Source: a virus. From it: a stretch of 64,000 nucleotides of DNA. The stretch spans positions 86,462-150,461 of IMG/VR virus record IMGVR_UViG_3300032323_002909; one strand, 5' to 3'. Both the position numbers and the translations under genes were made by a program. Under the pieces are notes generated by a model. The model did no database searches. It was not told the DNA's origin and saw only the letters and a list, made by a program, of their open reading frames with translations. Positions within the stretch are counted from its first letter, which is position 1. Each line of letters begins with the position of its first letter. Of the stretch, positions 1-64,000 are shown piece by piece.

Positions 1-1
1 T

Positions 2-1207
2 ACCAATGTTTCTAGTGCCAAATTGGAGGAAATCAACAATACATTGGATACTCTAAATGATCAACAAGCAGATTATGAGAAAAAATTAGCTGAAAGAGAA
101 CAACTTCTTGAACAAAAAAGAAATGATATTACTGATAAAATTAAAGATATCACGAAATCTATTTCTGCTATAGAAATTTTAGATGTTTCTGAGATATCAA
201 TCGAACAAGACAAATATCACGAAGCATGGGTAAAATTAGATGGTAAAATTGGACAAGTTAATCACGAGTTATCCACTAAAGAGACGTTACGCCGTTTAAA
301 AATCAATCAAATAAATTCTGTATCATCTGTCGATACTACTGTTCAATGTGACAAGTGTTTACAGGATGTGCCTCATACACATATTGATCATTTGGAAAAA
401 CTTAAAGCTCAATATATCGAAGAACGAGATGCTATAGATAAAGAAATTGAACGGTTGAATAATGAGAAGCAACAATATCATGATAAAAAGAGACGTATTC
501 AAAATAAAGTCGCCGAATTGCAAGAACAAATCAATACTTCTAAGTTGAATCGTCAAAAATTGGAAGCTTTTCAAAGACAAATAGAACAATATCAAGAGTC
601 ATTGGATAATTTAAAATTGGAAGAATTACCTAAGCCAAATTTTGAAGAAAGTATTAATAATACTGAAAAACGTAAACTGGTAGAGAGTGAAAATCTTAAA
701 TTATTGAAGCAAAAAGCTCAGGATTATGATGTTTGTAAATTTGTTCTTAGTGAAGAAGGTGTGAGAAGTTTTGTCGTTAAGCGTTTATTATCGATGATGA
801 ACGCTAGTATTCAACAATATATAAATGATTTGGGTATGAGCATTCGTTGTAAATTCAATGAATACTTCGATGAACAATTGTCAAACGATAAAGGAATCGA
901 GATATCATATTGGAATCTAAGTGGTGGTGAAAGACGAACTGTCGATCTGGCATGTGCTTGGGCATTCAAAGATTTGAAGCGTAAAATTTCTGGTGTAACA
1001 TCAAATGTTGAATTTTTTGATGAATATCTCGACTCAACACTCGATTCTACTGGTATAGATAAATTAATCGAGCAAATTAAGTGTCGAATCGACAAATATA
1101 ACTTGTCAGTATATGTCATATCACACCGTGTGGAGACTAACAAACACGTCACAGGAGAAGTGGTCGAATTAATTAAAGAAAATGGTATAACCAAACGAGT
1201 ATCTTGA
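2..1207 (+). CDS. 46: Recombination endonuclease ATPase subunit, T4 gp46/SbcC/Rad50-like (5' partial)
   Basis: Coiled coil with CDKC zinc hook, ABC signature LSGGE, Walker B FFDE, ISH motif; frame is open to the window edge. Confidence 0.93.
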   Translation, partial: TNVSSAKLEEINNTLDTLNDQQADYEKKLAEREQLLEQKRNDITDKIKDITKSISAIEILDVSEISIEQDKYHEAWVKLDGKIGQVNHELSTKETLRRLKINQINSVSSVDTTVQCDKCLQDVPHTHIDHLEKLKAQYIEERDAIDKEIERLNNEKQQYHDKKRRIQNKVAELQEQINTSKLNRQKLEAFQRQIEQYQESLDNLKLEELPKPNFEESINNTEKRKLVESENLKLLKQKAQDYDVCKFVLSEEGVRSFVVKRLLSMMNASIQQYINDLGMSIRCKFNEYFDEQLSNDKGIEISYWNLSGGERRTVDLACAWAFKDLKRKISGVTSNVEFFDEYLDSTLDSTGIDKLIEQIKCRIDKYNLSVYVISHRVETNKHVTGEVVELIKENGITKRVS

Positions 1208-1236
1208 CAAAATAGATTGTGGAAATAGATAATATC

Positions 1237-2442
1237 ATGTTTCCACAATCTCCCTTTGCTGCATCTCCGTTTGTATCGCCCTTTCCTCAAAATATAATGA
1301 TAGGTAAACCACCTGTTGAAAAAATTGAGAAACGCCATTCTTATTTAAATTTTTTAGCTGATCGACAAGGATGTGGACAATGGCGAATTGGGTGGGCAGA
1401 GAACCATATTAATATGTCAAATATGGGTGAATCAACATCCGTGACGAAAATGATTTTTGATAAAGGTTGGTATCGTGACATCACAACCGTTAAATTACAA
1501 CGTCAAGCATCGACAATGCAAAAAGAATTTTTTCAATTTCTTAAAAGCATCCAAGAAGAAATGGGTTTCAAAATAATCTACGAAGTTGACGATGTTGTTT
1601 TTTATGAAGAAATTCCCGATTATAATATCTTCAAAGAATCATTTGCTAATGACGAGATAAGACAAAATTGCGTGGATATGGTTAGAATGGCTGATGAGGT
1701 CACTGTTACATGCAAATATATGCGAGACCTGTTTATCGAGAAAACAGGACAGTTTAACATTTCAGCGGTTCCGAATTTCCCACCTGAGTGGTGGATAGGT
1801 CATCAATATGATTATAATCAGATTATTCATAATCATACTAAGCATAAAAATCGTCCAAGAATTTTGTATTCTGGTTCAGGTGCTCATTTTGATGTTAAAA
1901 ATAATACAAATCAACAAGATGATTTTTCCCATGTGTTGAAATTTATAATAGATAATCGATACAAATATCAATTTATTTTCATTGGTTCTTACCCACCACC
2001 ATTACATAAATATATTGAAAATAAAGAAATTGAATTTTATCAGTGGCAAACTTTAATGAATTACCCTAAATTTATTTCATCTTTGAATGTTCAAATGTTA
2101 TTAGCACCTTTAATGGATATACCATTCAACAGATCAAAATCTGATATCAAATATATTGAAGGAGCATGTCTCGGTATTCCTTGTATGTGTCAAGACATGG
2201 TAACATATCAAGATACTCCAGATTTCCTTAAATTTAAGGATTTTGAAGACTTGGCAATAAAGACTGAATATCTTTTAAATTGGAAGAATGATAAAAAATA
2301 TTATCAACTTGTGAAACAATTAAGAAAATTAGGAGAAACTAGATTTTTAGAAAGACCTGAAAATATAGGAGCTTTTATTGAAGCAATGAATACACCATTT
2401 GGCGACCCTAGTAGAAAATATTTGAGACCTTGGAATGATTAA
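1237..2442 (+). CDS. Glycosyltransferase, GT-B fold (GT4-like)
   Basis: GCGQWRI, YEVDD, ADEVTV, PNF, YSGSGAH, APLMDIPFNRSKSDIKYIE motifs typical of phage GT4-like enzymes; ATG 1237 preferred over GTG 1219. Confidence 0.75.
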   Translation: MFPQSPFAASPFVSPFPQNIMIGKPPVEKIEKRHSYLNFLADRQGCGQWRIGWAENHINMSNMGESTSVTKMIFDKGWYRDITTVKLQRQASTMQKEFFQFLKSIQEEMGFKIIYEVDDVVFYEEIPDYNIFKESFANDEIRQNCVDMVRMADEVTVTCKYMRDLFIEKTGQFNISAVPNFPPEWWIGHQYDYNQIIHNHTKHKNRPRILYSGSGAHFDVKNNTNQQDDFSHVLKFIIDNRYKYQFIFIGSYPPPLHKYIENKEIEFYQWQTLMNYPKFISSLNVQMLLAPLMDIPFNRSKSDIKYIEGACLGIPCMCQDMVTYQDTPDFLKFKDFEDLAIKTEYLLNWKNDKKYYQLVKQLRKLGETRFLERPENIGAFIEAMNTPFGDPSRKYLRPWND

Positions 2443-2729
2443 TCTTTAGTATCTCTAGTGAACTCGGAATATTGAGCTAGAGTTGGTCGAAGGCGTTCAA
2501 ACATAGCTTTTAAATTGTCATACGGTGTCTTATTCGAAGGATTATTGAAAAATCTCTCTCTGTTGTTTTGATAATAAGCTATTGTCCCTTTTAAATATGT
2601 TTCAATAGCTGCTGAAATTTTATGCATTTCAGCTATCATCCCTTCGGTCAAAGCGTCATAATTATCATATGATGATTGAAAATCTAAACTTTCATAAATC
2701 TTGCTCAAGTCTTCAAAATACTTATCCAT
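2439..2729 (-). CDS. Hypothetical late protein with putative head-targeting N-terminus
   Basis: TAAATA just upstream on minus strand; N-terminus MDKYFEDLSKIYE. Confidence 0.65.
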   Translation of the reverse strand: MDKYFEDLSKIYESLDFQSSYDNYDALTEGMIAEMHKISAAIETYLKGTIAYYQNNRERFFNNPSNKTPYDNLKAMFERLRPTLAQYSEFTRDTKD

Positions 2730-2797
2730 GATATTATTTATCTTACATGATGACTTTTAAATAAAAATGATTTCTATTAAATACTAAATATATATAA

Positions 2798-3442
2798 ATG
2801 AGAAGTAGCGATTATTTTTTAGAAATTTCAAATATTTATTCGAGGATCATAAATGAATCCCCTGATAATATTACAATTATTGACGATAATGGTGATCATA
2901 AAAATATATCGTATTATAACACACCAGATGCCTACACTGGTCTTATCGGTAGTGATGGTGAATATGTCTTGTCGAAAGATATTATAGGTCATAGTAATTT
3001 AATCGATCATATTTTACATCATGGAGAAGATATTATTCAAAAGTTAATAACCAATCTTGATGATATATATGATTTGCAAAGATTGGTTAGAGAAAGAATA
3101 AAAATAAGAATTTGGAAAAATCAAAAAGTTTTTAGTATGTGGGATTATTACAAGCCTTCATACGAAACTGCCATCAAAAATTCCTTAAAAGCTATAGGTC
3201 AAAATTATAAACAATATAGATATGATAATGAATACAAAGATTATAATGACATGCCTTTATACGATACTTTTTTCGTAAATAGTTTAACGGATGAACAAAA
3301 AGAAGAGAACACGATGGCAGCAATGAAAAAAATTGAAGCAGAAAGAGCTTTAATGGATAAAATAGCTGGCGCTAGACAAAGACCATCGAATGGTGAAACG
3401 CCTTACAGAAAACCTTCTTGGATGAATAGAGAAGGGGATTAA
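2798..3442 (+). CDS. Hypothetical late protein with putative head-targeting N-terminus
   Basis: TAAATA 2785-2790; N-terminus ...EISNIYSRIINE|S. Confidence 0.7.
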   Translation: MRSSDYFLEISNIYSRIINESPDNITIIDDNGDHKNISYYNTPDAYTGLIGSDGEYVLSKDIIGHSNLIDHILHHGEDIIQKLITNLDDIYDLQRLVRERIKIRIWKNQKVFSMWDYYKPSYETAIKNSLKAIGQNYKQYRYDNEYKDYNDMPLYDTFFVNSLTDEQKEENTMAAMKKIEAERALMDKIAGARQRPSNGETPYRKPSWMNREGD

Positions 3443-3501
3443 TATTAGCAATCTTTGTGTTTATAGCTTGCTATTTGAAATAAGGGTGATAAATAAACAA
3501 C

Positions 3502-3783
3502 ATGTCTAATAATATCCAAAACAACGATAAGCACATCCACGGTGATGTGCAAGCCACTAATGTAACAGAAGCGACTACGCCGTTGGATGATGCGTCTTGT
3601 TGTGCTTCGGATTTTCAAGCTAGAAAGGATGCTGTATGCCGAGAATTGGTCGAACATCTAAGAAACATTCCGAGACAACAACCAGTAGGTGAAGAAATCC
3701 AAACCGTCTGGACACCATTTGTGGAGAAATTCAAAGAAATAGGGAAACGATTCGATGAATCATTCAGAGGAATCTCCCAATGA
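3502..3783 (+). CDS. Small ORF reading through the attC-like site, antisense to the cassette
   Basis: 93 codons preceded by TTGCTA-N16-TAAATA-N6-ATG; codons about 7-35 are the attC hairpin itself. Confidence 0.4.
   Translation: MSNNIQNNDKHIHGDVQATNVTEATTPLDDASCCASDFQARKDAVCRELVEHLRNIPRQQPVGEEIQTVWTPFVEKFKEIGKRFDESFRGISQ
3519..3605 (-). mobile_element. attC-like integron recombination site, copy 1
   Basis: Minus strand GCACAAC-AAGAC-GCA[T]CATCCA[A]CGG...CCG-TGGATG-TGC-TTATC-GTTGTTT: AAC/GTT core triplets, 5-nt unpaired spacers, two extrahelical bases in the left arm. Confidence 0.75.
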
Positions 3784-3983
3784 CATCGACAATTCCAATA
3801 TAATTTCTTCAATTTTTTGTTTGATCTTCTCCTTAATATGATCAGGAACTTCCGCACTATTCAACTTTTCGGTTAAAGTATCGATTTGTTTGATTGTTCT
3901 TTCGTAATTTGCCATACGCTTGTTATTTGCGCTCGCGATGATAAATCATAACGGAGGAGTGTCTAGGGGATTATTTGGCACAA
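3525..3983 (-). mobile_element. Putative integron gene cassette (459 bp)
   Basis: Begins TTGTGC after the G of the upstream attC; its own attC begins GCACAAC, the exact complement of GTTGTGC; one ORF points toward the attC. Confidence 0.7.
3760..3915 (-). CDS. 51-aa helical cassette-encoded protein (not in ORF track)
   Basis: MANYERTIKQIDTLTEKLNSAEVPDHIKEKIKQKIEEIILELSMSLGDSSE*, hand-translated; upstream TAGACA(3965-3960)-N16-TATCAT(3943-3938). Confidence 0.55.
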   Translation of the reverse strand: MANYERTIKQIDTLTEKLNSAEVPDHIKEKIKQKIEEIILELSMSLGDSSE

Positions 3984-4064
3984 CGATAAGCACATCCACG
4001 GTGATGTGCAAGACCCAAATGTGACAGAAGCGACTACACCGTTGGATGATGCGGCTTGTTGACA
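3978..4064 (-). mobile_element. attC-like integron recombination site, copy 2
   Basis: 76/82 identical to copy 1 over 3980-4061 vs 3521-3602; minus strand TGTCAAC...GTTGTGC. Confidence 0.75.
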
Positions 4065-4086
4065 TTCATGATGTTTGTGTTATACT
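4059..4086 (+). promoter_or_regulatory. Sigma70-type promoter of DNA polymerase (leaderless geometry)
   Basis: TTGACA-N16-(TGn)TATACT, ATG 6 nt downstream. Confidence 0.8.
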
Positions 4087-4092
4087 CGATCC

Positions 4093-6621
4093 ATGTCTTA
4101 TAGAAATTGTGTGTATAACAACCGTGAACAAAAGATTTTTTTATGGACTTGGAATGATAATGGTGAGAGGGTTAAAGAGGAATGGGATTTCAAGCCATAC
4201 ATTCTACTAGAAGATAAAAATGGTGATGAAAAATCTATTTACGGCACCAAATTAAAGAAAAAAGAATTCAATAGTGGGTATGATCGTAATCAATTTATAA
4301 AAGATAGTAATATCAAAAGAATTTACGAGAACCTACCACCTTACCAACAATTCTTAATTGACAATTATTGGTTTGTGTGCGAAAACGACGAATTTTCACA
4401 ACATCCATTAAAAGTTGCTTATTTAGACTTGGAAAACCCGAAGGCAGATGGGTTCCCTGATCCTGTATTGGCAGATTCGGTTATCAACTTGATAACTTGC
4501 TACGATTCCTTCAGCAAAATATATCATGTATTCGGTTTGAAAAATTTCCATACGACGAGAGATGATGTGAAATATTATTGGTGTAAATCCGAACACGATT
4601 TGTTGAAATCTTTTATTAAATTCTTTAGAAAAGAAGAGTTTGATGTCATCACATCATGGAACGGTGCAGCATACGATATACCCACGTTAGTGAATCGTGT
4701 TACGTTTGAATTGGGTAAAGAATGGGCTGATAAATTATCCCCAATTGGAAGGATTTATGAGAAGACTAATCCCACTGGTAAATTTGGTATGCCCACCAAA
4801 GAATATGTCATCGAGGGTATTTCATCATTGGACTACTATGTGATATATCAAAAATTTAATTTGGAAAAACAAGAGTCATATAAACTCGATCATATCGGAG
4901 AGGTAGAACTCGGCATTAACAAAATCCAACACGAAGGTAATTTGTGGGAACTTTCCAAAAACGATTGGTATACTTACACCAACTACAACATACGAGATGT
5001 TGAAATTTTGGTAAAACTAGAAGAGAAAAAGGGTTATATTTCACTATTGCGTTTCCTCGCATACACAGGATTGTGTGATTTGGAAAATGCTATCAAGACT
5101 GTCCCTCCTATGAATGGAGCTATCGCCATACGTGCGCGTATGCGTGGAGAGTATATTCCCACTTTCATACGTCCAGTCACTGACTACAAAGCACCAGGTG
5201 GATACGTAGCAGATCCACGTATTGGATTTGCTGAAGATATTGTATCATTCGATGCCAATTCGCTATACCCATCTGTAATGATATCTTTGAATTTATCACC
5301 AGAGACTAAAATAGGTAGGGTTGAAAAAATTAATGATATCATCAAAATCCATCATGTATCGGGTCGAATTTTTGAGATGTCTTCGGATAATTTTAAGAAA
5401 TATATCACCGAAGAAAAAGCATCATTGACAAAAGCTGGTTTCTTATTCTCGCAGAAAAAAGTTGGATTGGTTCCCGAATTCTTGGACAACCTTTACACCA
5501 AACGTAAAGAAATGAAGGGTAAAATGTTGGATTGTAGAAAAAAAGGCGATAAAGAGGGCGAACAAAAATTCGATACTATCCAGTATGCCTATAAAATTCA
5601 CCTTAATTCTTTATATGGTTACATGTTAAACAAATATGCCCCCATGGGTGATGAAGACATAGGAACATCTGTTACTCTAACTGGTCAAGCTGTAATCAAA
5701 AAGAGTAATGAATTATTTTTGGATTACATGACACAGAGACTCAACACTACTGTCGATATTGAAAAATCATTGATATACAACGATACTGACGCATTATATG
5801 TCTCGTTGAGCATGTTGAAAGCTAAAGGTTTGGTGTTGAAAGATGGTGATAAGGTATCGACAGAATTTTACAAAGAGTGTCAGGATATTGAAAATCACAT
5901 CAATAGCGGTATTAACAAATGGGCTATCAAGAGTTTGAGAAGTAATGACCCTAGATTTGTATTCAAACGTGAATCCATTTGTGACCGTGGTATCTTCATT
6001 GGTAAGAAATATTATGTCCTACACACTCTCGACGAAGAAGGTGTCGTTACTGATAAATTCAAATATAAAGGCGTTGATGTTGTTAAAACTACTATGCCTA
6101 AAAAGGTCAAACCATATGTCAAGAAAGTCATTGAGCATATGATCCTATCAAAATCGTTGAAAGAAACCAACGATATTTTCAATGAAGCATACGAAGCATT
6201 TAAAAATTTATCAATTGAGGAAATATCCAAAATATCTGGCATGAATAATTATGCAGAATATTCTGCAAGATGTAATGGTATGACAACCTGTAAAGGTATG
6301 CCATCTCATTTAAAAGCCGCATATTATCATGATTTAATTTTAGACCAAGTTGGATTGGTATCGAAATATGATAAATTTAAAACTGGTGATAAGGTTCGAA
6401 TCGTATACGTGAAAAAACCCAATCGTTATGATATTGATATGATAGGATTCAAAGACCGATGGATACCAGAATATGATAATATTTTCAAGGTGGATTATGA
6501 AAAAATGTTTGGTAAAATATTCTATGCTGCCATCGAAAGATTTTATAATGCCGTAAGGTGGACATTACGAAAACCAACTGAAAACTTAGTCGTTGAAATT
6601 GAGGATATTTTTGGAGAATAA
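4093..6621 (+). CDS. 43: Family B DNA polymerase, T4 gp43-like
   Basis: Exo motifs DLE, WNGAAYD, YNIRD; polymerase motifs SFDANSLYPS, KIHLNSLYG, YNDTD. Confidence 0.97.
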   Translation: MSYRNCVYNNREQKIFLWTWNDNGERVKEEWDFKPYILLEDKNGDEKSIYGTKLKKKEFNSGYDRNQFIKDSNIKRIYENLPPYQQFLIDNYWFVCENDEFSQHPLKVAYLDLENPKADGFPDPVLADSVINLITCYDSFSKIYHVFGLKNFHTTRDDVKYYWCKSEHDLLKSFIKFFRKEEFDVITSWNGAAYDIPTLVNRVTFELGKEWADKLSPIGRIYEKTNPTGKFGMPTKEYVIEGISSLDYYVIYQKFNLEKQESYKLDHIGEVELGINKIQHEGNLWELSKNDWYTYTNYNIRDVEILVKLEEKKGYISLLRFLAYTGLCDLENAIKTVPPMNGAIAIRARMRGEYIPTFIRPVTDYKAPGGYVADPRIGFAEDIVSFDANSLYPSVMISLNLSPETKIGRVEKINDIIKIHHVSGRIFEMSSDNFKKYITEEKASLTKAGFLFSQKKVGLVPEFLDNLYTKRKEMKGKMLDCRKKGDKEGEQKFDTIQYAYKIHLNSLYGYMLNKYAPMGDEDIGTSVTLTGQAVIKKSNELFLDYMTQRLNTTVDIEKSLIYNDTDALYVSLSMLKAKGLVLKDGDKVSTEFYKECQDIENHINSGINKWAIKSLRSNDPRFVFKRESICDRGIFIGKKYYVLHTLDEEGVVTDKFKYKGVDVVKTTMPKKVKPYVKKVIEHMILSKSLKETNDIFNEAYEAFKNLSIEEISKISGMNNYAEYSARCNGMTTCKGMPSHLKAAYYHDLILDQVGLVSKYDKFKTGDKVRIVYVKKPNRYDIDMIGFKDRWIPEYDNIFKVDYEKMFGKIFYAAIERFYNAVRWTLRKPTENLVVEIEDIFGE

Positions 6622-6643
6622 TAAAACTGTGATAAATAGTTGT

Positions 6644-7009
6644 ATGGAATTTACAAATTTATTTGAAAAACTTATGACAAAACTTACGGATACTATGTTC
6701 CCTACTTTTGTCAAAAAAAGAGCAGAGGGTGCTAAAAAAATAGAAGATACCGCTAGAAGTAAAGGGATGTATGCTATCCTCACAGCATATCATTTTGCAG
6801 GTAAAGTCAAACCTTATGCCGATGCTTTGAAGAAAGCTGCTAATGAAGATAAAGAATCTCACTTTAAAGAAAAGTATAAGGAAGCTTATGACAAACTTAA
6901 AGATTTAGATTCTCTTTCGCAAAAAGATTTTCAAATGATTACAGGAACTTTGGAAGCATATGGTGAAGTCTACATTCAAGTAAAGAAACCGAAAGATTAT
7001 TCAAAATAA
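6644..7009 (+). CDS. Hypothetical late protein with putative head-targeting N-terminus
   Basis: TAAATA 6633-6638 then N5-ATG; MEFTNLFE|K. Confidence 0.65.
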   Translation: MEFTNLFEKLMTKLTDTMFPTFVKKRAEGAKKIEDTARSKGMYAILTAYHFAGKVKPYADALKKAANEDKESHFKEKYKEAYDKLKDLDSLSQKDFQMITGTLEAYGEVYIQVKKPKDYSK

Positions 7010-7044
7010 TTCTTGCTTTGTATTTGAAACATGATAAATACTCT

Positions 7045-7066
7045 TGTCAGGCACAACACCCTGACA
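7045..7066 (+). promoter_or_regulatory. 5' leader hairpin
   Basis: TGTCAGG/CCTGACA stem with CACAACAC loop directly after TTGCTT-N16-TAAATA (7013-7040). Confidence 0.55.
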
Positions 7067-7079
7067 TTACACAAACACA

Positions 7080-7316
7080 ATGAACAACAAAAATGCATAC
7101 GAGATAAGGCTCGATATATTGAGCATAGCACATGGTGATCTAATGACAGTTTTTCAAGAAAAGCTGCATAACGCCAAAAAGAGAATGGTCGGTGATCAAG
7201 ACGATTGTTGGGTAGAGGATAAAATTGATGACAAGGTTATCGGTGATTTGCTTCCAACTTCAGCAGAAATTATTAAACGCGCTAAAGAATTATACGCATT
7301 TGTGGAAAATGCATAA
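7080..7316 (+). CDS. Small conserved T4-like phage protein (YEIRL...AKELYAFV type)
   Basis: N-terminal AYEIRLDIL and C-terminal PTSAEIIKRAKELYAFV patterns recalled from aquatic T4-like phages. Confidence 0.7.
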   Translation: MNNKNAYEIRLDILSIAHGDLMTVFQEKLHNAKKRMVGDQDDCWVEDKIDDKVIGDLLPTSAEIIKRAKELYAFVENA

Positions 7317-7320
7317 AGAT

Positions 7321-7393
7321 GGCTGATAGGTCGCTCCTATCTGATCTGGAATACGCAGGAGGAAGTCCAGTGAGAATGTATATAAACCCTGCA
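7321..7393 (+). ncRNA. Candidate structured RNA (hairpin plus possible pseudoknot)
   Basis: GATAGG/CCTATC hairpin; crossing pairings CTGGA/TCCAG and GCAGG/CCTGC; locally GC-richer intergenic. Confidence 0.3.
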
Positions 7394-7401
7394 CAATTTT
7401 T

Positions 7402-7617
7402 ATGATTTTGCAACTAAATCCCGCCATACCTATGGATACCCCCAAAGGTAAAGGATATGCTCATTTTCTTATAGATTATTCACAAGAACATGATTTATTT
7501 TGGGTTGTTTTCATAAATGACACAAAAGAATGCTGGACTTTTAAAAATTCTGTGATAAAAATAGAGAACAACGCGACATTGACAAATAATTATGACAATA
7601 CAAGAGGCATACAATAA
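7402..7617 (+). CDS. Hypothetical phage protein
   Basis: QLNP-IP-TPKG-G-AHFLIDY pattern; compact ORF in operon. Confidence 0.65.
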   Translation: MILQLNPAIPMDTPKGKGYAHFLIDYSQEHDLFWVVFINDTKECWTFKNSVIKIENNATLTNNYDNTRGIQ

Positions 7618-7843
7618 AGGTTTGAACGATGCGGAAAATAATGTTATTAATAACTTTATCAATATTTTAAATGATAAAGAATTTGATATTGCTTTTCCTA
7701 ATCCTAAATTGGAAATCGTTCGAAAAGTAATTAAGGAGAGATCCGATTATTACTTTAAGATGGCTGAAGGATCTCATGGCATAGCCAGAGGTTTTCAGAA
7801 AAAAATAGAAACCCACAAATTAGAGCTTGAAAAAGCCAAATAA
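7592..7843 (+). CDS. Hypothetical protein
   Basis: ORF tiling in same-strand operon. Confidence 0.6.
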   Translation: MTIQEAYNKGLNDAENNVINNFINILNDKEFDIAFPNPKLEIVRKVIKERSDYYFKMAEGSHGIARGFQKKIETHKLELEKAK

Positions 7844-7868
7844 TATACTAAATTGAGATATAACAAAT

Positions 7869-8210
7869 ATGAAAAGTACATACGTAGCATTAATTGATCA
7901 GGTTGGACGGAATATCATCGGCACACTTGTTTCGCAAACGGAAACAAGTATCACCCTATATAATCCAGTAATTCTTTACACCCAACCGACACAGAACAAA
8001 CAACTTCAAGTTCAGAGTTTTCCAGTATTCTTTTTTGAATTCATTTCGAAAGAGCATCGCGATCAAAACAATTGGACTTATCCTAAATCCTCTGTGGTGA
8101 TTAGTGATGTGGTACTGGATGATAACATTATCAAACAATACCTCACTATTAACACCCCATCAATGCCTGAGCCTGAAAAAGGTAAAATCGTGAGTATCGA
8201 AGATCTATAA
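7869..8210 (+). CDS. Hypothetical protein (possible Sm-like beta fold)
   Basis: G-x-IIG-L...I-L-NP pattern; abuts uvsX. Confidence 0.55.
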   Translation: MKSTYVALIDQVGRNIIGTLVSQTETSITLYNPVILYTQPTQNKQLQVQSFPVFFFEFISKEHRDQNNWTYPKSSVVISDVVLDDNIIKQYLTINTPSMPEPEKGKIVSIEDL

Positions 8211-8211
8211 T

Positions 8212-9318
8212 ATGGATAAAGAAATTGCATCAATTTTGGACAGCTTAAATGATGTTGTCCCATATTCAGCCTACCTTTCAGAATCAACCCTTTCATCTGT
8301 AGATGATTGGATTGATACTGGAAGCATGGTTTTGAATGCGCTTATTTCTGGTTCATTGTATGGTGGCGTTCCAAAAGGTCGCATCACCCAATTTGCAGGT
8401 CCTTCTCAGAGTTTTAAATCTGGTATTGTCCTTAACATCTTGGCAAATGCTCAGAAAAAAGGCATGATTCCAGTGATTTTTGATACCGAAGGCGCAATTG
8501 ACCCTGAATCAGCTGCAAAATTCGGTTTAGATATTGCTAAAGTAAAATATGTAGGTTGTGAATCGGTTGAACAAACTCGAAACGCCATCTACAAATTTCT
8601 TAAAAATGTTCGAGATAAGAAACAATTTGGTAAGTTTATTATCGCAATTGATTCCTTGGCGAATTTGAATTCTGAAATGGAATTAACACGCATGGACAAA
8701 GATTCTATGTCTGCTGATATGGGAACATTTGCCAAGTCTGTAAAGAGTCTTTTGAAGACATGCACAAACATGTCTACTTTGACTAAAACTCCTATCATTA
8801 TTACAAATCATGTTTATGATGATCCTAGTGCAATGTATCCATCTTTAGAGAAGAATATGCCAGGCGGTAAAGCGGCGGTTTATCTTCCTTCTGTGACAGT
8901 TCAACTGGCTCGTAAACTTGTTAAAGATGGTGAATTGAAACAGGTTAATGATAAGCTTTCGGCATCACAAAAGAATTATTCTGGTGTTGTCATTAGAATG
9001 CTTACTGTTAAAAATAGATTCGTTAAACAATACCTTGAAGGTGAAATGTATTTATCTTTCAGTAAAGGTTTGAATAAATATTATGGATTGGTTGACATTA
9101 TGAAAGGTATGGGAGTTATTACCAACTCTGGTTCAGCTTATTCTGATTGGGAGGGTAATAAACTTGGATATCTTAAGGTTTGGTCGAAAGACATTGACTT
9201 ATGGGAAAACAAATTGCTCCCAGAACTCGAAAAACGTGTTAAAATTCACTGGGCATATGGTTCATCTCCCGATGAAGACGATTTGACTTCTCTGGAAGAT
9301 GATGATGGTGAAGAATAA
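8212..9318 (+). CDS. uvsX: RecA-like recombinase UvsX
   Basis: IDTGS..LNALISGS, Walker A GPSQSFKS, FDTE, IDSL, TNH, MPGG, KNRF. Confidence 0.95.
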   Translation: MDKEIASILDSLNDVVPYSAYLSESTLSSVDDWIDTGSMVLNALISGSLYGGVPKGRITQFAGPSQSFKSGIVLNILANAQKKGMIPVIFDTEGAIDPESAAKFGLDIAKVKYVGCESVEQTRNAIYKFLKNVRDKKQFGKFIIAIDSLANLNSEMELTRMDKDSMSADMGTFAKSVKSLLKTCTNMSTLTKTPIIITNHVYDDPSAMYPSLEKNMPGGKAAVYLPSVTVQLARKLVKDGELKQVNDKLSASQKNYSGVVIRMLTVKNRFVKQYLEGEMYLSFSKGLNKYYGLVDIMKGMGVITNSGSAYSDWEGNKLGYLKVWSKDIDLWENKLLPELEKRVKIHWAYGSSPDEDDLTSLEDDDGEE

Positions 9319-10101
9319 ATGAAAGTCCGCGAAGGAATACATTTGTTTAATGGTGATTGCTTGGAAGTTCTAAAAAAGCTTCCAAGCGATTCTATTGATT
9401 TGATTTTGGCAGATCCCCCATATGAACAAAATATTCGTCTTAAATGGGATAAAATGATCGACTTTGAAACTCTTTGGGTCGAGCTTGGTAGAATAGCTAA
9501 AGACAAAAGCCCAATAGTTTTAATGGGTAATCAACCATTCACCACCGATCTTATAAATTCAAAAAGAGATTGGTTTAGATACGAATGGGTATGGGATAAA
9601 CACATACCTCGTGGTATGCATCAAGCCAAGTCTCAACCAATGCGAAAACACGAAAACATTATAGTGTTTTCTAAAAATTATCCTACCAATTATTATCCAA
9701 TAATGGAGGAGCGTGATAAACCCATCAGAAGAAAAAATTATAATAAAAATTCTAAAGGTATCGATGGGCATTACAAAGAAGATCAGACCGATAAATGGTT
9801 TGAATATACTCACAAGAACCCGAATACTATCATATCAGGTTGTTGGGAAAAAAATAAAGGTAAAGTTCATCCTACACAAAAACCCGTGTCATTGATGGAA
9901 TATCTAATCAAAACTTATACAAAAGAAAATGATTTGGTATTAGATTTTTGTTTTGGGTCTAACTCATGTGGGGTAGCTGCTTTGAATACCAATAGAAAAT
10001 ATATTGGTATCGAAAGAGACAAAGATTATTTTGAGCAGGGTAAAACCCGAATGATCAATCATTTATCATCAACCAATGATGATAATTTTTCGGTTTCTTA
10101 A
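9319..10101 (+). CDS. DNA methyltransferase, N4-C/N6-A beta class
   Basis: GDCL, DPPY, HPTQKP, VLDFCFGS, YIGIE motifs. Confidence 0.9.
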   Translation: MKVREGIHLFNGDCLEVLKKLPSDSIDLILADPPYEQNIRLKWDKMIDFETLWVELGRIAKDKSPIVLMGNQPFTTDLINSKRDWFRYEWVWDKHIPRGMHQAKSQPMRKHENIIVFSKNYPTNYYPIMEERDKPIRRKNYNKNSKGIDGHYKEDQTDKWFEYTHKNPNTIISGCWEKNKGKVHPTQKPVSLMEYLIKTYTKENDLVLDFCFGSNSCGVAALNTNRKYIGIERDKDYFEQGKTRMINHLSSTNDDNFSVS

Positions 10102-12073
10102 ATCCACGCTCTTTGAATTCTCCGACAGTGTTGGTGAATCTATCTTTTTTGACTTGTTCAGTGAAATAATCCATCACTGAACTCTCGTTCAAACCTTTTT
10201 GTTTGAGAGCAGAAATTCTTTCGCTGAGTCTGTCCATTTCATCCAAATCTGGATCATCTGACATCATTATTTCCGATAATCTATCTTCTAATTCGGAAAT
10301 AGACTCGGATGGTTCATCTTCGTCAGCGATGTCTTCTTCCGTGTCTACCGCATCATCTTCGACATCTGCAATATCATCTTCAATATCCATTGTGTCATCT
10401 TCGACATCTACAATATCATCTTCGGTATCGAAGTCATCATCTTCTGTTGGTTCTTCGGCAACTGAAGATGCTTCTTTTTTGAGGTCTTTTATTTCTTTTT
10501 CGATTCTTTCTATTTCATCGAAATCTGTATCATCATCCAATAACAAATCTTGTAGACGAGATTCTAGCTCATCAATTTTTGCTTGGGTTTCTGCGCTAAT
10601 ACCAGCTTTTGCTACAGGTTTGGTAGTTTTTCGAGTGGATGGATCTGACTTATTAGCTTCTTTTGATTTTCTCATTTGTTCTCTAATAGTCTTTTCTTTT
10701 TTCCATATTTTATACCAATTATCAAAAGTTTTTATTTTTTCTGGTGTATCTAATACTTTTTTCACAGTAGCCGTGTCAAATTCTTCATATTCATCAAAAT
10801 CAGAATCTGCTACGGTGTCGAATTCAGGTTGTTTGGCTAATTTCAACATATATTTACCAAGCATTTCTATTTCATTGGAATCATAAGAACTCAACATTTC
10901 CATGAAATCTTTTTTAGTAATCGAATCGTCTTCGATAAAATTGGAAAAATCGCCCAATAGTTTATCCGAAATCATTTTATGGGTTGCGATTGCCTTATCT
11001 GTATCATTATTTGCCTTGCCACTTCTTCTGATTTTTAAAAAATAATCCACAACATTTCTCAATCCTTCAAGCGGAAAATTATCGGTTGAAGTTGTCGTTT
11101 CAGTTGTTTTATTTTTAATATTATCTTTTTGTATTTGTTTTATTTTACGGATTAATGGTGACGCTGCCGCATAAATTCGATCTTTATCAAATCTGTTTAT
11201 ACCAAAAATTTCTTGAACACGTTTATCAGCAGCTACTGCAAAAGCAGATGTTTTAGGAACTCTTCTACCATAACTCATTGTTGGGGATTCCGTTTCCGCT
11301 TTGTCGTCATTTGCGATATCTTTGTTCACTCGAACACGCGCTCTCAAATCATTTATATCCAAATAATCTATACCATCCTCACTCAAAAAGCCTCTTGGAT
11401 TATCTTTAATATATTTCTCATCTTCAGGTGATAGACTTGTTCTGTTTTTCAAGAACAGTTGTGTGCGTTTCTTAGCCAATTCTCTATCATTTAAATTTTC
11501 TTGTTTCTTAGATTTGTCGAGCATGTATTCGATGTCATCTGGAGAATCGACATCATCTGGTATTGAGTCTAAAATAGTATTACCAGTTTTACGTTTTTTT
11601 GCTGCCGATGGAGCATCCAAATATTCAATAATATTGTTGACATTAAGTAATTGTTTTTTAATATCTTGTGATAATATTTTTTTGATATTATCTTTAACTA
11701 CGGTAAAAAGACCATATTCTGCTTGTTTTTGAGAAGATGGGGAATTAGATCCTGTGCTCGTTAACCAATTTAAAAATTCGTCGGTATAAATTCTAGTTCC
11801 AGCCACTTTTTTTACAACAGTGGGTATATAATCCCAAATATATTTCTGATCATAATCTAGTATGTCTAATAAAGTGGTTAGTAGATAATCAATCGTCTTT
11901 GCTCGCAAATGTCCTGCTGAAGTGACCTTACCTTCAGTTTTGATTATTTCTTTTACAGGATTGTAAATTTCATCATTGAAATTTTGTAATTTTAATTTAC
12001 TCCAGACATTCGCCCTATCTTCATTGATAAGTTGAACTCTCTCGGTTAAATAATCCAGATCATAAATTCTCAT
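10055..12073 (-). CDS. Large acidic late protein with putative head-targeting N-terminus
   Basis: TAAATA upstream; YLTE/LINE sites; acidic heptad repeats and duplicated helical module in C-terminal part. Confidence 0.7.
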   Translation of the reverse strand: MRIYDLDYLTERVQLINEDRANVWSKLKLQNFNDEIYNPVKEIIKTEGKVTSAGHLRAKTIDYLLTTLLDILDYDQKYIWDYIPTVVKKVAGTRIYTDEFLNWLTSTGSNSPSSQKQAEYGLFTVVKDNIKKILSQDIKKQLLNVNNIIEYLDAPSAAKKRKTGNTILDSIPDDVDSPDDIEYMLDKSKKQENLNDRELAKKRTQLFLKNRTSLSPEDEKYIKDNPRGFLSEDGIDYLDINDLRARVRVNKDIANDDKAETESPTMSYGRRVPKTSAFAVAADKRVQEIFGINRFDKDRIYAAASPLIRKIKQIQKDNIKNKTTETTTSTDNFPLEGLRNVVDYFLKIRRSGKANNDTDKAIATHKMISDKLLGDFSNFIEDDSITKKDFMEMLSSYDSNEIEMLGKYMLKLAKQPEFDTVADSDFDEYEEFDTATVKKVLDTPEKIKTFDNWYKIWKKEKTIREQMRKSKEANKSDPSTRKTTKPVAKAGISAETQAKIDELESRLQDLLLDDDTDFDEIERIEKEIKDLKKEASSVAEEPTEDDDFDTEDDIVDVEDDTMDIEDDIADVEDDAVDTEEDIADEDEPSESISELEDRLSEIMMSDDPDLDEMDRLSERISALKQKGLNESSVMDYFTEQVKKDRFTNTVGEFKERGFKKPKNYHHWLMIND
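10317..10446 (-). repeat. 21-bp (7-aa) acidic tandem repeat, about 6 units
   Basis: EDDDFDT-EDDIVDV-EDDTMDI-EDDIADV-EDDAVDT-EEDIADE. Confidence 0.75.
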
Positions 12074-12119
12074 ATTCTTATTTAACGCATTTATAATATT
12101 TTCAGTTAAATAAATTAGT

Positions 12120-12839
12120 ATGATTTCGTTCGCAAAACACTATTTGATCAAAGAAGCTTTTGATACTGTGACAGAATTTTTATTGAATCCTGAACACTCG
12201 GATAAAGAGTATGATGAACTAGTCGCGGAGTTTGAAGCTTCTGGTGGTGAAGTTTTGGGTTCTGGATCATTTGGTATTGTATATTCACACCCAAGTTGGC
12301 CCTATGTGCTCAAAGTGTTTAGTTGGGATGACCCATATCTAAAATTTGCAAGATACGCATACGACAACCCACATCCATCTTTTCCAAAATTTTATGGTAA
12401 ACCACAACGTGTTGTCCCTAATTATACGAGATATAAAGATGAAGCAAAGCAATATCTGGCAAGGATTGAACGTTTGGAACCAACTTCAGAAAATGTTTTG
12501 AATAAAATAAATGTGGAACTTATGTTATACTTTCATCTAAGGGACAATCCAGAATTGATAAAAAATCGAGTAGATTTTATGAAATTGTCTAGCAGAGTCA
12601 AAGCATTACCCAAAGAAATTTATAATCTATTAGATGGATTATATTTGATACGTAGAGATCTCCCCACATTGAACCCTGATTTACATGAAGATAATGTTAT
12701 GATGCGAGATGATGGTCAATATGTGTGGATCGATCCTGTTTGGACTGGCGATGAAGCTAGTGAAAACCCACTGACCGCTGCTATGACATCTAAGGACTAC
12801 GCTCCCGAAAACATGTTACGTGGTGGAAGAACATCTTGA
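12120..12839 (+). CDS. Protein kinase-like protein
   Basis: LGSGSFGIVY glycine loop, VLKVF lysine, DLHEDN catalytic loop, WIDP metal-binding motif. Confidence 0.8.
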   Translation: MISFAKHYLIKEAFDTVTEFLLNPEHSDKEYDELVAEFEASGGEVLGSGSFGIVYSHPSWPYVLKVFSWDDPYLKFARYAYDNPHPSFPKFYGKPQRVVPNYTRYKDEAKQYLARIERLEPTSENVLNKINVELMLYFHLRDNPELIKNRVDFMKLSSRVKALPKEIYNLLDGLYLIRRDLPTLNPDLHEDNVMMRDDGQYVWIDPVWTGDEASENPLTAAMTSKDYAPENMLRGGRTS

Positions 12840-12863
12840 CAAATCAATACAGTGTGTTAAATT
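12836..12863 (+). promoter_or_regulatory. Sigma70-type promoter (leaderless geometry)
   Basis: TTGACA-N16-(TGn)TAAATT-N6-ATG. Confidence 0.7.
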
Positions 12864-12869
12864 TAGCAC

Positions 12870-13529
12870 ATGGATGATTCGGATAATATAGCTATTTATA
12901 CAGCTACCAAAGAAAATAATTTAAGTTTTCCACTTGCTAATAGTTTAAAAAGATTGAATTTGCAAAAATTTTTACGTGCGAAATTTGCTAATACGCAGTC
13001 TTTAGCTAAGGTTTATAACGAATTTTTAGATGATGCTATAAAAAAAGACCTTGATTATATCATTTTTACCCATGATGACGTATGGATCGAGCATGATTTT
13101 AGGTTAAATTTACAAGAATCTTTCAATTCATTTGATGTTGTGGGTGTAGCGGGTTGTTCCAAGGCTGAAATAACGTCTCCAGCGTTATGGCATTTGATGG
13201 GTAGAGGACACTTACACGGTGCAGTGGCACACAAATACGGTAATAGTAAAGCTATGACTAGTTTTGGTATCTACCCTCATAGAGTCGTCATAATTGATGG
13301 AGTATTTATAGCTTTAAATAAGAAAGCCATCAAATCAGCAAGGTTCGATGAACAATGCCCATCAAAATGGCACTTCTATGATCTTTGTTTTAGTGCAAGA
13401 TGTCTACAAAATAACTTGAAAATAGGCGTGAGTGATATTATCATTACACACGAGTCCCATGGTTTACGCGAATTTACAGATGAGTGGAAGATGGGTGAAC
13501 AATATTACATGGAAACATATAATTCTTAA
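12870..13529 (+). CDS. Glycosyltransferase, GT-A fold (GT2-like)
   Basis: SLAKVYN, FTHDDV, GVAG, IDGVF, FDE, HFYDLCFS, HES motifs. Confidence 0.8.
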   Translation: MDDSDNIAIYTATKENNLSFPLANSLKRLNLQKFLRAKFANTQSLAKVYNEFLDDAIKKDLDYIIFTHDDVWIEHDFRLNLQESFNSFDVVGVAGCSKAEITSPALWHLMGRGHLHGAVAHKYGNSKAMTSFGIYPHRVVIIDGVFIALNKKAIKSARFDEQCPSKWHFYDLCFSARCLQNNLKIGVSDIIITHESHGLREFTDEWKMGEQYYMETYNS

Positions 13530-14845
13530 TGAGTGAAATAGACTTAGATTATTTTGAAAAGATTTTGGTGAAAAATGCCATGACTAATGGTAGTTATTTG
13601 GCATCTATTGCTGATCATGTTCAACCAAAATACTTCAATGATAAGTTTATCGCCAAATATTTCGAAATAGTATCGGATTTTTATGATAAACGGCAAGCAT
13701 TGCCAACTTTTACAGAGATAAAGACCTATTTGATCTCTGATGAATTGAAAAATGGGTTCAAAAAGCTCATAGAATCGTTCAAAGAGCTAGATTCTGCTCA
13801 AAATAACGATGAATTGTATACAAATACTGAAAAATTCCTCAAAGAAAGAGGAATGTATCACTCGATATTGGAATCTGCTGAGAAAATATCAGAGGGTAAC
13901 GTTGATACATCTGAAATTGTCGAGAAGTTTGAGAAAATTGCTGGTATAAACCTGAATGTAGACAAGGGTATTGAGATCTATGGTGATGTTGAGAGGGTTA
14001 TTGACGACATTTTGAATGATGAGACCATGATATCATCCAAATGGTCTTGGTTAGACGATGCACTTGGAGGTGGTTTTGCTGAAGTAGGCAAAGCATTATA
14101 CGTATTTGCAGGTCAATCCAATATCGGTAAGAGTATTTTTCTAGGTAATGTGGCTGCTAACATGGCATCACAGAACAAAAACATACTAGTAATAACATTA
14201 GAGATGTCTGAAACACTCTATGCGAAGAGAATAGCATCAAATATTACCAAAATACCGATGAAAGACTTTAGACATAACGTTCCGACACTGCGTCATGCTC
14301 TGGAAGAAGAGCATGACAAAACAGGTGGTAGAATTTACATTAAAGAATTCCCTCCATCAACCATCACTCCTAAGCAATTAGGGGCATTCATCAAAAAAAT
14401 GATTGATTCTGGTATTAAAATCGATGGTGTCGTGGTCGATTACCTAACATTGTTGACCGCTGCTGGTTCTAATTCATATGAGAAGGGTAAAAATATCTGT
14501 GAACAGATCAGAGCATTGTCATATGTGTTTAAATGTCCCTTTGTATCTGCTTGTCAGTTGAATCGTAGTTCCATTAATGAAAATAACCCTGATATGTCAG
14601 GTATTGCAGAGAGTCTTTCTATTGCGATGACCGCCGATGTTATTGTATCCATCTTTCAAAATGAAGAAGACCAAGAATTAGGGGTGATTCGTCTTGGTAT
14701 GATGAAAAATCGATTCGGTCCGAGGGGTATGGTTCAAACTATGAGAATTGATTACCCAACACTTACTGTTCATCAATCGGATGAAGATGATGAAGAAATC
14801 ATGTCTGATGATGAGTTAAGTCTACTAGAAAAATTTAGCGGTTAA
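13529..14845 (+). CDS. 41: Replicative DnaB-like helicase, T4 gp41-like
   Basis: Walker A GQSNIGKS, TLEMSE, IKEFP, VVDYL, QLNR, KNRFG. Confidence 0.95.
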   Translation: MSEIDLDYFEKILVKNAMTNGSYLASIADHVQPKYFNDKFIAKYFEIVSDFYDKRQALPTFTEIKTYLISDELKNGFKKLIESFKELDSAQNNDELYTNTEKFLKERGMYHSILESAEKISEGNVDTSEIVEKFEKIAGINLNVDKGIEIYGDVERVIDDILNDETMISSKWSWLDDALGGGFAEVGKALYVFAGQSNIGKSIFLGNVAANMASQNKNILVITLEMSETLYAKRIASNITKIPMKDFRHNVPTLRHALEEEHDKTGGRIYIKEFPPSTITPKQLGAFIKKMIDSGIKIDGVVVDYLTLLTAAGSNSYEKGKNICEQIRALSYVFKCPFVSACQLNRSSINENNPDMSGIAESLSIAMTADVIVSIFQNEEDQELGVIRLGMMKNRFGPRGMVQTMRIDYPTLTVHQSDEDDEEIMSDDELSLLEKFSG

Positions 14846-14857
14846 TTAAATATTAAT

Positions 14858-15364
14858 ATGAATAAAAAAGATCAGGATAACATTGGGCTGATATATGAAA
14901 ACATTTTATTAGAAGCTAGTTTATCCAATAAAAATCTTTTTTATGGCTTAAAAAGCATGTTGGATGATGGCGAAGATTTCACAATGTTGACGGATAGAAA
15001 CATGGAAAAAGATGATCAACAAACTATGTCCTGTCAGTTTATATATAAAGGAACTAGACATATTAGAGTTTTCACGAGCGCGTTTTTTTCGACTAAAAAC
15101 TATGATAATCCTTCTCATCTCACAGTTTCTATATTTGAGGTGACACCAGAAGGTAAAACCATATCTAAGTTGGATACTAATGCTTTCTATAACAAAGGGG
15201 CATATTTCGACATCTCACACGATCCGATAATATCTTCTGTCGAGAATTTTGTCAAATATGTCAAGTCGGTGTTGGACAGGTCTGATAGAGATCGTGGAAA
15301 CGATGATGAAACGAAGCTTCCTAAATCACCAACCCCAACGAGTAAAAAATTAATATCGATTTGA
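14858..15364 (+). CDS. Hypothetical late protein with putative head-targeting N-terminus
   Basis: TAAATA 14847-14852 then N5-ATG; MNKKDQDNIGLIYENILLE|A. Confidence 0.7.
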   Translation: MNKKDQDNIGLIYENILLEASLSNKNLFYGLKSMLDDGEDFTMLTDRNMEKDDQQTMSCQFIYKGTRHIRVFTSAFFSTKNYDNPSHLTVSIFEVTPEGKTISKLDTNAFYNKGAYFDISHDPIISSVENFVKYVKSVLDRSDRDRGNDDETKLPKSPTPTSKKLISI

Positions 15365-15416
15365 TACGGTATTAATTTTGTTTACTATATAAAAAACTGA
15401 TGGGATCTTTAAATAC

Positions 15417-15444
15417 TTGACAACTGATCGATATATGCTACGAT
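15417..15444 (+). promoter_or_regulatory. Sigma70-type promoter (leaderless geometry)
   Basis: TTGACA-N16-(TGn)TACGAT-N6-ATG; second TTGACA at 15464 precedes in-frame ATG 15496. Confidence 0.7.
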
Positions 15445-15450
15445 TCCCGC

Positions 15451-16350
15451 ATGGAATCGCCTATTGACAAACTCATAAAAATTAATAATTATGATATGTC
15501 TAAAATTTTTGCGTGGGTAAATTCTGATTTGGATGGTATAGGTTCTACCATCTTATTGGGTAATCTATTTAAAAATTTTGAATATCGTCACTGTTTCTTT
15601 GGTAATTTCGAGGAGCAATATCTGCTATGGGCTAAGGATAATGCGGTAGATTACGATAAAATTTTCATCGTCGGTATGGTTTTAGATCAAAATCTTATCA
15701 AAAAAATAGATGACCAGCGAGTAGTGTTCGTGTCCGACCGAAATGAACAATTCAAAACATGGGATTCTACCATTATTCATGATGAATGCTCCTCTTGCAC
15801 GAAATTATTGTATAAAAAATTTAAAGAAAAAATTGAATTCACTAAAAATCTGAAAAAATTCTTTCTGTATGTTGATGATTACAATTCTTACGATCTAAAA
15901 CACGAAGAAACCAAATATATAAACGCATTTTATAGAAAATCTGGAGCTAATCGTTTTATTAATTTTGTAAATCGTTTTTGGAACGGTTTTGATGGGTTTA
16001 AAGAATCGGAAGTCAAACTTGCCGATGGATTCTTCAAAGAATTAGAAAAAGAATTATCCGAGATCACCCTTTACAAGGGAGAATGGAGTGGTTACAATAT
16101 TATCTCCACTATATCAAAATTTTCGGTTAATGAATTAGCACACTCTATCATGAGTAATTATGAGGGGGATGCAGTAATCATCATGAATCCAGATACACAG
16201 TTTGTTTCGTTTAGAAAATATAAAGGTTCTGACATCGATATTGCTAAAATCGCGAATATGTTATGCGATGGTGGCGGTGGCGAATGGGCAGCAGGTGGTA
16301 AAATCACCAAAGAATTTTTAAAATTTAGCGAAACTTTAAAAGAAATTTAA
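15451..16350 (+). CDS. DHH/DHHA1 phosphoesterase-like protein with degenerate active site
   Basis: NSDLDG motif I, VSFR and GGGGEWAAGG DHHA1-like tail; DHH replaced by SDR. Confidence 0.65.
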   Translation: MESPIDKLIKINNYDMSKIFAWVNSDLDGIGSTILLGNLFKNFEYRHCFFGNFEEQYLLWAKDNAVDYDKIFIVGMVLDQNLIKKIDDQRVVFVSDRNEQFKTWDSTIIHDECSSCTKLLYKKFKEKIEFTKNLKKFFLYVDDYNSYDLKHEETKYINAFYRKSGANRFINFVNRFWNGFDGFKESEVKLADGFFKELEKELSEITLYKGEWSGYNIISTISKFSVNELAHSIMSNYEGDAVIIMNPDTQFVSFRKYKGSDIDIAKIANMLCDGGGGEWAAGGKITKEFLKFSETLKEI

Positions 16351-16352
16351 TT

Positions 16353-16664
16353 ATGATCAACCCATCAGATTCTATAGTCGAAGAAGAAACAAATCATCTT
16401 TTTCTTTGTTTTTGCACCTTTGTTAACAATTTGAAGGGTAAGAAATTATCAATTCAAAATGTATTTGTGACTACTTTACAGGAGGAAAAATTGAAAACAA
16501 TACTAAAAACAATTTTATCTCTTGACTCTGATCAAGAACTTGTTAAAGTGTTCTTGGAATATGATCCAACTATTGCAAAATCAAAGTATGTAACCAAATT
16601 TATCAATAATATTTGTAAGACAAATAAGAGCAGAAATGACAAAACTACAACAAAAAATATATAA
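16353..16664 (+). CDS. Hypothetical protein
   Basis: ORF in replication operon. Confidence 0.65.
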   Translation: MINPSDSIVEEETNHLFLCFCTFVNNLKGKKLSIQNVFVTTLQEEKLKTILKTILSLDSDQELVKVFLEYDPTIAKSKYVTKFINNICKTNKSRNDKTTTKNI

Positions 16665-17265
16665 TTCACATCTGGCTATTTCTCGTAAACAGAGAAATAA
16701 ACCATTCAGAATTAGAAAAGATTTTTCGTCATTAGAGTCTCATATTATTGATAAATTAGCATCATTAGAAAGATTTTTTCTAGCACATCCATCGGTAAAC
16801 ATTGATGAATATTTTACATCACCTTATGAAATCTTTGAAGATGATGAATATTTTGATTTAGATTTTTACCTTACATCCAAAGCTAAAAAAGCTTACTCAC
16901 AATACATGAAAAAATTAGAGATTAGCGACCCTGATACGGAAGCTAGTTTGAAACGTCTTATCGATGGTTTAAAATTCATCAAAACATTTTGCCAAGAAAA
17001 AAACTTGACTTTAGAAAAATACCATGTATATATAGAGAATAATCTGCCTTGCATTATTGAGCATCTAAAGAATCACGATATTAATATGTATTGTTTACAC
17101 GCTTTAGGTATTACTAAGATCGATGTGGAGAACAGAGTTTTAGATTTTATTTTTTCTGATTTCTGGACAACTTTTCAGAAGACAAAAAATAAATTCTTCC
17201 TAAGTGGGAAGATGAAAAAACTCGCAAAACAAGCAATAACAAAAATACAACAACAACTAAAATAA
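16636..17265 (+). CDS. Hypothetical protein, possibly helicase loader gp59-like
   Basis: Size (209 aa), basic/aromatic composition and position directly before gp32 as in T4; no diagnostic motif. Confidence 0.4.
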   Translation: MTKLQQKIYNSHLAISRKQRNKPFRIRKDFSSLESHIIDKLASLERFFLAHPSVNIDEYFTSPYEIFEDDEYFDLDFYLTSKAKKAYSQYMKKLEISDPDTEASLKRLIDGLKFIKTFCQEKNLTLEKYHVYIENNLPCIIEHLKNHDINMYCLHALGITKIDVENRVLDFIFSDFWTTFQKTKNKFFLSGKMKKLAKQAITKIQQQLK

Positions 17266-18197
17266 TGACAACAAAAACAAAAGCAAAATTCGGCGGTGCA
17301 GCAATGTTCGAATCGATCAAAGCAGCATTGAATAAATCAAAGGATGGCGCTGGCGCACAATTCGGCAATATTCTGAAATGCCCAGATGGTCATACTTATA
17401 CATTAAGACTTGTTCCTAATGTGGAAAATCCTGAAAAGACATTTTTCCATCACTGGGTGCATGGTTGGAATAGTAAATCATCTGGCTCTTATATGAGTCA
17501 CATTGGTCTTCAAACCTTCGATGAAAGAGATCCTATCTCTGAACTTCGTTGGAAACTCTGGAAATCTTGGAGAGAAGCCAATCCCAAAGCTGATTCCAAA
17601 GACTACGTTGCTGATATTTCCCAGAAAGAAAACTGGTTCGTGAATGTTTACGTTATCGATGATCCATCGAACCCGAACAACAACGGAACTGTGAAAATTC
17701 TTCGTATGGGTCCGCAGCTTAAGAAAATTGTCGATGAGGCTACGGAAGGTGATAGATCTGATGAACTTGGGTGGGACATTTTCGATCTTTCTAAAGGTCA
17801 CGATTTGAAAATCAAGGCTGAGAAGAAAGGTGTTTATACCACATTTGAATCGTCATTCTTCACTACGAAATCCAAAACTGTATTGGATGAAGAAGAGATT
17901 GATAAGATCCATTCCAATATCAATGATTTGGAATCGGTTTATCCTGTGAAAACTTATGATGAACTCCAAGAGATTCTGAATGAGCATTTCTTCATCGGTG
18001 CTGAGAAGGAAACTCCGAAACCTCTTTCTAAAATCACATCGAAAACACCTGTTGTCGATGATGAGGACGAGGATGATGATATCCCTATGGTTCACGAAAC
18101 AAAGAAAACCAAAACTCAATCTGCAACTAAAGTCCAAAAAGTTCAGGACGATGACGATGTTGACATCGACGAGCTCCTTGAAGGATTGGACGATTAA
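17265..18197 (+). CDS. 32: Single-stranded DNA-binding protein, T4 gp32-like
   Basis: LRLVP, NVYVIDDPSNPNNNGTVKIL, IFDLSKG, acidic C-terminal tail ending DELLEGLDD. Confidence 0.9.
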   Translation: MTTKTKAKFGGAAMFESIKAALNKSKDGAGAQFGNILKCPDGHTYTLRLVPNVENPEKTFFHHWVHGWNSKSSGSYMSHIGLQTFDERDPISELRWKLWKSWREANPKADSKDYVADISQKENWFVNVYVIDDPSNPNNNGTVKILRMGPQLKKIVDEATEGDRSDELGWDIFDLSKGHDLKIKAEKKGVYTTFESSFFTTKSKTVLDEEEIDKIHSNINDLESVYPVKTYDELQEILNEHFFIGAEKETPKPLSKITSKTPVVDDEDEDDDIPMVHETKKTKTQSATKVQKVQDDDDVDIDELLEGLDD

Positions 18198-18208
18198 TAA
18201 ATAAACAA

Positions 18209-18232
18209 GCCCCCCTCTGAAAGGAGGGGGGT
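18209..18232. terminator. GC-rich hairpin with GAAA loop after gp32
   Basis: CCCCCCTCT-GAAA-GGAGGGGGG; A-rich 5' flank, weak U-tract on plus strand. Confidence 0.6.
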
Positions 18233-18243
18233 ATAATATACTT

Positions 18244-18702
18244 ATGAGCAATATTCCAGAAGAAATAGAAGCAATGGCTTTTTTTATCGGTCAATCCAAT
18301 CAGATTGACAATATGATGGTAGAAAAACCATCAACCTTGATAACATCTGCCGATACCCTTAAACAGGGTATGCACGAATATTTATTACAGCAGCGCAGAT
18401 TGCAGTCGCCTCCTCCACCACCACCATCTCCTTATGCACATGCCCCTTCGAATTTGTATGCCCCTATGAATCATCCTGTGCATACTACAACATCTGCTCC
18501 TTTACCTACTCAACCATCTAATGATGATCAATTAGAATTTAATTTTGATCCAAAGCTAGGACAACAGATGATCGACTTATTGAAAGAAATATCACTAAAA
18601 CTTACAAAGCAACTAAACATTTTAGAAAAGAAATATGAAAATAAATCTTCAAAAGACACCGCTACAGATCTTTCTGTCGAGTTTGTCGATGATTCAAGAT
18701 AA
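18244..18702 (+). CDS. Hypothetical proline-rich protein
   Basis: Poly-Pro linker, DQLEFNFD motif; TATAAT-N6-ATG. Confidence 0.65.
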   Translation: MSNIPEEIEAMAFFIGQSNQIDNMMVEKPSTLITSADTLKQGMHEYLLQQRRLQSPPPPPPSPYAHAPSNLYAPMNHPVHTTTSAPLPTQPSNDDQLEFNFDPKLGQQMIDLLKEISLKLTKQLNILEKKYENKSSKDTATDLSVEFVDDSR

Positions 18703-19342
18703 ATGTGTCTTGACGTTGAAAGATGACGGTATACATGGTATTACATCTAGTAAAGATAATACCATGTATGCGTATGCTAGCCTTGAAGGTGAGTATGAAG
18801 AAGGTCGATTGAATTTACCATCACTTGAAAAGTTATCCAAAGCTTTGTCGATGGTGAAAGAGGAAGACATCACACTTGTGATAAAGGGAAATCATTTGGA
18901 ATATAAAAATGATGAACTTAAGTTTAAATATCACCTACATGAGGACGGTGTTATATCAGTGCCTAATTTGACTTTGAATAAAATTCAAAGTTTCCACTTT
19001 AACATTGAATTTAAATTAGACATGGATTTCATGGCTAGTCTTTTACAGAAATCTTCTATCACGAATACTAAAAAATTGTATATCTACACAGAAGATAATA
19101 GCTTGGTGTGGAAGCTAGGCGATGATACAGCACCTAACAGCGATTCTATTTGTATCATTGGCGAGGAAGTCGATTTCGATCTTAAACCTTTCATTATGAA
19201 AGTGGACGATTTGAAATTAATAACCAAAGTATCAAAGTATAATAATATTTTTAAAATTAATTCCAAGATGGGTATCGGTGCTATCATCAGCAAAAATGAT
19301 TATTTTGGAATTCAATACATTTTTTCATCTATTAGAAATTAA
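18635..19342 (+). CDS. 45: DNA polymerase sliding clamp, T4 gp45-like
   Basis: 235 aa, two-domain alternating beta/alpha pattern, FKYHL...I-VP interdomain linker, replication context. Confidence 0.7.
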   Translation: MKINLQKTPLQIFLSSLSMIQDKCVLTLKDDGIHGITSSKDNTMYAYASLEGEYEEGRLNLPSLEKLSKALSMVKEEDITLVIKGNHLEYKNDELKFKYHLHEDGVISVPNLTLNKIQSFHFNIEFKLDMDFMASLLQKSSITNTKKLYIYTEDNSLVWKLGDDTAPNSDSICIIGEEVDFDLKPFIMKVDDLKLITKVSKYNNIFKINSKMGIGAIISKNDYFGIQYIFSSIRN

Positions 19343-19344
19343 TC

Positions 19345-19599
19345 ATGGCTGCTATAAACGAAATTACAGGAAAAGTTATCAGAACCAATCCCCAAAACTC
19401 CAAATATGCCGAAAATTGGGATAAAATTTTTACTAAAAAATCTTCCAATGAATGGCTAAAAGAATGTGCAGATGTTGTATTATTAGATCCTGATGGGTGG
19501 CGACAGAATGATGGTGTTGATATGGATACTCCCATCAAATGGGCAGATTTTCAATATAGGTTATCTTTATCGACTATAATGTGTAAAAATATTAAATAA
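19345..19599 (+). CDS. Hypothetical protein
   Basis: NEITG..I.T...Y.ENWDKIF and LDPDGWR patterns. Confidence 0.65.
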   Translation: MAAINEITGKVIRTNPQNSKYAENWDKIFTKKSSNEWLKECADVVLLDPDGWRQNDGVDMDTPIKWADFQYRLSLSTIMCKNIK

Positions 19600-19606
19600 T
19601 ATTATC

Positions 19607-20251
19607 ATGAAATTAACACAAAAAGATCAGTCCGAGATAGCAAATTTATATTCCGAAATTTTAGTAGAAGCATTTTCAGATCTTGGGAAATTATCACCTG
19701 AGCAATTACGTAAAGGTTATCGTTTAAACCCGAATGATTCGGATAACTTTAAAGAAGTCAGTGGGCGAGTGTTTCATAACGCTTTGGAAGTTATCAAAAA
19801 TAACGACGATATGCGCAAAGTTACAAATCCCGACTACTATAAAGCTATCAGACAAAATCTTTCAACATATCCCATCGCTGAATATAATTCGATGAGATGT
19901 TTTCTAGGTAAGAATAATTCCAGTGGTTTCTGCATCAAAGACGACGATGAATTGGTTTCTTTGTTTTCTTCTTTAGAATCTTCTGGTAAAGCAGCTGCCC
20001 TAGCAGCTATTGAAAATGGTGCAAAACGACTTGATTGTTTCGCAACTCAAGATCAAAACGGTAACATTAAAAACGAAGGTTTATATAAACTTTACTCGTC
20101 TGTCGGGTTTGTTATTGACGAATCGTTGACTACTGGCGAACTAGGTGAGCCGTATGCAATACAAAATGGTATATCATATTTTGTCGGTCCAGATGAAGTA
20201 GTAGACCCAACCCACCCAACAGTGGTGATTTTCATGAAATTATCAAGATGA
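19607..20251 (+). CDS. GNAT-like protein with putative head-targeting N-terminus
   Basis: LVSLFS..SGKAA..AAIENGAKRLDCF...LYKLYSSVGF resembles GNAT motifs A/B; TAAATA 19593-19598. Confidence 0.5.
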   Translation: MKLTQKDQSEIANLYSEILVEAFSDLGKLSPEQLRKGYRLNPNDSDNFKEVSGRVFHNALEVIKNNDDMRKVTNPDYYKAIRQNLSTYPIAEYNSMRCFLGKNNSSGFCIKDDDELVSLFSSLESSGKAAALAAIENGAKRLDCFATQDQNGNIKNEGLYKLYSSVGFVIDESLTTGELGEPYAIQNGISYFVGPDEVVDPTHPTVVIFMKLSR

Positions 20252-20535
20252 CATTAATATATCCAAAAGAACATATAGAAAACGCTCCAATCGAGCAAGA
20301 TGTAGATATCATAACTGATTATGATGAATTAAACGCGAAAATTTCGGGGTTATACGATACCTTCACGGTAATTGTATCTCACAACGAGTCTGCGAGTGAG
20401 TTGAATTATGTGATAAATTTTGATAGAATCAAAAATTTACATATTTTAACCACATTCATCGATTGTAGATATAAATCAGACAATCTTAAACTATTAATTG
20501 ATAAATTTAAAGCATTTGAAAATGCTTGGATGTAA
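20248..20535 (+). CDS. Hypothetical protein
   Basis: ATGA overlap with upstream gene. Confidence 0.55.
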   Translation: MTLIYPKEHIENAPIEQDVDIITDYDELNAKISGLYDTFTVIVSHNESASELNYVINFDRIKNLHILTTFIDCRYKSDNLKLLIDKFKAFENAWM

Positions 20536-20579
20536 AATAGTAGTTGAATATTGTCAATACCGTAATAAGTATATCATAT

Positions 20580-20909
20580 ATGAAAAATAATATCGCCACG
20601 CAAGGTTATTTTGTTAAAAGATTAAGAGATTCTGGGTTTGTAGTTGTTAAATTATTTGATAAATACGCTCAACATGATCCTAGAAAATGGACGATTATGG
20701 TCGATCCCAGCAATACATCTGTTCTCATAACATGTTATCAAAATAAAGAATTTAAAGGTGATGTTTTATTTGAGATCAATGATGGTGGTAATAGATTTTT
20801 CAAAAACTACAACCTCAAAACACAAAGTATGGAAATTGTTATTATTACTTTACTTGAAAAAGGTATTTGTCAGATCAAACAAGATTCTGAATATATAAAA
20901 GATAAGTAA
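20580..20909 (+). CDS. Hypothetical protein
   Basis: ATG 20580; YFVKRLRDSG. Confidence 0.65.
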   Translation: MKNNIATQGYFVKRLRDSGFVVVKLFDKYAQHDPRKWTIMVDPSNTSVLITCYQNKEFKGDVLFEINDGGNRFFKNYNLKTQSMEIVIITLLEKGICQIKQDSEYIKDK

Positions 20910-20913
20910 TAAT

Positions 20914-21225
20914 ATGGAGAAACACGAGGATGACAATGATGGTATTTTTGTGGATGATAAAGTTATAGAAATTCTTAGAGAATCTCTAAAACATAAATTA
21001 AAAAAAGAAAGAAAATACAACAAAAAAAGTTTTAACGGTGTTTTAAAATCAACATTGCAAGAATTTTTAACTTGTGCTAAAGTATTAGGATATGATTTAG
21101 ATGGGAATGTGGTAGAAATTACATTTTTTGGAAATAAAATGGAAGACGCTGCATTACAAAATCTTTTTATTCAAAAATTTGGCGAATACTTGCAATCAAA
21201 AGCAAATATTATAGATGATTTTTAA
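20914..21225 (+). CDS. Hypothetical protein
   Basis: Operon tiling; LGYDLDG. Confidence 0.65.
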   Translation: MEKHEDDNDGIFVDDKVIEILRESLKHKLKKERKYNKKSFNGVLKSTLQEFLTCAKVLGYDLDGNVVEITFFGNKMEDAALQNLFIQKFGEYLQSKANIIDDF

Positions 21226-21499
21226 TTTTTTAGATAAAATGAAAAAAGGCAGCGTTTATGCTGTCCAAGTTGGTGATTATGTGGGGCAGTTCTTCAATTA
21301 TATTAAGAAGGACAGTAATAATTATTTTTTCTTATCTACTCCAAATGTGGAGATAATAAAAGTTCCAAAAGAAAAATTTGACTTCGCATTGAATAATGGT
21401 ATTATCGAATACGTTGAAACTCTCCCAAGAAATATCTTCAAAGTTATCAAAGCACAGTACCAACAATTATCAGAAAAAAATGGTAAAAATACCTTCTGA
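21215..21499 (+). CDS. Hypothetical protein
   Basis: Operon tiling upstream of primase. Confidence 0.6.
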   Translation: MIFNFLDKMKKGSVYAVQVGDYVGQFFNYIKKDSNNYFFLSTPNVEIIKVPKEKFDFALNNGIIEYVETLPRNIFKVIKAQYQQLSEKNGKNTF

Positions 21500-22508
21500 T
21501 TATGTGGTATCTAAGTTTTATGAGTATGGTTATAAAGTAACTCATAACACCTACAGCGGAACTTACCAATGTTGTTGCCCCATTTGCAAAGAGGGTAAAA
21601 GTTGGGGATTCAAGAAAAGATGTTTCTACATACCCGAAAATGAATTGATTTACTGCCATAATTGTGGTTGGTCATCCAAACCATATAAATGGATAAAGGA
21701 AGTTTCTGGATTATCATACGATGATATCGTGTCAGAAATAAATAATGGCGACTTTGGCGTTATTGATGTTTTAGAATTACCTGAAACCAACAACATTACA
21801 CCATCTAGAGTATTACCAACCTTACCCACTGATAGCATCAATCTTTTTGATAAAGCGCAAACTGATTATTATAAAAATAATAAAATTGTGCAGGATGCTT
21901 TAAATTATATCAAGGCTAGACGACTGAATAATGCTGTTAATAAACCAGATGCCTTTTATTTATCATTAAAAGATGACGTTCATCGTAAGCGACTCATCAT
22001 ACCTTTTAAAAACACTGATGGTAAGATTATTTTTTACCAGTCTAGAAAACTAATAGATGATGAGTCGCCGACATACTTATCAAAAGACGGTGGTGACAAG
22101 TCATTATTCGGTATCGAGAGGATAAACCCTGATTTAGATACAATATTCATTACTGAAGGACCATTAGATGCGTGTTTTGTCAAAAACGGCATAGGATTGG
22201 GTGGTATTAGTAAGAAAAATCATTTATTTACACATGATCAACAATCTCAAATGGATGGTTTGAAATTCTTCAATCATATTTGGGTATTAGATAGCCAATG
22301 GGTGGATGAAACCGCTAGAGAGAAGACACTACAATTGATACAAATGGGTGAAACTGTCTTTATATGGCCCGAATATGATGGTCGTAAATTTAAAGATTTG
22401 AATGAGATGTGTGTCGCTTACGATACAGACGAATACCCGACAGATCTTATAATAAAAAATAGCCACAAGGGACTTGCGGCTATTGTGAAAATGAAGTTGA
22501 TTAAATAA
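21480..22508 (+). CDS. 61: DNA primase, T4 gp61-like
   Basis: Zinc finger CPIC...CHNC, LIIPF, YQSR, Toprim TEGPLD, KDLNE. Confidence 0.93.
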   Translation: MVKIPSDYVVSKFYEYGYKVTHNTYSGTYQCCCPICKEGKSWGFKKRCFYIPENELIYCHNCGWSSKPYKWIKEVSGLSYDDIVSEINNGDFGVIDVLELPETNNITPSRVLPTLPTDSINLFDKAQTDYYKNNKIVQDALNYIKARRLNNAVNKPDAFYLSLKDDVHRKRLIIPFKNTDGKIIFYQSRKLIDDESPTYLSKDGGDKSLFGIERINPDLDTIFITEGPLDACFVKNGIGLGGISKKNHLFTHDQQSQMDGLKFFNHIWVLDSQWVDETAREKTLQLIQMGETVFIWPEYDGRKFKDLNEMCVAYDTDEYPTDLIIKNSHKGLAAIVKMKLIK

Positions 22509-22514
22509 TCAAAT

Positions 22515-22937
22515 TTATTTGGTGTTTTTGCTAGGACTGAATAACTCGGCTAATCCTGCCAAATCAGCCGCAATCTTTGCGATTTTGTCTTGATGTTTTT
22601 TAAGATTTGCAAGATTCGAGTTGGGATTAGCATTTTGTAGAGTTTTTTGAATACTCGTAGATTGCTCACCATTAATATATTTGGTGAATTTATTGATGTT
22701 GGTAATCCACTTGTCTAAAAGATTACTCATTTGTTCATTCTGACGAGCCATTGGATCATCTGTATTATTAATAGCATTTGGATCGGGTTCCATATCGACA
22801 TCATAATCATCGATCCCCACATCATCGATACCATCCATAGAAGATTCGGCAGCATCTCTCTCCATAGTAGGATCGAAATCTAATTCAGGTGCTTCTTTGA
22901 GTAATTTAAGAAATTTTGATTTGAATTTGTTCGTCAT
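22515..22937 (-). CDS. Hypothetical acidic late protein with putative head-targeting N-terminus
   Basis: TAAATA upstream; MTNKFKSKFLKLLKE|A. Confidence 0.65.
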   Translation of the reverse strand: MTNKFKSKFLKLLKEAPELDFDPTMERDAAESSMDGIDDVGIDDYDVDMEPDPNAINNTDDPMARQNEQMSNLLDKWITNINKFTKYINGEQSTSIQKTLQNANPNSNLANLKKHQDKIAKIAADLAGLAELFSPSKNTK

Positions 22938-22971
22938 GTTATTATTTAGCAAAAAATTATTAAATATCTAT

Positions 22972-23337
22972 ATGGCAGCTTCAAATTCCCCTTATTCCAC
23001 CGCTATAGCATCAGGTGCTATTGATTTCGATTTCGAAAGTAGCCTGAGTCCCTCACAGCAAATGCAAAAATACAAAACTGAGGAATTGGACGCAATTGCT
23101 CCAAATATTCTACCTTTCGAATTCAGAGAAATTCCTCAAAATTTAGCAGCAATTATCGATAATGCTTTTCAGGCATCTTCAACATTGGAAAATGTTTTAA
23201 AAATTAAAAAATACGAGAAAAGTAGTGAGTTATTGAAGCTTAAAGGGAATCTCGAACAAGTTGTAATGTACTTTTCGAAAAAAAGTGATAATATTTTGTC
23301 GAAATACACTCTTGGCTTGCAAGACGATAAAAACTAG
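22972..23337 (+). CDS. Hypothetical late protein
   Basis: TAAATA 22961-22966 then N5-ATG. Confidence 0.65.
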   Translation: MAASNSPYSTAIASGAIDFDFESSLSPSQQMQKYKTEELDAIAPNILPFEFREIPQNLAAIIDNAFQASSTLENVLKIKKYEKSSELLKLKGNLEQVVMYFSKKSDNILSKYTLGLQDDKN

Positions 23338-23343
23338 TGTATC

Positions 23344-23871
23344 ATGTTCAACATGATGAGTAAAACACACATAAAACATATAATACTGGGATTGACAGTA
23401 TCGATAGGAATAGGATACAGTATATCGTCAAGCGACGAAGATTTTGTTAAAAAATCTATTATATCTGCAATAGGTTATTTCTTTGGATATCGTTATTTTA
23501 TAAATAAAAAGAACATAGATGCCGAAGTTGAATCTCTGAAAGAACTCTTAGAAGAAAAAAAGGTTGACCAAAGAGTTGAAATTTTGGAAAACATGCTAGG
23601 AGAATCCGATAATATCATATCCAATCAAGAAGAAGTTATCAAATACTATGAAGATTTATTAGATGATGCTACAGTGAGATTCCCTTGCAATTGTGGTGTG
23701 AACACATTCGAGGGTATATTCAAGCCAACTGGATCATATATTGTAGAATGTGAATTTTGTAAGAACAAATACAATATTGATTTGAAATTAGAAACTGCCC
23801 TGATCACCGAACCAATCGAAGATCTTAACATCGATAAACTTATTAGAGAAAATACAAATGATAACAATTAA
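23344..23871 (+). CDS. Membrane protein with coiled coil and C-terminal zinc ribbon
   Basis: Two N-terminal hydrophobic segments, coiled coil, CNC...CEFC. Confidence 0.6.
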   Translation: MFNMMSKTHIKHIILGLTVSIGIGYSISSSDEDFVKKSIISAIGYFFGYRYFINKKNIDAEVESLKELLEEKKVDQRVEILENMLGESDNIISNQEEVIKYYEDLLDDATVRFPCNCGVNTFEGIFKPTGSYIVECEFCKNKYNIDLKLETALITEPIEDLNIDKLIRENTNDNN

Positions 23872-24088
23872 TACAAAAAAAGGTGCAGTGGAAATGTCTT
23901 TAAGTGAATTTGCAAGATGGGCATGTTTGGTAGAGGCTTTGATGTTTATCAGTGATAAAGCCAAAGAACTCAATATATCACCAAAACATCTTGTGAAACC
24001 TAATGCATTGGATCAATACATAACCGAGAGATACCATTCAGTCTTTGCTGATGTCAAATATGAATATAATGCTGGCATGTTGAAATAA
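23858..24088 (+). CDS. Hypothetical protein
   Basis: RWACLVEA pattern; operon tiling. Confidence 0.6.
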   Translation: MITINTKKGAVEMSLSEFARWACLVEALMFISDKAKELNISPKHLVKPNALDQYITERYHSVFADVKYEYNAGMLK

Positions 24089-24718
24089 TTAAAATCCTAG
24101 AGTATTACAATCTTCAACAGGACAACCTTCGAAGATTGGTATCGCCACATTGATAATAGGTGGCGGGGTAACAGCCGATGGCGATGGTGTGGCGATAGTT
24201 GTAGGTGCTGAAGCCAATCTGAATTCAAAATTGAACGGTGACACTCGTGGTGGTCTTGAAAAATTCACCACGAGTGGTTTTATAGGGGTTACTGTTTGAT
24301 TTATTATGGGTTCACTCCCAAAAGGCGTTATAATGTTGGATGAACTAACCGATATAAATAAATTGATAGTAAAACAATCAGATACACCATTACATAACAC
24401 CACTGTTCCATTATTAAATGAATTCACTGTTAGTAAATCACTAACATATAGATTGTTGTCTTCTTCACTGTTAAATTGAATACTTACTTGATAAGATTCA
24501 TTATTATAATCTTGAATAGAAAAAATTTGTGTTATCGATCCTAAATTATCGTAGATATAAGAATCATATTCATCATATAGCAATTCTTGATCACTTTCCA
24601 CACTGCCGACTAGCATCAAAGGAGGAAAATTATTCACCAATGTAGTAACATTTTCGTTGCTACCAGTGTAACTCGTCAATGATAAAGTGACGGGATTATT
24701 GGTGAAATACGCAGCCAT
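24089..24718 (-). CDS. Hypothetical virion-region protein
   Basis: End of minus-strand tail operon; beta-rich with Pro/Thr tail. Confidence 0.6.
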   Translation of the reverse strand: MAAYFTNNPVTLSLTSYTGSNENVTTLVNNFPPLMLVGSVESDQELLYDEYDSYIYDNLGSITQIFSIQDYNNESYQVSIQFNSEEDNNLYVSDLLTVNSFNNGTVVLCNGVSDCFTINLFISVSSSNIITPFGSEPIINQTVTPIKPLVVNFSRPPRVSPFNFEFRLASAPTTIATPSPSAVTPPPIINVAIPIFEGCPVEDCNTLGF

Positions 24719-24727
24719 ATAAAAATA

Positions 24728-25141
24728 TTATAATAATATGGAAGGAATGGTAGATTTAATACCTTTCAAGTTATTTGGTAAAGGAGTCGAAGTGACATCC
24801 CTTAAAGCATTTTTTTGTGCTATCACATCCGACTGCAATGCTGTATCACCAGATTCAAGAGCTTTCATATAAGACAAATCTAATGCATCTAGTTTGGATT
24901 TTCTTAATTTTCTCCAATAATCACGTTGGATATCTTTAGCTTTTTTAATATCGATGTTTATGGTATCATTTTTTAATACCCATGCTTTTCTGAAATAATT
25001 TTCGCTAGGTAAATCGTTTTTGTTTAAAATAACGTATTTACTATCGTTTGGAACCATTGATATTAATGCTTCAATAGTCATTTCTACACATGGGTGAATG
25101 ATGGCTACTCCGTCTTCTTTTTGATATGCAATAATATTCAT
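24728..25141 (-). CDS. Tail fibre assembly chaperone-like protein
   Basis: LPS..FRKAW, DIKKAK, R...L..LD..YMKALE, KNALRD; follows fibre gene. Confidence 0.7.
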   Translation of the reverse strand: MNIIAYQKEDGVAIIHPCVEMTIEALISMVPNDSKYVILNKNDLPSENYFRKAWVLKNDTINIDIKKAKDIQRDYWRKLRKSKLDALDLSYMKALESGDTALQSDVIAQKNALRDVTSTPLPNNLKGIKSTIPSILL

Positions 25142-25145
25142 GTTT

Positions 25146-26411
25146 TTATATAAAAATAGCTACGCAAATTTCGGTAGAATCATAGGGATCATCGCTTTCT
25201 CTGTTCCATATCTCTAATGCACTCGCTGTCTTTGTCCCATCTAATGGTGGGGACATAACACTCCCCCAACCAACGTTGTTGATTTGCCTCGATGCCGCCA
25301 CATAACAATAATTCGCTGATGGTAAAGGTGTGGTAAAATTTATAATATACTTTCCTGTGTCTACACTAGTGATAGCAGATACATTGTAACTATTTATAAT
25401 TGAAAGATTCGTACCGTTAAATACAACCCATGCTTTACTAGAACCATTTGCAGATGTGTTGATGGTTAATGTTGAATTGTTATTGAAATTAGCCGATCCT
25501 GATACATCACCTGTTAAACTAATGGTCTGACCACTTAAATTTCCTTGAAGTGTAGTTCCTCTGATTGTTCCATTAACTTGTAATTTTGCAACTGGATCAG
25601 TTACTCCGATACCAACATTACCTGTTTCATCGATGCGCAATCTTTCAGTTCGTCTATCGGTTCTGGTTCCCGCTCCTTGTGTTTGAAACACCATTTCAGA
25701 TGCGCCATCTGTTCTTACGATAGTTTGTATATTTGATACAGCGTTACCTGATTCATTATTAACGGTAAAGAATACTGAAGCTTCGGCAGTAAGTGCTGCG
25801 AAATTGTTTTGAACTGAAATGCCTCTAGCTTGGTCGCCACCACCTACAAAACGTGCTAAATTACTACTCAATGCTACAACATCCAATGCCGCAGAAAGGG
25901 TGGTTGTTCCTATTCCCACAAGTCCTTGATTGGTTATAACAAAACGGGTAGTGGTGCTAAGAGGATCTTCAACCTCTAATGCGTTACCAGCACCTGCTTG
26001 TTTTATCAATAGTCCAGCACGTGATGCGTTCAATGTGATAGTATCGCCACTTTTGGATACATATTCTCCACTCACGTTACTAACTGTCGTGGAATTGTTG
26101 GCGATTTCTTCCCAATCGCTAATTCTGGAACCATCGTTTTCTTTAAGACGATATAAAAGTTTGTCGCTTGTACTATATGCTAAATCACCCACTTCTGCTG
26201 GTGCGAATAGAGTAACACTCGCACCACTACCTTTGAATATATTTCCCGCTACTACACCGCCTCTAGTAGCGCCATCACCTACAAACAAACGTCTTGTGTC
26301 GGTGGTATATCCTGGCTCACCTGGATTTAAAATCACGTTTTTTCTTTCATTATCAGTCCCTTGGCGAACTAATAATTTTATCAAACTGTTATCAAATATT
26401 TCTATGCTCAT
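25146..26411 (-). CDS. Tail fibre protein
   Basis: Mtd-N-like RQGT...GEPGYTTDTRRLFVGDG; GNVGIG..P.AKLQV repeats; C-terminal KAWVVFNG...YNVS...TGKY..NF. Confidence 0.8.
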   Translation of the reverse strand: MSIEIFDNSLIKLLVRQGTDNERKNVILNPGEPGYTTDTRRLFVGDGATRGGVVAGNIFKGSGASVTLFAPAEVGDLAYSTSDKLLYRLKENDGSRISDWEEIANNSTTVSNVSGEYVSKSGDTITLNASRAGLLIKQAGAGNALEVEDPLSTTTRFVITNQGLVGIGTTTLSAALDVVALSSNLARFVGGGDQARGISVQNNFAALTAEASVFFTVNNESGNAVSNIQTIVRTDGASEMVFQTQGAGTRTDRRTERLRIDETGNVGIGVTDPVAKLQVNGTIRGTTLQGNLSGQTISLTGDVSGSANFNNNSTLTINTSANGSSKAWVVFNGTNLSIINSYNVSAITSVDTGKYIINFTTPLPSANYCYVAASRQINNVGWGSVMSPPLDGTKTASALEIWNRESDDPYDSTEICVAIFI

Positions 26412-26412
26412 A

Positions 26413-27504
26413 TTAATATGCAAAAATTGGTATTGCAAACCTCCCCACTAATTGATTGTCCCTACTAACATTATTACCTTCAAATGTTAAGAATCCTGCC
26501 GATGTTAATATTACAGTCATTGTGCTACCATCGTTTAAAATATTATTTAATGCTGTTGCACTAAGTCTTGTGACAGTTAAATTCGGAATCGCCCCTGTAA
26601 TTGTATGTGCGGGTGTACCATTGAACAAACTACTCAATCCAACGCCTAAGCTTGATGCGCCTATTCCAGTCAATGTGCTGAAAATAGATTTTTCTACTGA
26701 GTTTCTATCGATAATAGGTTTCCAATTGTTGAGATTTGTCGATGGATTAGCACTCAACTGATAAAATACTCCATCAACGCTAGCCATATCGCCTATTCTT
26801 GGATTATTATTGGAACCACCACTTAAAAGAGTTAAATCAGTCGTGGTAGATTGTGGTAAATAAATTTTGGTAATACCATCATAATTGATATTTAATTCTC
26901 TATCAACATAACGAAACTGACTAGGATTAGCTATAATTTGAATAGGTGCGTTATTTCCACCACTTATACCATTTCCAAAAGATGTGGATTTGATTTCTTT
27001 TTGCGTTATAGCATTTGCACTCAATGTTAAAACATTGTTGGGTACATCGAAAAAATTCGTATCGTAATTGATTCGTAGTAAATTGTTTCGAATAACCAAC
27101 CCATCAGTTATTGTATTTGGGTTGATTTTAGAAGCTGATAAACCACTAAGTTTAACATTTAAAGTAGATGCATCATCATATTCCAATTCATTTGAAATTT
27201 TCGTAGCCAACCTACCCCAATTTGCAATGTTTGTATGGGGGGTTGCTGTTAATTGATACCACACGTTATTGATCGGTACAATATCACCAACTTCTGCATA
27301 TAAAGATGATAAATTATTGACGATGTTAACTGGTGTGTTTACTTTACTAACTACCGACACTCCTCCCAGAGTCACACCATTTCCAATATATAAACGATTG
27401 GTATCAATAGTGTAAGATAATTCACCTTGATCCAACCGAGTTAAAATTCTTTGAGCATTAGTACCTCTGCGAATTTTTATTTTAGATATAAAAAATTGTG
27501 ACAT
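26413..27504 (-). CDS. Tail fibre-like protein
   Basis: Mtd-N-like KIRRGT...GELSYTIDTNRLYIGNG; internal GD...YQL.A.P.TN..NW duplication. Confidence 0.75.
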   Translation of the reverse strand: MSQFFISKIKIRRGTNAQRILTRLDQGELSYTIDTNRLYIGNGVTLGGVSVVSKVNTPVNIVNNLSSLYAEVGDIVPINNVWYQLTATPHTNIANWGRLATKISNELEYDDASTLNVKLSGLSASKINPNTITDGLVIRNNLLRINYDTNFFDVPNNVLTLSANAITQKEIKSTSFGNGISGGNNAPIQIIANPSQFRYVDRELNINYDGITKIYLPQSTTTDLTLLSGGSNNNPRIGDMASVDGVFYQLSANPSTNLNNWKPIIDRNSVEKSIFSTLTGIGASSLGVGLSSLFNGTPAHTITGAIPNLTVTRLSATALNNILNDGSTMTVILTSAGFLTFEGNNVSRDNQLVGRFAIPIFAY

Positions 27505-27513
27505 ATTGATTAT

Positions 27514-28206
27514 TTAAGAAAGTCTTCTCCAAACGTATACACCAAAACTTGGTGGAGTATTATTGTGCGCATTGCCACCACCAGTTCTTGAAGTAAATCC
27601 TTGGCGATTGGTTGAACTGAAGCTTCCAACAGCATCTGCTGAAAAATAAGATGCATCAGGATTAGATGATGTTCTATTTTCATCCATATCTTGCCTACTA
27701 GCACCATATATATGTGGATGTTGGGTGCTATTGGTAAGTGCTTCGGTTCGAACACCATTCAAATGATTATGTTCTGGTATCTGACCAACTGTCAATGCTA
27801 CAGTGTACTCGCCACTGTTATTACCTTCTGTAAAGGATCTACTACTTGTGTTATCATCAGTGCCATTGCCAACACCCACCAAAAATCTTCCTTGTGATAC
27901 TAGAGTCCAAGTAGTTCCACTAAATCTGGTTTGTGGGTTTACAGAGGTCGCGGTTAGATATAATGAATCGACAGGATATAAAAAATCTATAATATTATTA
28001 AAACCTACCACCGATATTGTATCTGCTTCTAATTTTCCGCTGATTTTGATACCTTTAGTCTCCGCACCAATACTCAATGCGGTTTTATTACCCAATCCAT
28101 CATACATAACCACGGGATCATTTCCCACAATTGGTGTGTTTGAGGTGTGGAGAAATCCTGTATAGGCATCTGCAATAAATTCATCCGTAAGATTTGGTAA
28201 AGGCAT
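27514..28206 (-). CDS. Baseplate/collar protein (gp10 C-terminal-like)
   Basis: YPV.SLY...NP...GTTW...GRFLVG...LTVGQIPEHNH...GGGNAHNN.PP...YVWRR. Confidence 0.75.
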   Translation of the reverse strand: MPLPNLTDEFIADAYTGFLHTSNTPIVGNDPVVMYDGLGNKTALSIGAETKGIKISGKLEADTISVVGFNNIIDFLYPVDSLYLTATSVNPQTRFSGTTWTLVSQGRFLVGVGNGTDDNTSSRSFTEGNNSGEYTVALTVGQIPEHNHLNGVRTEALTNSTQHPHIYGASRQDMDENRTSSNPDASYFSADAVGSFSSTNRQGFTSRTGGGNAHNNTPPSFGVYVWRRLS

Positions 28207-28214
28207 ATTATTAT

Positions 28215-30008
28215 TTAGTTATCGGCGATTAAATTAGCAATTAATTTTTGTTGAATTTCTACAATTAACGTGAAAATCCTTTGTAGTGTAATAGTATTGA
28301 CACTTTCATTACCATTCATTTTCAGATTATTTAAATCATATTCAATTTGTTTTATATTGCCCAATAAAACATCATCATTTCTTATAATATATGAATTGAT
28401 TGCTTTGGTATGTAGCGTTAAAATGTCAGCTGTTATATTGAATAACTGCCTATTTAGAAATATACCGAAAGAATCACTGACACAATCAATATCGATGAAG
28501 TATTTTTTTAAACTTCTATTGATAGCCGACTGATAGGTATCAATTATGGGTTGTTTCAACGTATATAACCTACGAGAATTGTGTAAAAGATGATAATTGG
28601 TATCACCTTTACTCAATTCTTTGAAATTTATATTCACTATATTAGTGTTTTCTCCCGAATTCAATGTTATTAGTTTATTGTCGAATACATAATAAGCATC
28701 TTTAAAGGTTAATCTTGGTAGATATTTTAAATTATAATCTCTAAATGTCGCTGATGCGTATGATGGATTTGAAATATACCTACACTCTATTCTATTTTTC
28801 GTATTGATGAAAAATATATTAGAATCGAATGAAGAAAATTTTAAAACATATTTACTAGAAATTGGGAAACTTGATAAAATGTTATCAGTAAAACTGTTTT
28901 CAAAATCAAATGGATCGAAGAAACATATTCTATACTCATTAACATTTCTATACAATATAGATACCAGATCATCAACACTTCGAATGTCAATTGCTAATGC
29001 TGTGGTTATACCCAGATCATTCAATGGTATAGTTGCTAATACTTGAGATCCTTTTTTATTATAAATGTATAAAACTTGGTCATCATCAATAAAAGTCCTC
29101 ATCTTGCTGCCAAATTTCACACTATCAACATTGTTCTCGTTTAATATGAAATTCTTTTTCTCGAAAAATTGTTTTACTTTAATGAATTTAATTTTGTCTG
29201 TAAATTTTAATTCAAAATGTTGCACAGGTTTTAATTGTAACTTATCCACCAATATCAAATGATCAAAAATATTTTCACCCTCACCTCCACATGATATAAA
29301 ATTTAAACCTTCATAAACACAAACTTCATCATTTATCATGATATTGATTTTATTATCAACTTCATCATAATAAATACCATAAATTTCTTGTTTTTCTTCT
29401 AACTGTAATGATTTATAAGTTAATTCTTTTCTGTCTGTGAATGAACCTATGATCAAAATTAAATCTTTTCCAGTAGAACATAAATATTTAAAATTCTGAT
29501 TGGACTGCACGATAAAATCACCATATTTTATCTTTTCCAGAAAGCTCCATTCTACACTGTCATTAAGATTTGCCGCATATAGCGAATTAATCTTACCAGT
29601 CATGTCATCTGGATTATTTACATTAGTCGATGTTAACCCATAAAAATGACAATTATTGTTATCGAAATCAACTATTTGAGGATTTTGAGTAAACAATGAT
29701 TTAAAAACGATCAAATTGTTGGTATTGATAGCATCGAATATTTTATCTAATTCATTTTTATTTAAAATATCAAAAGAATTGCTAAAATATGGTTTAATAC
29801 TCTCAATAGAATTATACTGGTTATCAAATTCTAATTTTTTTAGATAAAAATTTGACATGAAATTTTGTTTAGGGGTCAACAGTTCTGAATTACTGTCTTT
29901 CAATTTTCCAGTATATGCGTTATCATCTACTATTGTGAAAAAACCACTGTAATCAACGTTGTTTAACGTAAAAGCATCGCCATTTGTATATTTGAAGTAT
30001 GAAATCAT
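28215..30008 (-). CDS. Putative baseplate/tail structural protein
   Basis: Long beta-rich ORF in baseplate operon, TAAATA upstream of neighbours. Confidence 0.55.
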   Translation of the reverse strand: MISYFKYTNGDAFTLNNVDYSGFFTIVDDNAYTGKLKDSNSELLTPKQNFMSNFYLKKLEFDNQYNSIESIKPYFSNSFDILNKNELDKIFDAINTNNLIVFKSLFTQNPQIVDFDNNNCHFYGLTSTNVNNPDDMTGKINSLYAANLNDSVEWSFLEKIKYGDFIVQSNQNFKYLCSTGKDLILIIGSFTDRKELTYKSLQLEEKQEIYGIYYDEVDNKINIMINDEVCVYEGLNFISCGGEGENIFDHLILVDKLQLKPVQHFELKFTDKIKFIKVKQFFEKKNFILNENNVDSVKFGSKMRTFIDDDQVLYIYNKKGSQVLATIPLNDLGITTALAIDIRSVDDLVSILYRNVNEYRICFFDPFDFENSFTDNILSSFPISSKYVLKFSSFDSNIFFINTKNRIECRYISNPSYASATFRDYNLKYLPRLTFKDAYYVFDNKLITLNSGENTNIVNINFKELSKGDTNYHLLHNSRRLYTLKQPIIDTYQSAINRSLKKYFIDIDCVSDSFGIFLNRQLFNITADILTLHTKAINSYIIRNDDVLLGNIKQIEYDLNNLKMNGNESVNTITLQRIFTLIVEIQQKLIANLIADN

Positions 30009-32200
30009 TTGAAGTATGTGATATTATTTATTTCTGTGGTGAGAGGAGTGTATCTGTTACACGTATCAGCAACTATTAAATTCAACTCGTTTTTTATATT
30101 TTCAGGTAAATCAACATTTCTAATCAAAACATTGATATAATTAGATTTAAATGCTTGATTATTACATACGGTTTGGAATAAATCTATATCATCTTCGCTG
30201 TTTCTTTGATCACAAGGTAAAGTTACTTTAATATTGTCAATAGCGATCAATTTGTTCGTAAATGGTAAAATTAAAGATTCATTGACTGTTAATGATCTAG
30301 TATATATGTCAAAAATTAAATCTTTTGCGGTAGTATTGAAATTCCCAAATAATAATTTTTTATCATAAAATTGAAATGGGTCGAAGGTTATATTCAAGAC
30401 AATACCACCATTTAAGTTTACATACCCGATTCCTTTTTTAGAATTTAGAGAAAACACCAAAAAGTTTTTCTTTAATTTTTTTATAGCCTGTGATGTAGTA
30501 TATTCGGTATATGTATTATCACTAGGATCGAATAATACATACTCGAAATTAATAGTATCGTTTGTTTTCACTATAGACAACCCAGCATCTATATTATTTC
30601 TACTACTATTAAACACCCAATTGTTACCATCGCCTTCAAATACCATAAATATGGTAAATTCGCCATCAGTATTTATATTTTCGAAATAATTAAAACTGTT
30701 TATGTCGCATTTATCCACTATATTACTAGATAACAAAGTATTCGATAATGTTTCTAGATTACCAATTCTTTCATAAATGAATTCATCGTTTGCTTCTATG
30801 ATAAAATCACTTTTTTTGTCAAAAATTTGAAAAGCGGATAGAGAATTATTGGTTGCTGTATTAGCATTCACATATATTTCAATCAATTCTTGATATGTTG
30901 GATTGAAAGTTGATCTAAGTTTTAACGCTTCCTCTTTTTCGATCATGTCTGGATAGTAATATCTATCCACCCATATTTTATTATCACCTAGAGGAGAACC
31001 AGATAACCAAGTGCAGAGGTATACTTGCCCATCATCATAACCATTATCATTATCCAGTCTATATACCCTATCTGCATAAATGGGGGTATCGAAAGAAAAT
31101 GCACCACATTCTACAAATTTGCTATCATTAATGTTTAATCTAATATAAGGAAATATACTACTAGGTGCCTTTATGTAATTTATACCTGATTTTATAGTGT
31201 ATGATTTATTGTACAATACGTAATTCAATGCTAATGTTTCGTCTTTTTCTTTATCTATATCATTAAAAATTGAAGTATAATCTCTCATACCCTCCATGAA
31301 AAACAATGATGTGTTACTAGAAAGCAAATTATTACCCGATGTGAATACGTCATCTTGAGTCAATTGATTTTTCAATGTAATGATTTCAGGATTATTATCC
31401 TTCACATGTATTAGATAATTATTTTTTAAATTTTTAGTTATGAGATTGTTTGGTATATTATTGGCTAAATCGTAACCCACCAGACTAAAATTATCACTAC
31501 TATTAATATTATTGTATAAAGGTCTATCTATCAATATGGCATTATTTATTGATAATGTTTTGTTATCTTCTTCAAATGTTTGAAGAGACAAACTATTGCC
31601 TAATTTTGTTAAAATTTTACAAATACCACCACTATTTTCAAATAAACACAGTGAATTGTTTGTTTTTGAGTAGATATAATTAAAAGTTATTGGCTCGATA
31701 TTAGCACCTTTGGCATAAAAAGATAATATACCCAGATTATCAATCCCTAAATAATATTTTTTATAATTGAGTGATGCATATACTCTGCATCTGTTCTCAC
31801 TCATGAATTCTATAGTAAATTCTGACGATTGATTAGCACTTGTTTCAAAATTGTAATCACCGTATTCTAAATATTCGTTGAATACTCCCAAAGTTGCCAA
31901 TAATCTGCGGTCTTTTAAACTAAATTTTAAATAATTACTTCCAAAATTTAATTTTGTAAGCATTGCTTCTGATTTAATATCGTCTTTTGTGGATTCTTCG
32001 ATATTATCTAGCAACATTTCATCGGTAAGATAAAAAGTGCTGTAATTTTTATGTTTAACGTCTCTAATTTTTGTAAAAGCATTATAAAAATTTAGTGACA
32101 ATCCACCATCGTAATACCTTTTATATTTTTTTAAGATATTGGTGTCACTTACAAATTCTCGGGGCTTGCACGATGATAATTTTTCTACAGATACATCCAC
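30005..32200 (-). CDS. Putative baseplate/tail structural protein (GTG start)
   Basis: 731 aa; TAAATA-N5-GTG; possible C-terminal LamG-like beta sandwich. Confidence 0.55.
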   Translation of the reverse strand: MDVSVEKLSSCKPREFVSDTNILKKYKRYYDGGLSLNFYNAFTKIRDVKHKNYSTFYLTDEMLLDNIEESTKDDIKSEAMLTKLNFGSNYLKFSLKDRRLLATLGVFNEYLEYGDYNFETSANQSSEFTIEFMSENRCRVYASLNYKKYYLGIDNLGILSFYAKGANIEPITFNYIYSKTNNSLCLFENSGGICKILTKLGNSLSLQTFEEDNKTLSINNAILIDRPLYNNINSSDNFSLVGYDLANNIPNNLITKNLKNNYLIHVKDNNPEIITLKNQLTQDDVFTSGNNLLSSNTSLFFMEGMRDYTSIFNDIDKEKDETLALNYVLYNKSYTIKSGINYIKAPSSIFPYIRLNINDSKFVECGAFSFDTPIYADRVYRLDNDNGYDDGQVYLCTWLSGSPLGDNKIWVDRYYYPDMIEKEEALKLRSTFNPTYQELIEIYVNANTATNNSLSAFQIFDKKSDFIIEANDEFIYERIGNLETLSNTLLSSNIVDKCDINSFNYFENINTDGEFTIFMVFEGDGNNWVFNSSRNNIDAGLSIVKTNDTINFEYVLFDPSDNTYTEYTTSQAIKKLKKNFLVFSLNSKKGIGYVNLNGGIVLNITFDPFQFYDKKLLFGNFNTTAKDLIFDIYTRSLTVNESLILPFTNKLIAIDNIKVTLPCDQRNSEDDIDLFQTVCNNQAFKSNYINVLIRNVDLPENIKNELNLIVADTCNRYTPLTTEINNITYFK

Positions 32201-32208
32201 AATATTAT

Positions 32209-32694
32209 TTAATTGAATGGTGTCTCGACCTCTACTAGTAATCCATCTTTTTTGGTTACAAATTGATGTATTTTTTTATCTGTTTTCAGCACAGTATTCA
32301 ACAAATACATATCTTCGATACTTTCCTCATAATCATAATTTGTGATTGTTATGGGTATGGTGAACGTAGAGACATCATTATTACAATATTTTAAAGTGCA
32401 TACTGCCGTAAGTTGATGTGTTTTATTATCACCATTTGGATAATAAATATTCTTAAAAGTTTGATAGAAAAATGATGAGAAAGCATTATTTATCAATAGT
32501 TTTGGAGTAAAAATATCATTTTCTATGAATATGGTGACACCATTACCCCAATCTACGTGCAAATACAAAGGTAAAAATTTTTCAGATATGCCGAAAACAT
32601 TTAATTCTAATTCGGTAATGTCAACTATAGACAGAGGGACTGTCGTATTGAAATTTGTATTATTCGAGGATAATGAAAGGGTTGCAGTGTTCAT
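32209..32694 (-). CDS. Putative structural protein, PKD-like
   Basis: DWGNG motif. Confidence 0.5.
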   Translation of the reverse strand: MNTATLSLSSNNTNFNTTVPLSIVDITELELNVFGISEKFLPLYLHVDWGNGVTIFIENDIFTPKLLINNAFSSFFYQTFKNIYYPNGDNKTHQLTAVCTLKYCNNDVSTFTIPITITNYDYEESIEDMYLLNTVLKTDKKIHQFVTKKDGLLVEVETPFN

Positions 32695-35240
32695 TTTTGA
32701 TCGTATTGGTTCAATTTCAACATCTTGAAAGGATTTATTCTACACTCCATTTCAATTATACTGAAATACTTAGCATCATCTTTTAATAAGAATGAAATAT
32801 TGAATATATTTTTCTTAGAATTGTAAGATATTTTTGGAGTATCCAAATACGTAAAACTAATATTACCAACAGTTATTTGTGGAATATCCAAATCTTTAAA
32901 TATTTTTATTTTATGATCTATGGTATCATATTCATAAATTGTCGGTATGATTTTGAAATTGCTTCCCCCTTCGATATTAACTCTATTTGAGATAACAAAA
33001 TACACGAAATCATCTTTTTTGTAAGCATTGCTTATTTTATTGAAATTGTCGTTATTGTGTGTGAATCGATAGGTTGATTCTGAAGGTGTCAAAAATTCCC
33101 CATTATCGTAATTTATTTTTGTTATGATATAGTTATTTGTTGTTTCTATGAACAACACATCAGATGTTATATCAAATGCCCTCACACCACTGACACACTC
33201 ATTATAAGTTGATAGTGGTAAAACATCTGCCAAATACGACAATTGAGTTTCTAGTTTTGAAATCGCCATATCATAAGCATTTCTAACATAAATACCACCT
33301 TTCAAGTTGTATCTTTCGTATAATGTTTTGTTTTCCCCTTCTGGTGTATCATCAATTAATGTCGGTAAGAATACCGTACTATCATAGACACTACCTACAC
33401 TAAAATCTTCACCTTGAGAAGTATTAGAAAACGATCCACCATCAATTAAGTATGCAGATAGGTTGTTTGGCACTACTTCCATAGTCATATTAGCAGTTAA
33501 TGATGGAAACAATGGGTCTACTAATGCTCTCTGTAAAGGATTTATACTATGTATACCACCTTCTACCAATATCGAATAATAATACGAACCGCTATTTTCA
33601 TATGCACTTAAGTCGGACGCGATGGTATCGATATATGGAACTTCACCATCGGTAAAAAATACACCATCGAAAGTATTTACGATTGGAAAATATTCAGGGC
33701 TATAATAAAAATAATCATTTGTGAATGTTCCAGCTATTATCTGTGTAAAGTTACCACTGAGGACAAATCCATTTGTAAATGAGCTTAACCCTGATCTAGT
33801 AGTATCCGTAAAGGTAGTGTTGTCAACAACTGAATAATCAAAACTATACCCTTCACCATAAAGATAATCGAAAAATGTGTGACCATTCAGTATTTGATAC
33901 GCTGAAAATTGATCATTATCTTTTAGGATGGATTTTTTAAAACTGCCATCATTTTTCATCAAACCAAATAGATTATTATAAATATCTTTTTTAGAATCTT
34001 GTATATATCCTTGTGTGAAAACATCATCAAGATATTTTTTAGAATTTGGTTCTATTTTTGATATGTATCCATAATATTTGCTATCATCTTTTTTACTAAA
34101 TGGTTTATTAGTTGCTTTACCAGATGTAAAATTTCGTCTAACCGAGTCATCACTATTAATAAAGGTTAAAACATCACCATTAACTCCTCTTATGTTTGGA
34201 TCAGGGAAATAATAAATTGTATTTGGTTCAAGTCTATCTAAATTATATGTATATCTCGTTGTATTGCCATCAATATTGATAATTGATGTTTTATGTGGTC
34301 TGAAAAAGCCAATAGTGTCTGGAGTGACTAATACTTTCTTGTCACTAGACGCTGTCGTTGGGTTATCGATATTGAAAAAATTTAAAGCTGGTCTATCTGC
34401 TTTGAACAATAAACCAGATACAAAATCAGTCACTGTGGAACCAGTCGATAAATAGTAGAAATCGTTGCCAATGTATTTTTGGGTTAATTTTCTTTTATTA
34501 TCTAATAAGTCATTTATTTCTTTTTGTTCCAGTTGTTTTTCGCTAAAATTTGAAAATACTTCTGTAATTAATTCGTTATTATCTTTTAAAAAAAGATTTA
34601 AATCGTAGTCTAAATCTTTATTGTCGTATATTTTATCATTTGGTGTTTGATTAAAATATAATGGGTAGATATCATATAATTCTTCGATTTCTATGTTCAA
34701 CTCTTCTTTTAAAATGTTGATATCGAATAAATATGCGCTATCTTGTAGACCTTCCAAGTAACTAATTATATTATTTTTTAATTCTGTCTTTAAAAGATTG
34801 GATGTGCCAGTCATCTTTTTCTTGATGACTTGATATTTGAGTTCCTCTCTTTTTTTATTGTAGAAATTAGATATTTCTATTAATTTTTTACTATAAAAGG
34901 GTACCGCTAATTCTAAATCTAGAGGATCATCTAAATTTATTTGTGATAGAAATTTTTTCTCATCTTCATTTGTATAATTGAGAGATATATCTTTGATGAA
35001 ATCTCTATATTTTTTTACAATAGTAGTTTTGGAATCTTCTTCTTTTAAATTTTTTACACTGTGCCATTCTTTGATATAGCTTACGTAAACCGACTGCATT
35101 AACTGTGGTGATATTACACTGTCTATTATTTTTATAAATTCCAAAAACGAGAACGGGTTTTCCAAATCTAAAGCATTAGTACTACTAACGTTAGGATTCG
35201 TTATCGATTTTGGAACAATATAATTTAATGTATCAGCCAT
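32691..35240 (-). CDS. Putative baseplate structural protein
   Basis: 849 aa in baseplate operon. Confidence 0.55.
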   Translation of the reverse strand: MADTLNYIVPKSITNPNVSSTNALDLENPFSFLEFIKIIDSVISPQLMQSVYVSYIKEWHSVKNLKEEDSKTTIVKKYRDFIKDISLNYTNEDEKKFLSQINLDDPLDLELAVPFYSKKLIEISNFYNKKREELKYQVIKKKMTGTSNLLKTELKNNIISYLEGLQDSAYLFDINILKEELNIEIEELYDIYPLYFNQTPNDKIYDNKDLDYDLNLFLKDNNELITEVFSNFSEKQLEQKEINDLLDNKRKLTQKYIGNDFYYLSTGSTVTDFVSGLLFKADRPALNFFNIDNPTTASSDKKVLVTPDTIGFFRPHKTSIINIDGNTTRYTYNLDRLEPNTIYYFPDPNIRGVNGDVLTFINSDDSVRRNFTSGKATNKPFSKKDDSKYYGYISKIEPNSKKYLDDVFTQGYIQDSKKDIYNNLFGLMKNDGSFKKSILKDNDQFSAYQILNGHTFFDYLYGEGYSFDYSVVDNTTFTDTTRSGLSSFTNGFVLSGNFTQIIAGTFTNDYFYYSPEYFPIVNTFDGVFFTDGEVPYIDTIASDLSAYENSGSYYYSILVEGGIHSINPLQRALVDPLFPSLTANMTMEVVPNNLSAYLIDGGSFSNTSQGEDFSVGSVYDSTVFLPTLIDDTPEGENKTLYERYNLKGGIYVRNAYDMAISKLETQLSYLADVLPLSTYNECVSGVRAFDITSDVLFIETTNNYIITKINYDNGEFLTPSESTYRFTHNNDNFNKISNAYKKDDFVYFVISNRVNIEGGSNFKIIPTIYEYDTIDHKIKIFKDLDIPQITVGNISFTYLDTPKISYNSKKNIFNISFLLKDDAKYFSIIEMECRINPFKMLKLNQYDQK

Positions 35241-35245
35241 TTTTA

Positions 35246-37333
35246 TTATTTAACCAGTCCGAGGGATTGATAAAGATTGTCTCTGAATAAAAAATTGATC
35301 AGAAATGACCTAAATTCAGGTAATTCGTGTTCCACGAGTATAAATTCTCCGTTTTGTGTTAATAATGGTTGATTATCTTCACCTCTAATAACATATTCCG
35401 AAAACAACATATCGTAATATATACTACTATTGTCCAATATGGTATTATCATATACAGTATTATCGTAGCCATCAACATACTCGAAAAATAAATAATATTT
35501 TTCCATGTCTTTATATTGAAATTCTGATGGTAAAACTAATCCCCACCCCCAATTCGAATTATACCCCGATAATTTGTAAGAATTCGTCCCTGTTTCTTCA
35601 GTTGGTTGTCTAGTGTTTAACAACGTATATTCATTACTAAATTTTTCGAGTGCTACTATAGGTATACCTGCTGATATTGTGTATGTGTCAGTGTTAATAC
35701 GATCACCTAAATTCGTTCCATATATTTCTTTTGTCGAGAATCCTCTAATATCAAAGTTTTGATTGAATTTATTTTTAATACCCAACAACTTATTATCGGT
35801 CATCGAAGATAAATCCATTATTCTTTTAATTTTTTCAGGATATGCTATTAACAGAGAGTCATAGATATTGTTGGGCGTTATCCCCATCATTTTCATCTGA
35901 GAAATCAATGCTGTAATTTCATTTCTATCAACATCTTGTGTATTACCTACAAAATTTGATATTTTTTCATATATTTTTTTACCCAAAGTATCATATGATG
36001 AGTCTATATTTCCAAATATTGAACCGATGAATTCATCAAACAGAATATTTTTCTCTAATAAAATTTCTTGAAATCTCAATCCTTTGAACATCTCAGTAGC
36101 ATCAAAGTCTTCATTTATTTTAGTCATCGAAATGAAATTTTGGGGATAAACATCAAATACATTAGATGCACCATTTAATGTGTAAACTGTTCCATTTATA
36201 GACGATATACTGCCACTTACTGTAATTTTAACATCGTTTAGTTTTTCATCGCTATCAAATATGATACTTTTCCGAACAGAACCATCGAAATTTTCAATAT
36301 TTTTTAATGTATAATACGCACTATCGATCAAATCTTCACCTGATAATACTTGAAATGTAAAGGTGGATGCTGATAATGGTTTAAGACTCTTAACAGTAAA
36401 ATGATCTTCATCTTTTACTTTTATCACAAAAGACATTTCAACATTATGAAATTTTTCACTATCAATATCAAACACTGTTGATGGATAGAATTCACCATCC
36501 ATACCATTGGTTGTTATACTAAACTTATTAATTGTATCATTTTCAATAATCTTTGCGGATAATGTTATCGAGGAGTTGTTATTGTATATTTCATTAGTTC
36601 TTCTATCGAAGAAAAACTCGATATTAACATCATCTATTGTATCATTTTTAAAAAATACTGTATTCTTACCAGAAAGACCAACATAAAATGAACCGTCATC
36701 ACTTTTATCAGCGAATACTAATGTATTGTTTGCAATTTTTGCATATACCTCTGATGTAGGTATGGCTATTTTATCAACTTCGATATATTCGAAAGACTTT
36801 TTTTGATAATTGTATTTTTTTTCAAACATTGAATAATTATTTTTCAAATGTCTGAATTTATCTGCCGTATTTTGAAAGTAATAAATACTATCAGAATTAT
36901 AAACTCTGTAATAAATATCACCTTGTTCAGTATTTAAAGGATAAAACGCTACAAGGTTGATAGGTCCTCCGATTTTACCTGTTTTCCATGTGATATCATT
37001 GTTGTATGTTGGATCGTCAAACGTTATATTAAAAGTATGTGGTAAAAAATCTTTAATTACTACTGGTTTAGAATTAACAGAAATGATGGCATTGGAAAAA
37101 CAATCATAAATTGTTAAATTAGTCACATATTTTCCAGCTTTTTCGTAATATTTTGTAGCTGTTAGTGCTGAAGAATAAGTATTGTCTCCAAAATCCCATA
37201 ATAATTTTATAAATGAAAAATTAGTTACATTTGGTATAAAAGTCAATGGGGTTTCCTTCAATGCGTAGGAACTCAAAGAATTTTGATTTTTGAAATCAAT
37301 TATAGAATAATTAATGTTTTCTAAATTACTCAT
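35246..37333 (-). CDS. PKD-domain baseplate protein (gp7-like position)
   Basis: WDFGD...YEKAGKY..NLT PKD motif; directly follows gp6. Confidence 0.6.
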   Translation of the reverse strand: MSNLENINYSIIDFKNQNSLSSYALKETPLTFIPNVTNFSFIKLLWDFGDNTYSSALTATKYYEKAGKYVTNLTIYDCFSNAIISVNSKPVVIKDFLPHTFNITFDDPTYNNDITWKTGKIGGPINLVAFYPLNTEQGDIYYRVYNSDSIYYFQNTADKFRHLKNNYSMFEKKYNYQKKSFEYIEVDKIAIPTSEVYAKIANNTLVFADKSDDGSFYVGLSGKNTVFFKNDTIDDVNIEFFFDRRTNEIYNNNSSITLSAKIIENDTINKFSITTNGMDGEFYPSTVFDIDSEKFHNVEMSFVIKVKDEDHFTVKSLKPLSASTFTFQVLSGEDLIDSAYYTLKNIENFDGSVRKSIIFDSDEKLNDVKITVSGSISSINGTVYTLNGASNVFDVYPQNFISMTKINEDFDATEMFKGLRFQEILLEKNILFDEFIGSIFGNIDSSYDTLGKKIYEKISNFVGNTQDVDRNEITALISQMKMMGITPNNIYDSLLIAYPEKIKRIMDLSSMTDNKLLGIKNKFNQNFDIRGFSTKEIYGTNLGDRINTDTYTISAGIPIVALEKFSNEYTLLNTRQPTEETGTNSYKLSGYNSNWGWGLVLPSEFQYKDMEKYYLFFEYVDGYDNTVYDNTILDNSSIYYDMLFSEYVIRGEDNQPLLTQNGEFILVEHELPEFRSFLINFLFRDNLYQSLGLVK

Positions 37334-39134
37334 TTGTTATTACTATTTTTTTGTATATTGATTGTGGATTGTAAAAGTATGGAAATTTGAAAAATTCCAA
37401 GGTTGTCGTTTGTGATACAATACTTTCATCAGAATTTTCATATATCGGATTCCATGCAAAAAATGATATACCATTGAATACTTCATTGTTATTAACCGTT
37501 TTGAGTCCAGATACTCCTTCTAATTTTAAAATGTTGGACGTTAATTGTGATAAATCCAATTTCTGACCCAATTTGTTATTAGAATTTTTGAAAAACTCCA
37601 ATATAATATCTCCGATTTTTCGTTTTAATGTTTCGGGATTTGTTCTAAAATTGTTTGTTCTGGATATTTCCAAATAACTACTGTTAATAACATCCAAAGT
37701 CGGTGTCGAGTTTGTATAACCAATATCAAATGCTACATAAACAGGATCTCTTGGTATGATCTCATGACTAATTATTTTTCTAGTCGAGGCTTTATCGATG
37801 ATAAGATTTTTTAAACTATTTGAAAGAAAAGGTGGATACGATCCATCCGTTGTTATTTCAAATTTAGGAACGCAAAATATGTTTACATTATTAAAATCAC
37901 AAGAATCCGCAAAATTTACTTGATTTATAATTACCCTATTCGATTTGTTAGGGTCTACGCAAATTTTGTAGAAGTAATCAATATATTCACTTATGAAAGT
38001 TTTATTACTAACTGTTTTAACAGATGCGATGATATTTGACAGTTCTTTGCCTAAAAATGCATCATCATAATCTTGTTCTGTTACCAATTTTAGCTGAGAA
38101 TTTAGATATTTTGGAACATTTTCTTTAATTTGTTCAACCGTTTCAGCATTTGAAACTGGTGTTGAATTTTCAGTATTGTTGAATGATAAAGTTCCAGTAT
38201 TTGACAAGTTTATAACCTCATCAGTGCTAATAACCGTTGTGTCGGCATATATTTCATTAAAACGTGAAGTGTTATAGTTGAATAACTTATTACCATTGAT
38301 AGCACCTTTGCTAATTATCCCTTTGGTATTATCACTTAACAGGTAATATATTGCCACCTCGTCTTCATTTTTCAATTTTCTACCAAAAACATCATTTCCA
38401 AATTTTACTTCATATAACCCATTATCGTTTAGTCTTACACTATAATATCGGTCGTTATTTCTGGCTAAGAAAATATTTTCAATCTGTTCATAACGATGCC
38501 ACTTACCGTCAATTTTTTCTTTAACATAAACACTTATAGTACCATCTGCAATAAAACGTACATCATTTTTATCTACTCTATTCTCTACGACAATTGGTAA
38601 AGTTTCAAAATCTACTCCAATAGCGGTATATATTGGATATTCATTGATATTACCTTGATATAAAATTAGATTATTTTTAATATTTTCAATGTTTTGCTCA
38701 CCCGAAACAGTCTTTTCAAATGTGAAATCATCTAAAATAGTGTATGCGATCTTATCAACTAGAAAAAAACTATATTTTTTGAGTGTATAGCTACCTTCGG
38801 GGAGAGCAGAACTTGCAGTGCAATCGACAGGAACTAATGATGTCTGTTTACCTGTTGGTTTATAACCTATTAAATTTACAATTTTATTTACATTTTCATA
38901 CAATGTTGCTTGCGAAAACATACTTTCGGATGCGGTCTGATTCAAATAAAACAGCAAAACATGGTAACTATATGCAATTATATCAATAAAAGCTGCTAAA
39001 TTACTACCTTCATAATTTTGATCAGTAAAAGTAGCATTTTCATTCAATCTTTGGATGATAAAATCTTTCAGAGAAAGAGCATCGAAATTGATGTAAGCGT
39101 TTTGTGGTAAATTGTATTCCAGAGATTCTTTCAT
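37326..39134 (-). CDS. 6: Baseplate wedge subunit, T4 gp6-like
   Basis: FD..SLK, FTDQNYEGSNL, LIGYKP, EVKFGNDVFG, ETVEQIK, VTEQDY. Confidence 0.9.
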   Translation of the reverse strand: MKESLEYNLPQNAYINFDALSLKDFIIQRLNENATFTDQNYEGSNLAAFIDIIAYSYHVLLFYLNQTASESMFSQATLYENVNKIVNLIGYKPTGKQTSLVPVDCTASSALPEGSYTLKKYSFFLVDKIAYTILDDFTFEKTVSGEQNIENIKNNLILYQGNINEYPIYTAIGVDFETLPIVVENRVDKNDVRFIADGTISVYVKEKIDGKWHRYEQIENIFLARNNDRYYSVRLNDNGLYEVKFGNDVFGRKLKNEDEVAIYYLLSDNTKGIISKGAINGNKLFNYNTSRFNEIYADTTVISTDEVINLSNTGTLSFNNTENSTPVSNAETVEQIKENVPKYLNSQLKLVTEQDYDDAFLGKELSNIIASVKTVSNKTFISEYIDYFYKICVDPNKSNRVIINQVNFADSCDFNNVNIFCVPKFEITTDGSYPPFLSNSLKNLIIDKASTRKIISHEIIPRDPVYVAFDIGYTNSTPTLDVINSSYLEISRTNNFRTNPETLKRKIGDIILEFFKNSNNKLGQKLDLSQLTSNILKLEGVSGLKTVNNNEVFNGISFFAWNPIYENSDESIVSQTTTLEFFKFPYFYNPQSIYKKIVITNE

Positions 39135-39143
39135 TATAATTAT

Positions 39144-39629
39144 TTAGAGTGTTGTATAGCCTATCGTGTTTAATTTCGATTTAATCGATAATCCTTCTAC
39201 GTTTAACGAAGGAACATTTATTTGTAAGTAAATTTCATATTCATTATCATCTGGTTTAGGAACCACAAGAACTCCAGATACTTCGATTCTTGGTTCACTC
39301 AGCGACAATTTTCTAATAATATCATCCTGTATCACATCTGCGGTGTATTTATTAATAGGTTCGAATAAAAATCTACGTAAATCTACTCCAAAAGTAGGAT
39401 TTAATATTTTTTGTCCAGGTGATGTTAGAAAACAATTCGCTACACTATTTTTAATTGCTTCGATATCAAAAATTGCTTGGACATCTTTCAAACTCTCTTT
39501 TTTATTGAGTTGACTATTCACATAATATTGTGTATTAAGGTCAAAATCGATATCTTTATACAAATAACCATTATCTAATGACTTTTGCTTAATATCGTTA
39601 TTTTTAAGAGATGTTATCTTTATGCTCAT
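39144..39629 (-). CDS. 25: Baseplate wedge subunit, T4 gp25-like
   Basis: YKDID, AIKNSV.N..LTSPG....PTFG..L..LFEP, EPRI. Confidence 0.9.
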   Translation of the reverse strand: MSIKITSLKNNDIKQKSLDNGYLYKDIDFDLNTQYYVNSQLNKKESLKDVQAIFDIEAIKNSVANCFLTSPGQKILNPTFGVDLRRFLFEPINKYTADVIQDDIIRKLSLSEPRIEVSGVLVVPKPDDNEYEIYLQINVPSLNVEGLSIKSKLNTIGYTTL

Positions 39630-39660
39630 ACAATTATTTAGATTCTTATTAAATAATTGT

Positions 39661-42288
39661 ATGCCAAAGATTTCTCAACTTAATTCAGCATTAACACCAT
39701 TATCAGGAAAAGAAGTAATCGTTCTTAACCAGAACGGGGTGACATATAATACTGAATTGGATACGCTCACACAGTTTATCAGTGCTTCTACTAGAATAGG
39801 TGATTTGTCTAGCAATCTAACCAATTTGACAACTTTGGTTAGAGTATCAAGTGGTGATTGGGAGAATACCCATACTACAATGACTTTATTGTCTGGGAAT
39901 TGGCAGAGCACTTACACCACTTTTTCAAGCAATTCGGCTAATTTTGCTGTCAAAAACGCCAATAATTTTTTTACTGCTGATCAAACTTTTTCAACAGGTC
40001 GAATCAACTTGAGCACATTTCCAATACGAGTATTGGCAGATAGTAATATTTCTATTGGTTTAAGCGCAGGTAATCTAACAACAAGTCCTACTAATACCAC
40101 ATTTATAGGTCGTAATGCTGGAAACAATGCGACATCCGTCACAAATTCTAATTTTATAGGTTTAAATGCTGGTCTCTCTGCTACAAATGCTAGCAATTCG
40201 AATTTCTTTGGTAATAATGCTGGAAATCGCGCCACAATTGCCGAAAATTCTAATTTCTTAGGTCGTAATGCTGGTCTCTCTGCTACAAATGCTAATAATT
40301 CTAATTTCTTGGGTCAAAATGCTGGACATGGAGCTACAAATGCTGCTTCTTCTAATTTTTTCGGTAATTGTGCTGGAAATCGAGCTATTAATGCTAATAA
40401 TTCTAATTTCTTAGGTGCTTATGCTGGATTTTGTGCTACAAATGCTTATAATTCTAATTTTTTAGGTCCAGATGCTGGATGTAGAGCTACAAATGCTAAA
40501 CAATCTAATTTTTTAGGTAATAATGCTGGAGAATGCGCTACAAATGCTTGTTATTCTAATTTCCTTGGTAAAAATGCTGGAAACCGTGCTACAAGTGCTG
40601 TTGTTTCCAATTTTATAGGTAATAACGCTGGCTTTTATGCTACAAATTCTAGTAATTCTAATTTTTTTGGTGGAGACACTGGACAATGCGCTACAAATGC
40701 TAGTTATTCTAATTTCTTGGGTAATCAAGCTGGAAAATACGGGACTAATGCTAATAATTCTAATTTCTTTGGTAGAAATGCTGGATATTGCGCTACAAAC
40801 GCTAACAATTCTAATTTCTTAGGTAGAGAAGCTGGATATTGCGCTACAAATGCTTCTTTTTCTAATTTTTTGGGTAATAATGCTGGTCTCTCTGCCAGAA
40901 ATGCTTTTTTTTCTAATTTCTTAGGTAGAAATTCTGGAAATCTCGCTACTTTTTCTTGTTGCTCTAATTTTTTCGGTAGTGCTGCTGGATCTAATGCTAC
41001 GTGCGCCCACAATTCTAATTTTGTGGGTGGGAGTGCTGGATTTGGTGCTACAAATGCTTGTTATTCTAATTTTGTAGGTAAGAATAGTGGAGGATCTGCC
41101 ACAAATGCTAATAATTCTAATTTCTTCGGTGAATCTGCTGGATACAACGCGACTGATGCTAATAATTCTAATTTTTTTGGACAGGAAGCTGGAAACAACG
41201 CGACTGATGCTAATAATTCTAATTTTTTAGGTGGCAGTGCTGGATATCAAGCTACAAATGCTAATAATTCCAATTTTTTAGGTAATAATGCTGGATATTG
41301 CGCTACAAATGCTAATGATTCTAATTTTTTAGGTAACAGTGCTGGATATTGCGCTACATATGCTTCTAATTCTAATTTCTTCGGCAATAATGCTGGATTT
41401 GGTGCTACTAATGCTAATAATTCCAATTTTTTAGGCTCTGGCGCTGGAGGTCACGCTTCTTGTGCTTACTTTTCTAATTTTCTGGGTGAATTCGCTGGAA
41501 ATTCCGCTACAAGTGCTAATAATTCTAATTTTTTTGGTAGTTTTGCTGGATACTTTGCTACAAATGCTAATAATTCCAATTTCTTCGGCGATAATGCTGG
41601 ATTTTGTGCAACCGATGCTAGTCATTCCAATTTCTTCGGTAATTATGCTGGTCTCTCTGCTACAAATGCTTACGATTCCAATTTCTTTGGTAACTGTGCT
41701 GGAGTTGGTGCTTACAATGCCGACATATCTAATTTCTTTGGTAAAAATGCTGGATATTACGCTACAAATGCTACTAGTTCCAATTTCTTCGGTGAAAATG
41801 CTGGTAGAGACGCTACAAATGCTGCTAATTCTAATTTCTTTGGCTATAATGCTGGTAGAGGTGCTGCAAGTGCTAGTCATTCCAATTTCTTAGGTTATAA
41901 CGCTGGACAGCTTGCTACAAATGCTGATAATTCTAATTTCTTTGGTAATAATGCTGGTTGTAATGCTGTAAATGCTTCTTATTCTGTATTCATAGGAGCA
42001 AATGCTGGTAGAGATGCTGGTCAGTCTAATAATTCCGTATTTATTGGTCGAAATTCAAATAATGGAATTAATGCTTGTAATGGAGTAGCTATCGGTGCTT
42101 ACACTCAAGTGGGTAATAGTGGCATTGCTATCGGTCGTGGTGCTTGTAGCCCAAGTAATGAATTATCATTCGGAAGCAACGCTTATCCCGTTGCAACATT
42201 ACCAGGTGGAACGTTTTATAGTTCGTATTGTAGCTTGGTAGTTTTCGTAAATGGCACATGTTTTAAAATACCGCTATTAAGTCCTTAA
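39661..42288 (+). CDS. Repeat-rich fibre/adhesin-like virion protein (beta-solenoid)
   Basis: KISQL fibre-type N-terminus, 17-aa repeats, YadA-head-like AIG motifs, VNG..FKIPL end; TAAATA-N5-ATG. Confidence 0.75.
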   Translation: MPKISQLNSALTPLSGKEVIVLNQNGVTYNTELDTLTQFISASTRIGDLSSNLTNLTTLVRVSSGDWENTHTTMTLLSGNWQSTYTTFSSNSANFAVKNANNFFTADQTFSTGRINLSTFPIRVLADSNISIGLSAGNLTTSPTNTTFIGRNAGNNATSVTNSNFIGLNAGLSATNASNSNFFGNNAGNRATIAENSNFLGRNAGLSATNANNSNFLGQNAGHGATNAASSNFFGNCAGNRAINANNSNFLGAYAGFCATNAYNSNFLGPDAGCRATNAKQSNFLGNNAGECATNACYSNFLGKNAGNRATSAVVSNFIGNNAGFYATNSSNSNFFGGDTGQCATNASYSNFLGNQAGKYGTNANNSNFFGRNAGYCATNANNSNFLGREAGYCATNASFSNFLGNNAGLSARNAFFSNFLGRNSGNLATFSCCSNFFGSAAGSNATCAHNSNFVGGSAGFGATNACYSNFVGKNSGGSATNANNSNFFGESAGYNATDANNSNFFGQEAGNNATDANNSNFLGGSAGYQATNANNSNFLGNNAGYCATNANDSNFLGNSAGYCATYASNSNFFGNNAGFGATNANNSNFLGSGAGGHASCAYFSNFLGEFAGNSATSANNSNFFGSFAGYFATNANNSNFFGDNAGFCATDASHSNFFGNYAGLSATNAYDSNFFGNCAGVGAYNADISNFFGKNAGYYATNATSSNFFGENAGRDATNAANSNFFGYNAGRGAASASHSNFLGYNAGQLATNADNSNFFGNNAGCNAVNASYSVFIGANAGRDAGQSNNSVFIGRNSNNGINACNGVAIGAYTQVGNSGIAIGRGACSPSNELSFGSNAYPVATLPGGTFYSSYCSLVVFVNGTCFKIPLLSP
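40093..42056 (+). repeat. 51-bp (17-aa) coding tandem repeat, 38-39 units
   Basis: Consensus xSNF(F/L)GxxAGxxATNAx, no indels between units. Confidence 0.95.
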
Positions 42289-43070
42289 AATTTATAATTG
42301 ATATCTGCGAATCTATTATAAATAGATCCCAATACTTCTCGACTATCATCAAATTGTGGAACTACTACTGGTCTGATTGTATGTAAATCGGTGAATCCAT
42401 GTTCAGCATCATTTTCAACAGTATATTGTTTCACACTATTGAAATCGTGATTATAATTAGGTTTTCCTAAAAAGTCATATACCCGACTCATTACTAAGTT
42501 TGGTGTTTTAGTTAATTCAGTATAGTCGATAAAGTGAAATTTGTGACGGTGTCCACGAAAAAACGCATCCTGAACACTGTTATAAGTACCTCCTATCAAT
42601 CCGTTAGCCGCCATCCAATTATTGACACGATTTTCTATAGTGTTCATACCATCGCCTCTCATCATAGGACTATCAATATTCTTAATTTCTTTACGATATA
42701 GTTTTTCCATCGATGCTACAATCTGATTGATTGGTCTAACAGTGGTGAGAATTTTAATTTCTTTTTCTAAAGCCAATTCTACAAGCTCGATATTAGCTGC
42801 CCAATTTCTAGATTTATTGAATACTATCGGTCTATCAGTCTCAGCATGATAAGATTGAAATAAATCACGAATAATTTTTAATTGTTTCTTGGAAGTTTCA
42901 GATGCTTTAATAATCGGATTTGTTTTCCAAAATTGATGAATACCTACAATTAATTCGGATAATCCACTTGTTGGTGTTACATGGAAATCAGGATTTTGTG
43001 CCAAAATATTACAAAATAAAGTTGATCCAGAGCGCGGCATACCATTAATAAAGTAGATTTCTTTTTCCAT
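42285..43070 (-). CDS. PAPS-dependent sulfotransferase
   Basis: 5'-PSB loop GMPRSGSTL, KSR.W, 3'-PB motif RP...IVAS, Y.EL...P...M..VYDFLG. Confidence 0.88.
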   Translation of the reverse strand: MEKEIYFINGMPRSGSTLFCNILAQNPDFHVTPTSGLSELIVGIHQFWKTNPIIKASETSKKQLKIIRDLFQSYHAETDRPIVFNKSRNWAANIELVELALEKEIKILTTVRPINQIVASMEKLYRKEIKNIDSPMMRGDGMNTIENRVNNWMAANGLIGGTYNSVQDAFFRGHRHKFHFIDYTELTKTPNLVMSRVYDFLGKPNYNHDFNSVKQYTVENDAEHGFTDLHTIRPVVVPQFDDSREVLGSIYNRFADINYKF

Positions 43071-43076
43071 ACTGTT

Positions 43077-43113
43077 ATTTTAATCTTGATTTTTAAAATT
43101 ACAAGTATATATA
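43077..43113. promoter_or_regulatory. Overlapping divergent promoters of sulfotransferase and GT9-like genes
   Basis: Minus: TTGTAA-N16-TAAAAT-N6-ATG; plus: TTGATT-N16-TATATA-N6-ATG. Confidence 0.5.
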
Positions 43114-43119
43114 TCTGAT

Positions 43120-44007
43120 ATGCAAACAATATTTCATGTAACTGGAGGCTTGGGCAAACATGTTGTTGCTTCAGGCGTGATTAATTCGTATAAATATGCC
43201 AATAATGATGAGGAAATTATAGTATGTAGCGCATATCCAGAAGTCTTTAACAATAACCCAAATGTTGAGAAGTCTTTAGATATAAATAATCTTCAATATT
43301 TTTATAAACAATATATTAGTAATAAAGATGTTAAGATTTTTGCGCAGGAACCATATAAACAAGAGTCACATATCCTCAAACGTAAAAGTTTGATCGAAAC
43401 TTGGTGTGAAATGGTTGGGGTTAAATACCATAAAAAACCATCTATAAGTATTAATTTTAGGGAAAGGGAACTTGTTTCTCGTCGAATGTCATCGAATAAA
43501 CCCGTTCTCATTTTTCAACCTTTCGGGGGTAATAATAACACACTGCCTTATAATTGGGCAAGAGATATTCATCCGACGATTGCACAGTCGATTGTTAATA
43601 TGTTGACTGACAAATATAACATCATTTACATTTGCAATCCTTATCACCCTGCATTGGATAATTGCCAAAGGATTGATGAAAAACTTAGTTTAGCATCATT
43701 GGCATCATTGGTGGAACTTTCAAGTGAGAGATTTTTAATCGACTCATCTATTCAACATATTGCATTCGCATTGAATAAACCATCAACGGTTATTTGGAAT
43801 GTTACTTCACCTATTCAATTTGGTTATAATGACCTACACAATAACATTGTTAGTCCTATCGATTACAGTGGGGGTCATCGTAAATCATATTTGTTTGATT
43901 TTGAAATAGGTGGTATACCATCCGAATGTCCAGTTGCTGACTATACTGATATGTATAATATGGAAGAAATCTTTTCTACGATAAAAACATTGATGAATGA
44001 TAAATAA
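43120..44007 (+). CDS. Glycosyltransferase, GT9 (heptosyltransferase)-like
   Basis: GGLGK, YPEVFNNNPNV, DSSIQHIAFALNKPSTVIW, FGY. Confidence 0.8.
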   Translation: MQTIFHVTGGLGKHVVASGVINSYKYANNDEEIIVCSAYPEVFNNNPNVEKSLDINNLQYFYKQYISNKDVKIFAQEPYKQESHILKRKSLIETWCEMVGVKYHKKPSISINFRERELVSRRMSSNKPVLIFQPFGGNNNTLPYNWARDIHPTIAQSIVNMLTDKYNIIYICNPYHPALDNCQRIDEKLSLASLASLVELSSERFLIDSSIQHIAFALNKPSTVIWNVTSPIQFGYNDLHNNIVSPIDYSGGHRKSYLFDFEIGGIPSECPVADYTDMYNMEEIFSTIKTLMNDK

Positions 44008-44011
44008 TAAT

Positions 44012-44392
44012 ATGGCTATATTAACAGATAATAAACTTAACCAAACTCCGACTCAAACGCCAGAGCAACTTGAGACGCTCAAAAACATGCGGTTAAAGAC
44101 GACGAAAAACCATATTCTTGAACTTACTCGCGAAACGTTTAATCGTTTGGTGAATATTCAACGCAAAGGTATTGATATGGTTTGGAATAACCCAAATCTG
44201 ACACCTCAAGAAATTGTTGATGCTCTTGGTAATGACGCTGTTAAAGTGTTTGAATTTCATGGTAATCTCACTACGTTTATTCAACAATTAGCAACATCTG
44301 CTAATGTCGCGGTAGATTTGAAAACTCCTACTAACGCATTTAGTGTTGTGAGTGGGAACATTGTCGTTAGTAATAACCCATACCAAGCATAA
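44012..44392 (+). CDS. Hypothetical late protein
   Basis: TAAATA 44001-44006 then N5-ATG; VWNNPNLTPQEI.DALG. Confidence 0.65.
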   Translation: MAILTDNKLNQTPTQTPEQLETLKNMRLKTTKNHILELTRETFNRLVNIQRKGIDMVWNNPNLTPQEIVDALGNDAVKVFEFHGNLTTFIQQLATSANVAVDLKTPTNAFSVVSGNIVVSNNPYQA

Positions 44393-44394
44393 TT

Positions 44395-45387
44395 ATGAAG
44401 AAAAATCCAAGTTTAGGTGATATTTACGGTGATATTCTGAGAAACGTTAAGGTCGTCAAAGAAAATGCTCAAGAAAACATCAATAAGTCGAAAAAAATTC
44501 CTAAAATGTCTAACAATGCATTCACGGATACTAATTCTTTGACTAAAGGTGGTCCAGAAGCTGCCGATGGCTTTCACAAAGCGTTAAACGATGATCATTG
44601 TGATTGTGATGAAGATAATGAAGAACGTCACGAAAAAAAATATAATAGAATCGAAGAATTAGAAAAACAATTAAATGATCCTTCAATTTCTAATGAAAAA
44701 AAATCCAAAATTCGTAATGTTATCGATAATATGAAGAGAGACATTCAACGCGAAGAAGCGGAAGAAGATTTTATTAAAGAATCCAAAAAAATTACAACAA
44801 ATAGACTAAATACTTTTATGATGAAAAAATCTACATTTGATAAATTGTTTGAATCTGTGATGGGTGGTGACTTCGGTCAAGACGAAGAATCCAAAGATGC
44901 CATGGCTTTAGGTCTTGGCGATGCTCCAACTGATGATGAGTTCGGTGATGATGAAATGGGCGAAGAAGGCGATCAAATTACCGTGACACTCGACCGTTCG
45001 GTAGCTCGTCAACTCTGCGACATGCTTCAAGCTGCTATGGGTGATGACGAAGGCGAAGACGATGGTTTAGATTTCGGCGACATGGGCGACGATGAAATGG
45101 GCGACGATGAGATGGATGAAGAAGGTTATGATGATGAAGAAGGTGATGATGAAGAGGATAACGAAGAAACTGTCTCCAGCACCAATAAATCTTCGCTTCA
45201 AAGCCACAACAATAAAGTGAATGGTCGTCCACAACCTAAAGGTGGTAGCACCAAAGTTGTTGGAACCACTGACAAAGTAGGTAACGATGGTGATCACGGT
45301 CATGCTATCCATAGTGGTAAACAACCAAATATGGGCAAACAAAACAAAGTATCGGATTTACGACAAGCGGAAGACTTTTTCCGCTGA
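44395..45387 (+). CDS. Acidic prohead core/scaffold-like protein
   Basis: Extremely D/E-rich, several (I/L/V)xE sites, next to neck and terminase genes. Confidence 0.55.
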   Translation: MKKNPSLGDIYGDILRNVKVVKENAQENINKSKKIPKMSNNAFTDTNSLTKGGPEAADGFHKALNDDHCDCDEDNEERHEKKYNRIEELEKQLNDPSISNEKKSKIRNVIDNMKRDIQREEAEEDFIKESKKITTNRLNTFMMKKSTFDKLFESVMGGDFGQDEESKDAMALGLGDAPTDDEFGDDEMGEEGDQITVTLDRSVARQLCDMLQAAMGDDEGEDDGLDFGDMGDDEMGDDEMDEEGYDDEEGDDEEDNEETVSSTNKSSLQSHNNKVNGRPQPKGGSTKVVGTTDKVGNDGDHGHAIHSGKQPNMGKQNKVSDLRQAEDFFR

Positions 45388-45411
45388 ACTAAAAAATAAA
45401 AAAACACTAAG

Positions 45412-45441
45412 AAAAGGGGATCGTTCTGATCCCCTTTTTTT
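45412..45441. terminator. Bidirectional intrinsic terminator
   Basis: AAAAGGGGATC-GTTCT-GATCCCCTTTTTTT. Confidence 0.9.
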
Positions 45442-45454
45442 GTTAAGTAATATC

Positions 45455-46240
45455 ATGCAATCGTTCTCGCAATTTTTCGAATCAAAATTGAAAAAATCGT
45501 CTATATCAAATGATGAACCTTATGAAGTTTATGATAAACACACGGGTGATATTATTTGGCGTGGCACATATGGCAAAAAACACATTGCTACAAGAATTAT
45601 TGATAAAAAAAATAATGAATATGGTGGTTATAGGTATTTTGGTAGACTTGTCAAAAAACCGTTATTGGAATATCGCCACAAAGATGCATTCGGTGGTATA
45701 AAGCAGAGTATCCATCCTGATAACAAAAAAGGTTCAAATTTGACTATAGATCCATCATCGAGAAAAATACCGTGGGTTAAAGGACCATATAAAAAAGAAA
45801 GAAAACAAGGTGAAATACTTATAGGTAAAGAGCTAGATAGAGAATTGGGTTCTTTAAACGGTGTGGAATTTGAAGAAGGTAAAGAAATAAAACGTAAAAA
45901 TTCTAATCAAATTTTAAAATTATTTATTAATGCACATGGTCAACCATGTGGTAGAATAATAGAGAAGCCTATGAATGAAAATTACGATAATAAACCATAC
46001 CCAACTCCCAAGTTGATAAAAATCGCATGGAAAAACCGTAAATGGTTTGCTGATAAAGGAGAGTTGGGGCAATATATGTTAAATGCTAAGAATGCGGAAG
46101 AATTTAAAACTAGATTGGTTTGGTTGAGTGAAGGTTCTTTGCGATATTATATGACAATGTTTGAGTCTCCCTATAAATATGGGGGTATGCCAGATGAACA
46201 CGAATTATATATAGAATTTGCTAACCAATTACCGATATAA
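45455..46240 (+). CDS. Basic multi-module late protein with putative head-targeting N-terminus
   Basis: TAAGTA-N5-ATG after terminator; MQSFSQFFE|S resembles T4 MKTYQEFIAE. Confidence 0.65.
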   Translation: MQSFSQFFESKLKKSSISNDEPYEVYDKHTGDIIWRGTYGKKHIATRIIDKKNNEYGGYRYFGRLVKKPLLEYRHKDAFGGIKQSIHPDNKKGSNLTIDPSSRKIPWVKGPYKKERKQGEILIGKELDRELGSLNGVEFEEGKEIKRKNSNQILKLFINAHGQPCGRIIEKPMNENYDNKPYPTPKLIKIAWKNRKWFADKGELGQYMLNAKNAEEFKTRLVWLSEGSLRYYMTMFESPYKYGGMPDEHELYIEFANQLPI

Positions 46241-46242
46241 TT

Positions 46243-47028
46243 ATGGGCTGTCCTACAATACCTTTGTCTTGTCTTACTCCTGAAAATATTTTTGCTGGAG
46301 TTTATCGACCTAATTGTGGTGGATTTGCCGATCCATCGAACTTTCAAGCTGAAAGAACTATATTTAGCAGTGGTTTCGGTGAACTTATAAACAATTATGG
46401 TGTAGAGATTGGTTACATGGTCAATACATTTGAACCAAGCGAAATGAATGCAATATACGGTGAACATAGCACTATGTATTGGTTGAGTGCTGTTGACATC
46501 AAAGCTTATCCACTGATAGAAAATGGATCTCCTATTTATGGTATAGCAGGAATGGATTCTCCTGATACAATAACATTGTATGTTTATATAAAAGATTTTA
46601 TAGATAAATTTAAAAACTACCCATATTTTGCAAATCATCCTGTAGAACCAAAGTCTCAAGATAAAATTATTCTTTATCCATTTGGGTGTGATAGACCTAA
46701 CGGTAGAAGTGCTAAGATATTTGAAGTTACTGAAGCACTGGATGAAGATGTTTCAGAATTGAACCCTGCCATGGGTCATTATGTTTGGAGAATTAAAGGC
46801 GTTCGCAGTGAACACAACTTCACCACTAACGAACCTAGAGAAGCTTTCAATCAACAAATTTCTGATAGTTCATACTTTGGTAAGTTATCATCAGTTTTAT
46901 TCCCCGAATTATCATCTAATATTTCAGATAATAAAATATACACTGAAAATTCCGATGATGTTGTTCAAAGAGATATTTTCCCACCAACAACTGCTAATAA
47001 TAGCAGTGTTTATGGTAATTATTTCTAA
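46243..47028 (+). CDS. 14: Neck/head-completion protein, T4 gp14-like
   Basis: ELINNYG.E..Y, IYGE, P...D.I..P, IFEVTE pattern; upstream of terminase. Confidence 0.65.
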   Translation: MGCPTIPLSCLTPENIFAGVYRPNCGGFADPSNFQAERTIFSSGFGELINNYGVEIGYMVNTFEPSEMNAIYGEHSTMYWLSAVDIKAYPLIENGSPIYGIAGMDSPDTITLYVYIKDFIDKFKNYPYFANHPVEPKSQDKIILYPFGCDRPNGRSAKIFEVTEALDEDVSELNPAMGHYVWRIKGVRSEHNFTTNEPREAFNQQISDSSYFGKLSSVLFPELSSNISDNKIYTENSDDVVQRDIFPPTTANNSSVYGNYF

Positions 47029-47037
47029 ATATTGATT

Positions 47038-48813
47038 ATGGCTGCAAAAGTTAAAAATAAATCATACATGGGTAATACTAATTTACCCAGCGCCAATTCT
47101 TCTTTTGAGTATACCCCAGAAATGGTGGTTGAAATAGAAAAATGCAAAACTGACATTATTCATTTCGCATCGAATTATTTTTATATTATTGACCCTGACA
47201 GCGATGTCGGTAAAGTTTGTATCAATTTATATGATTTTCAAAAGAGAGTGCTCGGGGGAATATTCAAGCATCGATTTAACTGTCTTTTATCTCCCCGACA
47301 AGCAAGTAAATCGACAATGATGACCATTGCTGCGCTCCACGAAGCATGTTTCAAGCCTTATAAAAGTATTATTATTGTAGCAAACAAAGAAGCAACGGCT
47401 ATCGAGATCTTTAGAAGGGTGCGATTAGCATATGAAGAGTTGCCAAACTGGTTAAAACCAGGTGTTGAAGAATATGGTAAGACTGGTTGTGTATTTGACA
47501 ATGGTAGTAGGATTAGTATATCAACCACTACTGGCAGTGCTATTCGGGGAACATCGCTCAACATGTTGATTATTGACGAGTTGGCGTTCTTGGAGGAACA
47601 CGTTGTCGATGAGTTTTGGAAATCAGTTTATCCTACTATTTCAAGATCTAGAACATCCAAAATTATAATCGCGTCTACTCCCAACGGTACAGGTAATTTA
47701 TTTCATAAAATATATACTGGAGCAGAACGTGGTGAAAACGGTTTTAATCCACTACGTATCGAATGGGACGAAATTCCAGGTCGTGACGAAACATGGAAAG
47801 CCCAACAAATTAAAGCATTAGGCTCCTACGAAGCGTTTCAACAAGAATTCGGTAATATGTTTTTGGATAACAGTCAGCAATCGATTGATGACGAGTTATT
47901 TGAAAAATTAAAACAAGAATGTTCCCAACCTTTACATATTTTTAAAGATGGTGATTATAAAGTTTGGGAGGAATACGATTCAAATAAGATATATGCTATT
48001 GGGGGTGACGTTTCTGAAGGTGTTGGATTAGATGCATCTGTTCTAGAGATATTTGACATCACAAATCCTAAAGAAATGATTCAAGTTGCGGAATACCACA
48101 ATAATAAGATTGGACCTTCTGAATTTACTAATATAATTGCTGAAATCTGTTCACATTGGGGAAATCCTCTTCTTTTAATTGAAAGGAACAATCAAGGAAC
48201 AGGTGTTTGTGACAGATTATCCAATGAATTTATGTATCAGAATTTAGTTTCTTGGGGTGCTAAAGAGGCACACAAGAATAAACAAAATGGTATGATATCA
48301 CATATCAATACGAAATACAAAGCGGTGTTGAATATGCGATATTTTGTTAATGAAACGAAATCTGTTTATTTCCGATCACTTGATTGTTTAAAAGAGTTTA
48401 AAAATTTCATACGTTACTCAAATGGCTCGTGGAAAGCAAAAACGGGTGAACATGACGATAGAGTAATGGCAACAGTATGGGCTTTGATGTCTTTATATAA
48501 AGAAATTACTGAAATGTATTTCGACATCAAGGAATTGGACGATTGCGACAAACCCTTAAAAATAGAACCGTTTGATATTGGTTCATATAGAACCAGAACA
48601 TCGACTTCTATATATAATAATGAAGAAATTGAAAAAATTGAAAATTCCAATTTAGCACCATTATTGTTTGGTGGTATGGGTAGTGAAATGATGAATGATT
48701 TAGCAGAGTTAGAAGCTGCTGGATGGGTAATACCACAAGAATCTATTTATTCAAATAAAGAAAAAGATATCTCTTATGAACAATGGCAAACAATAGATAA
48801 ATATTTCAATTAA
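47038..48813 (+). CDS. 17: Terminase large subunit, T4 gp17-like
   Basis: YMGN.NL, PRQASKS, IIDELAF, STPNG, F.QEF, GGDVSEG, IERN, HDDRVMA. Confidence 0.96.
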   Translation: MAAKVKNKSYMGNTNLPSANSSFEYTPEMVVEIEKCKTDIIHFASNYFYIIDPDSDVGKVCINLYDFQKRVLGGIFKHRFNCLLSPRQASKSTMMTIAALHEACFKPYKSIIIVANKEATAIEIFRRVRLAYEELPNWLKPGVEEYGKTGCVFDNGSRISISTTTGSAIRGTSLNMLIIDELAFLEEHVVDEFWKSVYPTISRSRTSKIIIASTPNGTGNLFHKIYTGAERGENGFNPLRIEWDEIPGRDETWKAQQIKALGSYEAFQQEFGNMFLDNSQQSIDDELFEKLKQECSQPLHIFKDGDYKVWEEYDSNKIYAIGGDVSEGVGLDASVLEIFDITNPKEMIQVAEYHNNKIGPSEFTNIIAEICSHWGNPLLLIERNNQGTGVCDRLSNEFMYQNLVSWGAKEAHKNKQNGMISHINTKYKAVLNMRYFVNETKSVYFRSLDCLKEFKNFIRYSNGSWKAKTGEHDDRVMATVWALMSLYKEITEMYFDIKELDDCDKPLKIEPFDIGSYRTRTSTSIYNNEEIEKIENSNLAPLLFGGMGSEMMNDLAELEAAGWVIPQESIYSNKEKDISYEQWQTIDKYFN

Positions 48814-48822
48814 ATAATTATA

Positions 48823-49431
48823 ATGCCTGATCAAATTCAACAGTCTTATCTAAACAAAGCGAGAAAAGATAAATTTCTTCTCGTGTTTGACATACCACCA
48901 ATTTTAAAGACAATACAATCTAATTATACTAGAGGAGATTCTACTATTATTCCAGATAGTGTACAATTTAGCGTATTTGGAACAATGGTTCCTGGTGTTG
49001 CGGTTAAGGGAGTCGCCACTCGATATGTGGGCGATACCCTATATGTATCATCACACACTAAAGATCCTTATCCACCTGTAAATGTCAAATTTATAGTTGA
49101 TAGTGGTTATAATAATTATTGGACGGTTTATCAGTGGTTGAACTTGTTACACGATCAAAAGACTGGACAATATAACGCACAAAATTTGCAAGGTTTGAAA
49201 TGTAGTCACAATGATTATCAAACTGACATATCAGTGTATGGTCTTGATGAATATGATAATAAAGTTATAGAATTTAAATATACTAAATGTTTCCCAACTA
49301 GTTTGGATGAGATAACATTCGACGCTAAAACTACTGGAGAAATGGAATTAGAATCTGGTTTTACTTTCTTATTTTCCCAAATGCATATAAAATTATTGGG
49401 TTGTGACCGAACATATCAAACGTTGACTTGA
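48823..49431 (+). CDS. 3: Tail completion/tube terminator, T4 gp3-like
   Basis: FIVD....NY..VYQWL and CFPTSL..I.F motifs. Confidence 0.7.
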   Translation: MPDQIQQSYLNKARKDKFLLVFDIPPILKTIQSNYTRGDSTIIPDSVQFSVFGTMVPGVAVKGVATRYVGDTLYVSSHTKDPYPPVNVKFIVDSGYNNYWTVYQWLNLLHDQKTGQYNAQNLQGLKCSHNDYQTDISVYGLDEYDNKVIEFKYTKCFPTSLDEITFDAKTTGEMELESGFTFLFSQMHIKLLGCDRTYQTLT

Positions 49432-49465
49432 TGAAAAAAAATATAGAATTTCACTAAATAATTAT

Positions 49466-51790
49466 ATGCAAAGAACAATCAATAGCCCAGGTGTAGAAAT
49501 TTTCGAAAATCGTAATTTGACAGTGCCTACAAACGTTGGTACTAATGTATTCATAACAGGTTTTACCCCACAAGGTCCAACGGATGAAGTGATCAAAATC
49601 ACTAGTAGAGATGAATTGGAAACCATTTATGGAACTCCTACGAATAGTGCGGAACGGTATTTCTATCATTCCGTGAGAGAGCTTTTGAATTCTCCTGCTA
49701 ACGTTTATACTTTCCGTTTACCATACGGTGAAAATTTGGGTAGCGGATTTAATGATACTTACACTGCTTTAGTTTATCCTGTGGTGGCAGCTGCACCGCT
49801 TTCTAGCGAACTCACCACAAACTTGAATTTATCCGCTGGAACTTATTTCTTAGGTAAGCCTATTCAAATTGAACTTACACCTGCTGAATATATCCAAGCG
49901 TCTGAAGGTTCATTGTTCAACTGGTCGTCTACAGCATCTCTACTCAGTTCATTCACAACCACTAAAGCCGCAGTATTGACTGCTATGGGTGGGGCTGGCT
50001 TGATCATTTTGGATAAAGCTCAAACAACCATCGATAATCAGTTTGAGGGTTACTATATTGGTATTGCTGACAATATCAATAAAAATCCAGCATCTAATTT
50101 TGATGCTATCACTCGCGCATATACTACAAGTTTGACTGCTGATGTTATCAAGGATGAGTATACACAAATTCCTAATGGAACTTTACAATTTAACTTGTCT
50201 TCTACAAGCGATGGTTCTATTAATAGCATCTCTCAAATCATGGAAAATCTTACCGATTACAACATTGATGGTCGGGAAGATGATGATGTTCTCAACATCG
50301 GGGTGTTCAAACTTCGTAAGAGCGTGTATGCCACAGAAGCATTTAAATTAGATTTCACTTTGGATTCTGGAATTGTTGGTTCGATTGACACGTTTAGAAA
50401 ACAGTTAAACCCACTTGGCGGTCCTGCCATTCCTTTCTTCTTAGAAGCTCGTGATTCAGTTTCTAGAAATGTTGAAGTATTAGTCAATCCATTTATTTCC
50501 AATAAATTTAGTAATTCTTCACAAGATTCTAGTGGTATGCCACGGAAAAAAATTCGTGTTGTTACTGATAGCTTGTTGAATACTACTTACAATACGATTT
50601 CCTCCGCTTTAGGCACCACTGTAAATGTAATTTCAGCACTTTCAGGTGCGGTTGGTAAAGCAGATGCACTATTCCCTCTTGGATCTTACAATCCTGTTAC
50701 TATAACACAAAAAATTATTGGTAATGTGCCTAGTAAACTATATAGAGCTTTAGATTCTGTTAAGAACGATGAAGTATATGATATAGATGTTGTTGTCGAG
50801 GCTGGTGTTGGTACTGTCTACACGATGATGTGCGCTGCGGGTGTTGATTATTACGATGATACACTATATACAACAACTCTCAAAAATAAAATAGATAAGC
50901 TTAGAACTTCTTCTGATTTATCAGATATAGAAGCAACAACCATTAGAGCTAATTATGGAGCAGTGTTTAACAGATTCGATGATTTCTGCAACGCACCTTC
51001 TAAATCTGGTGGTCGAGGTGATTGTATTTTCATTGCTGACCCAATTCGCCACTTGTTGGTAACTGGTAGAAATAATAAAGTTCTCAGCGATAAGACTAAG
51101 AATTTCCAAACTCATGTTTATTGGGCTATGCGTCACCAGTTTGAACTCCAAAACACCTCTTACAGTGCAACTTATGGCAATTGGGTGCAAGCATTCGATG
51201 AATTCACTGGTGAATTGATTTGGGCTCCGTTCTCAGCGTATCAAGGTGCTATCATGGCTAGAAATGATGCTGCTGAATTCCCATGGTCTGCCCCTGCTGG
51301 ATTTACACGTGGATTAGTATCTAATGCGCTCGATATTGCTATCAATCCTAATCAGAAACAAAGAGACGAACTTTACAAAGCAAATATCAACCCTGTTATG
51401 TTCTCCGCTTCGCAAGGTATCGTGGTGTTCGGTCAAAAGACCCTCAACCGCAAACCAAGCGCATTCGACAGAATCAACGTTCGTAGATTGTTCTTAGCTC
51501 TTGAAAGACCTACTAAGAAAGCTGCTCAATTCTTCGTGTTTGAGCCCAATAACGAGTTCACACGCACCCGTTTAGTTAACACTCTTAGACCATTGTTTGA
51601 AACTGCTAAACAAAATGGTGGTTGTGTAGACTATCTTATCATTTGTGATGAAAGAAACAACACATCGTTGGTGATTGATAACAATGAATTAAAAGTTGAT
51701 ATACTTATTAAACCAAGTAAAACAGCTGAATTTGTTTTGTGTTCCTTTACTGCTACCAGAAGCGATGCTGTATTTTCGGAATTGATCTAA
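49466..51790 (+). CDS. 18: Contractile tail sheath protein, T4 gp18-like
   Basis: SPGVEI, GP, YG.P, PWSAPAG..RG, RDELY...INPV, GQKT, SAFDRINVRRLF, FEPN..FTR, CDE.NN. Confidence 0.97.
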   Translation: MQRTINSPGVEIFENRNLTVPTNVGTNVFITGFTPQGPTDEVIKITSRDELETIYGTPTNSAERYFYHSVRELLNSPANVYTFRLPYGENLGSGFNDTYTALVYPVVAAAPLSSELTTNLNLSAGTYFLGKPIQIELTPAEYIQASEGSLFNWSSTASLLSSFTTTKAAVLTAMGGAGLIILDKAQTTIDNQFEGYYIGIADNINKNPASNFDAITRAYTTSLTADVIKDEYTQIPNGTLQFNLSSTSDGSINSISQIMENLTDYNIDGREDDDVLNIGVFKLRKSVYATEAFKLDFTLDSGIVGSIDTFRKQLNPLGGPAIPFFLEARDSVSRNVEVLVNPFISNKFSNSSQDSSGMPRKKIRVVTDSLLNTTYNTISSALGTTVNVISALSGAVGKADALFPLGSYNPVTITQKIIGNVPSKLYRALDSVKNDEVYDIDVVVEAGVGTVYTMMCAAGVDYYDDTLYTTTLKNKIDKLRTSSDLSDIEATTIRANYGAVFNRFDDFCNAPSKSGGRGDCIFIADPIRHLLVTGRNNKVLSDKTKNFQTHVYWAMRHQFELQNTSYSATYGNWVQAFDEFTGELIWAPFSAYQGAIMARNDAAEFPWSAPAGFTRGLVSNALDIAINPNQKQRDELYKANINPVMFSASQGIVVFGQKTLNRKPSAFDRINVRRLFLALERPTKKAAQFFVFEPNNEFTRTRLVNTLRPLFETAKQNGGCVDYLIICDERNNTSLVIDNNELKVDILIKPSKTAEFVLCSFTATRSDAVFSELI

Positions 51791-51816
51791 TTTAAACTCT
51801 AAAGCTAAATACTATT

Positions 51817-52398
51817 ATGCCAACTACAATTGAAAACTTCATGGATGTCGCGTCTCGGAAACAGTTCTCTAGGGACTTTCTGTTTCGCGTTAAACAAATC
51901 GATATTACTGGATTGCGTCTCAATGGTGAAACGGACTTGATTTATGCTAGATCCGCAACATTTCCTGGTAGAGATATTGAAAACAAACAAGTTAATTACG
52001 CTGGTCAAACTTTTAATTTACCTGGAAAATCATCTTATCCTGGCTCTGAAAGTTGGTCTATCGAATTCTATGCTGACCAAGATATGGAAATTCGTACTCA
52101 ACTTGAAAGAGCATCTAGAACTCTTTTCAATAACGAAGGTGAAGCTGGTGGTAATATATGTATGCCAGGTACTGAATCGACTATTACATTGGAAGTATAT
52201 AAAATTCCTTGCAGTGGGGTTATAGGAAATCCCATGGAAGTCGGCAGAGTAATCGAATTGGTAGGAGCTTCGATAAGAAATATTGGTGAGATTAGTTATG
52301 AAATTGCCGATGGAACTGGAGAAGTGAAAACATTTACGGCTTCATTTGCTTTCCATTTCTATAGGTATCTTCAACCTGGCAATCTTGGTTTAGTTTAA
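51817..52398 (+). CDS. 19: Tail tube protein, T4 gp19-like
   Basis: Follows sheath; R.FLFRV, A.FPG, PG...Y...W.I.FY.D, F.A.F.F. Confidence 0.8.
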   Translation: MPTTIENFMDVASRKQFSRDFLFRVKQIDITGLRLNGETDLIYARSATFPGRDIENKQVNYAGQTFNLPGKSSYPGSESWSIEFYADQDMEIRTQLERASRTLFNNEGEAGGNICMPGTESTITLEVYKIPCSGVIGNPMEVGRVIELVGASIRNIGEISYEIADGTGEVKTFTASFAFHFYRYLQPGNLGLV

Positions 52399-52409
52399 TA
52401 ATTATTTTT

Positions 52410-53027
52410 ATGTCGAGTCCGCGCCCAGATGATTTTCTAGCGGCATTTTCAGGTGAAAATAAATATTGTTTATCTTTACCTATTTTATGGACTGTGACCA
52501 TAGATGGTGTCGTTGAAAATAATATAAATCAAATATTAAATTCTGCGGGTGAAAAATGGCGAGCCAGTATCACCCCGAATGATATGACGAAAAATGGTAA
52601 TATTTTACCTGCACAATCGGTCACTACACCAGAAGAATCTTCAAATTTTTCAACGGGTAGTATAGGAGATGGGTCGTATGGTAATTTTTTACCAGGATAT
52701 ACTTTGTCTAGTAGAAATGATTTCTTATCAAGATCCTTTTCTATAAATTTTTTAGAAACCACGGTAGATTTAGAACACGAATTCTTTAGACCATGGTTAA
52801 TAGCCCTAAGCATCAAAGGTTTGATAGAATGGGGTCCTAAACTAAAATGTGACATAATTGTTAAACAGTATACAAACAATGGTGAATTACGTAGAGGATA
52901 TATTTTCAGACAATGTTTACCAACTGCTATAGAGGGAAATACTTTAGATTACGATAATACAGATTTTCATATAAAAAGTATAACCTTCATGTGTCAGAAT
53001 TACGAGCAATTATATGCTACTAATTAA
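52410..53027 (+). CDS. Tail tube-like/baseplate tube initiator (gp54/gp48-like)
   Basis: gp19-fold motifs I.FLET, FRPW, F..C.P..I....LDY. Confidence 0.6.
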   Translation: MSSPRPDDFLAAFSGENKYCLSLPILWTVTIDGVVENNINQILNSAGEKWRASITPNDMTKNGNILPAQSVTTPEESSNFSTGSIGDGSYGNFLPGYTLSSRNDFLSRSFSINFLETTVDLEHEFFRPWLIALSIKGLIEWGPKLKCDIIVKQYTNNGELRRGYIFRQCLPTAIEGNTLDYDNTDFHIKSITFMCQNYEQLYATN

Positions 53028-53036
53028 TATTACACA

Positions 53037-53741
53037 ATGATAACATTTAATGATTTAAAAAAATGTATTGAAGAACAAGATGATGATTTTTTAATCGAAT
53101 ATCTTAACAAATTTTCAGGTAGCAATACATACCACAAATTTGTTAATATTATTAAATATTGGGAGAGATGTGTATCATATACTATCGGTTTTAATGTTGA
53201 TAATAAAAATGTTAAAATTTCACTATCGTATATATTGGAACAATTAAAAAATTATTCCGATGAGAGTTTAACATTCGAAGACTCGAACATAAAAGTTATT
53301 CTAAACACACCACCATTATTCAAAAAAGATATAAATATATTATCTGTTTCGGATTTTGTGTATGAAATAGAATATTTAAAAAATAAAATTTATTTCATAT
53401 CTTTGTCGGATGATTATAAAAGTGAGATATTACAAAGTCTACCTGCTAATTTTTATAATAAATTGTGTGAATATGTTTTGAAAATCAAAGACAAAACAGT
53501 AAACATAGAGCACCCTGCAATGCCAAATATAAAAATAGATTTTTTGTCATCAACACCTTTTCAAATGTTAAAAGAGTTATTTTTAGGATTCGATATCAAT
53601 TATTTTAGAGATATTATCTATACATTATCGACAAAAATAGATGGTAATATATTGATGAATTCTACTATGATGGATATTGATTATTATATCGATAAAATTA
53701 AAAATAATAATAATACAGAATCTGACATAAATTTATATTGA
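53037..53741 (+). CDS. Putative baseplate hub assembly protein
   Basis: Position after tube genes; ILQSLP and gp51-like C-terminal pattern. Confidence 0.45.
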   Translation: MITFNDLKKCIEEQDDDFLIEYLNKFSGSNTYHKFVNIIKYWERCVSYTIGFNVDNKNVKISLSYILEQLKNYSDESLTFEDSNIKVILNTPPLFKKDINILSVSDFVYEIEYLKNKIYFISLSDDYKSEILQSLPANFYNKLCEYVLKIKDKTVNIEHPAMPNIKIDFLSSTPFQMLKELFLGFDINYFRDIIYTLSTKIDGNILMNSTMMDIDYYIDKIKNNNNTESDINLY

Positions 53742-53769
53742 CAATTGATTTTTTATAGTAAATACGTTT

Positions 53770-54513
53770 ATGGAAAACGATATTAAAAAATTTTTAAACT
53801 CAATACAAGAATTAAAATCTCAAACTTTTAAAGTTGATAAAATCAACGATAGAGATTCTTTCGAATGTAAAAAGATTTCTTTTAAACAACAAAAAGGTCT
53901 TATTTCAACTGTAACCGAAGGCACTTCAGGTGTTTTGCGGTTTCAAAAACTGTTGAATGATATGATTATAGAGAATACTGGTATCAATGATTGGTTGGTG
54001 ATTGAGAAAATACCTCTATTAGTTCAGATGAGAATTGAAAGTCTTGGGAAAAATTTAAAATTAAACGATAAAGAAATCGATAAAGAAATCGACTTAACGA
54101 CTTTAAAACTCGTAAAAAAAATAAACATTGAAACCACTAAAACTATCAAAAACGTGGTTGATGTTGAATTAAAAGTGCCTACCATAGTAGCTGAGAATAA
54201 AGTATTGAACTATGCAGTAGAAATGTTGAAAAACAACAAAGATAGTGACTTTGGTAAAGATATAACCAACATCTTCACTTTCGAAATCGTCAAATATATC
54301 GATAGTGTTTCATTTAATGAACAAATCCTAAAATTTGATGATCTACCTGTTAAAGACCGAGTAACAGTGGTTGAAAACTTTCCAATCAGTCTCAATAAAG
54401 AAATCGTCAAGTATATTGAAAAATTGAAAGATATTGAACGGGAACAATTACAAGTAGAAATCGATGACAAAACTTTGGATATTGATATCGATGTAACATT
54501 TTTTGATAATTAA
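53770..54513 (+). CDS. Baseplate hub protein, T4 gp26-like
   Basis: FKQQK.LI, LLVQMRIESLG, LKVPT, terminal TFF as in gp26 family. Confidence 0.6.
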   Translation: MENDIKKFLNSIQELKSQTFKVDKINDRDSFECKKISFKQQKGLISTVTEGTSGVLRFQKLLNDMIIENTGINDWLVIEKIPLLVQMRIESLGKNLKLNDKEIDKEIDLTTLKLVKKINIETTKTIKNVVDVELKVPTIVAENKVLNYAVEMLKNNKDSDFGKDITNIFTFEIVKYIDSVSFNEQILKFDDLPVKDRVTVVENFPISLNKEIVKYIEKLKDIEREQLQVEIDDKTLDIDIDVTFFDN

Positions 54514-54514
54514 T

Positions 54515-54736
54515 ATGAAAAAAAATACAATACTTAAAAAATTGGATGGTTACGAAGAACGTATGATCAAAATCATTGACGAAATGCAAGATTTCTTGGA
54601 TTCGATTGAGGATTCTGATATATCTATGATGGCAGAAGATTTTTGCCAAGGATTACTTGACTATGTCCAAGAGAATGATATATGTAATCTAAATGACATC
54701 AGAGAATTCATCGAAAACGATTATGAGACCGAGTAA
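54515..54736 (+). CDS. Small acidic hypothetical protein
   Basis: 73-aa acidic helical ORF. Confidence 0.55.
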   Translation: MKKNTILKKLDGYEERMIKIIDEMQDFLDSIEDSDISMMAEDFCQGLLDYVQENDICNLNDIREFIENDYETE

Positions 54737-55604
54737 TAATATTTTAATTTTGGGTAATGGGTATGTCGGTGGTTATTTATATCGACATCTTTCGAGTAAA
54801 AATTATCAGGTTGATATAAAATCTAGAAAAGAATTGGATTACCATGAATCTGCAACGTTAAGCAAATACATATTGAATAATGACATTAACTGTATTATCA
54901 ATTGTTCTGGGTTCACTGGTAGACCAAACGTAGATCAAGCAGAACTAGAGAAACAAGAATGTTGGAAGCTAAACGTTGAAATACCATTAGAAATCAACAA
55001 ATTGTGTGATGCTTTAGATATTAATTATCTACACGTTTCTACTGGTTGTTTGTATGATGGCTATGATAAAGATTGGTCAGAAGAAGACACTCCTAATTTT
55101 GGCTTATTCCAAAATTATAGTTCATTTTATTCTAAATCTAAACACGCATTTGAGAATTTATCGAAAAATTTTAGAGGAATGCTTTTGAGAATAAGAATGC
55201 CCTTTGGTTTAGACATCTCGCATAGAAATTATCTCACTAAAATTAAATCTTACCCACAACTTTTAAATCTGGTTAACTCTAAGACATATATACCAGATTT
55301 GTGTGAATTTGTGGAGAAATTGTTTGGGGATACATACACGCCATGGATTGGTAGGACTATATATAATTTAGTCAATCCCAATCCATTGAAGACTGAAACA
55401 GTGTGTGCCATTCTGAAAGAATACGGTATGCATGATTCAAATTGGAGTTACGTTGATAGGTCGATGCTAAAAGCGTATGCCAATCGTTCTAATTGTGTAT
55501 TAGACTCTAGAAAATCGAGACATATACACGAGTTTAAACCCGAAGAACTTGCTATTAGAGAATATTGTCATTATATAATTAACTCTTCCAAAAAAAATGA
55601 TTAA
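54723..55604 (+). CDS. dTDP-4-dehydrorhamnose reductase/3,5-epimerase-reductase-like SDR
   Basis: ILGNGYVG Rossmann loop, INCSGFTGRPNVD..E, STGC.Y, YSKSK, LRIRMP. Confidence 0.85.
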   Translation: MRPSNNILILGNGYVGGYLYRHLSSKNYQVDIKSRKELDYHESATLSKYILNNDINCIINCSGFTGRPNVDQAELEKQECWKLNVEIPLEINKLCDALDINYLHVSTGCLYDGYDKDWSEEDTPNFGLFQNYSSFYSKSKHAFENLSKNFRGMLLRIRMPFGLDISHRNYLTKIKSYPQLLNLVNSKTYIPDLCEFVEKLFGDTYTPWIGRTIYNLVNPNPLKTETVCAILKEYGMHDSNWSYVDRSMLKAYANRSNCVLDSRKSRHIHEFKPEELAIREYCHYIINSSKKND

Positions 55605-56340
55605 AAAAGCAATATGTTTAGCTGGGGGCAAGGGTACTCGCCTACACCCTCTAACGAAAACAACCAGTAAACAATTACTGCCTTTATATAATAAACCTGT
55701 AATTGCGTTTCCCTTACAAACCCTTAAAAGTATGGGTTACGCTGACATTCTTATCATTACTGCTGATGAGGCACAGATGTCTTCATACAAGGAACTTTTG
55801 GGTGATGGTGGTAAGTTTGGATTGAAATTGTCGTATGTAATTCAAGGTGAACCGAGAGGTTTAGCTGATGCTTTTATTGTCGGCGAAGAACACATCAAGG
55901 ATGCTGATGAAATTTGTATGATATTGGGCGATAATGTTATCATCGACAGCAACCCGATAGATGCCACCTCCAATACCATCTTTACATACAAAGTCAAAAA
56001 TCCATCAGCATATGGTGTCGTCACAATTGACAGTAATGGGGGTATAGACGAAATTATAGAGAAGCCTCAAGAATATGTATCCGATGACGCTGTTATAGGG
56101 TTGTATATTTTTAAAAATAATGTGGTGGAGCTTGCCAAACAATTAAAACCATCTAAAAGAGGCGAATTAGAAATTGTGGATCTCATCAAATTGGTAAATC
56201 AAGAAGAACGAGTCAAAATACAGCAATTAAATGGCTTTTGGTTCGATGTTGGTGATTTCGATTCTCTTTTAGATTGCGCAAATCTCGTAAGGACTATTGA
56301 CAAACGCTCAAACCATGATATTGGTTTGGTAGGCATATGA
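55597..56340 (+). CDS. rmlA: Glucose-1-phosphate thymidylyltransferase (short form)
   Basis: LAGGKGTRL.PLT...SKQLLP, Q.EPRGLADA, LGDN, EKP, GLY, PSKRGELEI, WFDVG. Confidence 0.92.
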   Translation: MIKKAICLAGGKGTRLHPLTKTTSKQLLPLYNKPVIAFPLQTLKSMGYADILIITADEAQMSSYKELLGDGGKFGLKLSYVIQGEPRGLADAFIVGEEHIKDADEICMILGDNVIIDSNPIDATSNTIFTYKVKNPSAYGVVTIDSNGGIDEIIEKPQEYVSDDAVIGLYIFKNNVVELAKQLKPSKRGELEIVDLIKLVNQEERVKIQQLNGFWFDVGDFDSLLDCANLVRTIDKRSNHDIGLVGI

Positions 56341-57278
56341 GTAAAGACACTGAGATTAATAACTTGTGGGTTGAAAAATATCGACCAAAAAAATTAAAAG
56401 ATTTGATGGTTGATGAATGGGTTTCTAAAACCATAGAAAATTTTGGTTTGGATATGCCCAATTTATTACTGACTGGTTCAGCTGGATTGGGTAAAACATC
56501 TTTAGCCAAAATCATCGTCGATGATATTTTAAAGTGTGACTATTTGTATATCAACGCTTCAGATGAGAATGGTGTAGATACTATTCGTGAAAAAGTTATT
56601 GGATTCACTCAAACAATGAGTTTCAACGGTAAACTCAAAGTAGTCATATTGGATGAAGCAGATTATTTGGGTAAAGCAGCACAAGCCATTTTGCGGAATG
56701 TTATGGAAACCTATTCCGCTAGTACCAGATTCATATTGACTGGTAACTACAAACATAAAATTATACCTGCTTTACAATCAAGGTGTCAAAATATTATTTT
56801 ACGAACGAGTATGAAGGATGTCGTTCGTCGTTGTCTCGAAATATTTAAAAAAGAAAGCATTCGTTTACCAAAAGAACAACAGAAAAATTTCTTAAAATTG
56901 GTGGAATCCTATTTTCCAGACATAAGAAAATGTATCAACGAATTACAGAAATATTCTTCATCTGGTTCATTTCAGATGAAATCTGATGGTAGTAATAAAG
57001 AATTGATGGAATTAATACATCACAATATCAGTGTTGGTAAAACTCTGACTCTTAGAAAATATTTGATCGAGAATGACGAATTATTCGATTCCGATCATGA
57101 ATCTTTATTACGAGACTTTTTAAATCATCTATATGATTTAGAGATAGATGACATCATAAAAAAACAAGCTATCATAATTATTGCTGATAGCTTGTTTGAG
57201 ATGATATCGGTCACAGACCGTGAGATATGTTGTATAGCTTGTCTATTGAAATTGGAAGATATGTTCCAATCTAATTAA
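56337..57278 (+). CDS. 44: Clamp loader AAA+ subunit, T4 gp44/RFC-like
   Basis: LWVEKYRP, GSAGLGKTS, INASDE.G, ILDEAD, LQSRC, FPDIRK. Confidence 0.95.
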   Translation: MSKDTEINNLWVEKYRPKKLKDLMVDEWVSKTIENFGLDMPNLLLTGSAGLGKTSLAKIIVDDILKCDYLYINASDENGVDTIREKVIGFTQTMSFNGKLKVVILDEADYLGKAAQAILRNVMETYSASTRFILTGNYKHKIIPALQSRCQNIILRTSMKDVVRRCLEIFKKESIRLPKEQQKNFLKLVESYFPDIRKCINELQKYSSSGSFQMKSDGSNKELMELIHHNISVGKTLTLRKYLIENDELFDSDHESLLRDFLNHLYDLEIDDIIKKQAIIIIADSLFEMISVTDREICCIACLLKLEDMFQSN

Positions 57279-57289
57279 CAAAAGCCCGA

Positions 57290-57886
57290 TTATTTGGTCG
57301 GTCTTTTGTTGGTAGTTTTCTTAGTTGGTGTTGGCGTTTTCTTAGCCGTCTTTTTAGCTGGTGTTGAGGTAGGTGTCTTTCTTGTAGGAGGAGTAGATGT
57401 AGGACTAGGGGTAGGGGTAGGGGTAGGACTAGGGGTAGGACTAGGACTAGATGCTCCACTTCCATTATATTTTAAATTTGTTAGTGCTCTGTTGAGTTGT
57501 TTGCTCAACATCTCAAACGATCTATCAATAAGTAAAGAATTATTTTCAGGGATAGTAATATCTAATTTCATTAAATCCGACATGATGTCATTTTTAACAT
57601 CATCAATTTTAATATTAATTGTTTTGATATAAGAATCAATTTTAGCATTATTACTATTACCAACGCTTGATTTGATATATTCTTTTGATTTATTATAAGA
57701 TTCTCCGCTGTCATCAAAACCACTCTTGACCCCATAACCAATTCCTTTTGCAAGATCTTTGACTCCTTTTATTGCGCCCATGACTTGCGATCCTCTTGCT
57801 TTAGCTCTATCGAACCAATTTTCTGTTAACAGTTCATCCACTAAATTAGTCAAATTTTTTTGATCTTCGCTTGAATATGTTCTCAT
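57290..57886 (-). CDS. Late protein with head-targeting-like N-terminus and Pro/Thr/Lys tail
   Basis: TAAATA upstream; ...DELLTE|N; (SP/TP)n then KKT repeats. Confidence 0.7.
   Translation of the reverse strand: MRTYSSEDQKNLTNLVDELLTENWFDRAKARGSQVMGAIKGVKDLAKGIGYGVKSGFDDSGESYNKSKEYIKSSVGNSNNAKIDSYIKTINIKIDDVKNDIMSDLMKLDITIPENNSLLIDRSFEMLSKQLNRALTNLKYNGSGASSPSPTPSPTPTPTPSPTSTPPTRKTPTSTPAKKTAKKTPTPTKKTTNKRPTK
57399..57450. repeat. Hexanucleotide microsatellite (GTAGGG/CTAGGA) encoding Pro-Thr/Pro-Ser
   Basis: gtaggactaggggtaggggtaggggtaggactaggggtaggactaggactag. Confidence 0.8.
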
Positions 57887-57904
57887 GATATTATTTATTA
57901 AATT

Positions 57905-58150
57905 TTATTTATTTTTCCAATTTACTCTCTTGGAACTTTTTTTCTTATACATTTTATTTTTTATTTTTTTACATGCTGCTTTTGTAGCACGACATGCTGG
58001 ATATGAACCTTTCGAGGTATCATTTCTTCCACATGGTCCACCTGTCTTACAATTAATCCATCCTTTGAATTTTTTACCTTTTTTATCCACATGAGGTGCA
58101 AACCAATCACGTAAATTTTCCAGTAATTGCCTCTGTGACAGTTGTTCCAT
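57905..58150 (-). CDS. Small very basic Cys-containing protein
   Basis: LLE|NLRDWF...W.NC..G.PCGR...YPACR, K-rich. Confidence 0.75.
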   Translation of the reverse strand: MEQLSQRQLLENLRDWFAPHVDKKGKKFKGWINCKTGGPCGRNDTSKGSYPACRATKAACKKIKNKMYKKKSSKRVNWKNK

Positions 58151-58938
58151 TATTTTATTTTACCTTTGCGTTTGACACACTTTTGAACATATCCAGAAGC
58201 GTAAGCACTGGGCCAGACATCATATTTACTTTTTGCTTTTGATTGGCATTTTGAACGTAATGATTGCTCATCTTCTTCACCATCGCCATCTTCCTCTTCG
58301 TCGCCAAAGATTTTTTTGCCTATTTTTTCTTCCCAATCTTCTAATTTGCCGTTTTTATTTCTATCAGCTTTTTTGAAATCGAATTTTTCTTTCAAAGTTT
58401 TTTCATAAATCATGGTCAATTCATTCATTGATTCCCAATCTCTTGATTCTCCAGCTAATTTTAAATCTGTTGGGGTGTTCTTACCATTACCTTTGTCTGT
58501 GACATTGGTGATGATATTGGGATCTCTTTTCAATTGTTTGGGTTTGATAATAACTTGATCTTTTCTTTTGAATTGAGATGGAACTGGAACACCATTAGCG
58601 TAGTCTACCGAATCAATCATATCAGGACATACGGTTACTCTACCATAAGTTCTACCACCACCATGATCCGCAGCGATTGTCAATACAATATCAGATGCTG
58701 TTTTATATATGTTCCCAGCGGATGCGCCAGATAGTCTATCGCCCACATTAACGATTTTGATATTAAGACCACACGTGGCTAAGTCATCTACTTCTTTTTT
58801 CAAAGTTGTTGGCATGTTTCTGTAAGTGTCTGTGTTTTTGTATCCTGTTCTGAATACTACATATTCACCTGGTAAGTAGCCGCCAATTTCGCCTACACTT
58901 ACAACACTTTCATAAATTGCATCAAATTTCTGTCCCAT
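58150..58938 (-). CDS. Multi-module late protein ending in basic WPSAYASG module
   Basis: MGQKFDAIYE|S; EF-hand-like DRNKNGKLEDWE; C-terminal KYDVWPSAYASG.V.KC. Confidence 0.7.
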   Translation of the reverse strand: MGQKFDAIYESVVSVGEIGGYLPGEYVVFRTGYKNTDTYRNMPTTLKKEVDDLATCGLNIKIVNVGDRLSGASAGNIYKTASDIVLTIAADHGGGRTYGRVTVCPDMIDSVDYANGVPVPSQFKRKDQVIIKPKQLKRDPNIITNVTDKGNGKNTPTDLKLAGESRDWESMNELTMIYEKTLKEKFDFKKADRNKNGKLEDWEEKIGKKIFGDEEEDGDGEEDEQSLRSKCQSKAKSKYDVWPSAYASGYVQKCVKRKGKIK

Positions 58939-58970
58939 GATATTATTTAGCTATTTTGATAAATAATAAT

Positions 58971-61178
58971 ATGAAATTCGATAAATTGTATGAATTGGCA
59001 TTGGAAGCAGCGAAAAATTTTGGAAGTCCAAAAAATATCGGTGGTGGTAGACTGCAAGGCGTTAAACAATCCACTACACCATCAGGATTTGTATCTAGTT
59101 CCGTAGGTAAGTCTGATAATTTTCAAGAAAGAGTGCCAATTGATCAAAAAAATAAAAAAGGTTACGATCCACGTGCATCAGCTAAACAAAAAAGACAAGG
59201 TATTGAAGTAACTGATGACATTACTGGTGAAACTATTGCTCGTAAAAAAACTGATTTTGAAAAAGGAAGCGTATTTGCTTTAGAAGGTCAAAAGAGTCAA
59301 GCTCTCTTCAATGCATTTGCATTGCTGCACAATTATTCAGGATTCCAAGCGGAAATGAATGAAATTATTAGCGATCTCGGTAACGCTCAAACCATCAATC
59401 AAAAAGATGAAAAAGATTTAAAAAATCTTCGATTCAACATTACTCAGAAGCAAGGTAAAGCAGAAATGCTGAGAGATAAAATCGCAACATATCAAAAAGT
59501 TATTGATAGTTATAACGAACCAGAAGAGGTGAAAGTAAAAACTTCTGAAGATCTGGCAGATCTTGAATCGTTATATGATACCAATTTTAAAAATCTTAAA
59601 AAAATCAAGGGTGGATCAAAATTGGTAAATTTCCTCAATACGTTGGAAAATTTAAAAATGCAGAAGTTGTCTATTTTAAAAAACTTCACATCGAAAACAT
59701 CACAATATGAAGTAGAGAAAGTTACTGCTAATATTAATCGGTTGGAGAACGATATAGATGAATATCTAGCTTCAAATCCGCAATATAAAAATTATTATGA
59801 TAAATTTATGACATATTCTGATCAGATAGAAGAACTGTCTGTGAAACATGCACATCACAAATTAAAACCCACTGATATATATGGCGAGAAAATCGTTAAA
59901 AAAGATGGTATCGAGGTTAAAAATCTTGGTATTCAAAATATTCTCGACAAGAGTATTGAAAAATTAAAAGAATTAGAAGGTGATCCAGAAAGCGAAGATG
60001 AAGATGAAGTTAAAGGTTCTATACAAAAAGATAAAGATGCTTTAGCTGCGCTTGAGCGATATACTTCTCGCGTCACTGCCTTCAACGAAAAATTGAATGA
60101 TAAATGCGTTGACAAATTTAAAAATTTAGTAGTTGATAGTGCTAAAAATATTTTAAGATCTAAATTTGAAAACGCTGATATTGCTATTGTAGATAATGAT
60201 GAAATTGATTGGACATCTACCTTACCTACCAGAGAAGACATGTATAATATATTGGTTAAGTTGTCGATGAATGATAACAACAATCCAATTTTTAGATTTG
60301 TTGATTCTATCGATAATTGGTATTACGATCAAAGAACTGATACTGAAACCAGAGGCGCGATGCGTTATGATATCAACAGAGCTATGAGTGATAATGAAAA
60401 TATCACCGTAATGAGAGATAAAGAAAGTCTACCATTCTTTAGAATAGTTAATTATTACAAAGCAGTTAAAATCGGCACTATGCCTATTAGTGATGCTATT
60501 ATGAATGATAATTTTAGAAAAGCTTATCGCCTTTTCTATACTATTTGTAATGTTGATGGTGATCAATCTGCAAGATGGAATAATGGTTCTATTAAATTAA
60601 AACTCAAAACGTTGCTGGGTATTGATAGTGGATTAAATCTTGATACTAAATCTGCTTTGAGCATGGGAGAAGCTATCAAAGATCATCGACGTATTGCATA
60701 CGAAAAATATATCGATAGTCCATATGATAAAAGAGGTATCGGTTCTTTCAAGAAATTGTTGTCCATGGTTGATGCAGATTTAAGATCTGATTATCCAAGA
60801 CAATTTCAAGCCATGCGTCCTAAAATTATCGGAAAGACTGTTACCGAATCGTTCGATCAAGCTGCGAACAGAATCGCATCATCTCTTATTAATTTTGACG
60901 CAAATGATTTTGTAATTGATTTACAAGAAGTTAAAACTTTATTGGAAAAGAAATGCACAGGACCGACTAAAAAAGCATCTAGCGACCGTAAAGGCAAAAA
61001 ATGGACTAAATGTGCAAGACAACCAGACGGATCGTATAAACGCATACATTGGGGTCAAGCAGGTGTTAGGGTAGGAAAAGACAATCCCAAACGGAGAAAG
61101 AGTTTCCGCGCAAGACACAAGTGTTCAAGTGCTAAAGCGGGTAGCGCGAATGCTCAAAGTTGTAAAGATTGGGGTTAA
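58971..61178 (+). CDS. Large coiled-coil late protein with basic C-terminal module
   Basis: TAAATA-N5-ATG; MKFDKLYELALE|A; C-terminal IHWGQ...NPKRRKSFRARHKC...CKDW. Confidence 0.75.
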   Translation: MKFDKLYELALEAAKNFGSPKNIGGGRLQGVKQSTTPSGFVSSSVGKSDNFQERVPIDQKNKKGYDPRASAKQKRQGIEVTDDITGETIARKKTDFEKGSVFALEGQKSQALFNAFALLHNYSGFQAEMNEIISDLGNAQTINQKDEKDLKNLRFNITQKQGKAEMLRDKIATYQKVIDSYNEPEEVKVKTSEDLADLESLYDTNFKNLKKIKGGSKLVNFLNTLENLKMQKLSILKNFTSKTSQYEVEKVTANINRLENDIDEYLASNPQYKNYYDKFMTYSDQIEELSVKHAHHKLKPTDIYGEKIVKKDGIEVKNLGIQNILDKSIEKLKELEGDPESEDEDEVKGSIQKDKDALAALERYTSRVTAFNEKLNDKCVDKFKNLVVDSAKNILRSKFENADIAIVDNDEIDWTSTLPTREDMYNILVKLSMNDNNNPIFRFVDSIDNWYYDQRTDTETRGAMRYDINRAMSDNENITVMRDKESLPFFRIVNYYKAVKIGTMPISDAIMNDNFRKAYRLFYTICNVDGDQSARWNNGSIKLKLKTLLGIDSGLNLDTKSALSMGEAIKDHRRIAYEKYIDSPYDKRGIGSFKKLLSMVDADLRSDYPRQFQAMRPKIIGKTVTESFDQAANRIASSLINFDANDFVIDLQEVKTLLEKKCTGPTKKASSDRKGKKWTKCARQPDGSYKRIHWGQAGVRVGKDNPKRRKSFRARHKCSSAKAGSANAQSCKDWG

Positions 61179-62010
61179 ATATCCTCACATTTTATCATTT
61201 CTTTGATTCTAAATCCTTTTGATTTACTAGGAGATCCATTCTTTTTAATTTTTTTAAAAGTTCTTCGCAATCCTTTATAATCCAAATTATATTTTTTACA
61301 GAAAACAACCATTTTATCTACCCATATTTCATCACCATTTGGAAAAACTACCAAATATTTGTTGGAAGTTTTTTGGATTTTTTTCGAATTATTTTCGCGG
61401 AAAGATTGTAATCTTTCAATTTCTAATAGTTTTTTTCTAGTGTTGTCGTATTTTAAATTATACATGTCTATCCATTTGGAAATCGTGTTTCGGTCTCTGC
61501 CTAATTTTTCAGCAATTTCTTTTATTAGAAAATTATTTCCCAGCATCTTTTCAATTTCTAAAACTTCTTCAAAATTCTTTACATACAAATTATCATAATA
61601 TGTAATATTTCTCTTTTTTCGCATCTCATCCACTTTATCTTCGCCGTAAATTTTTTTTATCATATCTAAAGACGGTGGTTGATTTCCACCATCGGAAAAA
61701 TTGAATAATATACCTGTATTATCACATCGTTTTCCGTATTGTTTGATCAATTTTTTTTCAATTTTAAAAGCTTCACTTTCTGTCAATCCATCATACAATA
61801 TTTCACCTTTTAAATTTTTATTTTTATTTTTTAAATTTTTGAATTTACATTCTAACATATAACTATGTAATTTCTTACATTCTAAAGAATATCTTTTAAT
61901 TCTTCTTCCAGAACCTTTCCCAATATAAAAAGGTAAATAATTACCTTCTTCAAATAACCCATAAACATAATATTTATTTATCATAATAATATTTAGCTTG
62001 TAAAGATTGG
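61160..62010. mobile_element. Free-standing endonuclease insertion flanked by 13-bp direct repeat
   Basis: TTGTAAAGATTGG at 61160-61172 and 61998-62010. Confidence 0.65.
61175..61984 (-). CDS. GIY-YIG (LEM-3-like) homing endonuclease with HTH
   Basis: YYVYGL...PFYIGKG...R, E.EA..IE..LI..YG, L.N...GG, then HTH IKEIAEKLG..RNTISKW. Confidence 0.8.
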   Translation of the reverse strand: MINKYYVYGLFEEGNYLPFYIGKGSGRRIKRYSLECKKLHSYMLECKFKNLKNKNKNLKGEILYDGLTESEAFKIEKKLIKQYGKRCDNTGILFNFSDGGNQPPSLDMIKKIYGEDKVDEMRKKRNITYYDNLYVKNFEEVLEIEKMLGNNFLIKEIAEKLGRDRNTISKWIDMYNLKYDNTRKKLLEIERLQSFRENNSKKIQKTSNKYLVVFPNGDEIWVDKMVVFCKKYNLDYKGLRRTFKKIKKNGSPSKSKGFRIKEMIKCEDI

Positions 62011-62093
62011 TATAAATTGAATTTTATTGTAAAATATTATCATGTTGAAAAAAATAAAATCTCGGAATGATGATTTATCCATTAAATAATTAA

Positions 62094-64000
62094 GTGGACA
62101 CTAATGAATTATTAATACAATTACTCGGACACCTTAAAAAATCTGATGATGCTAAAGGTGTTGAAGCAGAGTCTTTATCCGATAAAAATATTGTTGATAA
62201 CAAATTTGATGATTTGGGAGTAGAATCATCGCGAGGTAAAAGAAAATTGAATAGTGTTGCTGAAATTTTTGCTGAAAAATTTTTTCAAGTTCAAAAAAAA
62301 TATACCAAAGACACTGCACTCAAAACATCAGTACAAAGAATAACACCCAAAATAATATCGGAAAAAGGACAGACTGGTGACAATTCTGGTTTGAAAAAAC
62401 TCGATAAAAAATGGTGGCTTTTGATAGGTTCTATTGCCGCACTTTTAGGTGGTTTATTTACTGATGGTCCTTGGAAAGGAACATTGAAAATATTGGCAAA
62501 AACTGGATTTGCCATGATTAAGAAAATTTTAGCTACTACAATTGGTAGATTTGTTAATATGGGTAAGATGATTCTTACTACTATCACTGGAATTTTTGGT
62601 GACGGTTTTGTGAATGGTCTGAAAACTATGAAACAAAAAGGGATTGATAAAATAGGCTCAATATTTAAAGGTGGACTCATGGCAAAAATGTTAAAATTTT
62701 TAACACCTGCTTTGAAATTGTTGAAAAGAGTACCTTTAATAGGTAATATAATATCTATAGGTTTCGCTGTTTCTAGGTTCATGCGAGGCGACATAGTCGG
62801 AGGTATAATAGACACCCTCTCAGCATTAACTGGTTTATTGTATTTGGTTCCTGGTGGTGCAGTATTTGCGTTTCCCATTGCTCTAGGTCTGGATGTTCTA
62901 AATGCTATATTAGACGTTAAACAAGCTTCTCCCGAAAACGCTGGTAAAGGAAAGGGAACCATATTATGGGATATGACTAAATCTGTTGGTAAATGGATAT
63001 GGGAAAACTCATATAGTATACCTATCTTAGGCGGTATTAAAAGATTTTCAGATGCTTATGAATTATTCAAAGCTGGTGATTATAAAAATGGTCTTTTCAA
63101 ATTAGGAATGGGTATCGTTGCGCTCGGAGCGGCTCCTATTGTTACTGGACTAGAAATGTTATTAGGACTCTTTGACACCAAACAAGCTGCTTCAGATAAA
63201 AATGGTAAAGGAAAAGGAGCTATGTTGTGGAATATGACCAAATCTGTTGGTAAATGGATATGGGAAAACTCATATAGTATACCTATCTTAGGTGGTATTA
63301 GAAGATTTTCGGATGCTTATGAATTATTCAAAGCTGGTGATTATAAAAATGGTCTTTTCAAATTAGGAATGGGTCTAATTGCTCTCGGAGCGGCTCCGAT
63401 TGCTACTGGACTAGAAATGTTACTCGGACTCTTTGGAAATGAAAAAAATAATGATAAAGAATTGAAACCCAATACAAATTGGAAGTCAGCTGTTAAAAAA
63501 TTAATAATTTCAAGGATGAATGATCTTCCATGGTATTTCAGAAAACCATTGGAATGGTTCGGTATTTTAGATAAAACACCAGATGCCAATGATACGAAGA
63601 CCAATTTTATTAAACCGAAAAATATTGAACCGAAAAAAATTAATTCAATATTCCCTGATATTTTAGATAACATGTCTCTTCATTTTGATTCTTTAAAAAA
63701 ATCTGTCGGAGATGCAGTACCTGACAAAATAAAAGGTATAAAAAACAAAATTTTTGGAATGTTTGATGGTATACAAGAAAATGAAAATTTTTCAGACAAA
63801 GATAAAAGTAAAGGTAAAATATTTGGCGGAATTTTTGGCAAAATATTTGGCAGAAAAGACGAGAGCAATGATGTGCCACCTGACAAAGGTAAGAACAACT
63901 TACTTCCTACGGTAGATAACACTAAAAAGTTAGCCAATGAGATAAAACAAAATGAAAATTTAAATAAACCTGTCGAAAATAAAAATGTATTACCTGACAA
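62094..64000 (+). CDS. Tape-measure-like membrane protein (3' partial; absent from ORF track)
   Basis: TAAATA-N5-GTG; frame open in the stretches checked and at the window end; Gly/Ala/Leu-rich hydrophobic stretches, LKRVPLIG, GDIVGG. Confidence 0.7.
   Translation, partial: MDTNELLIQLLGHLKKSDDAKGVEAESLSDKNIVDNKFDDLGVESSRGKRKLNSVAEIFAEKFFQVQKKYTKDTALKTSVQRITPKIISEKGQTGDNSGLKKLDKKWWLLIGSIAALLGGLFTDGPWKGTLKILAKTGFAMIKKILATTIGRFVNMGKMILTTITGIFGDGFVNGLKTMKQKGIDKIGSIFKGGLMAKMLKFLTPALKLLKRVPLIGNIISIGFAVSRFMRGDIVGGIIDTLSALTGLLYLVPGGAVFAFPIALGLDVLNAILDVKQASPENAGKGKGTILWDMTKSVGKWIWENSYSIPILGGIKRFSDAYELFKAGDYKNGLFKLGMGIVALGAAPIVTGLEMLLGLFDTKQAASDKNGKGKGAMLWNMTKSVGKWIWENSYSIPILGGIRRFSDAYELFKAGDYKNGLFKLGMGLIALGAAPIATGLEMLLGLFGNEKNNDKELKPNTNWKSAVKKLIISRMNDLPWYFRKPLEWFGILDKTPDANDTKTNFIKPKNIEPKKINSIFPDILDNMSLHFDSLKKSVGDAVPDKIKGIKNKIFGMFDGIQENENFSDKDKSKGKIFGGIFGKIFGRKDESNDVPPDKGKNNLLPTVDNTKKLANEIKQNENLNKPVENKNVLPD
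62919..63435 (+). repeat. 261-bp (87-aa) tandem duplication within tape-measure-like gene
   Basis: Two near-identical copies of GKGKG..LW.MTKSVGKWIWENSYSIPILGGI.RFSDAYELFKAGDYKNGLFKLG...LEMLLGLF. Confidence 0.9.

Follow-up and report, generated by a model that had tools for sequence, protein, structure and literature searches.

A 64,000-nucleotide stretch of an IMG/VR record of a lytic T4-like phage (hereafter the window) carries two near-identical repeats immediately upstream of its polymerase gene gp43, which we interpret, with a probability of roughly 0.8, as two genuine attC sites bracketing a single integron-type cassette (3525-3983), the locus as a whole constituting an integrase-less CALIN. 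Clusters of attC sites in virulent phages have already been published, and this locus adds a well-supported case. The record is 150,461 bp in length and is estimated to be 73% complete.

Two predicted attC sites upstream of gp43

The repeats are imperfect palindromes at 3519-3605 and 3978-4064, 82-87 nt each and 93% identical, and they contain an 82-nt direct repeat (D1, 3521-3602 and 3980-4061) in which 76 of 82 positions are identical at a spacing of 459, as the preliminary description had reported for two 87-bp palindromes. That description confined the mismatches to the central loop, its base and one spacer; this is mostly the case, but one of the six falls in the stem (3579 G / 4038 A), where it changes a T.G pair to T-A. 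On the plus strand each copy reads AAC-GATAA-GCA-CATCCA-CGGTG-(33-nt loop)-CGCCG-T-TGGATG-A-TGC-G(T/G)CTT-GTT, and this core pattern has two matches in the 64-kb window compared to 0.00 expected from 100 shuffles.

According to the published definition (Nivina et al. 2016, PMC5027507), the bottom strand of attC has an R′ box ending in AAC, with the crossover between A and C (AA/C, the slash marking the crossover), followed by an unpaired spacer of 5-6 nt and a variable loop that often contains GAA. Two extrahelical bases, one at position 16 (usually G) and a conserved T at 23 or 24, are separated by a 6-bp stem and both sit on the arm opposite AAC, and the bottom strand is the more stable of the two (PMC5027507). 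In the window the spacers are 5+5 nt (GATAA opposite G(T/G)CTT) and unpaired in both copies; the 6-bp stem TGGATG/CATCCA separates A3590 (position 16) from T3583 (position 23); GAA is present in the loop; and the length of 87 nt, with a loop of 33 nt, lies within the total length of about 57-141 nt found for attC. Position 16 is A in the window and G in the bacterial consensus, the T at position 23 is invariant across the family, and AAC and GTT are invariant in 43/43 aligned family members. The boxes of the window sites (AAACAAC/GTTGTGC and GCACAAC/GTTGACA) have perfect triplets and match the RYYYAAC/GTTRRRY consensus only partly.

Because the extra bases sit on the arm opposite its AAC, the plus strand would be the bottom, recombinogenic strand under this definition, and the crossovers are therefore predicted at 3524/3525 and 3983/3984, delimiting a cassette of 3525-3983 (Table 1). 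This revises the preliminary description, which had read the sites on the minus strand and placed the crossover at the right-hand G/TT: the positions of the extra bases make the minus strand the top strand, and the exchange would instead occur at AA/C on the left of each site, on the plus strand. Its observation that a circle excised here would have complementary core boxes is unaffected by the change of strand, as GTTGTGC after copy 1 and GCACAAC before copy 2 are complementary at 7/7 positions, and the cassette keeps its length. The predicted circle junction reads ...GGCACAA joined to CGATAAGC..., and the top-strand order is TTGTGCC, leader, 51-aa ORF, ..., GCACAAC and attC site 1, with the R boxes pairing 7/7 once circularised.

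Table 1 Features of the gp43-proximal locus, in window coordinates
Feature	Position	Strand	Details
gp46-like nuclease subunit	2-1207		
Glycosyltransferase	1219-2442		
96-aa ORF		-	Between glycosyltransferase and repeats; no family found
214-aa ORF	2798..3442	+	No family found; absent here in closest relative (L017)
Conserved tail/leader segment	3459..3524	+	Also left of other phage sites
Possible 93-aa gene	3502..3783	+	Starts 17 nt left of site 1; ends convergent with 51-aa gene
Predicted attC site 1	3519..3605	+ (bottom, recombinogenic)	Pattern, folding, alignment, covariance model; criteria from PMC5027507
Site 1, R′ box	3519-3525		AAC 3523-3525; predicted crossover 3524/3525
Site 1, arm opposite L″			Spacer 3526-3530; L arm 3531-3544; loop (VTS) 3545-3577
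Site 1, L″ arm	3578-3593		Extrahelical T3583 (position 23), A3590 (position 16)
Site 1, right end			Spacer 3594-3598; R″ box GTTGTGC 3599-3605
Predicted cassette as IntI would cut	3525..3983	- (top)	459 bp
51-aa cassette gene	3760..3915	-	Helical, charged; oriented like bacterial cassette genes
Promoter-like site	3938..3965	-	TAGACA-16-TATCAT, 10/12, consensus match only; upstream of 51-aa gene
Predicted attC site 2	3978..4064	+	Site 1 anatomy shifted by +459
Site 2, details			AAC 3982-3984; predicted crossover 3983/3984; extrahelical T4042, A4049; R″ box GTTGACA 4058-4064
Promoter-like site before gp43	4059..4086	+	TTGACA-16-TATACT, sigma-70-type, 11/12, TG extension
T4 gp43-type DNA polymerase	4093..6621	+	phrog_262, E 8e-175; conserved right-hand neighbour

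The two sites lie 459 bp apart in a record without an integrase, which is the arrangement that defines a CALIN, and the phage locus has neither the adjacent intI nor the attI of a complete integron. The preliminary description had noted the missing integrase for the window, and this now extends to the whole 150-kb record, in which PF00589 has no match, as well as to five related phage records (one of 154 kb). Within the 64-kb window, tblastn with Verrucomicrobiota IntI found nothing, and the Verrucomicrobiota attI motif described below (CAGTNTTTATTCGTA) is absent with 2 mismatches allowed. Across the entire 150,461-bp record, the window included, a covariance model of the family detected no further copy of the site, and blastn of the locus against 50,697 GenBank phage records returned no match.

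Structural conservation of the predicted hairpin

The preliminary description had proposed folding the recombinogenic strand as a check. The predicted DNA fold gives the expected structure, with the plus strand more stable than the minus by 1.4-1.8 kcal/mol at both sites, but the folding energies are not significantly below those of shuffles (z -0.5 to -1.8). In our view this should not count against the sites, as attC hairpins are deliberately imperfect and the modelled minimum-energy structure of the plus strand is the one expected.

We then evaluated the helix on an alignment of 43 non-redundant copies. The proposed helix has 87% of cells paired compared to 31-54% when the partners are slid, and its covariation score is 0.167 compared to 0.04-0.07 in the slid controls. 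Pairs 16-78 and 17-77, next to the invariant core, account for 17 and 22 double changes and hardly any unpaired cells, and pair 27-65 runs through C-G, T.G and T-A, a route that is workable only on the plus strand. A covariance model built from the same alignment (R1) scores the two window copies at 69.6 and 67.9 bits (E 6e-19 and 2e-18). The aligned sequences thus point to a hairpin that is held by its structure through compensatory changes.

An attC family shared with Verrucomicrobiota integrons

Searches with a family pattern (CATCCACGG-N25-50-CCGTTGGATG) recovered 40 loci in IMG/VR and at least 120 in bacterial genomes; about 100 of the matches listed belong to Verrucomicrobiota MAGs, and the taxa among them include Akkermansiaceae, Luteolibacter, Verrucomicrobiaceae, Terrimicrobiaceae and Chthoniobacterales. 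Examined with R1, the bacterial loci are same-strand arrays of 6-9 sites per 8 kb, with sites 61-133 nt long and a spacing of 300-1400 bp. Integron integrases accompany them: TIGR02249 scores above its curated cut-off in 3/4 array-bearing genomes (386, 330 and 327 bits) and in 0/14 controls, intI directly adjoins the R1 array in two genomes, and tblastn with Verrucomicrobiota IntI located more intI genes beside arrays (L077, L157, L156, L108, L155 and L105). If the strand that R1 models is taken as the bottom strand, the arrays all extend from intI in the expected direction. The opposite strand carries the longest ORF, one that fills the cassette, in 35 of 38 bacterial cassettes. In G002, G004 and L157 the stretch from intI to the first cassette contains the motif AA/C-AGTNTTTATTCGTAG-N14-ATATCC, and the same motif is also found at the predicted array end in L102 and L158; we take this conserved motif (CAGTNTTTATTCGTAG-N14-ATATCC) to be the putative attI of Verrucomicrobiota integrons.

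Judged by these comparisons, the window repeats appear to be attC sites of the type used by Verrucomicrobiota, which are probably also the hosts of this freshwater phage, since the same element forms arrays beside intI in their genomes. The integron attC identity put forward in the preliminary description is therefore upheld, both by the published definition and by the bacterial arrays, and the search of bacterial genomes that it recommended has given the likely hosts a name. In this way, the host-specific attC sequence would indicate the host phylum of an uncultured T4-like phage from fresh water. The array loci of 55-62% GC in IMG/VR (L032, L023, L009, L037 and others) were considered as possible phages and set aside from the phage evidence: they have no gene in common with the window and resemble integron arrays of bacteria, or contigs that have been misclassified.

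Cassette turnover in related phages

The closest relative of the phage (L017) has a gp43 that is 92% identical and the same flanks, and at the same place it has four sites enclosing three cassettes, none of which is related in content to another or to the window cassette. Among 58 gp43 relatives in IMG/VR, sites occur at this locus only in the contig of L017 (the same as L177). In one relative the same gap holds a gene of 467 aa, and in another the glycosyltransferase almost abuts gp43. Because relatives fill it with other DNA or with almost nothing, we regard the interval between glycosyltransferase and gp43 as a hyperplastic region in which cassettes are one of several fillings. The 214-aa ORF is part of this hypervariable gap, and no degenerate attC or junction flanks it (2766-3473 searched). 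The comparison upstream of gp43 that the preliminary description called for has thus yielded different cassettes, as it anticipated, but no empty single site at this locus among the relatives examined.

Sites also occur elsewhere in related T4-like phages, at different loci and in numbers from 0 to 4. In L006, L011, L012, L014, L021 and L024, which form a second related lineage, two sites lie between a helicase-like gene and a homolog of window positions 15451-16350. For three further relatives with long records, two of them estimated complete and the third 87% complete, the site counts are 1, 0 and 1. One cassette, whose plus-strand ORF continues with 'VLEIYERAKY', precedes gp43 in L017, adjoins the gp25 baseplate gene in L242 and follows a different neighbour in L241, where the cassette order is c3-c2 as opposed to c2-c3 in L017; one sediment contig likewise has a site of the window subtype leading into the 'VLEIYERAKY' cassette. 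Public protein data add at least 11 further cassette contents on the window attC subtype. The subtype pattern matches L017 alone in IMG/VR, and two scans of metagenome_contigs with subtype-specific patterns gave 0 matches. One sequencing run contains the stretch and is probably its source sample; the contigs of four runs, which as contigs alone are neutral on excision, showed no joint, circle or empty site.

The phage cassettes have a base composition of their own, with 31-40% GC in the cassettes and 46-52% in the sites, compared to 44-58% and 50-64%, respectively, in bacteria. The AT-rich phage cassettes would therefore have resided for a long time in AT-rich genomes, the hairpin being kept meanwhile; in L234, for example, the site is at 37% GC and its L box is now GAGTCA/TGACTC, with the T bulge kept. 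A hairpin retained in AT-rich phages fits continued selection for recombination. The preliminary description had envisaged a landing pad with which the phage samples cassettes from the integron of its host; the AT-rich cassettes point instead to a phage-adapted cassette pool. A possible case of capture is provided by the 188-kb phage contig of L235, with a genome of 35% GC, in which a 251-bp segment of 57% GC lies between two long bacterial-type attC sites and, by its composition, looks like a recent acquisition from the host; no bacterial counterpart of the segment was found.

Phage-type cassettes at the putative attI of bacterial arrays

Cassettes of the phage type were also found at the attI end of arrays that are, by composition, neighbouring cassettes and attI motif, apparently bacterial, in short metagenomic contigs. 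The first of these (L240) is a 1.7-kb JGI metagenome contig that ends at the attI motif. Read in bottom-strand orientation, it begins with two GC-rich cassettes with top-strand ORFs, and its bacterial attC is 94% identical to one in a Chthoniobacterales MAG. At the first junction, ...TTCAGCGAA is followed at the crossover point by C, a window-subtype attC and an AT-rich cassette (35% GC) that is 98.4% identical over 497 nt to cassette 2 of L017; at the second, ...CAAAACAA is followed by C and the attI motif. The match to the phage copies is bounded by AA/C on both sides and excludes the phage left leader. L244 and L245 provide a second example, a cassette whose attC is of the window subtype and whose tail resembles that of the window (GGAGGAGTGTCTAGTGGGATTATTAGCACAA, followed by C); it is flanked by a 50%-GC cassette and the attI motif, beyond which lies a 60%-GC PolX gene; the sequence from the attI motif into PolX contains no intI in either contig. 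A third contig, from another sample, resembles L244/L245 at the level of gene layout. We considered whether L240 could be an assembly chimera and regard this as unlikely, as the bacterial and phage-type sites have no exact common word longer than about 10 nt at the junction, and the analogous junction of L244 is read in two contigs (L244 and L245).

Excision by attC x attC and subsequent integration by attI x attC would be expected to leave arrangements of this kind, and they suggest, as natural and indirect evidence at the level of sequence, that an integrase recombines the window attC subtype in nature. We found no earlier report of bacterial arrays whose attI end holds a near-identical copy of a phage-type cassette. 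In the mechanism that we propose, the single-stranded plus strand would fold into the canonical attC hairpin, and cassettes would leave as circles through attC x attC recombination and enter either another attC or the attI of a host integron. Host IntI would act on phage DNA during infection, and cassette traffic would run both ways. Cassette turnover together with the attI-proximal copies and their AA/C breakpoints fits such traffic driven by host IntI.

The main competing account, which we consider unlikely, is that the sites are attC-derived relics of a piece of host integron taken up by an ancestor, and that the leader-plus-attC repeats of ~150 nt now act as portable homology, allowing cassettes to be swapped by double crossover without IntI as T4-type recombination exchanges them between co-infecting phages. 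This would resemble the PeSL cassettes of T4-type phages, which combine an early promoter and a terminator and are moved by homologous recombination (Arbiol et al. 2010, PMC2839356; Comeau et al. 2014, PMC4122927), and T4-type phages do shuffle modules by way of such short repeated promoter/stem-loop cassettes. The repeat unit in the window and in L017 indeed reaches about 60 nt beyond attC, and could therefore serve the phage's own homologous recombination; however, the unit that has moved in L240 and L244 ends exactly at AA/C on both sides, leaving the left leader behind, and is joined to an attI motif that has no homology to the unit. The phage-like GC of the cassettes, the unrelated non-cassette DNA that fills the gap in other relatives and the missing integrase would all be compatible with relics, but in AT-rich phages the attC structure is kept by compensatory changes, as at pair 27-65 and in the T bulge of L234. 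We therefore retain functional attC sites as the preferred reading, with the qualification that not every exchange between phages need use IntI and that T4-type homologous recombination could contribute.

Comparison with known systems and implications

Integrase-less attC clusters have been described in virulent phages and shown to be recombined by IntI1 (Qi et al. 2023, PMC9892861). The window locus is similar to those clusters (see also the 2016 report, PMC4889954) in having at least two attC sites with cassettes in a lytic phage that has no integrase, and in the proposed use of a bacterial IntI. It differs from those of Qi et al. 2023 in that its attC family is traceable by sequence to sedentary integrons in a single phylum, Verrucomicrobiota, and in that its relatives show cassette turnover at one locus and near-identical cassettes at bacterial attI ends; their sites were tested with IntI1, whereas those of the window are known from sequence alone. 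Sedentary chromosomal integrons, such as the Vibrio cholerae superintegron with its VCRs, resemble it in their homogeneous attC sites, small cassettes and hairpin architecture, but the phage has no intI, attI or Pc and one cassette only, and the cassettes of this group have a promoter-like leader and often a second, bottom-strand ORF through attC. With PeSL cassettes it has in common short repeats flanking small non-essential genes, a location in hyperplastic T4-like regions, modular shuffling, and promoter-like and terminator-like motifs accompanying the repeat; in a PeSL the repeat is itself an early sigma-70-type promoter followed by a stem-loop terminator, whereas the core conserved here is the attC hairpin also found in bacterial integrons. 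Unlike PeSLs, its elements have full attC anatomy, occur beside intI in bacteria and have breakpoints at the IntI crossover point.

A broader proposal, to which we give slightly less than even odds, is that T4-like phages and the chromosomal integrons of Verrucomicrobiota share one cassette pool, with traffic in both directions. If so, host IntI would cut cassettes out of the DNA of an infecting phage and integrate them at attI, and phage attC sites at several loci of the genome would receive cassettes of host or phage origin. Bacteria could in this way use integrons to archive phage genes, and lytic phages that encode no integrase could exchange small accessory genes. With two-way traffic, genes would flow between virulent phages and bacteria by way of integrons, which bears on the spread of small phage accessory genes, possibly including those for defence and counter-defence. 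The AA/C breakpoints and the near-identical cassette at attI would provide natural support for the attC sites of lytic phages as substrates of IntI.

Genes and signals of the cassette

Searches of Pfam, PHROGs and NCBIfam assigned no significant family to any cassette ORF or to the 214-aa and 96-aa ORFs. The 51-aa ORF is nevertheless a real gene: its protein has full-length homologs at 44-50% identity, and its identity to the L234 homolog by codon position (0.60/0.77/0.40) is a clear coding signature. Convergent with it is the possible 93-aa gene, which takes its ATG from the conserved segment at 3459..3524 (a segment that, by the AA/C rule, should belong to the unit on its left) and reads through attC, where its translation is ..NDKHIHGDVQATNVTEATTPLDDASCCAS... 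Its codon signal is weak (0.47/0.39/0.29) and its tail has weak homology to the partner ORF in L234, and the two-ORF layout recurs in L017, L006, L234, L235 and the contig of P0015.

Eleven database proteins have only the 38 residues encoded by attC in common with the 93-aa ORF and diverge thereafter, and at least 12 proteins predicted by gene callers begin M..NDKHIHGDVQATNVTEATTPLDDAxCCAS before they diverge. This raises the question of whether the repeat is a coding one, that is, a conserved 38-residue N-terminal module of small phage proteins in which the palindrome is incidental, and a start codon and promoter-like site do precede several of the sites. We consider this highly improbable. 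The frame through the 5′ half differs between subtypes (window compared to L006), the copies before gp43 are closed, by a TAA in site d of L017 and by a frame shift with TGA in site 2 of the window, and in bacteria the same element is a non-coding spacer between cassette genes on the other strand; moreover, its variation is explained by base-pair covariation and not by conservation of amino acids. Still less probable is that the hairpins act in RNA, regulating gp43 and other early genes nearby as terminators or translational operators: although each site contains a terminator-like hairpin on the minus strand and site 2 is immediately upstream of the gp43 promoter-like site, Rfam 15 (E up to 10) gave chance matches only for the locus, the element is absent from most gp43 relatives, and AAC/GTT, the unpaired spacer and the bulges at 16 and 23 are features of a DNA recombination site and not of a terminator.

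As attC-delimited units, the cassettes may well be self-contained and adapted to AT-rich phages, each comprising a promoter-like leader, a small top-strand gene and a terminator-like attC hairpin. In the window, this hairpin (a 7-bp stem and a T-rich tail) lies within each site on the minus strand, 3′ of the 51-aa gene, and the -35 element of the gp43 promoter-like site falls inside the R″ box of site 2 (GTTGACA). The cassette leader with its promoter-like site is conserved in L017, L235 and L244.

A candidate attachment site of the Verrucomicrobiota integrons

Between the integrase gene (intI) and the first cassette, several Verrucomicrobiota integrons carry the conserved sequence AA|C-AGTNTTTATTCGTAG-N14-ATATCC(A/G)(A/G)CA, where AA|C denotes the crossover point, and this motif is a candidate for the capture site (attI) of this lineage. 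The same motif is present at L008:9016-9060, on an attC-bearing contig listed as viral in IMG/VR, and a second IMG/VR contig with attC sites, L041, has an IntI-like gene (807-1673) that is 33% identical to a Verrucomicrobiota IntI. These two contigs may be bacterial integron fragments misfiled as viral, or phages with complete integrons.

Several bacterial attC sites are missing the right-hand GTT box and continue instead into conserved sequence, either CTT|CCATGAGAAGGCAGTC or CTTG|TGTGTGCCCAGCATG. Both continuations were found repeatedly and in different MAGs; they could be the ends of an attC-targeting element (e.g., of the IS1111-attC group), or else a widespread cassette.

Integron features by locus
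Feature	Locus	Positions	Strand
attI-like motif	L240 (short metagenomic contig)	1641-1704	
attI-like motif	L244 (short metagenomic contig)	1920-1965	
attI-like motif	L174	9000-9045	minus
attI-like motif	L168	1360-1400	minus
attI-like motif	L157 (intI beside array)	4340-4385	minus
attI-like motif	L102	4291-4305	
attI-like motif	L158	601-615	
GTT-less bacterial attC sites	L065, L069 (two sites), L078, L140; and L077, L086, L089, L155		

Cassettes and neighboring ORFs in phage genomes

At L235:8542-9049, within a 188-kb T4-like phage contig of 35% GC, lies a 251-bp segment of 57% GC with a bacterial-type attC site on either side; both sites are long (about 130 nt), and a 116-aa ORF has its start in the hairpin loop of the first. 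The composition of this segment suggests a host cassette that was captured recently. In the related phage L006, the cassettes sit before the homolog of window 15451-16350. The 106-aa ORF that precedes the first attC there (L006:1198-1518) is a mosaic: it combines a duplicate of residues 1-92 of that homolog with a tail that resembles the C-terminal end of the helicase-like gene lying upstream.

The window itself encodes, within 2766-3473, a 214-aa ORF that has no counterpart in the otherwise collinear relative L017; neither an attC-like site nor a repeat was found at the ends of this ORF. The attC sites of the window subtype contain an additional local palindrome, GCACATC-CACGGT-GATGTGC (window 3531-3550 and 3990-4009), made up of the 5' arm together with the beginning of the loop. 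On the minus strand this palindrome takes the form of a terminator-like hairpin with a T-rich run after it.
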